From NCBI GenBank assembly GCA_964016885.1, contig OZ024740.1, forward strand, positions 195,796,001 through 195,860,000: a stretch of DNA of 64,000 nucleotides. The letters run 5' to 3'. This document shows positions 1 through 64,000 of this stretch, piece by piece (positions within the stretch are counted from its first letter, which is position 1; every line of letters starts with the position of its first letter). A program made the position numbers and the translations under genes. Below the pieces are notes generated by a model, which saw only the letters and a list, made by a program, of their open reading frames with translations, searched no databases and was not told where the DNA came from. Source of the stretch: Eledone cirrhosa. Lineage: Eukaryota.

Positions 1-483
1 GTGACAATAAGAATTGCAGCTATTTGTAAACTTTATTACATACGAGAACAAAAGTTACTATTTTACCGCTTAGTATTGTAGAAAACCGACTATTTTCAAA
101 CTTTACACATGTAATACTTGTTTCAGGGAGTGTTCTGAGCAAAAAAAATTTCAAATTTTCAATGCCCTAGGGACCGCATTAGGCAATTTAGCGATCTGTC
201 TCCGTAATGCAGACAGCCAGACATATAGACAGATATTATAAGGGCGCGACGTTATATGTATGTATCTATCTAAAAAGAGAAAGATTATAGAGAGAGATCG
301 CTAAATAGCCTAATGCGGTCCCTAGGGCATTGAAAATTTGAAATTTCTTTTGCTCAGAACACTCCCTGAAACATAAGTATTACATGTGTAAAGTTTGAAA
401 ACAGTCGGTTGGGTGCTTCTCGAGTTTTAAGGATTCAAATTCACACACACACACACAGACATCCTCAGTTTTATATATATAGA
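1..483 (-). mobile_element. 5' portion of a non-autonomous Helitron-like element, truncated by the window edge
   Basis: Minus strand begins TCTATATATATAAAACTGAGGATGTCTG(TG)n, the usual 5'-TC plus microsatellite start of non-autonomous Helitrons. The 3' end is not in the window. Confidence 0.5.
84..410. repeat. Inverted repeat, arms ~115 bp (84-197 and 295-410), ~100 bp spacer
   Basis: aaccgactattttcaaactttacacatg...gcgatct is the near-exact reverse complement of agatcgctaaatagcc...acagtcggtt. Confidence 0.9.
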
Positions 484-599
484 TAGATAATGTTGTTCTA
501 GATACATTATGTTTAAGTAAAACAGGAAATGATTATAGTTGGAATGTTTTTAACCAATGGTCTATTCAATCAATTTCCAGCCTACTGATTCACCAGTCT

Positions 600-1370
600 T
601 GATATCACTTCCAACCCTGCTGTACATGTCAATACTATCCATGAAGATTATGATCAGGAGAGCTGACAGTATACACGCTTAGCTGGGTCTGGCACCCACA
701 TTGAATGGTTTCAACTTAACACTATTTATCTGAACACAAATACTAAGTGATTCATATAGAGACATCAGGGCAACAAAAAGCTGTCCATCGATCCCATACT
801 CCTGCAGAACTTTGCACAACAGGCTCCGTGGAATGTGGTCATATGCCTTTTCAAGGTGTATGAAACAAGCATACACCTCCTATGATTTCTCAAAGACCTG
901 GCACAGTGTGAATATTTGGTTGGCTGTGCTGTGTCCAGCACATGTTCATCAGCTAGCTTCTACTTAACATTATCCCTACATTTCTTTGCCAGACAGTTAG
1001 CATAGACTTTACTGGGGAGGCTTAACAAGGAGACCACTCTATAATTGGAGCAATATATCTTGTCTCCCTTTTTAAAAATTGAAATTATCACTCGCAATCG
1101 CCATTGCTTAGGTGTCTTTCTAGAGATCCAGGCCACCCAGCACACATGAGTCAGCTGCGAAGATTGAGACACACATCCTCTCAAGGAAGCCAGCACAGTG
1201 CACTACTCTACATGTGAGTAGAGTTCCACTGAAGCAGGTAAAGAAGTTCAAGTATGTTGACGTCATATTCATGAGTGATGGAAGGCAGAAGGCTGAATTA
1301 AGTGCAAGAATTGGAGGAGCTGGTGCAGTAATGTGCCAGCTTCAGCATTCGGTCATCAGAAGATGAGTTG
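600..1370. mobile_element. Old RTE-clade (Expander/Rex3-like) LINE RT remnant with internal inversion
   Basis: Minus 679-1196 gives IFKKGDK..CSNYR.VSLLS and CFIHLEKAYDHIPR; plus ~1240-1365 gives KKFKYVDVIFMSDGRQKAELSARIGGAGAVM. Contains stops and frameshifts. Confidence 0.75.
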
Positions 1371-1639
1371 TAGTTGTTCTTTGGGGATAGACTTAATTCA
1401 TTGCTCAGTTTAATTCTTAATATCTTTTAATAATTTAGCAGAAAATGTTTAAAAATGTGTTTGTTAATTCAAATGTATATAATATCTTTACTAGGGGATA
1501 GATAATTGTAAAAAGTTTGCTGTATTCGAGTAAAGACATTGATTTTTATTGTGATGCAACCATAGTGCTGTTTTGTTCTTTTCAAGAATGTCTAGTTAAA
1601 GTAGTCTCATGCAATACAGGACGTTAAGAATTAACACCA

Positions 1640-1930
1640 TCTCTAGGACTGTGACGTTTTTAGCAAACCCAATTTTTGTAAATGTTTGGGTCATGTCTTT
1701 GGCCTGTAGAATATCCTTTCTCTCATTAGTTCAAAAGTTCTGGAAAAGACACCTACTTCTCCAGCAAAAAATATTTTTAGAACCTCACAAACATCTGCTC
1801 TTTGTGAAGAAGTTTAAACTAAATTGTTATATTTGTGGACTTTATTGCATGATTTTTGTCAATACATGTACAGCCACCACTAATCTCTTCATAAGGAATT
1901 TGATTTTTATTTGTTATAAAGTGTTATATT
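1640..1930 (-). pseudogene. Possible decayed LTR-retrotransposon integrase N-terminal remnant
   Basis: Minus-strand peptide VCEVLKIFFAGEVGVFSRTFELMRERIFYRP loosely resembles the G.FG..RT..L.RERFYWP segment of Gypsy integrase. Stops in all frames. Confidence 0.25.
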
Positions 1931-2169
1931 ACTTTCATCTTTCGTCTTCATGTGAAAAAACAAAATGAGAAGGATGGGAAAAGAGAAGAAAGACTATGTT
2001 GATTCATCTCATGGCCATACCAATTTTTAACTTTACATTAATTCCATTGATAAAATTAGATAAAAAATATTAACAAAAAACAAAGATAAAGAGACTTGAA
2101 GAAGACTTATCTACAGATTATCACTCAATCAGATTATGTCACATTTTATATCATACTGACTTGCTTAAT

Positions 2170-2720
<551 letters not shown>

Positions 2721-2858
2721 ATCATCATCATCATCATCATCAACGTTTAACGTCCGTGTTCCACACTTGCATGGGTTTGGACGGGGGTTTTCCCACTTGA
2801 GGCAAGAGTGATTGTCTTGCTCGCATAGGACTATCTGGCGGGTTTTCTACAGCTGGAT
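2721..2858 (-). mobile_element. 3'-terminal fragment of RTE LINE family A with (GAT)n tail, fused head-to-head to the next copy
   Basis: Matches the reverse complement of the RTE 3' end at ~3895-4035 and ~26395-26537. Confidence 0.85.
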
Positions 2859-4035
2859 CAGTGTGTAGGAAAGGAGTAGGCAGAAACTCCATTTTATGTC
2901 CCAAATGCAAAGTATGGGTGCATAAAAGATGTAGTGGGATCACAGGTAAGCTAACTAAGAATATAGATTTTATATGTGGCCGGTGCTCTGGTGCAATAAG
3001 TAGCAGCAAGTGCCCAAGAATACTATCTCATTCCATTGCACAGATGGTTCTATAGAAATAGTGGACACCTTCCGTTACTTGGGTGACAAAATCAGCAGTG
3101 GTGGAGGGTGCTCTGAAAGTACAGTAGCTAGAGTCAGAACTGGATGGAAAAAGTTCAGAGAGCTTATACCACTATTAGCCGCTAAGGGGTTCTCCCTAAA
3201 AATGAAAGGCAGGCTGTATGATGCCTGCATACGAACAGCAATGTTGCATGGCAGTGAGACCTGGGCATTGTGTGCAGAGGATATACGCAGACTGGAGAGG
3301 AACGAAGCTTGCATGCTCCACTGGATGTGTAATAGAAATATACGTGAACAGCAAAGCATAAACTAACTAAGGGAAAAATTAGAAATAAGAGGGATCAGAT
3401 GTTGTTTACTCGAGAGAAGACTACGTTGGTATGGTCACGTGATGCGCATGAAAGACGACAGCTGTATAAAAAAGTGCAGGGCAATAAAAATAGACGGTAA
3501 CCACGGAGTAGGCAGACCCAGAAAAACCTGGGACAACTTGATAAATTCTGACCTCACACACTTACACCTCTCCAAGAAAATGTCACTGGACCGAGATCTT
3601 TGGTGCTACACAGTAATACAGAAGACCCACCTTACCTAAGTACAAAGTGAAACCTACTACAGTCAGTAGGCACCTCTAACAAAAATACACCCCCATCCCA
3701 CTACCCCCACCCCATCCACCCACCCCTTTCAATGTAAAGTTATGTTGGTACCACAACATCCAGTCCAAAACAAATGAGGTCGTGTAGGTGTCACGACAAA
3801 AAAACACACAGTCCACGCTGTAATGTGGCCGTGTAGGTAACACGGTAAAAACCTCCCAGTCCACACTGTAAATGTGGTTGGTGTTAGGAAGGGCATCCAA
3901 CTGTAGAAAACCTGCCAGACAGTCCTATGCGAGCAAGACAACCACTCTTGCCTCAAGTGGGAAACTCCCGTCCAAACCCATGCAAGCGTGGAAGATGGAC
4001 GTTAAACGATGATGATGATGATGATGATGATGATG
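2859..4035 (+). mobile_element. 5'-truncated RTE LINE, family A (RT C-terminus, 3'UTR, (GAT)n tail), disrupted
   Basis: Peptides [31 protein letters not shown] and RPRKTW match the open copy at 24754-26028; frameshift near 3020 and stop at 3364. Confidence 0.92.
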
Positions 4036-4082
<47 letters not shown>

Positions 4083-4208
4083 TATATATATATATATATG
4101 TGTATGTATATGTATATGTATGTATGTATATGTATATATATGTATGTATATGTATATATATGTATGTATATGTATATATATATATATATATATGTATGTA
4201 TATGTATA

Positions 4209-5309
4209 TCTACTATATAAATTGGAAGTGGTCGGACGTTGTATATTTAAGTGTATATTTAAGGAAGTAAGTAAGTGTAGTCGGATAAACGTCGAAACGG
4301 CTTGGTGGAATGCAGCAAAAATTTACAGTTATGCAGAATAACCCGAGGAGGCATTGGGTCGACTTTTAGGGTACAAGCTTCCATGGTTACGGAGAAAATC
4401 GATGAAACAGGAATTTTCCCGTTCAAATTGAACTGAGAGTAATCTGTGAACGCAGAAGTAAATATTTCGAGAAACGTTCCAACCGAACGAAAAAAGGAAG
4501 ACGATATTTTGGTTTGTGAAGACGTTCCCTGGCAATGTACGGAAAAAATGCGAGGATAAGACGTCGTTATGTGGAGCGTGAAGAACAATTTCATGCAAAG
4601 ACAAGACCAAGTTTATGGTATAAATGGAGTCGTTAGAGTAATATTCTATTTAACATAACAGAATGATTTCCAGCCGCGGAGTTTAAGAATGATGTAAATA
4701 AAATTGAAAACGAAAATGACAGAGGTTATTAAAATAGTAAAAGTAAATAGTGAAGATTTAAGCCAGTACATACGTATGCCCCGACGGACATACACATACA
4801 TACGCACACACAAATACATACCTCCCCCCCCCCACACACACACACGCGCGCGCACGCGTATGTATAAACCTTATGCATTTCTACAGTATTTTCACCAAAC
4901 TTAAGACATAGGTTACTTATGTACTCCGGATGGTCATGAGCACTGTCATTTTTCCAGATATTGATTATAGCCCCCCCCCCCCCCCGCACATAACCCCTTT
5001 AACCACTTTAACCACTTCCTTGGAGTCGACTGAAGCACTGCAATGCAATGCAACAAAACGTCATAACTTCTGGAGTTCGCAAGCGATTTTCACAAAACTT
5101 GACACATGGGCTACGTTTGTTCTACAGATGAATGTGAACTCTCAGAATTGGCACATATTGAGTAGGGGACCCATGGGGGCAGGAATCCTCTTTTGGAAAA
5201 AGCCGATGATTTTGTAAAAGTATAGTTTTCGAAGTAGCACTGAAGTAGTGACATAAATGGTATACACAACTGCTATTTAATACCCGAGCAACGCCGGGTA
5301 ATTCTGCTA

Positions 5310-5310
<1 letters not shown>
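4209..5310 (+). mobile_element. Complete non-autonomous Helitron (~1.1 kb)
   Basis: 5' A|TCTACTATATAAATTGG at 4209; subterminal hairpin TACCCGAGCAACGCCGGGTA (5281-5300); 3' CTAG|T at 5307-5311. No TSD and no Rep/helicase ORF. Confidence 0.8.
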
Positions 5311-5375
<65 letters not shown>

Positions 5376-5378
5376 ATG

Positions 5379-5409
<31 letters not shown>

Positions 5410-5413
5410 ATAT

Positions 5414-5444
<31 letters not shown>

Positions 5445-6889
5445 GGTTTAGCGTCCGTGTTCCACGCTTGCATGGGTTTGGACGGGGGTTTTCCCACTTG
5501 AGGCAAGAGTGGTTGTCTTGCTCGCATAGGACTGTCTGGCGGGTTTTCTAGTTGGATGCCCTTCCTAACACCAACCACATTTACAGTGTGGGGCTGGGAG
5601 GTTTATACCGTGTTGCCTACACGGCCACATTACAGCGTGGACTGTCTGGCGGGTTTTCTACAGCTGGATGCCCTTCCTAACACCAACCACATTTACAGTG
5701 TGGGGCTGGGAGGTTTTTACCGTGTTGCCTACACGGCCACATTTACAGCGTGGACTGTGTGTTTTTTGTCGTTACACCTACACGATCTCATTTTTTTCGG
5801 CCTGGATGTTGTGGGACCAACATAACTTTACATTGAAAGGGGCGGTGTGGATGGGGTGGAGGTGGTGGGACGGGGGTGTGTTTTGATAGAGATGCCTACT
5901 GACTGTAGTAGGTTTTTACTTTGTATTTAGGGAAGGCGGGTCTTCTCTATTACTGAGTACCGGCAAAGGTCTCAGTCCAGTGACATTGTCTTGGAGAGGT
6001 GTAAGCGTGTGAGGTCGGAATTTATCAGCTCGTCCCATGTTTTTCTGGGTTGCCTACTCCGTGGCTACCGTCTATCTTTATTGCCCTGCACTTTGTTATA
6101 CAGCTGTCGTCTTTCATGCGCATTACGTGACCATACCAACGTAGTCTTCTCTCGAGTAAACAACATCTGATCCCTCTTATTTCTAATTTTTCCCTTAGTT
6201 AGTTTATGCTTTGCTGTTCACGTATATTTCTATTACACATCCAGTGGAGCATGCAAGCTTCGTTCCTCTCCAGTCTGCGTATATCCTCTGCACACAATGT
6301 CCAGGTCTCACTGCCATGCAGCATTGCTGTTCGTATGCAGGCATCGTATAACCTGCCTTTCATTTTTAGGGAGAACCCTCTAGCGGCTAATAGTGGTATA
6401 AGCTCTCTGAACTTTTTCCATCCAGTTCTGACTCTAGCTACTGTACTTTCAGAGCACCCTCCCCCACTGCTGATTTTGTCACCCAGGTAACGGAAGCTGT
6501 CCACTATTTCTGTAGAACCCTCTGCGCAGTTGAAGGAGCTAGTATTTTGTGGGCACTTGCTGCTACTTATTGCACCAGAGCACCGGCCACATGTAAAATC
6601 TATGTTCTTAGTTAGCTTACCTGTGATCCCACTACATCTTTTATGCACCCATACTTTGCATTTGGGACATAAAATGGAGTTTCTACCTACGCCTTTCCTA
6701 CACACTGAGCATGGCCATTTCCCAGATGGGACTGCCGCCTTATTTTCTTTCCTACAAACTAGAACTTTAGTCTTAGCCAGGTTAATTTTAAGGCCTTTTG
6801 ATTCTAGGCCGTGCTTCCATGTTTGGAATTTCTTCTCTAGTTCGGTCATTGATTCAGCTATGAGCGTTAGATCATCTGCGTATAGGAGT
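5414..6889 (-). mobile_element. 5'-truncated RTE LINE, family A
   Basis: ORF 6199-6849 is nearly identical to the 24808 ORF; begins at LLYADD; 3'UTR has a tandem duplication and (GAT)n tail; (TA)n on both sides. Confidence 0.93.
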
Positions 6890-6962
6890 GTGTATGTATA
6901 TGTATATTTATATATATATATATATGTATGTATATATATATATATGTATGTATATGTATATT

Positions 6963-7091
<129 letters not shown>

Positions 7092-7147
7092 ATCTATATA
7101 TATATATATATATGTATCTATCTATCTATATATATATATATATATGT

Positions 7148-9891
7148 ATCATCATCATCATCACAGTTTTACGTCCGTTCTTCCACGCTAGCATGGGCTA
7201 GACGGGTTGTCCTGTTGTGGGCAGTGTCTGGTCGGCTGACCATGCCTTGCTCATACAGGAACTGATTTGGCTTGATTTCTACAGCTGGATACCCTTCCTA
7301 ACACCAACCTCATTTACAGTGAGTGCTGGGTGCTTTTTCGTGGCGCCTACGCGTCCACTTTACAGTGTGGGCTGGGTGTTTTTTTTTTTTTTGCCGTGGC
7401 ACCTCCACGACCACCTTGCGGTGGGAGTGTGGGGGCATATTGTCTATATGTTTCAGCTTGTAGCCATGGGAGGTCGGGTACTCTGTATTACTGCGTGACG
7501 CCAGAGGTCACGGTCATGTGTCATTGTCTTTGAGAGGTGTAATTGGGTAAGGTCGGCTTTTATCACCTCATCCCAGGTCATCTTGGGTCTCCCCACTCCG
7601 CGGTTTCCATCGACTTCTAGTGCTCTGCACCTTTTTATGCAGCTGTCATCCTTCATACGCATCACATGTCCATACCAGCGCAACCGCCTCTCCTGCACAC
7701 AGCATTTGATTCCTCTTATGCTCAGTCTCTCTCTCAATTCATTTATGCTTTGTCGTTCACGTATATTACTGTTACACATCCATCGGAGCATGCAGGCTTC
7801 GTTTCTCTCTAATCTCCGTAAGTCTTCCACCTTCAGCGCCCAGGTCTCACTATCATGCAACATTGCTGTTCGGATACACGCATCATACAGTCTGCCTTTC
7901 ATTTTGAGGGAGAAGCCTTTTGCAGCTAGCAGTGGTAGTAGTTCCCTAAATTTCTTCCATCCCGTTCTTACCCTAGTTATTATACTTTCTGAACACCCAC
8001 CTCCGCTGCTAATTCGGTCACCTAGGTAGCAGAAGCTGTCTACTTTTTCTACAGAGCCCTCCCAGAGATTGGTGGTACTTGTTTCCTGTGGCTGTTTGCT
8101 GCTTGCTGTCGCAGCACAGCTGCTGCATATGAAGCCTAATTAAGCTTCCTGAGATCCCGCTACATCTCTTGTGTACCCATTGTTTGCATTTGGAGCAGAG
8201 AATGGAGTTCCTACCTACACCTTTCCTACATACTGAGCAAGGCCATTTCCCTGAGGGGATCTGGGTTCTGTTTTCTTGTCTACTTACAAGAACCTTAGTC
8301 TTTGTCATGTTGACTTTGAAACCCTTTCTTTCTAGTCCCTGCTTCCAAGTTTGGAATTTATTCTCTAGTTCTACCATAGATTCAGCTATGAGTGCGAGGT
8401 CATCAGCATACAGGAGTTCCCATGGGCATCCGGTCTTAAACTCCTCCGTTATTGCCTGCAGGACTATGATGAACAGGAGGGGGTTAAGAACAGAGCCCTG
8501 GTGGACCCCAACCTGTACGCTAAATTCCTCGCTATACTCATTGCTAATCCTAACTTTGCTGACTGCTCCCCTATACATGGCTTGTACCACTTTCACAAGC
8601 CATTCATCTACTCCTAGTTTTCTAAGAGCCCACCAGATTACAGCACGTGGAACTCTGTCAAAGGCTTTCTCAAGGTCGACAAATGCCAAGTAGAGTGGCT
8701 TATTTTTAGCTAGATACTTTTCCTGTAACTGCCTCACAAGGAAGATGGCATCAGTGGTGCCTCTTCCTGGTACAAACCCAAATTGCATCTCATCTAGTTT
8801 CACTCGGTCCCTAATCAACTGTGCTATAACTCTTTCTGTTATTTTCATGACCTGGTTCATCAACTTTATACCTCTATAGTTTCCTCTATCTAGTGCATCG
8901 CCTTTACCTTTGTAGCAGTTGACAATGATGCTACTGCACCAATCTTTTGCTATGACACCTTCTAGTATTACCTGGTTAACAATACGTGTGGTTATAGTGT
9001 GACCTACAGACCCAGATGCCTTCAGCATCTCGGCAGCTATACCCAATGGACCAGTTGCCTTCCCCATCTTCATATCTTTGATTGCCTTACTTACTACGTT
9101 GCTGCTGACTTGTACTGCTGGCCCCTCTATAGGGTCTACTTGGGGTAGGGTCTCTTCTTCCCATGCATTCTCCTCATTTAGTAATCTATCATAATGACTC
9201 TTCCATGCATCTTTCTTCTCAGCACTTGTGAGGGCAAGCTCACCTTTATCATTCCGGATACACTTCTCTCCAATGACATCACAACTATCTCTGACACACT
9301 GCCTCGCAATCTTGAACACCTCCTGTTTCTGGTCCTCACGTTGCAAAACATGCTTGAATTTTCTATCCTCTGCTTCCCTCCTAGCTAAGTATACTTGTCG
9401 CCTAGCTTCCCTCTTGGTCTCTATGTAATGTACCCTGCTCCCCCCATTCTTCCATACTTTCCATGCCTGTCTCTTGGCCTTAACTGCTTCATCTACCTTA
9501 TTGTTCCACCACCAAGTCACTCTCCTCCTGTTTGAGGTCTTACTCTGGCCACAGACCTCATCCGTCGCCTCTAGTAACTTATTTTTTAGGAACTCCCAGG
9601 AATGTCTCTATCTGTTCTTCTTTACTGTCGTAGGCGTTGAGTAAAATATCTTTAAATCTGTTACTGGTTGAGGGGACTTTCAGATCTTTCTTCTCCAGGT
9701 TGGCCTCTGTTTCCAGGTTCGTCTAGTTCTGACCGTGAGGTCGCTGACAACTAAGCTATGTTGGGATGTACATTCCTCAGTAGGGAAGGCTTTTGTGTTT
9801 ACGACCGTCCATCTGTCACGTCCTCTGGTGAGGATAAAATCTATCTGACTGGAGTGCTCCCCTGATCTATAGGTGATCAGGTGGTTGTCGG
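7148..9891 (-). mobile_element. 5'-truncated RTE LINE, family B (~2.7 kb: end of APE endonuclease, RT, 3'UTR)
   Basis: Minus strand near 9890 reads [25 protein letters not shown] (APE C-terminal motifs). ORF 8018-9520 has NYRGIKL, QFGF, FVDLEKAFD, GVHQGS, LLYADD. (GAT)n tail. Confidence 0.93.
8018..9520 (-). pseudogene. RTE reverse transcriptase ORF fragment (500 aa), frameshifted at both ends
   Basis: Complete set of non-LTR RT motifs in the ORF track translation; continues in another frame at 7453-7902. Confidence 0.9.
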
Positions 9892-9908
9892 ATATATATA
9901 TATATATG

Positions 9909-9979
<71 letters not shown>

Positions 9980-10017
9980 CTATATATATATATAGAGAGA
10001 GAGATACATATATATAT

Positions 10018-10046
<29 letters not shown>

Positions 10047-10051
<5 letters not shown>

Positions 10052-10444
10052 GAATGACGTAAAATAAGAAAATTATAAAAATTAACTTACTTACTAAAAA
10101 TTCTGTCTTTTTAACACCCCACTCCTCACTAATTAACCTCGATGTCACGTGATTGATTCTTTTGAATTTGCCACCGACCAAGTAGGCAGTGATTTTATCA
10201 ATGTCTTGGAATTTAGTCCACGCTTGCTTTTTTCCATCCACTGAATTATTTTTGTATAAGTTCCCTGTGTCCACGCATCGCCAGGTATCTTAGCTGAGAA
10301 CAGACTTCCTGATGATGAAACGGCTTCTCCATGCTTTCCATTTGGAAACCATGTTTATTCCCTTTCAGAAACTAATTAGTTGGAGTGAAATTTTTAGTAA
10401 GTAAGTTAATTTTTATAATTTTCTTATTTTACGTCATTCATATA
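10047..10444. mobile_element. Non-coding element with ~55-bp terminal inverted repeats carrying a hammerhead motif (Penelope pLTR-like)
   Basis: 10047-10102 is the reverse complement of 10389-10444; abuts (TA)n; hammerhead at 10304-10386. Confidence 0.7.
10304..10386 (+). ncRNA. Type-I hammerhead ribozyme motif with extended stem II
   Basis: Stem I ACUUC/GGAGU; CUGAUGA 10309-10315; stem II UGAAACGG/CCCUUUCA with inner hairpin; GAAA 10368-10371; palindromic ACUAAUUAGU; GUU triplet ending 10381. Confidence 0.7.
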
Positions 10445-10565
10445 ATTGTTCTGCATCCCCTTGCATTGAACCACAAAGTTACTAAGACAAAACCTATATA
10501 TTTGCTGGCATAGCTATGCATATGTATATATATGTTGGTAGATATACTAATTCTTTATATATATA

Positions 10566-11039
10566 TATAAAGAAACAGTCAGCAAGGTTAGAATTAACAA
10601 TGAATATAGTGAAGAGTTTAGCGTAAAAGTTGGTGTTCATCAGGGCACCGTTCTTAGCGCCCTACTATTTATTATTGCCCTTCAGGCTATAACAGTGGAG
10701 TTCAAGACTGGCTGCCCATGGGAACTCCTATACGCAGATGATCTAACGCTCATAGTTGAATCAATGGCTGAACTAGAGAAGAAATTCCAAACATGGAAGC
10801 ATGGCCTAGAATCAAAAGGCCTTAAAATTAACCTGTCTAAGACTAAAGTTCTAGTTTGTAGGAAGGAAAATAGGGCACTGGTCCCATCCGGGAAATGGCT
10901 ATGCTCAGTGTGTAGGAAAGGAGTAGGCAGAAACTCCATTTTATGTCGCAAATGCAAAGTATGGGTGCATAAAAGATGTAGTGGGATCACAGGTAAGCAA
11001 ACTAAGAACATAGATTTTATATGTGGCCGGTGCTCTGGT
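10566..11039 (+). mobile_element. Internal fragment of RTE family A RT
   Basis: [18 protein letters not shown]...CSVCRKG (ORF 10695-11084). Confidence 0.9.
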
Positions 11040-11276
11040 CCACACCATACTGAGTTCATATTTTTGTCAGTGAAAACATTCTGATTTCTTTCAATGGAAC
11101 ATGAAGAGAAGTTGAAATATAATTTTAGAAACCTTGTTTGGCGAACTGCTAGACTTTAGGTTTTCTTTCCAGCAGAATTATTGGGACAAGTACACATATT
11201 TTTATCAAAGCATATTATCAATTACGGTGACTCTAGTATTTGTCTAGTACTTTATATGATTGATTGTGACACCTGT

Positions 11277-11815
11277 TGGTGACATGACGAAAAGAACCCA
11301 GTCCACCCTGTAAAGTGGTTATTTGATTGACACAACAAAAAGCACCCAGCCCAACATATTAGTTGGTCATTTTGGTGCCATGATAAAAAGCACCCAGTCA
11401 ACTCTGTAAAGTGGTAATGTTGGTGACATGACAAAAAGCACCCAGTCCACCCTTTAAAGTAGCTATATTGGTGATACAACAAAAAACACCCAGTCTACCC
11501 TGTAAAATGGTCGTGTTAGTGACATGACAAAAAGCACCCAGTCAACCCTGTAATGTTCTTGTGCGAGTCACACAACAAAAATGCACCCAGTCCAACCTGT
11601 CAGTTAGTCATTTTGGTTTGACGATAAAAAGCACCCAGTCCACACTATAAATGTGGTTGGCATCAGGAAGGGCATCCTTCTGCACAAACCAAGCCAGAAA
11701 CAGTTCTGTATGAGCAAGATATGGTCATCTGATCTGACTTGTCTCACAATGGAACAACTCATCTCACACATGCTAGCATTGAAAATGGACATTAAACTGA
11801 GATGATGATGATGAG
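11277..11815 (+). repeat. ~48-bp minisatellite (about 8 degenerate units) running into an RTE-type 3' tail
   Basis: AAAAGCACCCAGTC recurs at ~48-bp spacing 11290-11640, then GGAAGGGCATCC...(GAT)n. Confidence 0.85.
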
Positions 11816-12886
11816 GATGATTAAGGAAGGACAAAAGCAAAGTTGGCTTTAATGGGAGTGAAATCAAAATGTAAAGTGTCATAACTAAATACCACATTTT
11901 TATTCCATGAGAAATATCAACTTTTAATTATAGACAAAGCCTTAGATTTGGGGGATGAATCCACCAAGATATTAACATTTATTTACCACAAACATTGTTT
12001 CTTGGCTTGCTTATATGGATGCAGAAATATGTGTGGTTAAGAAGTGCTCTTTGTAGCTATGTGTTTTGGACAAGTCTCTTCTACCATAGCTTTGGGTTTA
12101 CCTAATACTTGTGAGTAGATTTTGGTAGTCAGAAATTGTAAGGAAACAAACATGTGTGTGTGAGAGAGAAAGAGAGTGAGTGTGCGAGGGTGGGGGAGTC
12201 AGAGATTTAAAACTTGCACATTGAACAGAAATACCTTATGGCATTTTGTTCCACCCAATTTTGTCATATTATGCCTTGACCAATTTTACCTTTTTCCTTC
12301 CTGGGCCAATAAAAGTACTGAAAGGTGTTGATAAAATAATGTGGTGTCCCAGAATAGCTGGAGTTCCATAACTGAAAACAATTTAAAAAAATGATTAATT
12401 AATGCATACATAGAACAATCATTTTAGACATTTCAAAACACACAAGAACTGTTAACTTGACCTTATATTCATTATTTATTTATTTGTGTCAGTTGCAGTA
12501 GAATTAAGTCAGTAACCATCCAGAGATTGTGACAAACATATTGACATCAAGAAATAAATTATGAATTGTGTTAGTTATATTTTTTTTATGAACTCAGAAG
12601 TTTTATTGTAAAAAATTCAAGTGCCCTTTGTAGTTATGAAAACGGAAAAGGAGGCGAATGATAACGGAAGGGTGATGGGCTCTAGGCTTAGGGCATGGCA
12701 GTATTGTGGACAAGACTGCAAAAGCATTCCCACAGGCAATGGCCAGTGATGCCTGTTGCAATTATGAATATAAAGTAAAGATAACAGGTTTCAGTTTCAA
12801 CGCACTGTTTCAGATGAAGTCATAATACAAATACAATTCTGAAAGTAAACAAAATAGAAAAACAAAACATTATCTTCTCTACTAAG

Positions 12887-13062
12887 GGCGGTGGATTGGC
12901 AGTATCGGTAGAGGGTCGGACGTCATGCTTTCCAGCATAGTTACGTCCCTTTTTGATCTGAGTTCAAATCCCGTCGAGGTTGACTTTGCCTTTCATCCTT
13001 ACGGGGTCGATAAAATAAAGTACCAGTAATGCTGGCCTTGTGCCTAAAGTAGAAACAATTAT
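12887..13062 (+). mobile_element. tRNA-derived SINE, family 1. Other copies near 13905, 19580, 19728, 21443, 21709, 30823, 36330, 51440, 52528, 58075, 58274
   Basis: A-box-like TGGCAGTATCGG, B-box GAGTTCAAATCC, core CTTTGCCTTTCATCCTTACGGGGTCGATAAAATAAAGTACCAGT, tail GGCCTTGTGCCTAAAGTAGAAACAATTA. Confidence 0.85.
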
Positions 13063-14479
13063 CTTCTCTACTAATTTGCATATAAGAAAATCATATCATA
13101 CACTGAACTTTGAGAATGATCTTGAAATATATAGATTTTTTGTTTTTTACACTAGGTTCATATAAATTGAAACTGAAGTTTCGAAAAAAAATTTTCCTCA
13201 TAAAATATTGATAGGAATAATATTATAATTATGGCTATTGATTTCAGAACAGAATAAAAACATTTTGAAAGATAAAAGGACAGCTCTGATTATAAAGACT
13301 TGGAAGTTAATCAAAGACAGAAGCACTTAGTGCAGGTACTCAAGTCTCAATATTAGAATATTCAAAATTACAAATCAACGTGTTTGTATAATGATGAGTT
13401 TGAACTGTCTTATCAACGACTATAGAAATATTGACTTTTGCAAGCGAATGAAACAGCCATTGATTATAACAACACTGGTTTATTACTGGTAGTTAGTCTT
13501 TGGAGAGATGAAACACAAAACTGAACCCAGCAGAATTCAAAATTATAGATTAGTGTGTTTGTATAATTACAAGATTGAACTTTCTCATCAATGACTACAG
13601 AAATATTGATTTTGTAAAAGAATGGAACCATGGTTGATTACAACACCAGTTTCACATTATTGGTGTAATTGGTGCTTTTTCTCATGAATTCAGAAAGGTA
13701 AAAGCGAAGTTGAACACAGTAGGGTTTATTAAGTAGAAAGGTATTTCACTAAACTTCTCTTAATTGTTGGTTATTTTGATAACCACTGTTTACTTTCCTG
13801 ACATTTGTACATTATTCTATGTACTAAACATGCATCTTTGATGAGTTGTAGTGCACCTGAGCACTGTACACAATAATTTTCATTATTATATAAAATACCT
13901 AGGCAAAGTTAAATCCCGCCGAGGTTAACTTTGCCTTTCATCCTTACGGGGTCAATAAAATAAAGTACCAGTAATGTACTGGGTAATTGCTGGCCTTGTG
14001 CCTAAAGTAGAAACAATTATATTATAAAATACCTAGGCTGTATTTTTTGTTAGAAATGTGGTTATGAATGTATTAAGTCATTTTATTCTGATGAGTTTTT
14101 AGAGCTCATGGATGTTATCCAACCATCTTGCTTGACTGATCTCGCTTGAGAATTCAGCCAGATCAATTGGAGATGGTTGAAGATTTGAGAATTCTTCCCC
14201 CTTGATCCTGTCAAGAAGAAGAAGGAGGAGGAGAAGAAGGAGGAGGAGAAGAAGAAGAAGAAGGGTTTTTAGAGACTTCCTCAAAAGGCAATTTCAAATT
14301 TGAATGCCAGCAAAATTCCGCCCCCTTCCTTGCATTACACTTTTATAAACTTATCCACACAGAGCTAAAGACAGTAATGTCTCTATATAAAACTCATGCC
14401 AGGATTAATTTCAGATGCAGTTGTATCCTCTTATTGAACAAATGCTATATCTTAGTTAAAGAAACAAAGACCAGACTAT

Positions 14480-14990
14480 TCAGAATAGCCAGAGATAAAA
14501 CGATTTATTAATAACAAATTTAAAAAGTCATAAACAAATCTATTTTAAATAACAACACTATAGATATCTAAAACGGAAAATGAAGGCAAGGGCTTTGGGG
14601 TCACAGAAGAATGGGAGGGGGAAGAGGTGAGTGTGATGGGCTCTAGGCCTAGGGCACAGCGGTGTTGGGGCTGCACCCCATGAACATGACCACAAAAGCA
14701 TTTCCACAGACAATGGCTAGTTACACCTACTGCAACATTCTCCCCATCCTGTGAGGCTCCTTCCTCAGGCAGGCTGCTGATGTTCCAATCTTGTGGAGGA
14801 GCTCAGTAGTACGAGGTCCAAGTACCCCTGAGGTCTCAACAGCAACTGGCGGGAAAAGGAAGCGGCCAGACAATCCCCAGTACTTTTTTGTCTTCCTCAT
14901 CCTCTGCATTGTGGGCCGCAGTACCGGGGTTTGTGACCGAAGCGACTAAGTTGGAGGCGGAGAACATGTCACAACATGTGGTGTCTCATG
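14480..14990 (-). mobile_element. CRE-clade non-LTR retrotransposon 3' fragment (RLE C-terminus), decayed
   Basis: KKY..LSGRFLFPPVAVETSGVLG and LAIVCGNAF motifs; a shorter related piece lies at ~12670-12750. Confidence 0.7.
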
Positions 14991-17949
14991 AAAAGAATTA
15001 AAAATGAAATTAGATATGAAATATTGAGGCTTTTCAAAGTTAGAAACAGTAACATCATCATCGTTTAACATCTATCTTCCATGCTAGCATGGGTTTAGAC
15101 GAGAATTGTCCCCACTTGAGGCAAGATTGGTCGGGAAACCGTGTCTCGCTCGTATAGGACTGTCTGGCAGGTTTTCTACGGCTGGATGCCCTTCCTAACA
15201 CCAACCACGTTTACAGTGTGGACTGGGAGGTTTTTACCGTTTCAAATCCTAAATGAGAATTCTTATCAGACTGGGAAAAAATAAACAATTTCCTTCTAAA
15301 TATAGCCATTCATATTTATCATGACTGACCACAGAAAGGAATAGCAGCAAATAGCTTGCCAAACATCTCATGGGTTTCAGTTATACATCCAAGGTTTTCC
15401 CAGTTGTGTATCCACAATTGCATTCACATTTCCCTTGGGTATCTTGCTTCAGTTATCAGCAAGCCATGGTGATGTGATGAGAGAACAGGAGTTGTATAGC
15501 TACTCTATTCCTATTTCCATTTGGGTATCTTGCTACATTCATCTGTGAACCATGGTGGTGTGAGGAGAGTACAGGAGTTGTATAGCTACTCTATTCCTAG
15601 TACAGAAAGAAGTGAAAAAATCTCAAATAGATAAAAAAAACCACAAGAGATTTCCCTTGGATATGTCATGAAATCCACCAACCCTATATAATTGAAAAGT
15701 GTTTCAAGAACCAATAAATATATGCATCTTCATGTAGTGCCTCAAGAGCAAATTTTATAGGTGGAGCAAGACAATTCCTGGAATCATGGCTAAATATGTA
15801 GGAATGATGTTAAGTTTGTAAAGGAGGAGAATGAGAATTTATAACAGTTCTGCTTTCCCTCTAACAACAGCAGTGAAATAAAACTGACTCCAACTAGGAA
15901 AGATAACAAATTTATCGATACAGCTTGCCAGAAGTTTATCTGCAGTATTTGATAATTGTATATATTATTGCATGCTCTTCAAACTCTGCAACATACCCAT
16001 AAAACATTTTACAGATATGGATAGAAAAAAAAAAAGCTTGAAAATATTCAAAGCAAAATTCTAGATCAAACTGTAATATTTAATTGGAAAAAAGACTACA
16101 AACAGACTTGTTGCAAAACAATAACAACAGTAACATTGCCTTAATTCACCTAGATTTCAGAAATAATATTAGCTGTGATTGAATTACAAACTTAGGTAAG
16201 GATTTAGATTATCAGCTGCTGAATGTCATATAACCAGATCAAAAGTCATGTGAGACTTAAAAAATATTTATGTGTTCTACAATGTATTAAGATAACATTG
16301 TAGTAAGTCTTGTGGTAAGTACATTTGAATCATTAAAGATTTTGTTTCTATGTAGCATATCTACACAATACAGGTTGGGAAGAGCCTGTATCTCTTGATG
16401 TTATACCCACAGGAGGTGTTCAACTTTATCCTCCAAGTTAACAAAATACTCATCAATTTTACAGCCCTACCATTCCTTACTGAGGCAAATTGTTTCTACT
16501 CAGTGGTCTCTATTTACAAGGTATTGATTGTGTGCAAGGATATAGAAATACTTGAACTGGAGAGCAAGTATATTCCAAAACCATTGAGAGAGATGGACAC
16601 CTATAGATGGAAAACTCCAAATACAAACACTCTCTGTCTTTCAGACAAGGCTTTAACATATGATTGCCATTGACAGATCGTGTGGTGGTGATGATGATAG
16701 TTCTCCATTGGGCTGTGTCCTCTATTCATGTGCTGTATAGTCCAAGTCATGGTCTGCACCAATCACTGATGGATAAACACAGCTTATTTATGATTGACTA
16801 TCTAGTACAACTATCAATTCTAATACTCTATATACACTTAGTAAATATGTGTAGACTTCTTGTAAGTTTTAAATGTTTATTGGGTCATCCCCAAAGAGTT
16901 CTCCTTCATGAAGTGTAGTGTATCAAATATCAGATGAGTATAGTAAAGTCCATCCCACAACAAATTATTTATTAACCATAGCAGGTTTCATGTCTCTGTG
17001 GATTATCTGCAACCTGTTCATCTTGGGAAGAGTAAATGGAAGTGATATTAGCTTAATCAAGAATTGAACCTGCTTTTCAGTCTTGCCTAAACACCCCTCT
17101 ATGGTACTCATAGTTCAACACAAGATTTTTTTATCAGAGATTTTTGTTCGTTGTTGCAGTTTTTTGGGGTTTTTTAATAATAGTTATCAAAGAATATACA
17201 TCAAAATGGAACCTGAAAGAGTCATGTAAAATTTTGTTTTGTTAAAGATCAGAGAAAGAATCTCTGCTGACCTTTATCAATAGGCTGACATTAACTAACT
17301 CTTTGGTTCACATCTCAAAATCGATGTTGTATTGTTTCCATGGTAAAGACACTTAATTTCCAATAGCTCAGTTTTCCTAACTGTAAAAAGGTGCTATTTT
17401 ATTTTTTTAATAACCTATGTAAGTGTGGAACAATTATGTTCCATTTCAGGCTTTTTGTTTGATCTTAGACTGAGGTGAATTTTAGCTGATACTATTCTGT
17501 GGTTAGAAAAAACATTATCAAATGTATTAAATGCTATGCAGTTCATGGTACCATTTGCCTATTTTTTGTTGATGAATATATATAGTCTAAATTGTGCTTT
17601 TGAAGCATTAAGGTATGTGAATATCCACTGCTCGACAACTCACTTTTGATATCTTGTGTTAAGACAGATGAGACAGTTGTTAGATGTGAATTCATGCAGA
17701 TATTCTCCATTCCGATTAGCTGTTTTATGGAAGGTGATTATTATGATGATGATGATGGTGATGATGGCAATGGTGGTGATGATGATGCTAGCATGGAAGA
17801 TAGATGTTAAACGATGCTGATGATGATGGTGATGGTTGTATCTCATTCTCTAATGATCCTGTTAATCCACCCCCAGTGAACAAATGGGTAGTGGTGAAAA
17901 TATAAGACTTACTTAGACATAGAAGCTCCCATGTCATGAGATGCATGAG

Positions 17950-18420
17950 GCAACCAAAGTGCTCTAATGACCACAGTCAATTGCATCTATCAATACAACT
18001 TTTGTTGACAGGTTTCAGGTCCTTGTCAATTGTCTTTCGCCAGTTCATCTTGAGATACCCTCTTTGCCTCTTTCCATGGGGTACTAATACAAGATCTGAT
18101 TAATGTGTCTCTCATTTGGGAGTTGTGTGTCATGACCAAACCACCCAAGTTGTTGCTTGCACATGATGTTAGACACAGGTTGTTGGTGGGTTCATTGACA
18201 GACTTCTTTGTTGGTGATGAAGTCATCCCACTTGATGCCAAGGATTTTCCGTTGACATCTGGTGCCAAAAGCATCTAATTACTTCTCCACATTTTGCACT
18301 CATACAGGAGTGTTAAAGCACATTACTGTTATAAAATATCATCTTGGAGAGACTTAGTCAGGATTGTTCAACTGTGGTCACAATGATGATGAGGATGAGT
18401 TGAGTATTCCAGACATGTAT
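17950..18420 (-). mobile_element. Old RTE-clade LINE C-terminal fragment
   Basis: Frameshifted RCQRKILGIKWDDFITNKEV...QLGWFGH. Confidence 0.65.
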
Positions 18421-18763
18421 ACTGTTAGCATAATTCACAAGCTGAATCAGCATGATACTATATGTGACAAAGTTAGACCTCTGAATTAAAGGTACAGTCC
18501 ATCCAGTGGTCTTCTACACAGTTTCTGTCTACTCCTTTCCCCCATGAGGCTTCGGTTGACCTGAGGCTGTGATAAAGGCACTTACCTATGATGCCACCCA
18601 GTGGAATCGAACTTGGGATCTCATGAATTGTGATACATGGTTTTATATATATATATATATATATATATAAATATATATATATATTTATTAAAATAACAGA
18701 TTAAAGTTTAAGCAAAGAATCGCTGCTTTCACCCTTAACGGGATCTTCTGAAACTAAAAAAGT

Positions 18764-19057
18764 CAATCTGTGAACGCAGAAGTAAATATTTCAAAGAACG
18801 TTGCAACCGAAGAAAGACGATACTTTGGTTCGTGGAAACGTTCCCTCGCAAAGAACGGAAAAAAAACGAAGATAATACGTTATTATTTGGTGCAGTGAAA
18901 ACAATTACACGCGAAGACAAAACCACGTTTATGGTATAAATGAAGTCGTAGACTAATATTCTATTAGGTGGTTCATGGAGACGTTCTCTGGCAATGAACG
19001 AAAAAAACGAAGATAATACGTCATTATGTGGAGCAATGAGAACAATTACACGCAAAG
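18764..19057 (+). repeat. Fragment homologous to the interior of the 4209-5310 Helitron, with a partial tandem duplication
   Basis: AATCTGTGAACGCAGAAGTAAATATTTC...GTTTATGGTATAAATG matches ~4441-4650. Confidence 0.75.
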
Positions 19058-20594
19058 CCTTATCGAGCCCTCTTTGGATTTTAGTCTTCAAATTTATTAT
19101 TATTACTATATATATTTATATAATAAAGGTTTAGATTGATATCCACCAATTTCAATCTTGTTGTTTACAACAAATTCATTTGGGGCATACACAAAAGAGT
19201 AATTGTAATACAACATCCCAGCCAGAGCCTAAAGCTATGAAAACAATGTAATTATTGTATCAACAGATCAACATATGAAAACATATGATCTACATGATAA
19301 ATGCACCCAGTACACGATGGAGTTGGTTATAGAAACAGCATCCAGCCATAGAAAGCTTGCTAAACAAAGAGTTAGGAGGACACTTCAGTTATGTCAATAT
19401 GTCAAGCTCCCCTGTGCACTCGATAGAATGTAAGACCATACATAAGTGGGATGCCGACCCCATCCAGCCTAACTTGAGGTCAGTAGCCTTGCTGCAGTAC
19501 TGACTTGATCTCTGTAGATTTGTCTAATCCTTGCTGGCAGAGAAAGTGGAGAATGATGATGACATATATATATATCAAATAATTGTTTCTACTTTTGGCA
19601 CAAGGCCAGCAATTACACAGTGCATTACTGGTACTTTATTTTATCGACCCCGGAAGTATGAAAGGCAAAATCAACCTCAGCGTGATTTGAACTTAGATCG
19701 TTAAGGGACATAACTATATATATCAAATAATTGTTTCTATTTTAGGTACAAGGCCAGCAATTACCCAGTACATTACTGGTACTTTATTTTATCGACCCCG
19801 TAAGGATGAAAGGCAAAGTTAACCTCGGCGGGATTTGAACTCAGAATGGCAAGGGCCGTAACTTTATGCGTCAAAGCATGGCGTCCGACCCTCTACCAAT
19901 ACTGCCAATCCACTTACATATTATCATAATGGTAGTTAAGACGGGATTAAATCACCATAATTGTTTATTGCATTATATTTCCATTACATGGTTATTCATG
20001 TGACTTCGACAGATGCTTATGCAATCATTAGTGCAGTCATACAATCATTGTGATATGCCAGTGACTATGCATCTCCATCCAGTAGTGAAGTAGATCAGTA
20101 TATGGATCTTCTGTATGTTAAGTTCTAGTAGTTTATATATTTGTTTTCTGATTAGTCATGCTAGTCTTTCAGAATTTTCTAGTTTTTGACTGGCCTGTGG
20201 CTACTCTCAGCATGTGGTCCATCAGTTTATCTTCATTCTTTAGTTATTTCATTTTTGGACAGGTGTCGTTATGTCTGGTGATATAGGCAGTTAGAATTTT
20301 TGTTTTAGTTTTATGATCTCTATTCAGCCTCTACTTAGGTCAACCGAGGCAATGCTACCTGACAAAAATAACATTAACAACAATAACAGCAATGACAGCG
20401 ATGTTCACAGTAGTTAAGACAATGATGATGCTAAAATATAATGTAAATATAGTCATTCACCTGCACTTATATACTCCATCACTCAATATCACCTATCTGG
20501 GATAAACTATTGAGGTGTAGTGCTTTGGATTGCTAGGACCTGCTTATCATCAGGAAGTTACAACATAACACCTAAGATAAACATCACTCTTGTT

Positions 20595-20652
<58 letters not shown>

Positions 20653-20969
20653 ATGCATGTATAATAAACTTAAATTATACATTTACAAGCGTGACAAAAG
20701 ATGGAAAAAAGAGACCAGATTTGCTTGGAATCAAACCAGGTATGTCATATACATACATATTCACATAGACATGCACTCATGCACATACACACACATACTT
20801 ATATACTTATGTAAATAAGTATGTTTACTAAATATGTCTCAATCAATAGCTTGAAAAGGAAAAAGAAAAAAAAGAATGACAGAAAGAAAGAAAGAAAGAA
20901 ATGTAAGAATTATTTTTTTTTCTGCTCGAGGACATTGATCATATTTACACATGAATAATGAAGTCACAT

Positions 20970-21210
20970 GCTACTACAGCACTTAGTACTACCACAGCTA
21001 CTACCACAACTACTACAGCACTTAGTATTACCACAGTTACTACAGCAACTACTACCACTGCTACTACAGCACCTAATACTACCACAGCTACTACAGCAGA
21101 TACTACCACAGCTACTACTACCAGCGCTACTACCACTACTACTACCACAGCTACTACAGCACCTAATACTACCACAGCTGCTACAACAACAACTACAGCA
21201 GCTACTAAAG
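20970..21210. repeat. Compound (ACT/ACC/ACAGC)n low-complexity repeat
   Basis: Read directly; gives poly-T and poly-V pseudo-ORFs. Confidence 0.9.
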
Positions 21211-22145
21211 CAACCAAGCCAATGAGAAAGCACTTATATGCTCAACTGGCATGCTAGGAATAGTAGCCAAATTTTCCTCAAACCACACTTAGTCCAATAA
21301 GGAAAGGACACTGGAAAGATAAGATAATTCTAGAATCTAGGACTACCTTATATTTCCAATATGTCCTTTCTTTATTTGACAGTGTGTATCTAGGACCTAG
21401 ATTCATAGTCAGAAATTTAGAAAAAATGAATGGTTATGGCTATAATTGTTTCTACTTTTTGGCACAAGGCCAGCAATTACCCAGTGCATTACTGGTACTT
21501 TATTTTATCGACCTCGTAAGGATGAAAGGCAAAGTTAACCTCGACAGGATTTGAACTCAGATCATAAAGGGTGATAACTCTATGCTGCAAAGCATGGCGT
21601 TCGACCCTCTACTAATACTGCCAATCCACCGCCATATGACATTATAACATTATATAACAAACATATAACATTGTGGCTATAATGCCATCATTTTATATGT
21701 CTGTTCAAGGGCAGTGGATTGGTAGTATCAATAGAAAGCCGGACAACATGCTTTGCAGCATAGAGTTATGATCTTTTATGTTCTTTTATGTACTATTGTA
21801 TTTTCACAGTACAGGCTTTATCTCACATAATATCTCACATAATATCAAATCTATGAGATTTTGATATTATTTATTTTGAGAAAAATAAACATCAGTATGA
21901 GTGGCAATTTACAGCAGGTTTGAACAGAAAGAGGTGAGAGAATTCTGGCTGGATACAGCTGATTTAAATCCTAAAGGGTTAATCGACTTTCCCCTCCTCC
22001 AAAATTATTAGCCTTATGCCTAAATCAGAAACAATTCTATGTCTGCACATTTGAGGTTTGACATGTGTCTAAACAACAACAACAGCAGTTGTTAGAATGT
22101 TACAGGCCAATCAGTGAGTCATGGCTGGATTGACGGAGTGATTTA

Positions 22146-22660
22146 AAATAATAATGAAATTATTGTGTAAAGTGCTCAGGTGCACCACAACTCGTCAAAG
22201 GTGCATGTATAGTACATAGAATAATATACAAATGTCAGGGAAGTGAATAGTGTCTGAGTCATAATATACATGTGTGTATGTGTATGGAGGGGAATATTTG
22301 GTGTAGTGTTGGCGAATCTCGGGAAGCATGGGGGTTTTAAAGGATGCAGTCTCTCGACAGCTAACAACTGATGCAGGTAGTTTGTTCCATGCTTCAGCAA
22401 CTCTGAGCATGAAAAAATGTTTCCGAAAGTCATGGGAACTGTGCTGTTTTCTGACTTTGTGGACATGTCCACGTGTGTTAGACACATGGAAATAAAAAAG
22501 GTACTCAGGGTTGTTATTGGCAAGATGGTTAATAATTTTGTGGGTGTTTACAAAAGTCAGTTGCCAGACATCAGAACTTCAATGTATCCATGCCCAGGGA
22601 AGCAAGGCGTTCAGAGTATGGTAGATGCCTGAAGGAGATTTGATTGCTATTCTTAGCAGG
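22146..22660 (-). mobile_element. CR1-clade LINE 3' end (ORF2 C-terminus and 3'UTR); 3'UTR piece also at ~13785-13890 (+)
   Basis: NTRGHVHKVRKQHSSHDFRKHFFMLRVAEAWNKLP is the typical CR1 C-terminal motif; (ATT)n tail. Confidence 0.85.
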
Positions 22661-22666
22661 TTTAAT

Positions 22667-22731
22667 CGACCTTCTGCAGGTTTAATCGACTTTCTGCAGG
22701 TTTAATCGACTTTCTGCAGGTTTAATCGACT
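22667..22731. repeat. 20-bp tandem repeat (GCAGGTTTAATCGACTTTCT, ~3.5 copies; unit first appears at ~22656)
   Basis: Read directly. Confidence 0.85.
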
Positions 22732-23738
22732 GCCCAGAGATTCCCTTAAAAATTCATGTTGAAGTTGTTGTTGTTTTTTCTAGGCCTGCCTTAATTAAGC
22801 TGCACTATGACCAATTCCATCCCAGCTATGACAATCTTATCGTTTATTCAGATATAGTATATCTAGGACTATATTATCCCCTGTGTCTTTTCTACATTCA
22901 ACATGGTAGAGTGTTAGTTAAGGGGATTTGTCTGCTATTTCTAGCAGCTTTTGCAACCACTTAGAGGCTTGCTTATTGGCTCAACTCATGTTGATGTTGA
23001 AACTGTTAGAGTTTCTTACTGTATTGTTGATGATGATGATGATTTTGCTATTGTTATTATTAGTATCAGATTAGCCCTGATTGAGAAATCCTATTATTAA
23101 AAAAAAAGGACTCGAACAACAAGATCCCACATCTCATTCTCTTACCAAGTGGGGCTTGTCAAATCAGACCAAGAAAACATTTCCATTAGTCTTTCCATTG
23201 CTCACACTATCTACCAGTTGCAACTCCTGGCGGAAGGAGCAACGTGAAATAAACTGTCTTGCCTTACTTCATTCATTATTCTGTTGAATACAAATATCGA
23301 TATTTTCATGTGAACTTTTCATGTAAAATGTCTCACCAATATGCTGGTAATTTATCAATACTGTCAACTGGATTAAATACATTAGAGACTACTCAAACCA
23401 ACCAACCTTTAAATTAGATTTAAGCCTGAAAAGAATTGCTTTTCACACCTTCCCATACCTTATTTTAATATCATCCAATGATATATCCTGTATCAGGATA
23501 TATAGAGAAATACTAGGAGTGTGGTTATTATTATCTCATATACAAAACGTTGGTTTAGAGATTTTTTGTTTTATTTTATTTTATTTATTTTAGCATGACT
23601 TTGCGTTAAAAATATTACTTCACAATCATTGGCAGGCAAGTGTTTTCTACCATAGCCTTGTATTGTGAGTGAAATATGCTAGACAGAATCAGTATTGAAG
23701 TCTGTTGAATATGTTAATATCATCATCATATATATATT

Positions 23739-23778
<40 letters not shown>

Positions 23779-24317
23779 CATTTAATTTATTGATTTATTG
23801 ATTTTTTATCTGAGTGTCCCGAATCTTCCGGATCAAAAATTTTCGATCGTACGGTTGATTATAGACTTGTTCTATGTGTTGACGGTATTTTAACGATAGT
23901 TATAGCTCTGATTTATCTAAATTATGGAGCACTCTGCCGCTCATATCGAATTTTGTTTATCGTGAACTCGTGCGCCGATTTTTCGATACTCGATTATTCT
24001 ACTATATATATATATATATATATAAGTTGAAATAAAATGAAAACGAAATTTCATTTCTCACTCTTAGTACGGCACTTACTTAAATGTAAGTATGTATGTA
24101 TACGTACATACATATATGTATACAGACGTACAGTAGCATGCATATATATATATATATATATATACATACAGGTACACATACATATATGCACGTATCAGTT
24201 TAGCGGACGCTTATTATAACGCCGCTTTGTTCCTTTGTAAACAAACTGAACAGCCTGATTTATGCCATACGGTGTTAAGGCAACCACGTCACCTTTTTGT
24301 TCAACACTGACACAGGA

Positions 24318-24360
24318 ACGATGTACTAGTTTCAAGCTTGTTAGCTATCATCAGCACCAT
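24318..24360 (-). ncRNA. Minimal type-I hammerhead ribozyme motif
   Basis: AUGGUG-CUGAUGA-UAGCUAACAAGCUU-GAAA-CUAG-UA-CAUCGU; palindromic stem III ACUAGU; GUA triplet. Confidence 0.75.
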
Positions 24361-24462
24361 ACACCCTTCTGCCAGATAGTTGAACGTTCGAAAGTATATA
24401 CTTTCCTTATGAAAAGGGAAAGTATATACTTTCGAACGTTCAACCATCTGGCAGAAAGGTAT

Positions 24463-24505
24463 ACGGTGCTGACGATAGCTAACAAGCTTGAAACTAGTAC
24501 ATCGT
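24463..24505 (+). ncRNA. Minimal type-I hammerhead ribozyme motif
   Basis: ACGGUG-CUGACGA-UAGCUAACAAGCUU-GAAA-CUAG-UA-CAUCGU; predicted cleavage after 24499. Confidence 0.75.
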
Positions 24506-24751
24506 TCCTGTGTCAGTGTTGAACAAAAAGGTGACGTGGTTGCCTTAACACCGTATGGCATAAATCAGGCTGTTCAGTTTGTTTACAAAGGAACAAAGCG
24601 GCGTTATAATAAGCGTCCGCTAAACTGATACGTGCATATATGTATGTGTACCTGTATGTATATATATATATATATATATGCATGCTACTGTACGTCTGTA
24701 TACATATATGTATGTACGTATACATACATACTTACATTTATATATATATGT

Positions 24752-26533
24752 AACTACAGGAGAAGTACCTAGCTAAAAGTAAACCCCTATACTTAGCTTT
24801 CGTCGACTTGGAGAAAGCCTTCGACAGAGTCCCCCGTTCCATTATCTGGTGGTCTCTTAGAAAACTAGGTGTTGACGAATGGCTTGTGAGAGCTATACAA
24901 GCCATGTATAAAGAAACAGTCAGTAAGGTTAGAATTAACAACGAATATAGTGAAGAGTTTAGCGTAAAAGTTGGTGTCCATCAGGGCTCTGTTCTTAGCC
25001 CCCTACTATTTATTATTGCCCTTCAGGCTATAACAGAGGAGTTCAAGACCGGCTGCCCATGGGAACTCCTATACGCAGATGATCTAACACTCATAGCTGA
25101 ATCAATGACCGAACTAGATAAGAAATTCCAAACATGGAAGCACGGCCTAGAATCAAAAGGCCTTAAAATTAACCTGGCTAAGACTAAAGTTCTAGTTTGT
25201 AGGAAAGAAAATAAGGCGGCGGTCCCATCTGGGAAATGGCCATGCTCAGTGTGTAGGAAAGGCGTAGGTAGAAACTCCATTTTATGTCCCAAATGCAAAG
25301 TATGGGTGCATAAAAGATGTAGTGGGATCACAGGTAAGCTAACTAAGAACATAGATTTTACATGTGGCCGGTGCTCTGGTGCAATAAGTAGCAGCAAGTG
25401 CCCACAAAATACTAGCTCCTTCAACTGCGCAGAGGGTTCTATAGAAATAGTGGACAGCTTCCGTTATCTGGGTGACAAAATCAGCAGTGGGGGAGGGTGC
25501 TCTGAAAGTACAGTAGCTAGAGTCAGAACTGGATGGAAAAAGTTCAGAGAGCTTATACCACTATTAGCCGCTAGAGGGTTCTCCCTAAAAATGAAAGGCA
25601 GGTTATACGATGCCTGCATACGAACAGCAATGCTGCATGGCAGTGAGACCTGGGCATTGTGTGCAGAGGATATACGCAGACTAGAGAGGAACGAAGCTTG
25701 CATGCTCCGCTGGATGTGCAATAGTAATATACGTGAACGGCAAAGCATAAACGAACTAAGGAAAAAATTAAAAATAAGAGGGATCAGATGTTGTTTACTC
25801 GAGAGAAGGCTACGTTGGTACGGTCACGTGATGCGCATGAAAGATGACAGCTGTATAACAAAGTGCAGGGCAATAAAGATAGACGGTAGCCACGGAGGAG
25901 GCAGACCCAGAAAAACATGGGACGAGCTGATAAATTCCGACCTCACACGCTTACACCTCTCCAAGACAATGTCACTGGACCGAGACCTTTGGCGGTACTC
26001 AGTAATAGAGAAGACCCGCCTTACCTAAATACAAAGTAAAAACCTACTACAGTCAGTAGGCATCTCTATCAAAACACACCCCCGTCCCACCACCTCCACC
26101 CCACCCACACCGCCCCTTTCAATGTAAAGTTATGTTGGTCCTACAACATCCAGGCCGAAACAAATGAGATCGTGTAGGTGTCACGACAAAAAACACACAG
26201 TCCACGCTGTAAATGTGGCCGTGTAGGCAACCCGGTAAAAACCTCCCAGCCCCACACTGTAAATGTGGTTGGTGTTAGGAAGGGCATCCAGCTGTAGAAA
26301 ACCCGCCAGACAGTCCACGCTGTAATGTGGCCGTGTAGGCAACACGGTAAAAACCTCCCAGCCCCACACTGTAAATGTGGTTGGTGTTAGGAAGGGCATC
26401 CAACTGTAGAAAACCCGCCAGACAGTCCTATGCGAGCAAGACAAGCACTCTTGCCTCAAGTGGGAAAACCCCCGTCCAAACCCATGCAAGCGTGGAACAC
26501 GGACGCTAAACCTGATGATGATGATGATGATGA

Positions 26534-26537
<4 letters not shown>
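24752..26537 (+). mobile_element. Young 5'-truncated RTE LINE, family A
   Basis: Uninterrupted RT-to-C-terminus frame, 3'UTR with ~113-bp tandem duplication, (GAT)n tail followed by (TA)n. Confidence 0.95.
24754..26028 (+). CDS. RTE ORF C-terminal half (RT from FVDLEKAFD onward, C4HC3 finger, thumb); open but lacks N-terminus and start
   Basis: Open frame LQEKYLAK...FVDLEKAFD...GVHQGS...LLYADD...FRYLG...RLRWYGH...RPRKTW to stop at 26028. Confidence 0.85.
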   Translation, partial: LQEKYLAKSKPLYLAFVDLEKAFDRVPRSIIWWSLRKLGVDEWLVRAIQAMYKETVSKVRINNEYSEEFSVKVGVHQGSVLSPLLFIIALQAITEEFKTGCPWELLYADDLTLIAESMTELDKKFQTWKHGLESKGLKINLAKTKVLVCRKENKAAVPSGKWPCSVCRKGVGRNSILCPKCKVWVHKRCSGITGKLTKNIDFTCGRCSGAISSSKCPQNTSSFNCAEGSIEIVDSFRYLGDKISSGGGCSESTVARVRTGWKKFRELIPLLAARGFSLKMKGRLYDACIRTAMLHGSETWALCAEDIRRLERNEACMLRWMCNSNIRERQSINELRKKLKIRGIRCCLLERRLRWYGHVMRMKDDSCITKCRAIKIDGSHGGGRPRKTWDELINSDLTRLHLSKTMSLDRDLWRYSVIEKTRLT

Positions 26538-26571
<34 letters not shown>

Positions 26572-26629
26572 TTATACATATATATATACTTATACATATA
26601 TGTCTGTGTGTGTGTGTGTGTGTTTATGA

Positions 26630-26925
26630 AAGCATGTGGCTTTGTGGTTAGGGAATTCAACTTACGATCATAAGGTTGTGAGATCGATTCCCGGTGGCGT
26701 GCTGTGTCCTTGAGCAAGACACTTTATTTCACATTGACCCAGTTCGCTCAGCTGGCAGAAATGAGTTGTACCTGTAATTCGAAGGGCCTGCATTGTCACA
26801 TACTGTGTCCTGTCGAATCTCCCTGAGAACTACGTTATGGGTATGCATGTTTGCGGAATGCTCAGCCACTTGCACAATAATTTCGTGAGCAGAATGTTCC
26901 ATTGATTGGATCAACTGGAACAGTT
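26630..26925 (+). mobile_element. tRNA-derived SINE with CCTTGAGCAAGACACTT core; related copy at ~49840-50050
   Basis: tRNA-like head (TGGC..TGTGGTTAGG; GAGATCGATTCCC) plus conserved core. Confidence 0.75.
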
Positions 26926-27291
26926 GATGTCAGTAATACATTGATGTCAGTTTGTGTTTTGTACAACCTTAAGCATTTTAGTGCATGCACCATCTAGTTT
27001 CTTCTCAAGTGCTTATATCAGAGTCTATGTAACTAATCCATACAACAACACAACACTTCTCAACCACTTCCACATTAATTGACAATCTGGATATTCAGAT
27101 GACCAAACAACTGAATGCTCATTATCAAAATTGACACAGGATTCATCAAATCTTAACCACGTGTAACCTGGATGTTTTTCAAATAGGTACATTGTATCCC
27201 TGTGAGGTGTTAGAAGCAACTATAAGAGTTGGTAATAGGAAGGTCATCTACTCATCCAGCCATAAACACACTGCCTTGAAAAGTCCCATCC

Positions 27292-27456
27292 CAGACCTGT
27301 CAACTTTCCCTGCCTGACGGGGAAATCTCCCATCCACTTCTCTTGTGAAGTTGGGTATAGCTTTCATTATGTAAAATCTCACCATTTTGCCTCATTTCTT
27401 TGGGGCACATTTTTCATAGTACTCCCTGTTTTGGTTTTTAGAGGTTGGCAGGTCTG
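27292..27456. mobile_element. Short MITE with 13-bp TIRs (hAT-like)
   Basis: CAGACCTGTCAAC ... GTTGGCAGGTCTG; TSD not clear. Confidence 0.55.
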
Positions 27457-29315
27457 TCATCCAATTTATGCCAGAATAGAAAATCAGACAGGAAAAACGA
27501 TCTTTATCCTCATCATCATCATCACCATTTAATATCTCTTTTCCATGTATGCAGTATTTAGATAGGTTGTCACAATTAAAGTTAGACAGGTTAGATGACT
27601 ACATATTACTCAAGGGTTCTGTTTTTGACTTGGTTTCTGTGGCTCGATGCCCTTCCTAATGCCAACCACTTTACAGCATGTAGTAGGAGCATTTTTATGG
27701 TATCAGTATAACCACCTTTCAGGGTGGACTGAGTGCTTTTGGTCATGGTACCAGCACTACCACCTTACAGGGTGGACTAAATGCTTTTTGTTGTGGCATC
27801 CTGCAGAGAGTCAAAAATCACTCTCCTCCCCAAGCAAGTTTGTATATATTGATGATGTTTAAAGTTTATGACTATGTGCCTTTGGAAAAGGACTTTCTCA
27901 TATTTCAGACAAAATCTATTCAGTCCTTAATCCATAAGAGCTTGGACTTGGTGGAGAATGGCAATACATGGCTGAGATCTAGTAGTTATGCATGAATAGG
28001 ACGAATGTGACTAGAGAGAGAACAGTGGTAAGAAAGTGAGAAAAAGAGGCAAAGTAAGGAATTTAGGAGAGAGTAAATTGGGGAGTGGATAAGACAATAA
28101 GAGAGAGTCAGAGACAGAAAGTTTTGGAGAGGGTAAGGTGGAAAAAGAATAAGAGTTGTAAGAGAAGGTAGGTTTAGAACAGGAAGGAATTGTCAGTTTA
28201 AAGAAGGGAGGGAGAGAAGTGTTTTTTAGGTCCAAGTCAGTGACCCAACAATAAACTTGTCAACTGTAATATTCAGTCAACAGTACATGTACAGAAACAT
28301 ATGCAGATAGTAAAAACACACACATTTATGTGAGGGTTATACATACATGTGGACAATGGAAACTGTGCTACCACCTTGGATGTTCTCTCTCTCACATACA
28401 TCACACACACTTATATGGGAGTGTTAAAACTAGATGAAAATGAAATTAAAAATGACAAAATAAAAAATAAAGATAAAATTATAAAAGCAGATAGTGCAGG
28501 GAAGAGTTATCTTAGCCATTTAAAAACTGTTAATTTTATAGATATAATGTATTTTCTAGTGTCAACATTTTCACTGTGAATATTTTGACAGTAGAAAATA
28601 AAGGATATACCATATTTTCCAGCTCCACCACACACACACTTTTATTCCAACGTTTATTAAATTTTGCTAATCTATCTTTTTAAAATGATCCCACCAATCC
28701 TGTGGAAAACCCAACTCTCTTCTGTCACCTGTGTTGTAAACCATGCAGATCTATAGCTGGCCTACAAGTCATCTACAAAGTCATGGACATGGATGGGATG
28801 ACAATGAAGAATCAATAATAGATGTCAATCATCTGTGAAGACGCTGCAATCCTCATATATGTATATATCAATGAAATTATTAATGAATGTATGAATGCAT
28901 GTATGTATGAATGTACTTCTATAAACTTACAGCCTTATTATAGCCATGTAAGAAATCAATAACTGCTGGAACAAAGGTGAGCAATCTAGACACTTTAACC
29001 CTACAAAGTCTATTGTTGATAAATGTTGATACTTCAGATACTACACATGCTCTTATGGAAAGGAAAATATCAAAATTGAATGCTTGGGTGAGCTTTAAAC
29101 ATTCATTAATGTTTGAACAACATTATAGTCTTGAAGCAATTATAATACCTGGCAGTTGCTGCAGGATTATTAACATTTGAATAACCTATATATATGTATC
29201 ATCATCATCATTTTATGTCCGCTTTTGTGGGTAATATTAAATATTATCCAATTACAAGTATGAGAATAGCTCAATTATTACAGAGCCAAAATACTTTATA
29301 AAGTATATATATATA

Positions 29316-29361
<46 letters not shown>

Positions 29362-30084
29362 GCACAATACCTTGGATAGGTGTCTTCCATTGTAGTATTA
29401 GATGATCAATACATTGTGAGTGAAATTTGGTTTACAGAAGTTGTACAAAAACCAGTTGTGTGTGTATATATAAACTTAAGAAAATTAACAAAGAAGGACA
29501 AGACAGAAACAAAGCAAAACAAAAAACAACTTTTTTAAGGGGAAACCTTAAAAAATTAATATACAATTGAAGGGCACAAAACTCCATGGTCATCGGTCAT
29601 TGCGATAGATGTAGGCAGTTTCAACCCCTACCAAAAGTACTACTGGTCCATCCAGGGTCACAGCATCTGACAGAAGCCAAATACTGTCCAAAAGAGTAAG
29701 AGACGAATGACAAGCTATATATATGTATAGGATAAAGATCCCCTTCAGTTATGAATGCCCTATCAGATTTGCACCTAGAAAGTTCCCCCTTCGAGGCACA
29801 AGATAGACAAAGTTGTTTGTAGAAGACCAGCAGTCACCTATGCATATCGGTCTCCTCTCTCCACACCACTGATGTTGTCCAAGAAGGACAAAGGCCATGC
29901 AGCTTAGAACCAGTGATGTCACAGCTCATTTCTACAACTGAGTAAACTGTAGCAATATGAAATAAAGTGTCTTGCTTAAGGACACAACACATCACCTGGT
30001 CCAGGAATCGAACTCACTCATATATATCTTGTTCACACCCAACCTCACCCCTGTCCTGCTAAACCATGCACCCCCCATACACAC

Positions 30085-30580
30085 AAAAAAAAAAAAACGA
30101 CGCAAAGTCCACCCTGTATGGTGATCTAGTGCTATAACAACACAGTACCCAGTCTATTCTGCCTGGAAGACGGTTGTGTTGGTGGCATGAAAAAGTACTC
30201 AGTCCACCCATTAAGGTGATGGTAGTGCTGCTGGTGACACAATGAAAAAGCATCCAGTTGAGCCTGTTAGACGATCGTTTTGATGTCACAATAAAAAGCA
30301 CCCAGTCCATCATGCCTGTAAGATGGTCATGTTGGGGACATGAAAAAGCACCTGGTCCACCTTGTAAAGTGGTCGTTTTGGTACCATGATAAAAAGCAAC
30401 CAGTTGACACTGTAACATGGTTGACATAAGGAAGGGCATCCAGTTGTAGAAACCAAGCCAAAATACAGATCCGTATGATCAAGACATGGTCACCTGACCT
30501 GAATATTCTTATGACATGACAACCAGTCTAAACAATGCAAGCGTGGAAAAATAGACGTTAACCGATGATGATAATGATGA
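30085..30580 (+). repeat. Second ~48-bp minisatellite array plus RTE-type tail; a shorter third array lies at ~27670-27800 (-)
   Basis: Same AAAAGCACCCAGTCCACC unit followed by GGAAGGGCATCC...(GAT)n. Confidence 0.8.
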
Positions 30581-31631
30581 TACACACACACACACACATA
30601 TATATATATATGGCAAATAAATATTAAGACAAGAATTAAAATTTCAACTGTTTATTACTCTTGATATTGTGGGCTGCAAAATCACATTGAGCCAAACTTT
30701 GTTTTACATCTTTTTGGGGGACTGATAAAATAATGTAGCAGTACTAAGGATCAATCTAATCAACAATTCTCTCCATTCAAAATTTCTATTCTTGTACCGA
30801 TGTAAAAAAATCATTATTATTACGGTGGATTGGCAGTATCGGATGAGTGTCAGACAACATGCTTCATGGCATAGTGTTATGGCCCTTTACGTTCTGAGTT
30901 CAAATCCTGCTGAGGCTAGCTTTGCTTTTCATCCATACAGGGTTGATAAAATAAAGCACCAGTTTGCACTGAATCGATTTAATTGATCCCCCCACCTCCC
31001 GCAAAAAAATTGCTTCAATCAGAAACCATTACTATTATGTTCCTTTAACAGGCAAGGGAAGTTAGAATTGGTAGAATAATTAGAAGAATACGAAAAGATG
31101 TCTTATAGTATTTAGTTTCAACTTTTTACATTCTGAGTTCAATTCTTTCTGAGTTTGGCTTCGCTTATCATCATTCCTTGGGTGATAGAATAAGTATCTG
31201 TGAAGTACCAGGAATTAATATGATGAACTGTTTCCTCCTATCAAGAAATGTGAGGTCATTATTTGCCTTGGAAGTCTATGGAGTGCTTTTTATTGTTTAG
31301 TCCCAGGTCATCCGTGATTGAGCAAACCTATGACAAATGTATTCCAACAGTGCCAAACCTGTCTGCTTTCTATGAGTGGGAAACCTAAGCAACATTTTCC
31401 AATGTTGTCTTGTCCTTGTAATGTGTCAGTTGATAAAAATTTGACAGCTATTTCTACTAAATAGAACAACCACATAGAGGTTTCCCTTGGTGGCTTGGCT
31501 GTACAGTAGTAGAAATGAAAGTAAAAAGGGTTTTCACTTGTTCAAATCTTTGGCTTTTATCACTATTATCTAATGCTCTGATGATTCTGTTAATTCAGCT
31601 GAAATGATTAGAGGTCTGTTCAATAATAATA

Positions 31632-32005
31632 GTCTTCTACTTCTTCTCCCACATATTCCTGAGAGGGTCGTGGGGACAGAGTCCTCCAACACTCTTTTCA
31701 GCAAGTCCTGTCAGAAGCAACCATCTCCAACTGATCTGGTTGGATCCCCAAGTGAGACCAGCCAAGCTCATGGATGTTATCCAACCATCTTGCTCAAGGT
31801 CTACCCCTGGGTCTCCTACCAGCAGATTTTGCCCATAAAATCTGTCCAGCGATTCTTTACTGAGACATTCTAACCACATGTCCATAATATTAGTGCTGTG
31901 ATCTCTCAGTTCAAAGAAGTAGCAGCTCTATCTGGAGTGACTCTCTAATCTCCGAGCTACGCACTTTATCAAGTAACATTACTCCAAAGACCCTTCGGAG
32001 GAACC
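31632..32005 (-). mobile_element. Expander-like RTE 3' fragment; homologues at ~35840-36300 and ~14100-14260
   Basis: RPQARWLDNIHELGWSHL-type C-terminus and (AGA)n tail. Confidence 0.75.
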
Positions 32006-32453
32006 TATTTTTGAAAGACATAAAACAATTTGCCTTCAGTGGGACATAAATTCAGAACACAGGGAGCTAGAATAAATATTACAAGGTATTTCATTCAACA
32101 CTCTAAAGCTCAAGCAAATTTGCTGCATAAATTTCATTTGAAATTAATTCAAAATTTGATGAGAAAACAAATGACCAAATTTTTTGCGGGTGTAATATTT
32201 ACATTTATATATCAAATTCCCTAATTGTTTTTGTCTATATATATGTGTGTGTGTGTGAGAGTTTGTGTATGTTTACATGTGTGTCTTTGAGTGTATGTGT
32301 GTGTGGAGGGAGAGACAAAGTGAGAGAGAGGAGATTATCAGACTTCGTTATTCTTATCAAGTTAGGATGTCTTTAAGTAGCATACACTTAAATATTTCCT
32401 TCCTTTGAGAATATATGTTTGTGAGTGTGTCTGTACGTATGTATGTGTGCTTA

Positions 32454-32566
<113 letters not shown>

Positions 32567-33269
32567 GTATATACACATACACATACATACATATAAATAT
32601 ATATATACAAACACATACATAAATGTACCAATACACATATATATTTAGAACACTGGGTCACGAACTGGGTTCTTTAAGTCATTGACCCTGTAGTAACTAT
32701 TTGATAGTAACTGGAATGCTAAATATCATATAATTGTCAAAGGTCAATAGCATCACAGTCACAATGGTTAGACTGATGCACCAACCCATGAAAAGTTGAC
32801 ATTAAGGAAGCCCATCAATCATTTTTACAATCAAGTTTCTTGGAGATAAATCAATCCACAGAGCTAAATATATTCTAAACTGGTGTTTCTTAACCATTTT
32901 CAAACAAAACCAACCCAGGTTCATCATCATAATCATCATTTAATGTCCATTTTTCCTTTCTTGCATGGATTGGACAGATCCTTCTCAGTACAAAATCTCT
33001 CCACTTATGTTCATTTGTCATTTCCTCCATGAGCTTTAGTAATCTAAGATCAGCTCTCACCACTTTCATCCAAGTCTTCCTATTACTTGGCACTTCTTCA
33101 CCCAGCAATCATCAAAATATATATATTTATTTTTAAATCTTCTAATGTAGTGTTATGTAAGAGCCTTTGTTAAGCTATGCTCCAAACAGTAACTTAATAA
33201 TGAGAAAGTTTTTTTTTTTAAGTGTTATAAAATGTTATTCAATTATTTCATAAATATATACATATACAC

Positions 33270-33530
33270 CAGGTCCGAACACAAAGGAACCAAACTCCCA
33301 CTGTCACTGCCTTCATCTCTCTCGCTCTCCCTATCTCTCACTATTATGAGCAAATGGGGGCGCACAAGATGGCTGCCCGCGTCCCTGGCGGACAGAATAG
33401 TGAAGGCATTTCCCCAGAGGATGGTGAGGGAGGCACGCTGGAAGATCCATTCCAGCTCGCAAGGCTCACACCTGTGGGTACCCAACACTGTGTCGATGGT
33501 GGTGAGTTGGTGGCCCTAGTGCTAAGGATA
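33270..33530 (-). mobile_element. CRE-clade retrotransposon 3' fragment
   Basis: ELEWIFQRASLTILWGNAFTILSA matches the FQR.S..I.RGNA..IL C-terminal motif. Confidence 0.7.
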
Positions 33531-33879
33531 CCAGAAGTTAGTTATATTACTAAATCTTTCCAAATTCTTGATTATTTTCAAAATTATTAAAAAATCATAG
33601 GCAGCGTCTTTCCTATAGAAATTAAAAAGTTTACACTTTTTCTGTATCTTCCCCCCTTCTCTTACCAGTTTACTATTCCGATTTGTTAAATATAAAGTAG
33701 CCTTGTATGTGACACAATTTATTGTCCAGCCATATAAACACTCCCCTTTTGGCCCTTAGATCAGCACTAATCATTATACTGGTGATGATGAAGGTGGTGG
33801 ATCCCATAATCCTGTGATTTTCAGGCAAGCAGTCTTCAAATGAAAGTAATTTAGTTTGACAAATCATGTCCCACTTTAA

Positions 33880-34087
33880 CCCTTTAGCATTTAAACTGGC
33901 AATATCCGGCCAGAATAGTCTCACCTCTTTCTATTCAAACAGGCCATAATTGGCTACTCATATTTATGTTAGTGCATTTTTCTCAAAATAAATAATATCA
34001 AAATCTCATAGATTCGATATTATGTGAAATAAAGTGTTTACCATGAAAATACAATAGTAAATATAGAGTAATGTAAATGCTAAAGGG
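33880..34087. mobile_element. piggyBac-like MITE (TTAA TSD, TIR CCCTTTAGCATTTA)
   Basis: TTAA|CCCTTTAGCATTTA ... TAAATGCTAAAGGG|TTAA. Confidence 0.9.
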
Positions 34088-34299
34088 TTAAGTTGTTTAA
34101 TCATATGTCAACATGGATTGTGTCATTATGGCATCTGTTCTGGTTCACTGCACTTCGAATTCAAATTCCACTGCATTTCATCCTTTCAACATAAATAAAT
34201 AAATTACCACTCCAGTACTAGGGTCAATTATTCCTCTATCTCTCTAGAAGAAATCAGTTGTGTTCCAACTTGGAGAGGGATGGGCTCTGCCAGGTTTAA

Positions 34300-34517
34300 C
34301 CCTTTAGCATTTATATTACTCTATATTTACTATTGTATTTTTACAATAAACACTTTATCTCATATAATTATCTCACATATCAAATCTATGAGATTTTGAT
34401 ATTATTTATTTTGAGAACAATATCTTAACATAAGTATGAGCAGCTGGTTGCAGCTGGTTTGAACACAAAGAGGTAAGAGAATTCTGGTCGGATACGGCCG
34501 GTTTAAATGCTAAAGGG
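34300..34517. mobile_element. piggyBac-like MITE, same family, opposite orientation
   Basis: TTAA TSDs at 34296-34299 and 34518-34521; same TIR and interior. Confidence 0.9.
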
Positions 34518-34788
34518 TTAAAAGGCCCAAGATGGCGCTCCTACAACTCCATTAGGAGTTAAGAACCCTTTACTCCTTTGCTACAACCTGGATCAAGTAG
34601 ACTTAAGAATTTCAGTCATGACCAGTTTACCTTTTTTTATCAGTTTTTCAGCAAAGTGTATCTGGGATTACATTATCCAATGCATTATTTTTTAAGGCAA
34701 TGGGATGTGGTTTGCGGGAAGTTTGTTTTCTCTCCCTAACAAGTCAAGCATCCACATAGGCATATCATATTGGCTTCTTCTACTTTAA

Positions 34789-34995
34789 CCCTTTAGCATT
34801 TACATTACTCTATATATACTTTGTATTTTCGTGGTAAAGGCTTTATCTCACATAATATAGAATCTATGAGATTTTGATATTATTCATTTCAAGAACAATA
34901 CCTTAACATCAGTATGAGTGGCTAGTTACGGCTGGTTTGATCAAAAAGAGGCAAGAGAATTCTGGCTGGATACAACCGGTTTACATGCTAAAGGG
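34789..34995. mobile_element. piggyBac-like MITE, same family; partial copies at ~21791-21982, ~58860-59049 and 63888-64000
   Basis: TTAA TSDs at 34785-34788 and 34996-34999. Confidence 0.9.
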
Positions 34996-36944
34996 TTAAG
35001 TTATAGTTATAGGAAGATTTGAAATCAGTACTGCAAGCTAACAAAACAATCATCAATTCTAGAGTGTTCCTTCTGCTGAAAACAATAAACTGTTTGCCAT
35101 TTATAAAAAAAAATCTATTTATGATATATATATATACAACTACCTGAACTGGACAATTTGAGAATTACCTGCAGTTCACTTGTTGTTTAAGAAATTTCAT
35201 TTAGTTAGTACTAAACTAACATGGTCGCCTTTATGCAGTGACCCGACTTATTTGAAATAGCAGCCAAATCTCCCTCAAATCACACTGTACCATCTTAGAA
35301 AAGAAGTACACACATGGGACCTAAACAACAACATAATTAAAGTAATACAAAAGGCACTTTGGACATATAAATGATGCAAGCTGCTCAGAGAGTAAATTGG
35401 ATGAAACAAGCATACACTTGCTTTTTTGCCCAGCAAAATCTTACAAAATAGCAGATATACTAGGAGAGGAATTTAGTTTCTTGGCGCCTATGTTAAGCTT
35501 AGAAAAATAATCCTTTACTCGTCACTTTCCTAGAAAATAATCAAAGGGTAGTGCTTTAACTAGTCCTGGTAATTCCCTTTGCTATACCTAATTCATTTTG
35601 TACTGTGAAAAAAACATCAGCAACAATAACATTGACAGATTAATCTTTTAAAGGATTAGAGTGGTTGCCTGTTGGTTTTGCTTGGTTGTTAGGCCTGCTA
35701 GAAATACTTCCTGAGATAAAACCCTACATTTTAAACAGGAAAAGCACATTGGATAATCTGGTTCGAGATACAATGTTTGAAAAAAAAAAAAAAAGATATG
35801 TTTTCAGCTGAAATGATTATAGTTCTGTTCAATGATAATAGTCTTCTACTTCTTTGCTCATTTATTCCTGAGAGGGTCGGGGAGAGTATTCAAACGCTCC
35901 TGCCAGCAGGTCCTGTCAGAAGCAACCATCTCCAACTGATCCGGGTGGATTTCCAAGTGAGACCAGCCAAGCTCATGGATGTTATCCAACCATCTTGCTT
36001 GGGGTCTACTCTTGGATCTCCTGCTGGTTGGTTTTACCCATAAAATCTGTCCACCAATTATTTCCTGAGACATTCTAACCACATGCTCATAGTATCGGAG
36101 CTATGATCTCTCAATTCGGAGAAGTAGTGGTTCTACCTGGAGTGATTCTCTGATCTCGAAGCTACGCACTCTATTGAGTAACGTTACCTCCAAAGACCTT
36201 TCGGAGGTACCCCATTTCGGATGCTTGCATTCGTGATTGTATTCTTTTGGTCATTACCCAAGATTCATGACTATAGGTAAGGTTTGGCATGAATACTGAT
36301 AATCAGCTTCTTGCAATAATAATAGTGATATCTAATTTAGGTACAAAGCCAGCAATCAAGAGGGAGAGAAAGTCAATTATATTGACCCTAATACTTGACT
36401 GTTACTTAATCTTATTGACCTTGGAAGGATGAAAAGCAAGTTGACCTCAGTGATATTTGAACTCAGAATGTAAAGAGTCAGAAGAAATACTGTTAAGCAC
36501 CACCCCACCCACTCCCATACATACCCTGTGAGGTCAAGCTGAAGTATACATCCAGCGAAGCCTCCAGTCTACACTGTAAAGTGGTCGTGTAAGCATCACG
36601 ACAAAAAGCACCCAGTACTCACTGTAAATGTGGTTGGCATTAGGAAGGGCATCCAGCTGAAGAAAACAAACCAAAATCAGCTCTGTATGTGCAAGACATG
36701 GTCACCTGACCTGGCATTGCTCACAACAGCATAACTTGTCTAACCCATGCCAGCATGGAAGAGTGGACATTAAACGATGATGATGATGATGATTTGTCTG
36801 ACACTCTAACAACTCTGTCAATCCACTGCCTTCCTGTTCAATAATAACAAAGAATGAATGATTACAATACTTATTGATTTTTCACGTCAGTACAATATGG
36901 AAAACCAGTAGATATAGTTGAATGAACCTAGTCCCATTATTAAC

Positions 36945-37070
36945 CTTTTTCCAGTGTTAGTACTGTGATAATGGAAACAATGTCAAGGACATCAAAATGT
37001 TCTTTTTCCAGGTGTTGATAACAGTACGAGTCAAATACCCGGGTATAGATATAATCATTAGTTTCTCTAC
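36945..37070 (-). CDS. Candidate internal coding exon of an unidentified host gene (126 bp, phase 1-1)
   Basis: Acceptor tttgtag|G, donor AAG|gttaat; only one open frame, (G)RETNDYIYTRVFDSYCYQHLEKEHFDVLDIVSIITVLTLEK; non-repetitive. No family recognised. Confidence 0.35.
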
Positions 37071-37099
37071 CTACAAATTCGAAAATTAATGGCCTTATG

Positions 37100-37139
37100 C
37101 CTGTAGTAGTATTGGTGGAAGTGATGCTAGTAGTGGTGA

Positions 37140-37223
<84 letters not shown>

Positions 37224-37250
37224 TAGTAGTAGTAGTAGTAGTAGTAATAG
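37100..37250. repeat. (GTA)n microsatellite
   Basis: Read directly. Confidence 0.95.
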
Positions 37251-37302
37251 TGCTTTTTGTTGAAGAGGCAAAAGTAGAAGTAGCAATAACAGCACCAAAT
37301 AC

Positions 37303-38105
37303 AATTCTTTCTAACATTGACACAAGGCCAGCAATTTGGGGGGAAGGGAAAAGTCGATTATATCAACCCAGTACTTAACTGGTACTTTATTTTATCGACC
37401 CTGGAATGACGTAAAGCAAAGTCGGCCTCGGCGGGATTTAAACTCAGAACGTAGAAAATGGTAACTAAATGCCGTAAAGCATTTCGTCCGGCGCTCTACC
37501 GATTCTGCCAATCTACCAACTTCGGGCAGAGGCAAATATAATGATGGTTTCTGATTTAAGCACAAGGCCAACAATTTTTTTTTGGGGGGGGGGGGGGGGG
37601 GGGGGGGTTAGATTAAAGTGCATTCCTGGGTCTTTATTTTATCGCCCCGGTAAGGGCAAAAGGCAAAGCTAACCTCGGCGGGATTGGAGTAGCTAATGTA
37701 ATTGTTTCTACTTTTTGGAACAAGGCCAGCAATTACCCAGTGCATTACTGGTATTTTATTTTATCGACCCCGTAAGGATGAAAGGCAAAGTTAACCTCGG
37801 CGGGATAGGAACTCAGATTATACAGGGAGGTAACTCTATGCGTCAAAGCATGGCGTCCGACCCTCTACCGATACTGCCAATCCAGTAGCTAATGTAATGA
37901 TTTCTGATTTAGGCACAGCATTTTTGTGGGGAGGGAAAAGTTGATTAAATCGACCCCAGTGTGTTATTGGTACTGTATTTATCGACCCTGTAAGGATGAA
38001 AAGCAAAGCTAACCTCGGCGAGAATTGAACTCAGAACGTAAAGGGCCGTAACTCTCTGTCACAAAGCAAGGTGTCTGGCGTTCTACCGATACTGTCAATC
38101 CACTA
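37303..38105 (-). mobile_element. Four consecutive same-orientation copies of SINE family 1
   Basis: Core TTTATCGACCC...AACCTCGGCGGGA repeated near 37390, 37640, 37760 and 37980, with CpGs intact. Confidence 0.85.
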
Positions 38106-38249
38106 CCTGAGTAGCAAATATAATGATAAAAGAAGCAGTAACAGCAGAACTAACGGTGTTGGAGATGATAAAAAGAAATGTGATAATGAAAACAATGATG
38201 TTGAACGATGAAGTAGTAGTAGTAACTTAGTAGTAACTTCAACAGTGAT

Positions 38250-39290
38250 ACGGAGCCAACGATGACACTCTCCGTAGTTTCGAGACCTACTAGAAATAGC
38301 AGCTAAATCACGTAAAATCACACATTACCTTCTAATTAGAAATACATTGAATGTGGTTCTAAATATACTTTCGGATTTTTAGAAAGTAAGATGGTTATGT
38401 TTGGAATGTCCTTGATCATGTCTAATCTGATATACTCGGTCAGGACAAACCTAGGGTTAAACAACAATAACAACTACAGCAGCAGTAGTAGTAGTAGTAT
38501 TAGTTGCAGTAGTAGTAGTAGTATTAGTTACAGCAGCAGAATTAGCTATAGTAGTACAGATAGTAATAGTAATCTCATGTTATACTATATAGCTGTTTTG
38601 TTGTAAAATTAGTAACTCTAACGGTTATTACAACAATAACAACAACAGCAGCAACTGTTGATGAACAGAGATGTTGCAAATGGCAGAGGGAAGAAATAAT
38701 ACAAAAAGCCAACAGCTGCCACTGTATGCATGCATATGGATCGTGCATAAGAGATAGTATCGAGTTACATACGTAACACTATAACATTGACTGGTTCATA
38801 AGAATAGCGAGAGTAACAAACTGGTCGATAAAGGAAAGGGTCCCACTTCAAACATTAGATACTTCCTTTTCTCATTGCAAACTAATCATAACCGCGCGAG
38901 CCACTATACGGTTACTTAACCTGTTAGAAATAGCAGTCGAATTCCCTCAAATCACACACTACATTCTTAGAAAAAGGGCACATTGGATAATGCCGTCTTA
39001 GCTTTCCGGCACATAGAAAGAAGATGGGATGGTCACAGCTGAAATGTCTTTGATCATAGGTCTGCTCAAACAGAGCTGACTTGGGGCTATACAATAATAA
39101 CTTCTAGGGTCACGAACCAATATGGGAACTGATACGCGGTCGCTTGACATACTAGAAATAGCAGCCAAATTCTCCCAAACGACGTTCTGTATTATTCGTT
39201 CTAAACTTAAAAGAATACATCGGACATTGTAGATTCTGATTTACAAAATGTAGGGATGGTCATGGCTAGAATGCCTTTAATCATATGTTT
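38250..39290 (+). mobile_element. Three copies of a third short interspersed repeat (TAGAAATAGCAGCCAAAT..CTCAAATCACAC core); more copies near 21255, 22900, 31440, 35250, 55340, 57830, 58475
   Basis: Shared core and (AAC)n tail; the family cannot be named from sequence alone. Confidence 0.7.
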
Positions 39291-39774
39291 CACTTTACAG
39301 ACTGATGAGATCGACGTTCCAACTTTTGTATTGGCATTAGGATGTATTATAGTTTAGATACTGTGGAAACTCACTTGACTAATGTTAACCTTTTAGCATT
39401 CATTCTACACTATTTTAGTAAATAAATCGCAACCGTTGTTAAAATCGCGGAAGCTGGATAATTAAAATCAATTCACGTAATTTGGGCCTCGGCTACACTA
39501 CAAACATGTCTACATTGCAAGCTCCTTTCATCTCAATTTTATCACCACCACGCCAAAGTGGATTCAATACATTTAATGCCTGGGTCCCTTTTTTTTATCG
39601 CGGTAAGCGAACAGGAAATAAACCTACTTTCCCTCTGGCCAGAACACCAGCCTTTCGTAGGTATCATTCTCAGAATCCTAGTATTTACTCCGGCTGACAT
39701 ATAATGGAACCGTGGGACATATATATATATAATATGATATTAACAAATGGAAACTATATTTATAAAACTATATT

Positions 39775-39839
39775 TATTTCATTATACATATTTCAAGGAC
39801 ACCAAGTTAAATTATGGTGTGCTTTCATCAGATAAAATA
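39775..39839 (-). ncRNA. Minimal type-I hammerhead ribozyme motif
   Basis: Reverse complement of the motif at 40062-40126. Confidence 0.75.
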
Positions 39840-40061
39840 TAATATAGATCAGTTTTATTAATAAACATTGACATACCCTTAAAGGATAGTGGAGTTATAG
39901 CGTTAATTATTAGTATTGGATATTTAAAAAAAATATATTTGTTTTTAAATATCCAATACTAATAATTAACGCTATAACTCCACTATCCGGGAGCTTCCAA
40001 CAGTAATGGTTGCATTCTTTAAGGGTATGTCAATATTTATTTATAAAACTGATCTATATTA

Positions 40062-40126
40062 TATTTTATCTGATGAAAGCACACCATAATTTAACTTGGT
40101 GTCCTTGAAATATGTATAATGAAATA
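40062..40126 (+). ncRNA. Minimal type-I hammerhead ribozyme motif
   Basis: Stem I UAUUUUAU/AUGAAAUA (8 bp); CUGAUGA 40070-40076; stem II AAGCACACCA/UGGUGUCCUU; GAAA 40107-40110; UAUGUA-UA; predicted cleavage after 40118; AATAAA overlaps the end of stem I. Confidence 0.78.
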
Positions 40127-40261
40127 AATATGGTTTTATAAATATAGTTTCCATTTGTTAATATCGTATTTTTACTCCAAATATTTGTTGAGTGCTTTAT
40201 ATCAGTTATAAAAATATTTGCTTGTTGTATCCCAACAATTTAAATATATATATATATATAT

Positions 40262-40600
40262 ATCATCATCATCATCATTTTACGTCCGCTTTTCCCTGCT
40301 TGCAAGGGTGGGACAGGAACTGATTCTGGCTTGATTTCTACAGCTGGATGCCCTTCCTAACACCAACCTCATTTACAGTGAGTGCTGGGTGCTTTTTTGC
40401 CGTGGCACCTCCACGACCACTTTGCAGTGGAATGATATCGACCCCAGTCCCTATCATCTCATTTCTACAGCTGAGTAAACTGGAGTAATGTGAAATAAAG
40501 TGTCTTGCTCAAGGAAACAACACATCACCCGGTCTGAGAATTGAACTCATAACCTTTCGATTGCAAGGCCAATGCTCTAACCACTAAGCCATGTGCCTCC
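40262..40600 (-). mobile_element. Young tRNA-head SINE with RTE-derived 3' tail (family 2)
   Basis: A box TGGCTTAGTGG, B box GAGTTCAATTC, CCTTGAGCAAGACACTT core; tail matches the RTE-B 3'UTR and ends in (GAT)n. Confidence 0.9.
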
Positions 40601-40636
40601 ACATGTCAATATTTATTATAAAACTGATCTATATTA

Positions 40637-40701
40637 TATTTTATCTGATGAAAGCGCACCATAATTTAACTTGGTGTCCTTGAAATATGTATAATGAAAT
40701 A
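40637..40701 (+). ncRNA. Third copy of the 40062 hammerhead, inside a direct repeat (40603-40739) of the palindrome arm
   Basis: Identical except A>G in stem II (A-U to G-U); predicted cleavage after 40693. Confidence 0.78.
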
Positions 40702-40993
40702 AATATGGTTTTATAAATATAGTTTCCATTTGTTAATATATCGTATATAAATATATATATATATATATATAAATATAAAAGAGAAAACACAGGTAAGCAT
40801 TAAGAGAAGGATTTTATCCAGGTATTTACTATATATATAAATATATATATATATATCGTTTCTGAATTTGTTTAGCAACTGGTGCGTGTGTTTCTTATTG
40901 GCAACATGACCCTCCCAAAGTATAACAATATATATATATAAATATATATATACACATATATACACACACACACATATATATATATATACACAG

Positions 40994-41063
<70 letters not shown>

Positions 41064-41176
41064 GACTCCAGTTCCTCAGTGAAATAACAACCCAACAAGG
41101 AACTGGGCATATCAGAGTATTGACAATATTATACACCTAAACAACATATGTACTTGTCTATACCATACTAATTCAA

Positions 41177-41231
41177 ACTGCCTGAAGAGGTCACACCCAA
41201 AGATGGCTGTCACTGAAATATATATAGCAGT
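41177..41231 (+). ncRNA. Minimal type-I hammerhead ribozyme motif, different family
   Basis: ACUGC-CUGAAGA-26-nt stem II hairpin-GAAA-UAUAUA-UA-GCAGU, followed immediately by AATAAA. Confidence 0.72.
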
Positions 41232-41275
41232 AATAAACGAAGCTAAATTTTAATCATTTGACTTTTATTTAACTT

Positions 41276-41335
<60 letters not shown>

Positions 41336-41362
41336 ATGCTTTGTGAGGGTCATGTTGCCAAT

Positions 41363-41672
41363 AATACTCAAATATAACTTGTGATTGGAAACTGAACTTC
41401 TTACTTCAGCTATATTGCTGAGAAAAGAAATGCATTGTGTGTAACTTATATATATATAGAGAGAGAGGTTGGTGTTAGGAAGGGCATCCAGCTGTAGAAA
41501 TCAAGCCAGAATCAGTTCCCGTTCCACCCTTGCAAGCAGGGAAAAGCGGACGTAAAATGAAATGATGAAAATGAAAAGATGATATAAAAGTTACACACAA
41601 TGCATTTCTTTCTCAGCAATGTAGCTGAAGTAAGAAGTTCAGTTTCTAATCACAAGTTATATTTGAGTATTA
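41363..41672. repeat. ~88-bp inverted repeat enclosing a SINE-2 tail fragment
   Basis: 41363-41447 is the reverse complement of ~41588-41672. Confidence 0.85.
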
Positions 41673-41679
41673 TATTTAT

Positions 41680-42960
41680 TCACAATTGTATAAATAGCAT
41701 TACAAATTATTTATAATTCTTACAGAATGGAAATACATACAAATAATATATACAATACTTAATAAATATATCAGATTAAATAGAAGAAAAAAAAGGAGAG
41801 GAAGCAAAAACGAAAACGACAATCAATTCGGCCACACATTATAAGGGTCAACGGAATATTTTGAGGCAAGCGAACACGCAACATTACTACGGGTGATGGC
41901 GAGGCTAAGGCGCTGAAAAAACCAGGCACTCTGTTGGGCATCACCTGACACCCCAGTAAGGCGAGCCGCCAGCGATGGCTAAAACTTCGCTGTCATTGGC
42001 CCAACTCCACCAAACGTCTCGAACGCCACAGGCTGGAAAAAATAATTATTAGATAAATCCAGGTATTTCCGAATTTTATTCCGTTTGGTATCAGAAGCAG
42101 TGGCCCTCACATTTACCGCGGCATCCATGATGTGGGAAGGAGCAAAAGAGTCACTGTGGTGTCCCAGATGAGACGTCTACCTTTTACCCAGGGACAAAGG
42201 GTAACGCCGTCTGGTCTTTTCCCATCACTTCTAGATAATCCAGCTGGCTCCAAAACTGAAGGGATATTTACCCGAGCTAGGGCTCGTTTAATGATCAGGT
42301 TGCTCGGTGTGGCGGGTGAAACGACCAGTATTCAGGCGGCAGGACAAATCTTGTAGGCCTGTGGAGTCGAGGGACCTACCATAGTGACATCTCAGACCCC
42401 CACAGGCATCGGCTCTCACTCGAAGTCTAGTGGTGATGCGGAGCTCGTCCTGACTGAGAAGACCACCAATGTTGGCCAAAGACAGGGCATCAATCCAGTC
42501 CCCCGAGAAGTTTACGCCTGCAGAAAGTAAGCGGCAGCTAGAAAATTGATCAGAATGAGTTAAAAGTTTCACTTGAACGCAGATTGTCCCATACTCTCTG
42601 CTTCCGTCTATCTTCATCAGGAACGGACACTGACATACCTAGCTCTCTCCACTGTAGTAAAGCTTCATCTATCTCCCTGTTGGAACTAGTCCATGCTGGA
42701 AAGGAGAGGATGTCACCCACTAAAGAGGAGCAAGCGTGGATGGAGGAAAGAAAGCAAGGTAGAAACAAAGATGTGCAAACCAAGACCCCCAAACTGTTTG
42801 GGCAAGGCAGCTTGATCTCGAGGTCTCTGGAGAGAGTTGGACATTGACCAGACTCTCGAGCTCACTGAATACTAGGTCATCAAAGCGTTGGAGAGACGAC
42901 GAGAATTTGTAAGAGGGGCTAACTCTGAGGAAATACAACTTAGGGATTGACAAATAATTC
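41680..42960 (-). mobile_element. 5'-truncated CRE-clade non-LTR retrotransposon (zinc knuckle, restriction-like endonuclease, 3'UTR), disrupted
   Basis: LEPAGLSRSDGKRPDGVTLCPWVKGRRLIWDTTV, FQPVAFETFGGVG, WFFQRLSLAITRSN. Confidence 0.85.
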
Positions 42961-43420
42961 CTAAGTATTAAAAAAAACCTTGTAAATAGTTATTTCTCCA
43001 AAGTTACTCATACATTTAATCCTATATGTAATTTGTTCATATATGGCGAGGCATTATAACAATAATGCTGCTTCGTTCGTCTCTGGGTCAAAAACATAAA
43101 CACACCTTTTTTCTTCTCTGTTTTTTGTTTGCTTGTTTCCTTAAAGTTTACCATCATTCCGTTGGTATACGTCTATTACGCAATTTACACACGAAGATGT
43201 CACCGTGTTCTTACGCAACCTGGCCACTGAAATGTGCATAGTGTATGCAGAAATAAATAATTAAGAAAATTCAACACATTTGGCCTCCTATCATTTCAAC
43301 ATGATTCAACATCAAAGATGGATGAGTTGTATAAGCCGAGTGCTTTTCTCATATTACGTCATGATTAACATTGCAGAATGAGCAATTCTACCCAGTGGTG
43401 AACCACCAAATTTAAACGTA

Positions 43421-43452
<32 letters not shown>

Positions 43453-44939
43453 AGTGTGTGTATAAGTACCGGGTTCAATCGGGGGTAACCACAGTTAGTA
43501 AGGTACTCAATACATTAGTAGAGTGTACACATCAATGGCTTCTTCGGGACTAGAACTGTTTCATTCAAAAGAAATCATCTTCATGTTATGCCTTTGTCAA
43601 AGATGCAGCAAAACACCTGTAGCAGATCGTATTTGAAGTCAGGACATCACTAGCTAATTTTGTCTTTACGTAGTAAATAAAAAAACAAACAAATACTTAG
43701 ATGAACGAAAGATGTTCATAGTGAAGTGATAAAATGACAACTTGTTACACTGTCACGATGTCACTTTTATAAAGGAGAAATAGAAAGTTGTAATGCAAAT
43801 AGTTTCCCCCAAGGATACGAGCTGTTGATGAAATCGTCGCGTGCTCACCCCCACCCCCGGATACAAGTGAAAAGGAATCGAAATAATGAATGAATGAGAG
43901 GTATACGCACTATTAATTATTATTATTAGTAGTAGTAGATTATAGAAATGTTATAGTATCGGGCTAAATGCAGTAATTAAGTCTCATCTCTTCAACCCCT
44001 GAAGTTGATGAAATATTTTCTTATAATATATGTTACATCAAGGCGGTTGACTCTCCTACAAAATCGGTCGTTTTCTGCTAATAAAAAAAATCAAACAAAG
44101 GATAAAAGAGCAAAAAAAAAAGAAGAAAAAAAAACAAATCGAAGATTAAATCCTGCGAAGTATGGTTGATATTAAGGGAAATAACGAAATAAAGAGTGAC
44201 TAGAAACCAAACATTTAAGTAGGTAAGTGGTTAATTATTAGGAGACAGCTGATAAACGAAATCATAATTATAATTATAACAAAAACGACTATAACTGCTA
44301 AGATAAATGAATGGCAAAAGATTAAAGTCGTAACTGTCATAGAGAGAGAAAAGGAGAAATTATTTAACCGTATAAAAATTAAAAATCTAATAAGGTGTCT
44401 ATAGTATTAGGGTCTAGGCAACGAGTACCCGACCTGCTATCATCTTATTACTTGCTGATATGCACTAAGGTTCGATGACTCGTCAAGGTTTATGCCCACA
44501 TAAACTAATATATATATATATACTCGTTCGAAGCTGATGAATCGCTAGTCGCTACTCCGAGTTTCTCGCCCTTGTGTGTTCGGTAAGGCGACAATGTACT
44601 TTTTCTAGATTTGTACACCGAGACACACACACCTATATATATACAGGCTGTTCCCCCAAATTCTAATAAAAGTGTGTACATTTTTAAGGGACATATATAT
44701 ATGTGAATGCGTGTATAATATATATAATATAAATATCGTGACTACGTAAATGTACATTTCTTTAGTGTTAGAGTTGTCATATTTTGATTCTCTTTATGTC
44801 CCAATCAATCTACTATAACTTCATTATATTTTTGTCTTGTATTTCTCATTTGTTTTGTCGCTCTGTCTTTTTCTTTACCTATCTATCCAGCACTTGATCT
44901 TTCTGCTGCTTCTGCTATCATCTCCTCCAACCTTCCTCA

Positions 44940-45913
44940 TTGCAAAGCACCGCTCACTGTTGTCTCCCAGTGACGTCACAATAAAAATGGCTTCTACCCT
45001 TTCTACATGTTGTTATTTCTCTCCGTAACAAGGTAGCAAGGTAGGGAGTCAGGCGCTTCTAAGGTCAGCGGAGAGTGACCAAGAAAAAAATATATCTTCC
45101 AAACAATAAGGAGCTAAGTTTATTGGTGAGAAGATGGGAGTTTGCTTACCACTAGCCATCAATCGGTGAACCACACGCTACGAACTACTGCTATTAGTAG
45201 TAAGACGAATTATCTCGCACTCACTAATTTTACACGCGAATCGCTACTAGTAGTTTCGACAGAACTGCAACAAAACCCATATATATTTTTTTACGCTTTT
45301 TCATGTCTGCTTATGTATATATAGGACAACACTGCTTTTATGTTTTAATATAACATAGATATATTTATAAGCGTAATAACGATAACAAGCAAAATAATCA
45401 AAATATCTCCGAAAATAATCTCTGTGTCACAACCTTCATCGGATGGGTTTTACCCTGTTCTTGCCAAGCATACCCTAATAGTTTATCTTTTTTTTTTACT
45501 TGTAGCTGTTGTTGCTTGACCTTCCCACTCCGTTACAAGCTAGCTATCTGCTTAAACAAAAGAATAACTTATTATTAGTTGAATATTTATGTTTACTCTT
45601 TTTTCTTTCTTATCCCCTATTCTGTCCACATTTGAAACATCTAGTTCCTCTTTGTTCAGTTCATTACTAATATTTATATTTAAAAAAAATAGAAGAGAAA
45701 AAGAACACACCGAGATCCATTGTATTGGAATAAATTTATTCCAACCATACATTAAGTGGAGAGAAACGAAATAATGCGAGTCTGTCGGATTTATATGTAA
45801 AAATACATGTTTCTTACATGAGGACTTGATCATCCTTACTCAGTAAATCTATAAAAGCGTACAAGCAAGTGTTGTCTTGTGTTCAATCACTGGAAACAAC
45901 CCTAAATGTAAGT
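44940..45913 (+). promoter_or_regulatory. Candidate promoter and non-coding first exon
   Basis: Perfect CRE/ATF site TGACGTCA (44971-44978) next to YY1-like AAAATGGC (44984-44991) in TE-poor, CpG-retaining unique sequence; donor GTAAGT at 45908. Confidence 0.4.
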
Positions 45914-48900
45914 GTATCCGATTTTCTTCCTCTTCTACTATTTTTGCATGTGTTTGTTTAAATATACATTATTATTCAGTTTTTGATGTTGTCTTTTTAA
46001 ATATATCATAGTAAAAATCATCAGCTGCTCTTTAAATCTATTGCATTTGATTTTGTAGTGTCGAACATGAAAAAATTTAAAATATATTTATATGAAGTAA
46101 AGAGCTTCATATATCTTTTTAAAAAATCAATCTATTATTATACTATTGGTTGTTGATTTTGATATAGTAGTCACGTATTAGTAACTACAATATATCATTC
46201 TCATCATTTATTGCCTAATATCTATTTCATTTCAAATGTTTCTCTAGCTATAAAGTTCGTTTGACTCCCCCCTCTCCTCTTTTTCTCTCGCATACACACA
46301 CACGAGACCCCGAAAATGTTAGTGTTGATAATTTGTTAATTTATTATCACTATTCTAGTGAAACATCAATTCATTCCACGAAATAAATTACTAATGCAAA
46401 TGAAACTTGAAACCTATTTTATCTGAAATAACGCTTTCAAAAGCGAAAGTCTATTTCATTTAACAGGTTTCTTTCCGCTAACCATCTTGTAGTTCCAAAT
46501 ATTGCCACAATTATTCTTGACATTCCATTTATACAGTAATAGTACATGACTTTAGTTATTGCTGTTAACAAAAAATCAGTAAACGATTCAATGTATTAGA
46601 GCTAGCATCTGCCTTTAACATAATTTCTTCCACATATTAATTATAACGAGCACTGATCATATCTGTATTATCTATATTGATTTAATGTCATCACAGGGGA
46701 TTCTTATTTTTCGATCTAATCCTTCGTTTATCTCTCAGCTACTTGTTACATTTATCGATGATGGAATGGAAATTACACGTATAGTTATTTATTTTTCGGA
46801 TTTCAGTGCTTTTTTCTTTCTAATTTTTATCTGTCTATTACATATTTTATTTGTTTGATTAAAGAAATAAATTGTTCCTTTATTTTCTGAAACAAATTCC
46901 TCCACATTTATCACCCATTATAGTTTGTTTGACAAACTAGGGTAGCTGCTTTGATCATAAGATCACAAGATAAGCTTTGTTGGTTTATTTTTAACGTTAT
47001 CATCAACGATTCTCTCTGTTACGTATATCAATACTAATTAATTAATAAGACTCAAGCCAGGTTTTTAAAATATTTATTTTCATTAAATTCCTCAATCATT
47101 TCATTTTAGGCAATAAAAATCAATATCCATTCTCGTATATTTTTTCTGGAATTTCAAAACAGACTACGTTCCTGATAAAAAGAAAATCAATTTCGATTGC
47201 GTTGTATGTTAGATACTTTTAACAAAATAGCTTGCAATTTATTTATTTATTTATTCCATCCCAATATTCATATATCTATCCATTCAGTTATTGTACTTAG
47301 TAGCCTTCTTCGAAACTATCAACACATTTTCATAAATGTATTTATTTTTGTTTTGATATGTTCTTGTTGCTGTATTGTAATTTGGTCGAAACAGGTGCTT
47401 TGGACAGTCTTTTTCTATTTTCTTGACAGAACGATCGATTGCTATTTCAGAATTGGTTTATGCCAAAATGGCTGAATTTCTTTGATAGTATTCAATGTAT
47501 GTATAGACACGCACACATACATACATATCATTAATACATGTGCACTTGCATATATAAGTGTTTTTAATAGACATTATATGTATTACATATGCTTATGTAT
47601 ACACACATATATATCCACACAGTCATGTATGCACACACACACTTATAATTATGTACTACAGAATACATCTAATAGATTTTTTGCAACATTGTATAAGATA
47701 GATGTTTATATACAATTTAGTGGACAAAACATGAGGGATCAGCCGATTAGTTGGGATTTTCTCAGTGATTAAGTACCTTTTTTAACTGCCCATAAAGCCA
47801 GTGCTTATAAATCAACTATTACTAAGGGTTTAACTGAACTGTATAGACGAATTTATAATGCATCCCTTGCAGCTAATTCAATTAATAAATTATTGGTGTT
47901 ATAACAGCATTTTGTTTCGATTTTCTCATGCCCCCTCCCTCTCCCTCTGTATGTGTGTGTATATATATATATATATATACACACACAAATATGTACATAT
48001 ATTATATATATTTATACGTGTGTGTGTATATATATAATGCACACATAATTTCAAGAATACTGAGAATGCGTATGTGTGGATAAATTATGAATAACTTCAT
48101 GTTTATCTATGTTTGACAAGTATATATTCAGCTTCACTATCTAATTAAACCCCAGAGATCTCTGCAAGATAAACAAGAGAATGGGTAGACTAGTTTCGGT
48201 TAGTTATCATCATTTCATCAAAGGGGACCTCATGTGTTTATCCTACAAAGAGAGAAGACAAGTTAAAAGCTTCATACAAAACATTACAAACTGCTAGTTT
48301 TACTCATTTGCATATCATTGCATTCATTGGCAACATATATAATATAAAATAATCATAAGGCTTATTTACATAGTGACTCATGCATATATCAAACATGCAT
48401 ACACTTTTACTGGCTTCAGCCATGGCTATGACCATGCTGGAACCTCACGACATTAATGTATGAGAACTTATTAAAATTTATCGATAAATATATGTATATT
48501 TATAATAGACTCATTGATGAGTAGTATAGTTGCTCAAAACCTTTATGAGCTATAAATGATCCTATTTACCAATACACAACTACAATGGGCTCTATATGCT
48601 TCTAAAAATGTATGGAATAAGGCCCCCTTCAGTCATGGCTGCCAATATATTTGCACTTGGGAAGTTCCTCTGCAAGGTGCTGCCTGGGCAAAGAATTTTT
48701 GTGCAAGACCAGCAGCTGCCCATATATATAAAGAAAAGGTAAAGTTGACTATGGCGAGTTTCAGCTCAGATTGTATTTTTAAGAAACATGCATATTAGCT
48801 TCACTGTGAATAATAGATTCATATGGATGAGCCACAAGTTCTCTCCATGGTCAGAAAACAAAATTCTAGAAACTAATTAATACTTTGCCAATGCTTGCAA

Positions 48901-51900
48901 ATTAAACAAACCATCTTAATTCTGTCAGAGTTTACGTATATTATAAGTAATTATAGTTATGAGCTAATATTTTATTGGTGGTGAGAGAGTGAGTAATCTC
49001 TGCTGATGCAGTAATAAATATTGAAACTAGTCAGACCAATCTCTTATTCTGCTCATACAGAGAAAAATTTGTGCTTATTCATGGTGTCTACCTTTCACAG
49101 AGAGATGAAAATGTGGGCTTATTAAAAACTATAAGTTTACATTTCTAATTATTGTATCATTGTATAGTACTCCTATATTATATATATATAACAAAGAGGG
49201 TGTGGTAAGATACCAGGTGGACCATAACGCACCAGAGTACTCAATACTTGGGGTAATAGAGTTCGGATCTAGCTGTCGAAACGGCTGGAGCTCAGCCGTC
49301 AGGGTCCTGAATCTTTTCATATATAATCATGTTTAATATAGAAATGGTTTCTACAGGACTAGAACTGTTTCATTCAAAAGAAATCATCAGGAAAGCCAAC
49401 TTTCATTGTAAAACGGTTGTATTGAGTACCTTACTGTGGTTACCCTGATTGAACCCGGGACTCACATACACACATATGTGTAGACATTTTTCAGTACACA
49501 ATTTCACATCAAGAATATTTTGATACAAATATAAGAAATCTCAGGGCCAGACTTACACTTGCTGGGTTAAGCTATATGAAATTTGAAGCCCTTCTCTAAA
49601 AAAATTTTGGTAAAACATTTTAAATAATTATACATGATTATTATTTATTAATGATTACAAAATTGGTTACAAAATGTTCCTTTTAACTAATTCATCAATT
49701 TATTCCATTTGCCACATAGAAAAATAAAAATGTATTTTTAAAATTGAAGCTCTGAGGGTGTGTGGCCCTAAGCTATAGCTTATTTAGCTTATAGGTAAGT
49801 CTAACACTGATGGGTGTGTGAAGGTAGGTGGTGTAGGGGTCAAGTTGCCTGGCTCACAGCCATAAGATTAAGAGTTTGGTTCTAAACAGCATGTCCTTGA
49901 GCAAACATTTTATTTCATGTTGCTCCAATCCACTTAACTGGAATAAATGAGTTGTACTTGTATTACTGAATCTCCCTGAGAATTACATTAACGATAAATG
50001 TATCTGTAGAATACTCAGCTACTTTGCTATTTAATTTCACAAGCAAACTTTCATTTATCAAACTAGAACACTTGTCATTGGAGCCAACAGAGGTGCAATT
50101 ATACTCTGATAAAATACACCCAGTGCACCATGTAAGATGTTTGGCATTAAGAATGCTCTTGAACTCTTGTCCATCCCATGTCAGCACAGAAAAACTTATA
50201 ATGATATGTGTATATTCATTTGATGTTTTGAATGAAACAAAATAAAGCATACAAATTCACACACAGCATCCACTTTTCCATGCTTGGCATGGGTTCAACA
50301 ACACACACACACCTATATATATATAAAATTTCGGAGGCCATATTTAGTTGATTCAGGTTTATTTAAAACTCCATTATACATATTTCACTGAGGACTATTG
50401 GTTATGATAGCCTAAGCTTTTCAGACGGTGAAACCTAAAATATATAGATATATATATATACACACACACACGTGTATATATATGCAGGGAAAAGCGGACG
50501 TAAAATGATGATGATGATATATATATATATCTATATGTGGCTGGGAGAAAGGAATACTCAATACCGAAGTAGAGTTTTAATATTCATTTATATTAGGCTA
50601 AAAAGTCAGTTTTGTTACTCTGGAGTTCTGCCTACATGTACACGTGTGTGTCTAATTATTTTGTTCAAGTTAACTACTTTTCTATTACTTAAAGATCAGC
50701 ACCAGAGAAGTATTCACCAGATGGCATAGAACAAAGAAATTATATAATTTTCATATAATGTCATATTTGCCTGTTGAGAAATTTAATTCTGTTTCCTATG
50801 AAAAGAATAAATTATGTAAAAAAATCTTCTAAATGTCATCTAATATGTAGAATGTGTAATTTATAAGGTTGGTCTGACATGGTTACTCAACCATCCTACT
50901 AAATATAATACTTAATTCAACCTTATGTTGATATGGTCAGTATGAAACGGTATATAATTATCTTGGGCTTTTGGTCTGCCAGTTCTCATAATATGCTACT
51001 GAATTCTGCCTGTGAAGTTTCAATGTATGATTTCATCCTTTTAATTGTTCAAACTAGCAACCATCCTTTGCCTCCTGGGAAGAATATGAATATTTCTTTT
51101 CTTAGCAGCTAGATGAGACCATTCCTTTAGTGATGTGGGAGGGATGTTACAACACTCCTTAATATAAAAGCCTTTTTGTTTTAGAAGTAGAATGTATAAT
51201 TGAGCTACTGTTTCCCAATTACTACTCTATATAATAAAAGAAAAAAATTTATTTTCTTCTCTGTGTCTGTTTGAAGTAAAGTGACTGCTCTTTGAGTCAC
51301 ATTGATTTTAATAATGATTTACGAAAGAAAAAAATTATCTTTTGTCATAATTTGGTAATTCTTTTCATTAAAGCTACAAAGAAAAGTATGGATTTATAAT
51401 TAACTATTAATTATTATGTGCCCATGTCAGAAACAATCATATTTTTTGCAGAATCATTAGAGTGTTGGATAAAATGAATTTTGTGGTATTTGTTCCAGCT
51501 CTTTATATTCTAATTTTCAAATTCCTCAAGCTCAACTTTGCTTTTTACTTTTCCCTAAAATAAAGTGTATCCCCCATCCCTATCATTTATATTTCTGGCT
51601 TTGTATGTATCTTAAAAATTATTATTAGGTAGGGAGGAGTCGATCAACAAAATATCACATCCCATTCACTTACTCAGTGGAGAGATCTCATCAAATCAGT
51701 CTGAGGGAACAATGTTTCCATTAGTCTTTCCATTGCTGATACTATCTACTGGTTGCAACTCCTGGCAGGAGCAACATAAAATAAAGTGTCTCGCTCAAGA
51801 ATATAATGTATCGTCTGGTCCAGGAATCGAATTTGCAACCTCACGATTGCAAATCTAATTCTATAACCATTAAACCACCCATATTATTATTAGTGTTGGA

Positions 51901-52684
51901 GTTAATATAAATGGTAAAGCACTTAGCTTTTCAAGTATAAAATTTGACTTCTCAAAGCCTTTGTGAGTAGATAAAATAAGTAGCTGTGTAATGTTTCTAG
52001 AAAGGTGGCAGTAAACTAGTGGAATCACTTTCAGAGCTGGGTGGGATACCTTGTATTTGTTTCAGCTTTTTGTATCCTGAGTTTAAATTCTGCTATGGCC
52101 TATCTTCTACCATGGTAGGAATTGGAGCCCCACCATCTATATGCTCAAAGTTAACCACAGATTACATCAAAGTCAATATCAAGGTTGATCAACTGAGGCT
52201 TGCAATATCCAGAAATACTATGTGGTTCTTCAGTATGTTATTGAATACTTGAATACTATGTCAGCATTGATCAAGTTGATCTATGATGAAAAGCACTCCA
52301 ACTATGACCATACTATCTTTTCATGCATATTATATCTAGGTTTTTATTTAATGTGTTTCTTTTTTATGATATTCCTAGCAGGGTGAAGAGTTATGCATAG
52401 GCTCCCTCAATATAAGCAAATGTGGTGAGCCTTGTCAAGTATATGTGGTACCATGTCAGCTACTAGGATTGAAGCAAGCAGCTCTGTTAAATAGGCATGT
52501 GGGGCAATAAAACAAGAGCAAGTAATATAATTGTTTCTACTTTAGGCACAAGGCCAGCATTACTGGTTCTTTATTTTATCAACCCCGTAAAGATGAAAGG
52601 CAAAGTCAATACTTCCTTCCTAACTAAACTTTTATTCATAGCCAAAAGAAGTTTGTAGTAGTAGCAGCAGCAGCAGTTGACTGC

Positions 52685-52715
<31 letters not shown>

Positions 52716-52823
52716 ATTCTGACCTTGTTACAATTATTTAGAGATTGGGGAGATAATTGACAACTTATCACATTTTGGGCTTCTAATCACTAAAAACAAA
52801 CTGACTGCTTTTTACTTGTGTAG

Positions 52824-52912
52824 GATTGAAGGTATAAATAAATGTTATTAATACATCCTAGAGTTACTGACTCTGCTTTCTCCATTTACAAAAAGAACCA
52901 AAAAAAACGAAA
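52824..52912 (+). other. Candidate short exon of the putative plus-strand gene
   Basis: ttttacttgtgtag| acceptor and AA|gtatgt donor; no recognisable protein. Confidence 0.25.
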
Positions 52913-55900
52913 GTATGTGGTAGTGGTAGGGATTCATGCTGAAGGTAAAAAAAAAATATTGATTTTTTTTTTCATGTATTTTTTTAAATATGCCAGCTAT
53001 ATTTTAACCATGTATTTACTAAAAATTGACACATCTGAGTCATGTATATTTTATTTCCTCAGGAAAACTGTCATTGGTTTCAGTTTTCTGTTTTGGCATC
53101 TGTTGGTTGGCTGATCTCCTTAAACAAATTTTCATCTGAATTTCTCTTTTGTTTTATCTTTAAAAGCCTTGCTATTTTAGATTTGATTATTTTTTTTGTG
53201 TCAATTTTCTTCCTTTAACTTAGCCAGGGAAGAAAGGGCATCATACATAACCTTTTTCAGGGCCTTCATGAATGGTAGAAAAAAAAAAAAGGAAAAATCA
53301 GCTCTTGGTAGGTAACTCTCAGACTTGAAAAATGGTTTGAATTCTTGCCAAAGAATGGTCTCTGCAAGAAGTAACTGAATTCCAAATAGTGATGTTAATC
53401 TGAGTGACAGATTAAGTCTACCACATAATACCATCTGATGGGCTTCTGCTCAGTCTCCCTCTACCAAATTTTACCCATAAAGTTCATTTCAATCCAAGAC
53501 TATGTTAAAAGAGGTACCACACAAGAGCATTGAACCTGAAACCATTTTAATTAGTAGGTGGAATTTTACACAATACAGCCTGTATTGATTTCCACACCTT
53601 ACATTCACTCCACCTTTTATTTTTAGCCTCATGACATTAGAGAACCATTTGTGGTTAATCTCTTAGATTTTTAAAAATCTATAGTTAATATGTGGCATGA
53701 AATTTGATCAGAATTGAACAGCTGTTTCACTATATGTCCACTTGATGTGTTTAATCCTTTTAAATAATCCACTGTGTTAGTATTTAACATTGGTTTTCCA
53801 AACCATTGAATGGATGAATGGCAAGTATCCTTTAGAATAGAAAAATATTGTCATAGGTAACTTATCCATTGCTTATAATAGAACAGCCAAGCAACATCTA
53901 TATATTTCAATCCTTGAACTGACAGTCTGAAACCATATTCACTCAGCCACTTCATTCATTCAATAGAAACATCTATCTGTCTGTCTATCTGTCTACCCAT
54001 GCATCAATCCATCCAAATGTATTAATACAAACTGGCAAAAGAGTACTCAATTTATAAAGTAGAGTAAATTAATCTGAAGCTGATACTTTACTCTGTCAAG
54101 TAAGAAATAAGATTGAATAATTGTTTTAATGTCCATCATTTTTATCCTGGCATGGGTTGAGCTGATCTATATATAGCAGACTGCCACTCATCTTGATTCT
54201 GTCTGTATTCTATAATCTATGAGGTCCAGCTACCTTAGATTAAATCATGTCCCTTCCCCCCTGTCTGTCTCAATATTCTAATGCTGTATATACTTTCTAT
54301 AATCAGTATATAATGGTACATTGCTACATTTTCACTCCAATGGTCTTGTCCTAAACATAGCAGAATCCTTTAGTCCCCAACTTCTTTTTCAATTCATTTT
54401 TTGTTTATTTTTGGTTACATATTTTCAATGAGCTGATCACTGGTTCATTGCATTTATAATAGCAAAAATAAGGAATTGTTTATCCAACTTGAGCAGAACA
54501 AATATCATGAAGGATTTGTTAAAAAATAAGTTTTGTTAGTTTTGTTGTTGATGTTTGCATCTTACATTGGGGTATATCGCTAAAAGATATACACATACCT
54601 CCATACATCAAGGCTATGAAAAAAGACATATACCCAATATTCCGTGCAGTGAGATGGAATGTCAAACCATGTGCTTGCAAAGCAAACAACTATGCCACTT
54701 ACTCTCTAGCTTTCCTGTAGGGTTCCTCTCTATTAGAAAAAACAGAGCTGGTATGTCTTAGGTAAAGTTCATAGTTCATTTAGTTTTGTCTAACCTGAAG
54801 AAGGGAGATCTACAAAATAAGGTTTTGTGTGGGTAATGTTTAATGTGAATTCTATTAGGTCTCAGAAAGCTGTAGTTTTGATGGAGAAAGATTGTGTAAT
54901 GAAGGGATGAAGGAAGCTGAATACATTAAATGAATTTATGTGGACATGTTATTAAGTGAGCAAATTCAGAAAAACAATGTTGTTTAATTCTTACTATTAT
55001 GAAGTGTATCAAACCATTTTAGCAAGACATTCTTGAAAAGTACAGAACAATACTATGATTGTATTACATTAACAATTAAATCTTTACTTTAGTTTACTGA
55101 AAATGTTCACAATGATCTATCCACTAGTAAAGATACTATTAATATTTGAATTAACAAAGCCATTTTTAGATATTTTCTGCTAAATCATTACAGAATGTTA
55201 AGAGTTAACCCCATGTCAGCTCTTGTTGACTCAATCAAAGGTGTTTCCAGTTGTAACTTATTCTGGCTTTTTGTATATCAGAGACTACATTATCCAATAT
55301 ATCCTTTGTTAAAGGCTATAGTGTATAATTTGAGAGAAATTTTGACTGTTATTTCTAGCAGTTTGAGAAAAGTCATAGAGATATCTTCTGTTGATCTTTG
55401 CAAAGTAGTAAAAGAAAGAAAAGTTGACTGAATGCTTATAGATAATAAATCATTGTACATGCATGGTTGTGTAGGATTGTGCCATGACTGAAGTGCAGCT
55501 AAATAGTCTCTGAAAACAGCAGACATAATCATTGCAGATACAGACAGTTTTGTAATAGCATAAAGACAGCAGCTGATAATGATCTCAGAAAGAGCTCTTT
55601 TCATTCTATGTTACCTTTTTCTGGAATTTATCCAATTTTTTTTGGCAGACTGAAAAAGCGTATCATGTTTAATGTTTATGCTGTTCCTCTTATACTTGTT
55701 ATTTGTTTTTAAAAAATTTAATGTCTTTTTTATTTGTTTCTTCGTGAATTTTCTACTGTAAACGGCAAAGAGATTTTTTTTATCTGATATTTTTCTTCAT
55801 TCAGGCATAACTTGGGTATCCTTGTCTATCTTAATAACAACATAGATATTTGTTTCGGACTTCTAACCTAGTGTTTTCTATTTATTATTATTATTATTAT

Positions 55901-56260
55901 TAAAACAATGTTTCAAATGGCTTAGTTGTTGTTTTTCAACAAGTGCCATGTATATGTGTATCATCATCATCACTAATGTCTATTTTCCATGCTTGCATCA
56001 GTTAGATGAGTTGTCATATTCTAAGGCTAGACTCGTCAGGTAACCACTTCTTGTTCATATGTTCCCTTTTGAACTATAGCTAGATGCCCTTCCTAGCCAA
56101 AGATGTATATGGAGCAAGAAACGGTCACCTGATATAACTTGCCTCTAATGGGACAACCCGTTTAACCCATGCTAGCATAGAAAAGGGACATTAAACGATG
56201 ATGATGATGATATATGTGTGTGTGTGTATGTATATGTATTTATGTGTATATATATATATA

Positions 56261-56590
56261 TCATCATCATCATCATTTTACGTCTGCTTTTCCCTGCTTG
56301 CAAGGGTGGGACGGTAACTGATTCTGGCTTGATTTCTACAGCTGGATGCCCTTCCTAACACCAACCTCATTTACAGTGAGTGCTGGGTGCTTTTTTTGCC
56401 GTGGCACCTCCACGACCACTTTGCAGTGGAATGATATGGACCCCAGTCCCTATCATCTCATTTCTACAGCTGAGTAAACTGGAGCAATGTGAAATAGAGT
56501 GTCTTGCTCAAGGAAACAACACATCACCCGGTCTGAGAATTGAACTCACAACCTTTTGATTGCAAACTCTAACCACTAAGCCATGTGCCT
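56261..56590 (-). mobile_element. SINE family 2 copy
   Basis: Near-identical to 40262-40600. Confidence 0.9.
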
Positions 56591-56652
56591 ATATGTGTAT
56601 AATTATTTCGTATCTCTGTGTTTATAATTTTTTTTATTATATGTATATATAT

Positions 56653-56852
56653 AAGAGAATCAAAGTCAGTGTTGCAGCATATGTACAAATTTTATTGGAA
56701 TATTACAAGTGTTTCAATATCGATCAGCTCAGGGTTCAATCAAGATGACAGGGCATGACTCTTTTTCGACATCTCGTCAGTGATGTCTGAAACAATTGTA
56801 ATATGCCAATAAAGTTTGTACATATGTTGCAATACTGACTTCGATCCTTCTT
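56653..56852. repeat. Fold-back element with ~65-bp imperfect arms and degenerate hammerhead 3' halves
   Basis: 56653-56716 pairs with 56788-56852; the arms start at TGAAA-CAATTG-TA and TGAAA-CACTTG-TA. Confidence 0.8.
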
Positions 56853-57177
56853 AATCTATTTACACACTGCACATTTTAGTCACCTTAACCTTGGAATACA
56901 ACCCACACGAGTCCGACCGCGTAACAACATTGAGTGCTTCGAACAGCATGCCACCTGTAGCTACACACACATATATATGTGTGTGTATATATATATATAT
57001 ATATGTAAATGTGGTTGGTGTTAGGAAGGGCATCCAGCTGTAAAAACCTCGGCCAAATTTACAGTCTCCTTGGAGCAAGGTACGGTGTGGCCAATTCTGG
57101 CCAAACTTGTCTCTTGATGTGGACGAACCGTCTAACCCATGCAAGTATGGAAAATAGATGATAAATGGTGATGATGA

Positions 57178-57213
<36 letters not shown>

Positions 57214-57224
57214 CATACATACAT

Positions 57225-57563
57225 GGAGGCACATGGCTTAGTGGTTAAATCATTGGCCTTGCAATCGAAAGGTTGTGAGTTCAATTCTCAGACCGGGTGA
57301 TGTGTTGTTTCCTTGAGCAAGACACTTTATTTCACATTACTCCAGTTTACTCAGCTGTAGAAATGAGATGATAGGGACTGGGGTCCATATCATTCCACTG
57401 AAAAGTGGTCGTGGAGGTGCCACGGCAAAAAAGCACCCAGCACTCACTGTAAATGAGGTTGGTGTTAGGAAGGACATCCAGCTGTAGAAATCAAGCCAGC
57501 ATCAGTTTCCGTCCCACCCTTGCAAGCAGGGAAAAAGCGGACGTAAAATGAAATGATGATGAT
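57225..57563 (+). mobile_element. SINE family 2 copy (full length)
   Basis: GGAGGCACATGGCTTAGTGG ... AAGCGGACGTAAAATG..(GAT)n. Confidence 0.9.
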
Positions 57564-57938
57564 ACAGAGAGGAGAGAAAGAAAGAGAGGGAAAATACACA
57601 CACATTTAAGTGCAGGTTACAATTGAACTCTTAAATTTTTATTATATGGAATAAAATTGTCAGAACATGACTTGTGAAAGGATTAAGAGTTCTATTGCAT
57701 CCAAAGCCTGTTTAGTTTCTGATCAGCCAGGATTGGGTAGTCCTATGATCAAATGCTTTCCAGCCATCACCAGTCTTTTTTATTACATTGTTCAATGAGT
57801 GTCTTGTGTAGAATATAATCTGAGGGAGATTTGGTAGTTTCTTCTAGCAAGACAAGCAACTGAATAGAGGCTTTCGCAAGAGAGACTCTATTCTCATTTG
57901 CTCATACTTAAGCACACGCGTTTGTATATATATTTATA

Positions 57939-57985
<47 letters not shown>

Positions 57986-60584
57986 GTCTTTAATAATGTC
58001 CTGACCATCCAATATTTACTGTTGTTATCAGTTTTATGTTTGTTTACCACTATTATTCTGGTATGATTTGAACATATTTGCTTCACAGTATAGAGTTATG
58101 ACTCCTTAAGTTCTGAGTTCAAATCCTGCCAAGATTAGCTTTGCCTTTCATCCTTACGGGGTTGATAAAATAAAGTACCACTGGGATCAATTTCCCCCTA
58201 AATTGCTGGCCTTGTGCCTAAATCAAAAACTATTATTTTTACATACTAGTAGAGGTCTGAAACTTTATCTCTATAATTGTTTCTACTTTTGGCACAAGGC
58301 CAGCAAATACACAGTACATTACTGGTACTTTATTTTATCGACCCCTTAAGGATGAAAGGCAAAGTTTATCTCTATAATACTAGTTGGTTATGTTTTGTAC
58401 AAATTGCATTAACCCTTTCTTTCTCTTGTTCTATTTATCTAAATGTAACAAACCAGCAATGGAACCTCAACCTGCTAGAAATATCTACCAAATCTCCCTC
58501 AAATGATACCCTACCATCTAAAAGAAATAAAGAACATAATGTTTGAAATAAAGATGGAATGTTGATAGCTGGAATGTGATCATAGATCTGTTCAGTTATA
58601 GCTGACCTGGGGTTATATAAAATAACAATTTGAAAGCAGTTTGGGTTGAGAAGAAAAACAGAGAGAGGAAGAGTAAACAGCTTAGTAGCAAATTACTAGA
58701 TTGCACAATGATTAGTTGAATGGGAGTTTATAGAGGTAAATTAATGGGTAATTTCATGTTTTACAGCTGTGGTTCTTTTTGTTCCATGCTCCACCAAGAT
58801 ACCTAAATAAATTAGATGCCACCACTTCAATATAAAAATATTTGGTATGAACCCTAACCCGAAACCAGCCGTATCCGGCTCATCTCTTTCTGTTCAAACC
58901 AGCTGTAACTGGCTGCTCATACTTAAGTTAAGGTATTGTTCTTAAAATAAATAATATCAAATTCTCGTTGTTTTGATATTATGTGAAAAAAGTGTTCACT
59001 GTGAAAATATAATAGTAAATATAGAGTAATGTAAATGGTAAAGGGTTAGAATATAAAATGTAGAATTTAGAGCACAAATATTCAAACACACCTCTTTTCC
59101 CAATATTAAAATTGGTCCCTTGTGAAGGCATGTGTAACCACAGACTTACAATGTCAAACTCATGATTAATTTAATGTTTCATACTGCCAAATTGATGAAT
59201 TTGGTTGATAGTTTACAGTGCTAACACTATGAAGGGGTTGGGGTTGGGGGGTGGGTGGGTAACGGTTCTTGGACAGAACCCTATCTGGCTAGATGGAAAA
59301 AATGATCATGCTATGTGTAGCTTTCTAGACCTACCTTCCTTGTCATTAGCTGCCAGTAATCAGTCACTCACATGACATTTTATTCAGTATGACTATGAGT
59401 CATTACCTCTTACCATATGGTTGAACTATAGCAGTAATGTGTTTTATCTACATACAAGAACAGGAATAGTTAAAAGAAAAAAAAAAAAACTGTTAGACTG
59501 CATTTTAACATACTGAATGCTCAACCAATTTTTCTCCACCCACACAATAGGTCTCAACTGAGCTTGTCTCACTGCTTCATGGAATGTATACAAAGGATAA
59601 ATATTTATTTAACCCACGCACACATGTATAATAAATTGAGTCAGTTGCTTGATCTTTTTTTAAAATTATTTCAGGTAGTCATCAATTTTTTTCTCAGTGC
59701 TAATAATTTGAGAAGTTGGGGGAAATGGGAGCTGTGATATTCATGTTTTATCGAACTGCATTAGCAGAATAGGTAAAACGCCTCTAAATTGAACCTAGTA
59801 TTATCAAAGAAGAGGCTTGGTTCAAATGCTTGCAATAAAGTGGATCCCTTTAACACCACAACATAACCCAAGGGTTATGTTGTGATGTTAAACTTGTGTA
59901 ATGGATTAAGCCTTCCACCCAAGTAGACCACAGTGAGAGTTGAACTCAAAATGTAAAGAGCTGGAACAAATACCACAAGGCAACTAGCTTAACACTAGCA
60001 ATTTCACCAAACCATCATCCTAGACAGATACTTTATTTTATCAATCCTGGCCTAGTGGTAAGGGTGTTGGATTTATGATCATAATGGTGTAGGTTCAATT
60101 CTTGGGCTGGGTTGCATGTTGTGCTCTTTTGCAAAATACTTCATTTCATGTTGCTCCAGTATACTCAGTTGAAAATGAGTACCAGCAATATCTGGGGGTT
60201 TAACCCTGCGGTGGACTGGCGTCCTGTCCAGTGGGGAATCTTGTACTCTCGGTCGCTTCACGCCATGAAACTGGGATAAGTACCAACCTAACTGCCTTCT
60301 GACCCTTTTGACTTTAGACTGAAAGGATGACCAACAAAGTCAACATCGATGAGATTTGAACTAAGAGTGTAGAGAGCTAGAATAATTGCTACAAAACATT
60401 TTATTTGACTTCTCTAACAATTCAGCTTATTCATCACTGGTATCTGATATATACATCATGAAAAGCTTTCCCTTAAGTATAGAGAGAGTTAATCTTTATC
60501 ACCAACAATGACTAAAAAATCTCTGAAACCTGTTCCAGGCATTATGACAGAATGACCATATGTGTGTATGTATGTCTATGTATG

Positions 60585-60642
<58 letters not shown>

Positions 60643-60778
60643 AGGTGTCCCAAACAATATATATACACACTTCAGCATTCTTATAAATATTGCCTGTACA
60701 GGTAATCAAAGTATGTATGCATTTTTTGGGGACTTATATATATATATATAAGTTTATCCTGGGTTCATTTCTCTCTCT

Positions 60779-60818
<40 letters not shown>

Positions 60819-61594
60819 AGAGAGAGAGTTCGAAATAACAATAAACGCAGGAGTAAATGTTACATGGTGTAAGCTTCACGCTTAGTGAGAGTGAGGGTGG
60901 GGTGTTGTTACATGCCCCCATATGCCAGCCACCATGATGATATTGTTGGCTCCTTTGCAAATCTGCATTGATTATGTTGCCTTATTTAACAGAACTTGTT
61001 TCTTTAAAATGAATCATCACTAAGAGGTCAGGGCTACACTCATTAAACCTTTTGTTTATTTAGATTACTTCAAGTGTCAGCCTTGTATCAGTACACCGAA
61101 AAACCCCTCAACATAAATGAAGGGAATTAATGGCTTAGCTCTTGAACAATGTCCAGTAAATTGACAAATGTTTCTTCTGCAAATTTTGCTACTGCCACTA
61201 TCAACATCACCATTGTCACCACTGCCTCTTCTACTAAATAATCTCTGTTTCTTATTTTTGGCACAATTTGTAAGAAAGGTAATGGTTTCCTAATTATTTA
61301 ATTTTGGGTACTAGGCTCTAAGTTTGCATGAAAGGGTGTGTGAGGGAGGGGGTAATTGATTTAATCAACATTAATATATTACTAGTACCTATGTGTATTA
61401 ACCCCAAAGTGTCCTGCGGTAAAGTCAACAGCTGGCAGTCTCCACATTTACTATGTCTCATTTCACTAGTATTCAATTAATAACAGAACTAACTTATATT
61501 GATGTCATTAACGATATTAGCAATTATCAAATCATACACATTCTTTTACTAGTTACAGTTATTAGACTGTAACCATGGTGGGGAATCACCTTAA

Positions 61595-63129
61595 CCCTTT
61601 AGCACTTACATTACTATATATATACTATTGTATTTCTGTGGTAAAGGCTTTATCTCACACTAGCAGAAGTGCCCGGCGTTGCTCGGGGCTGAGGAACTGA
61701 TGTATTATAATGAATATTCCATCTCATTTGGTTTGCAGGCCTGGTGTGTCATGGTCTCTGTTAACTACGGTATATATAATCTGGTTGCAGCTAGAAAAAT
61801 AGACATACCGCAGCAGGGTTTGTACCTACATAGGTGATCCTCTGTCTATTTGACTTTCGCCTGACCTAACTGAGGTCGTAGGTGAAAGGGATAGGATCAA
61901 TCACTTTTTGACAGGACAAAGAAAACATTTGTTGGTGCCTGTTTATGTCGTGGTTTTGGGTTCAATCCCTAATTTTTTTATTCCTTACTGAAAGTACTTA
62001 ATGAACCTGTGAACGTCCCTAGCAGTTAAGAATGAGAAATTGAATTGTTTCTGGCGCGATTATACTCTCGTCATTGTTAACGAAAACTACATTGAAACAC
62101 GCACACACACACATGTGTATTGACGGTAATACACACACATGCTAACGGCGACATAACATTTACCGGTTATATAAACTTTTCATGCTATATAACATCGTAC
62201 TGACTACATAGCCTTTTACCTGCTACATAGCTTTACCGGCTACATAATGAATACCGGCTACGCAATTGATCTTGTTTAAGGAAGTCTGCGAATAGTGGTT
62301 TAAAAAATTATTTGTTAACTCACATGATGTGAAATGGAAGGGTAGTATTATCGCCATGAAGATTAACAACCGAAAATGAAAATAATTATGTCGTTTGATT
62401 TTACGATTGAAATAAAATAATTGTCGCAAATTAGAATTTTTATTTGTTAATGAAGTGTGTATGTGTGGTTAGAAATCCGGCACGTGGTTAAATTGATTTA
62501 AAGTTTAATTATTCATTTGATGTGAGTGTGTGTTTGTATGTGTTTGCAAATAAATAAATCAGTTTGAAGACTCACATTTAGAATAAACGAAATTGTACGT
62601 TAATGTGGCTAATGTTTCTGTTGTTTAGTCTGTAAAGTGTATGAGTGAGAGAGTAAAACGGACAGTATCACCATCAACATGAACAATGTAAAATGAAAAG
62701 AATAGTTGTTTCAGCTTGGAAAGAGAAAGTAGCAGAAAGTATGAAGTTGTATAGATTTTGAAGGGTAATGGAAAGAGTTTAGCAGTTGAAATGAGAGAGG
62801 GAAATCGTAAAATATTGAGTTTTATCGATTTTTTGCGTAATTGTGGGTGAAATTGAAAAAGATATATGTGCCATGACCCAATCGAAGCTATTTCGAATAC
62901 TGAATTGTAAATTTCAATTGAAGAAATTCTATATCGTAGATTTCTATAACAAAGAAATGTGACCATACACTGAGCTTTATAGATAATGATATCGTATCTG
63001 TGAGATTTTGATGTTATTTATTTTGAGAACAATACCTTAACTTCAGTATGAGCAGCCAGTTACAACTTGTTTAAACAGAAAGGGGCGAGAGAATTCTGGC
63101 CGAAAATGGCCAGTTTAAATGCTAAAGGG
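61595..63129. mobile_element. piggyBac-like MITE split into 61595-61659 and 62984-63129 by a Helitron
   Basis: TTAA at 61591-61594 and 63130-63133; the two halves rejoin to match the copy at 34789-34995. Confidence 0.88.
61660..62983 (-). mobile_element. Complete non-autonomous Helitron (~1.3 kb)
   Basis: Minus strand A|TCTATAAAGC ... CCCGAGCAACGCCGGG hairpin ... CTAG|T; inserted between A and T with no TSD. Confidence 0.88.
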
Positions 63130-64000
63130 TTAAAGCCAATCATATTGACCCCAGTACTTATTTTTTCAAGCCTGATACTTATTTCATTGATCTGTATATG
63201 TTGATCTGCTAAGTTACATAAACACAGGCACAGACACACACTTATGATGTCTGTCAAAAATGTATGTCTTTATTTTTCCCCATGGAAATTAATGATATTA
63301 TGGAGACAAAAGTGTGAATACCAAATATATAATTTAATGTTGAATGTAAACTTTGTGTGGTAGGCCTTAATAGACTTCTTCACTGGAGAGGTTCAAGCTG
63401 AACATCAGTTGCAACAGAGTCAATCTATTTCAGAAGTCAAAGACATGCAAAGGTCATAAAACTCTGTTTAAAAAAAAAAAAAACATGGTTTGTCTATATA
63501 TATGTGTGTTTAGAAGAGTGTGTATGTTGTAAAGATAAGCATTTTTTGTGTGAAAGGCTGAAAGTTTAGATTCTAAGGTCATTAATCTCAGTACCCACTT
63601 GTCTTATAGTATTCAGCCAAAATATAGCTATATTGTTGTTACCTATCAATATAAAGTTTAAAATATTGTAAGTGTTTGCATTGTTTTGAAAGCTTGTCAA
63701 CACAAAAGCATATTCAGTTTGCTAAATGATTGGGTAAACATTAGTGCATTAGTTTAATGAACGGTAACACAATGCTAGAGCAGAATGAGATAACTGAATG
63801 TGTAAAGTATTTATCCAAAAGTACATATTGGTTGCAGGTGAGTAAAGAAAGTAAATGGGTTTTTTGGGGAAAACAAAATTATCCAAGTTAACTCTTTAGC
63901 ATTTAAACCGGCTGTATCTGGCCAGAATTCTCTCACCTCTTTCTGTTCAAACCGGCCATAATCAGCCGCTCACATTTATGTTAAGGTACTGTTCTCGAAA

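Follow-up and report, generated by a model that had tools for sequence, protein, structure and literature searches.

In the Penelope-like elements (PLEs), an inverted and 5'-truncated copy of the element adjoins the upstream repeat, a tail of 30–40 bp is often found on one side only, and the targets are TA sequences, according to the available part of PMC8557442. Head-to-head inverted pLTRs with palindromes at their junctions are described in the accessible text of PMC3846280, where they are read as the result of self-priming. Dual hammerhead ribozymes on opposite strands, ~100–700 bp apart, have been reported, with a short palindromic helix III and activity as dimers (PMC4209133, available part). 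In the part of PMC11167929 that could be consulted, both target strands are cut and extended by the PLE reverse transcriptase (RT), and two internal RT start sites bound the tail; in vitro, cleavage is dispensable and uncleaved RNA is the dominant RT substrate. Retrozymes are presented as non-autonomous PLE derivatives in the available portion of Li et al. (bioRxiv 10.64898/2026.07.22.740005).

The window analysed here, a 64-kb stretch of the genome of Eledone cirrhosa, was described in an earlier note as carrying a 660-bp palindrome with back-to-back hammerheads at 24081..24740. The palindrome is present, but its boundaries differ from these, as the left arm extends ~57 nt past 24081 in family sequence, to 24025, so that the whole unit is 24025–24738 (Table 1). 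In the arm-to-arm alignment there are exactly five substitutions, at 24378/24445, 24366/24457, 24362/24461, 24359/24464, and 24350/24473, all transitions, and the left arm has one TA unit more than the right; no further differences are seen out to 24081/24740, and the count given in the note is therefore exact. All five are 5' of the predicted hammerhead cuts in both arms, as had been noted, and no more than 60 nt from the centre of the palindrome. In simulations, five substitutions fall within a span of 29 nt or less with P ~1.5e-4 and all five fall in the inner 83 of 324 nt with P 9e-4, and this clustering is not due to chance. The outer arms differ at 0 of 154 compared sites, and at 0 in the end block, against a family mean of 2.4%.

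Table 1. Features of the palindrome and its immediate flanks, in window coordinates.
Feature	Positions	Strand	Basis
(TA)n run at the left end, likely insertion target	24003..24024		Flank comparison
Left arm: 5'-truncated hammerhead monomer copy of subfamily A type, long (tailed) 3' end	24025..24415	-	Family comparison
Tail of ~57 nt between the two preferred 3' ends, left arm only	24025..24080	-	Tail as described in the available parts of PMC8557442, PMC3846280, and PMC11167929
Predicted type I hammerhead, left arm; predicted cut between 24324 and 24323	24318..24360	-	Descriptor match
Two left-arm changes, A>G and CpG C>T in the sense strand; combination unique to the palindrome among scored copies	24359..24362	-	Family comparison
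16-bp internal palindrome of the monomer, left copy	24390..24405		In every full monomer shown
Head-to-head junction: 9 nt of family sequence unique to the left arm and one extra base	24407..24416		Arm alignment
Right arm: 5'-truncated monomer copy, short 3' end of the family	24417..24738	+	Family comparison
Subfamily B segment of the right arm; diagnostic 24445C, 24457A, 24473C	24417..24473	+	Family alleles
16-bp internal palindrome of the monomer, right copy	24418..24433		Read from the sequence
Predicted type I hammerhead, right arm; predicted cut between 24499 and 24500	24463..24505	+	Descriptor match
B-to-A switch interval, 72 nt without a diagnostic site, predicted cut inside	24474..24545	+	Family alleles
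(TA)n run at the right end, likely insertion target; unrelated 5'-truncated RT element next	24739..24748		Flank comparison

Both arms are copies of a repeat that is abundant in this genome (3.0 Gb, 1,796 contigs). The right arm as query gave 43 matches at 95–100% over 224 nt from the 40 scored of 1,979 candidates, and a query with another segment of the family gave 2,252 first-look candidates. The 200 loci fetched were merged into 123 regions, with 10 further loci left out; these loci were chosen by similarity search, so they are not a random sample and the counts given here are not genome-wide frequencies. The family monomers, of 463–552 nt, are non-coding and in tandem. A single hammerhead is present in each, as are an internal TA run and the 16-bp palindrome that the earlier note had recognized in each arm. 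The longest stop-to-stop frames in the arms are only 87 aa, with no RT and GIY-YIG open reading frame (ORF). A subfamily, here called B, has a common inner haplotype, the inner 66 nt of the right arm being 100% identical at 40/40 scored places. Long tandem arrays of subfamily B are present at L045 and L130, where minor variants recur across copies, three copies apart in L045, which suggests higher-order duplication. At L020:1483-1918 the 5' part resembles one minor subfamily and the parts flanking it another, a possible double switch. No published description of this hammerhead repeat family was found in a search by title and the start of the abstract, with Repbase and Dfam outside its scope; the motif may be among the hammerhead alignments in the supplements of PMC4209133 and PMC7229834.

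It is very probable that the palindrome as a whole is a two-armed, head-to-head insertion into (TA)n of this high-copy hammerhead repeat, likely driven in trans by a Penelope-like RT/GIY-YIG protein, with a right arm that is mosaic. There are 81 head-to-head junctions, in 76 of the 123 regions, and divergent pairs of intact hammerheads less than 1,200 nt apart are present in 33 of these regions; the earlier note had missed that the palindrome is a routine bipolar insertion of a mobile family with many copies. Copies of the family end at two preferred points ~57 nt apart. Both ends could be classed in 51 insertions (a further 30 junctions could not be assigned). A short end is paired with a long one in 49 of the 51, the other two insertions are short at both ends, and a long end is never paired with another long end. 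The palindrome conforms to this rule, with the long end on the left arm and the short end on the right. The flanks were compared for 53 junctions, most of which run into (TA)n, and both arms are of the same subfamily class in 54 of 57 classified junctions. The 5' truncation points are spread over the whole monomer, without enrichment at the predicted cut (3/162, 4.1 expected). At the palindrome the spacer is 10 nt, the shortest among the 50 bipolar pairs compared, and it is because the truncation points of the two arms nearly coincide that the palindrome is near-perfect. It is an ordinary bipolar insertion, distinct within the family only by these near-coincident truncation points.

Directly to the left of the insertion is a segment of ~220 nt (window 23780–24002) with TA runs on both sides, possibly another TA-targeting element. 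Elsewhere in the window there is a second inverted repeat pair (56392–57432), with 174-nt arms that are 98% identical and 693 nt apart, and a related 327-nt copy at 40290–40616.

The predicted hammerheads were identified with a type I descriptor, made up of the core CUGANGA / GAAA / UH with helices I and II, all of which are found in both arms. Exactly two matches are present in the 64-kb window when both strands are searched, and they face outward, in agreement with the back-to-back arrangement first noted; for comparison, 3 of 100 Markov-shuffled windows had one match each. The predicted motif has a helix I of 6 bp, a helix II of 4 bp over a U.U mismatch, and a helix III of 2 bp with a palindromic 2-nt loop. 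In the fold of a single arm the pair probabilities are 0.91–1.0 in helix II and 0.14–0.59 in helix I. A search of Rfam found nothing at the gathering score; there is a weak match for the left arm only, to Hammerhead_HH9 (14.3 bits, E 2.5, cut-off 52). Rfam matches to miRNA families were discarded, being matches to the shape of a hairpin and far under the cut-off.

Conservation of the core in other copies had been set in advance as a test of the motif, and the core is intact in 253/274 family copies. The U.U at the base of helix II is present in 266/274 copies, and the G10.1-C11.1 pair is absent. Although highly conserved, this pair is not obligatory: the axolotl HHR_Amex2, with U.U in that position, was tested in the available part of PMC7229834 and cleaves, better as a dimer. 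By analogy with the hammerheads in the accessible text of PMC4209133, the palindromic loop of helix III would need a second sense copy.

Full transcripts of the palindrome fold as a single long hairpin (-570 and -587 kcal/mol), and in the full plus-strand transcript every hammerhead pair has a probability of 0.0. The transcript of each strand has one sense ribozyme masked by its own antisense, as the earlier note proposed. Because the sense motif is fully masked in the hairpin, the predicted ribozyme is likely inactive at the palindrome, and both hammerheads, with one sense copy per strand buried in this way, are likely silent.

Within the 43-nt motif there are four recurrent variants (those seen in at least 5 regions), at N7, in loop II, and as C-G to U-G and G-U to A-U changes, all of which are tolerated, compared to 37 in the 106 nt of monomer positions 206–311. 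Positions 166–205, just past the motif, have five recurrent variants in 40 nt, and this low variation indicates that conservation reaches beyond the ribozyme. Four two-sided pair changes were found in the motif, in one copy each, and scattered pair-breaking changes are also present. The C/U at N7 and the C-G to U-G change in stem I of the palindrome are as originally described, but the conclusion drawn from them, that structure has been preserved at this locus, is not upheld, as the C at N7 is a subfamily allele that came with the source lineage, and the U-G change lies at a CpG and is found again in 11 regions. Since the tolerated changes are inherited or recurrent, any selection acted on the source lineages and not on the palindrome, and the variation of the predicted motif across the family copies fits this.

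Like the metazoan non-LTR retrozymes, as these appear in the available parts of PMC7229834 and bioRxiv 10.64898/2026.07.22.740005, this family consists of non-coding, low-GC tandem monomers with one predicted type I hammerhead each, has no LTR layout, and shares its genome with PLEs; with the axolotl HHR_Amex2 (PMC7229834) it has in common the U.U at the base of helix II and the 2-bp helix III. The monomers differ in length, being 463–552 nt here as against repeats of 150–450 bp and circles of ~170–400 nt there, and they also differ in having an internal TA run. The bipolar layout with fixed short and long ends, dominant here, is not discussed in the available parts of those two sources; the word 'inverted' appears a single time in the preprint, within a reference. 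In the EN+ PLEs (Penelope/Poseidon, Neptune), as far as the accessible texts describe them, there are similarly partial tandems, a head-to-head inverted and 5'-truncated copy, a one-sided tail between two start points, AT/TA targets, a hammerhead in the repeat, a small palindrome near the 5' junction, and opposite-strand hammerhead pairs 100–700 bp apart (PMC4209133). Unlike these elements the present family has no ORF, its tail is ~57 nt rather than 30–40, and the tail, optional or one-sided there in what is available of the sources, is close to a rule here (49/51).

The arrangement also resembles the twin-primed inversions of LINE-1, in that two oppositely oriented cDNAs would meet 5' end to 5' end; short overlaps at the join are frequent in both. 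In L1 twin-priming, each of the two parts comes from a different segment of a single RNA, whereas both arms here repeat the same 3' segment, hence the palindrome.

By comparison with the family, the derived base is in the right arm for three of the substitutions (24445, 24457, and 24473) and in the left arm for the other two (24362 and 24359), the base at 24464 being the family state. By these and the other family alleles, the right arm is a mosaic, of subfamily B inside and of the left-arm haplotype outside, and it is this mosaic that accounts for three of the five clustered mismatches. At least 5 of the 8 outer B alleles are present downstream of the cut in 42 of 44 copies with the B inner haplotype; the right arm of the palindrome and the copy at L003 carry 0. 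Instead, the outer right arm equals the left arm, including the rare allele 251G (5/327 segments). The suggestion in the earlier note that the inner and outer parts have different histories is therefore borne out; homogenization of the outer part, which it also proposed, is not general across the family. No source copy for the left-arm haplotype was found at 100% among the scored matches, the best being 98–99%.

A second B-to-A mosaic is present at an unrelated locus, L003:1348-1990 (G000:C2 near 136.126 Mb, minus strand), with its switch in the same interval as in the palindrome and a non-canonical 3' end. This locus was also retrieved by the query made of the inner part only, and no inverted partner is present in the 1.3 kb read or in the 3.2-kb locus. 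Other candidate chimeras were set aside. L122 and L137 were dropped as B|C chimeras, as the two arms of L122 agree in an intermediate outer haplotype that is also found in L137; because of their similarity to a minor subfamily, L021, L027, L029, and L132 were left out of the count, L021 being ambiguous. Editing of the hairpin RNA was rejected as the origin of the arm differences, as 3/5 are inherited family alleles and the changes are split between both arms. A>G changes on one strand make up only 3/5 of the derived changes, and inherited B alleles account for 2 of these 3.

In the mechanism proposed for the insertion, an enzyme would nick both strands of a TA run, and two internal starts ~57 nt from each other would be used, the short one for priming one cDNA and the long one for priming the other. 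Each cDNA would be truncated upstream of the ribozyme cut, at a distance of ~83 nt in one and ~92 nt in the other, and the two would then be joined 5' to 5'. For the mosaic, the cDNA of the right arm would leave an A-type RNA at its ribozyme-made 5' end and continue at the 3' end that the ribozyme had produced on a B-type RNA; the ribozyme itself would act as a dimer in tandem arrays. That a template jump at the predicted cut made the mosaic right arm is a plausible but tentative reading, chosen narrowly and about as likely as an event at the level of DNA; any route other than a jump, a DNA-level event, or an assembly product is unlikely. The copy at L003, which switches within the same interval with no inverted partner seen, speaks for a jump. 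Against it, the interval is 72 nt wide, and switches that cross the cut are rare, at 1/99 B-inner copies as against 0/54 for switches within the unit, in loci from one-sided queries with the palindrome excluded, a difference that is not significant. In 20 other arm pairs there is no inner excess of differences (44/1932 inner and 68/3059 outer, 13 of the 44 from one misaligned pair, L153), and truncations are not enriched at the cut. The preference of the RT for uncleaved RNA in vitro (PMC11167929, available part) also speaks against a jump. No published subfamily switches at a hammerhead cut were found in the literature search by title and the start of the abstract. The wider proposal, that RNA ends made by hammerheads are points of template jumping in vivo for a Penelope-type RT and that each two-armed insertion is a concerted asymmetric reaction with one start site per strand, is somewhat more doubtful than the jump itself.

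The mosaic could equally have arisen in DNA, with about the same modest likelihood as the jump, the palindrome having broken or extruded at its centre and the inner ~60–130 nt of the right arm having been recopied from an ectopic B copy, or conversion from arm to arm having overwritten an outer B arm; the match to the cut site would then be a coincidence, and in the recopying error-prone synthesis would have given the two changes of the inner left arm. The spacer that is the shortest of 50 pairs, the position of all five differences close to the centre, the identity of the outer arms, and the left haplotype for which the scored matches hold no source copy would all fit with this, as would the switch interval, which is among the longest stretches identical between the subfamilies, so that DNA recombination would favour a switch there too. 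Yet the length of the spacer and the divergence of the arms are unrelated in the 49 other pairs (rho 0.04, p 0.79), the four next-tightest pairs have no such pattern, and L003 has the same switch with no palindrome. Arms of mixed subfamily are not seen elsewhere among the 57 junctions, L122 resolving to one intermediate haplotype and L071 having an F-type call on both arms. Rare alleles are common to both arms in 10/49 other pairs, which would suggest that a common source RNA explains the identity of the outer arms. An assembly product, from a fold-back read, mixing of haplotypes, or polishing with mis-mapped repeat reads, is unlikely. Long palindromes and high-copy repeats are difficult to assemble. 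This has been noted for PLEs in particular (PMC8557442, available part), and the Logan contigs of four runs (no more than two samples, from one study) are in pieces of ~60 nt, with which the locus could be neither phased nor spanned. However, a fold-back would give identical inner arms and a mirrored flank, whereas here each arm stops at a different one of the two canonical ends and the flanks are unlike each other, as in the 49/51 short and long insertions of the family, which argues against such an artefact; mis-mapping across the family would have erased the rare allele 251G that the outer arms retain.

It is rather less likely still that the palindrome was formed by fold-back self-priming at the 16-bp palindrome, with the mismatches being later mutations or editing of the hairpin RNA. 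The junction does abut the 16-bp palindrome, junction palindromes in Penelope are read in this way in the accessible text of PMC3846280, and in the minus-strand hairpin all five mismatches are G.U wobbles (chance 1 in 16). That three of the five belong to an inherited subfamily haplotype largely refutes the part of this explanation that concerns the mismatches, and in addition a fold-back yields identical inner arms and the truncation points of the family are spread across the entire monomer. Least probable is a selected regulatory unit, the palindrome serving as a source of hairpin RNA or siRNA or as a ribozyme switch that its own antisense keeps inactive. The long hairpin formed by the full transcript, which abolishes the hammerhead fold, is what such a unit would have, but the layout is a by-product common to many insertions of the family and the arms look young. 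A two-armed insertion, with the right arm made mosaic perhaps by a template jump, is preferred to these.

In this genome, there are RT and GIY-YIG ORFs that gave 150 scored matches, all above the cut-off, from 10,595 candidates, and both domains were named in 3/7 of the long ORFs scanned. In the 40 GIY-YIG loci investigated from these matches (20 short, 20 long), there is neither an autonomous partner for the hammerhead family nor a pLTR that links to it. A family copy is present at 1/40 of these loci, nested in a neighbouring TA run and not as the pLTR of the element. This is at L204:400-5350, where an RT and GIY-YIG fragment has its own long inverted repeats and TA-run ends, and the hammerhead monomer in the adjoining TA run is older (81%). 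Stop-to-stop frames of 938, 844, and 1096 aa with RT and GIY-YIG matches are present at L191:2309-5122 (-), L192:1988-4519 (+), and L193:1775-5062 (+), respectively; on these matches they are candidates for intact Penelope-like elements and might be partners of the family. Near GIY-YIG elements there are also type I hammerhead-like motifs, at L180:1030 (+), L202:1485 (+), and L200:5981 (+), that are unlike the palindrome family in sequence, and head-to-head pairs of ORFs are present at L196 and L202.

The retroelement that abuts the right TA run of the insertion (window 24749–26540, plus strand) is a 5'-truncated RT element, presumably RTE-like, with a 424-aa frame that has RVT_1 and PHD matches and no GIY-YIG, and it ends in (GAT)n followed by a (TA)n tail. 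Near-identical copies of it are at 5330–6889 (-), 2858–3525, and 10563–11063.

Back-to-back hammerheads are an already published by-product of Penelope-type insertion, and taken alone the locus is unremarkable. What the hammerhead does in PLEs and how the tandem and inverted layouts arose are both left open in the available parts of PMC8557442 and PMC11167929, and the data from this family bear on both. That a short end is almost always paired with a tailed one (49/51) restricts the models to those in which each start site is used a single time in one concerted reaction. With subfamilies that can be diagnosed, the positions of switches relative to the cut can be determined in thousands of copies: an accumulation at the cut would mean that cleaved monomers do serve as templates, and its absence that the templates are uncleaved or circular RNA. 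Should the reading of a template jump together with a concerted reaction be true, this high-copy family with its several subfamilies would be a natural data set for the purpose of the hammerhead in PLEs and for the formation of their tails.
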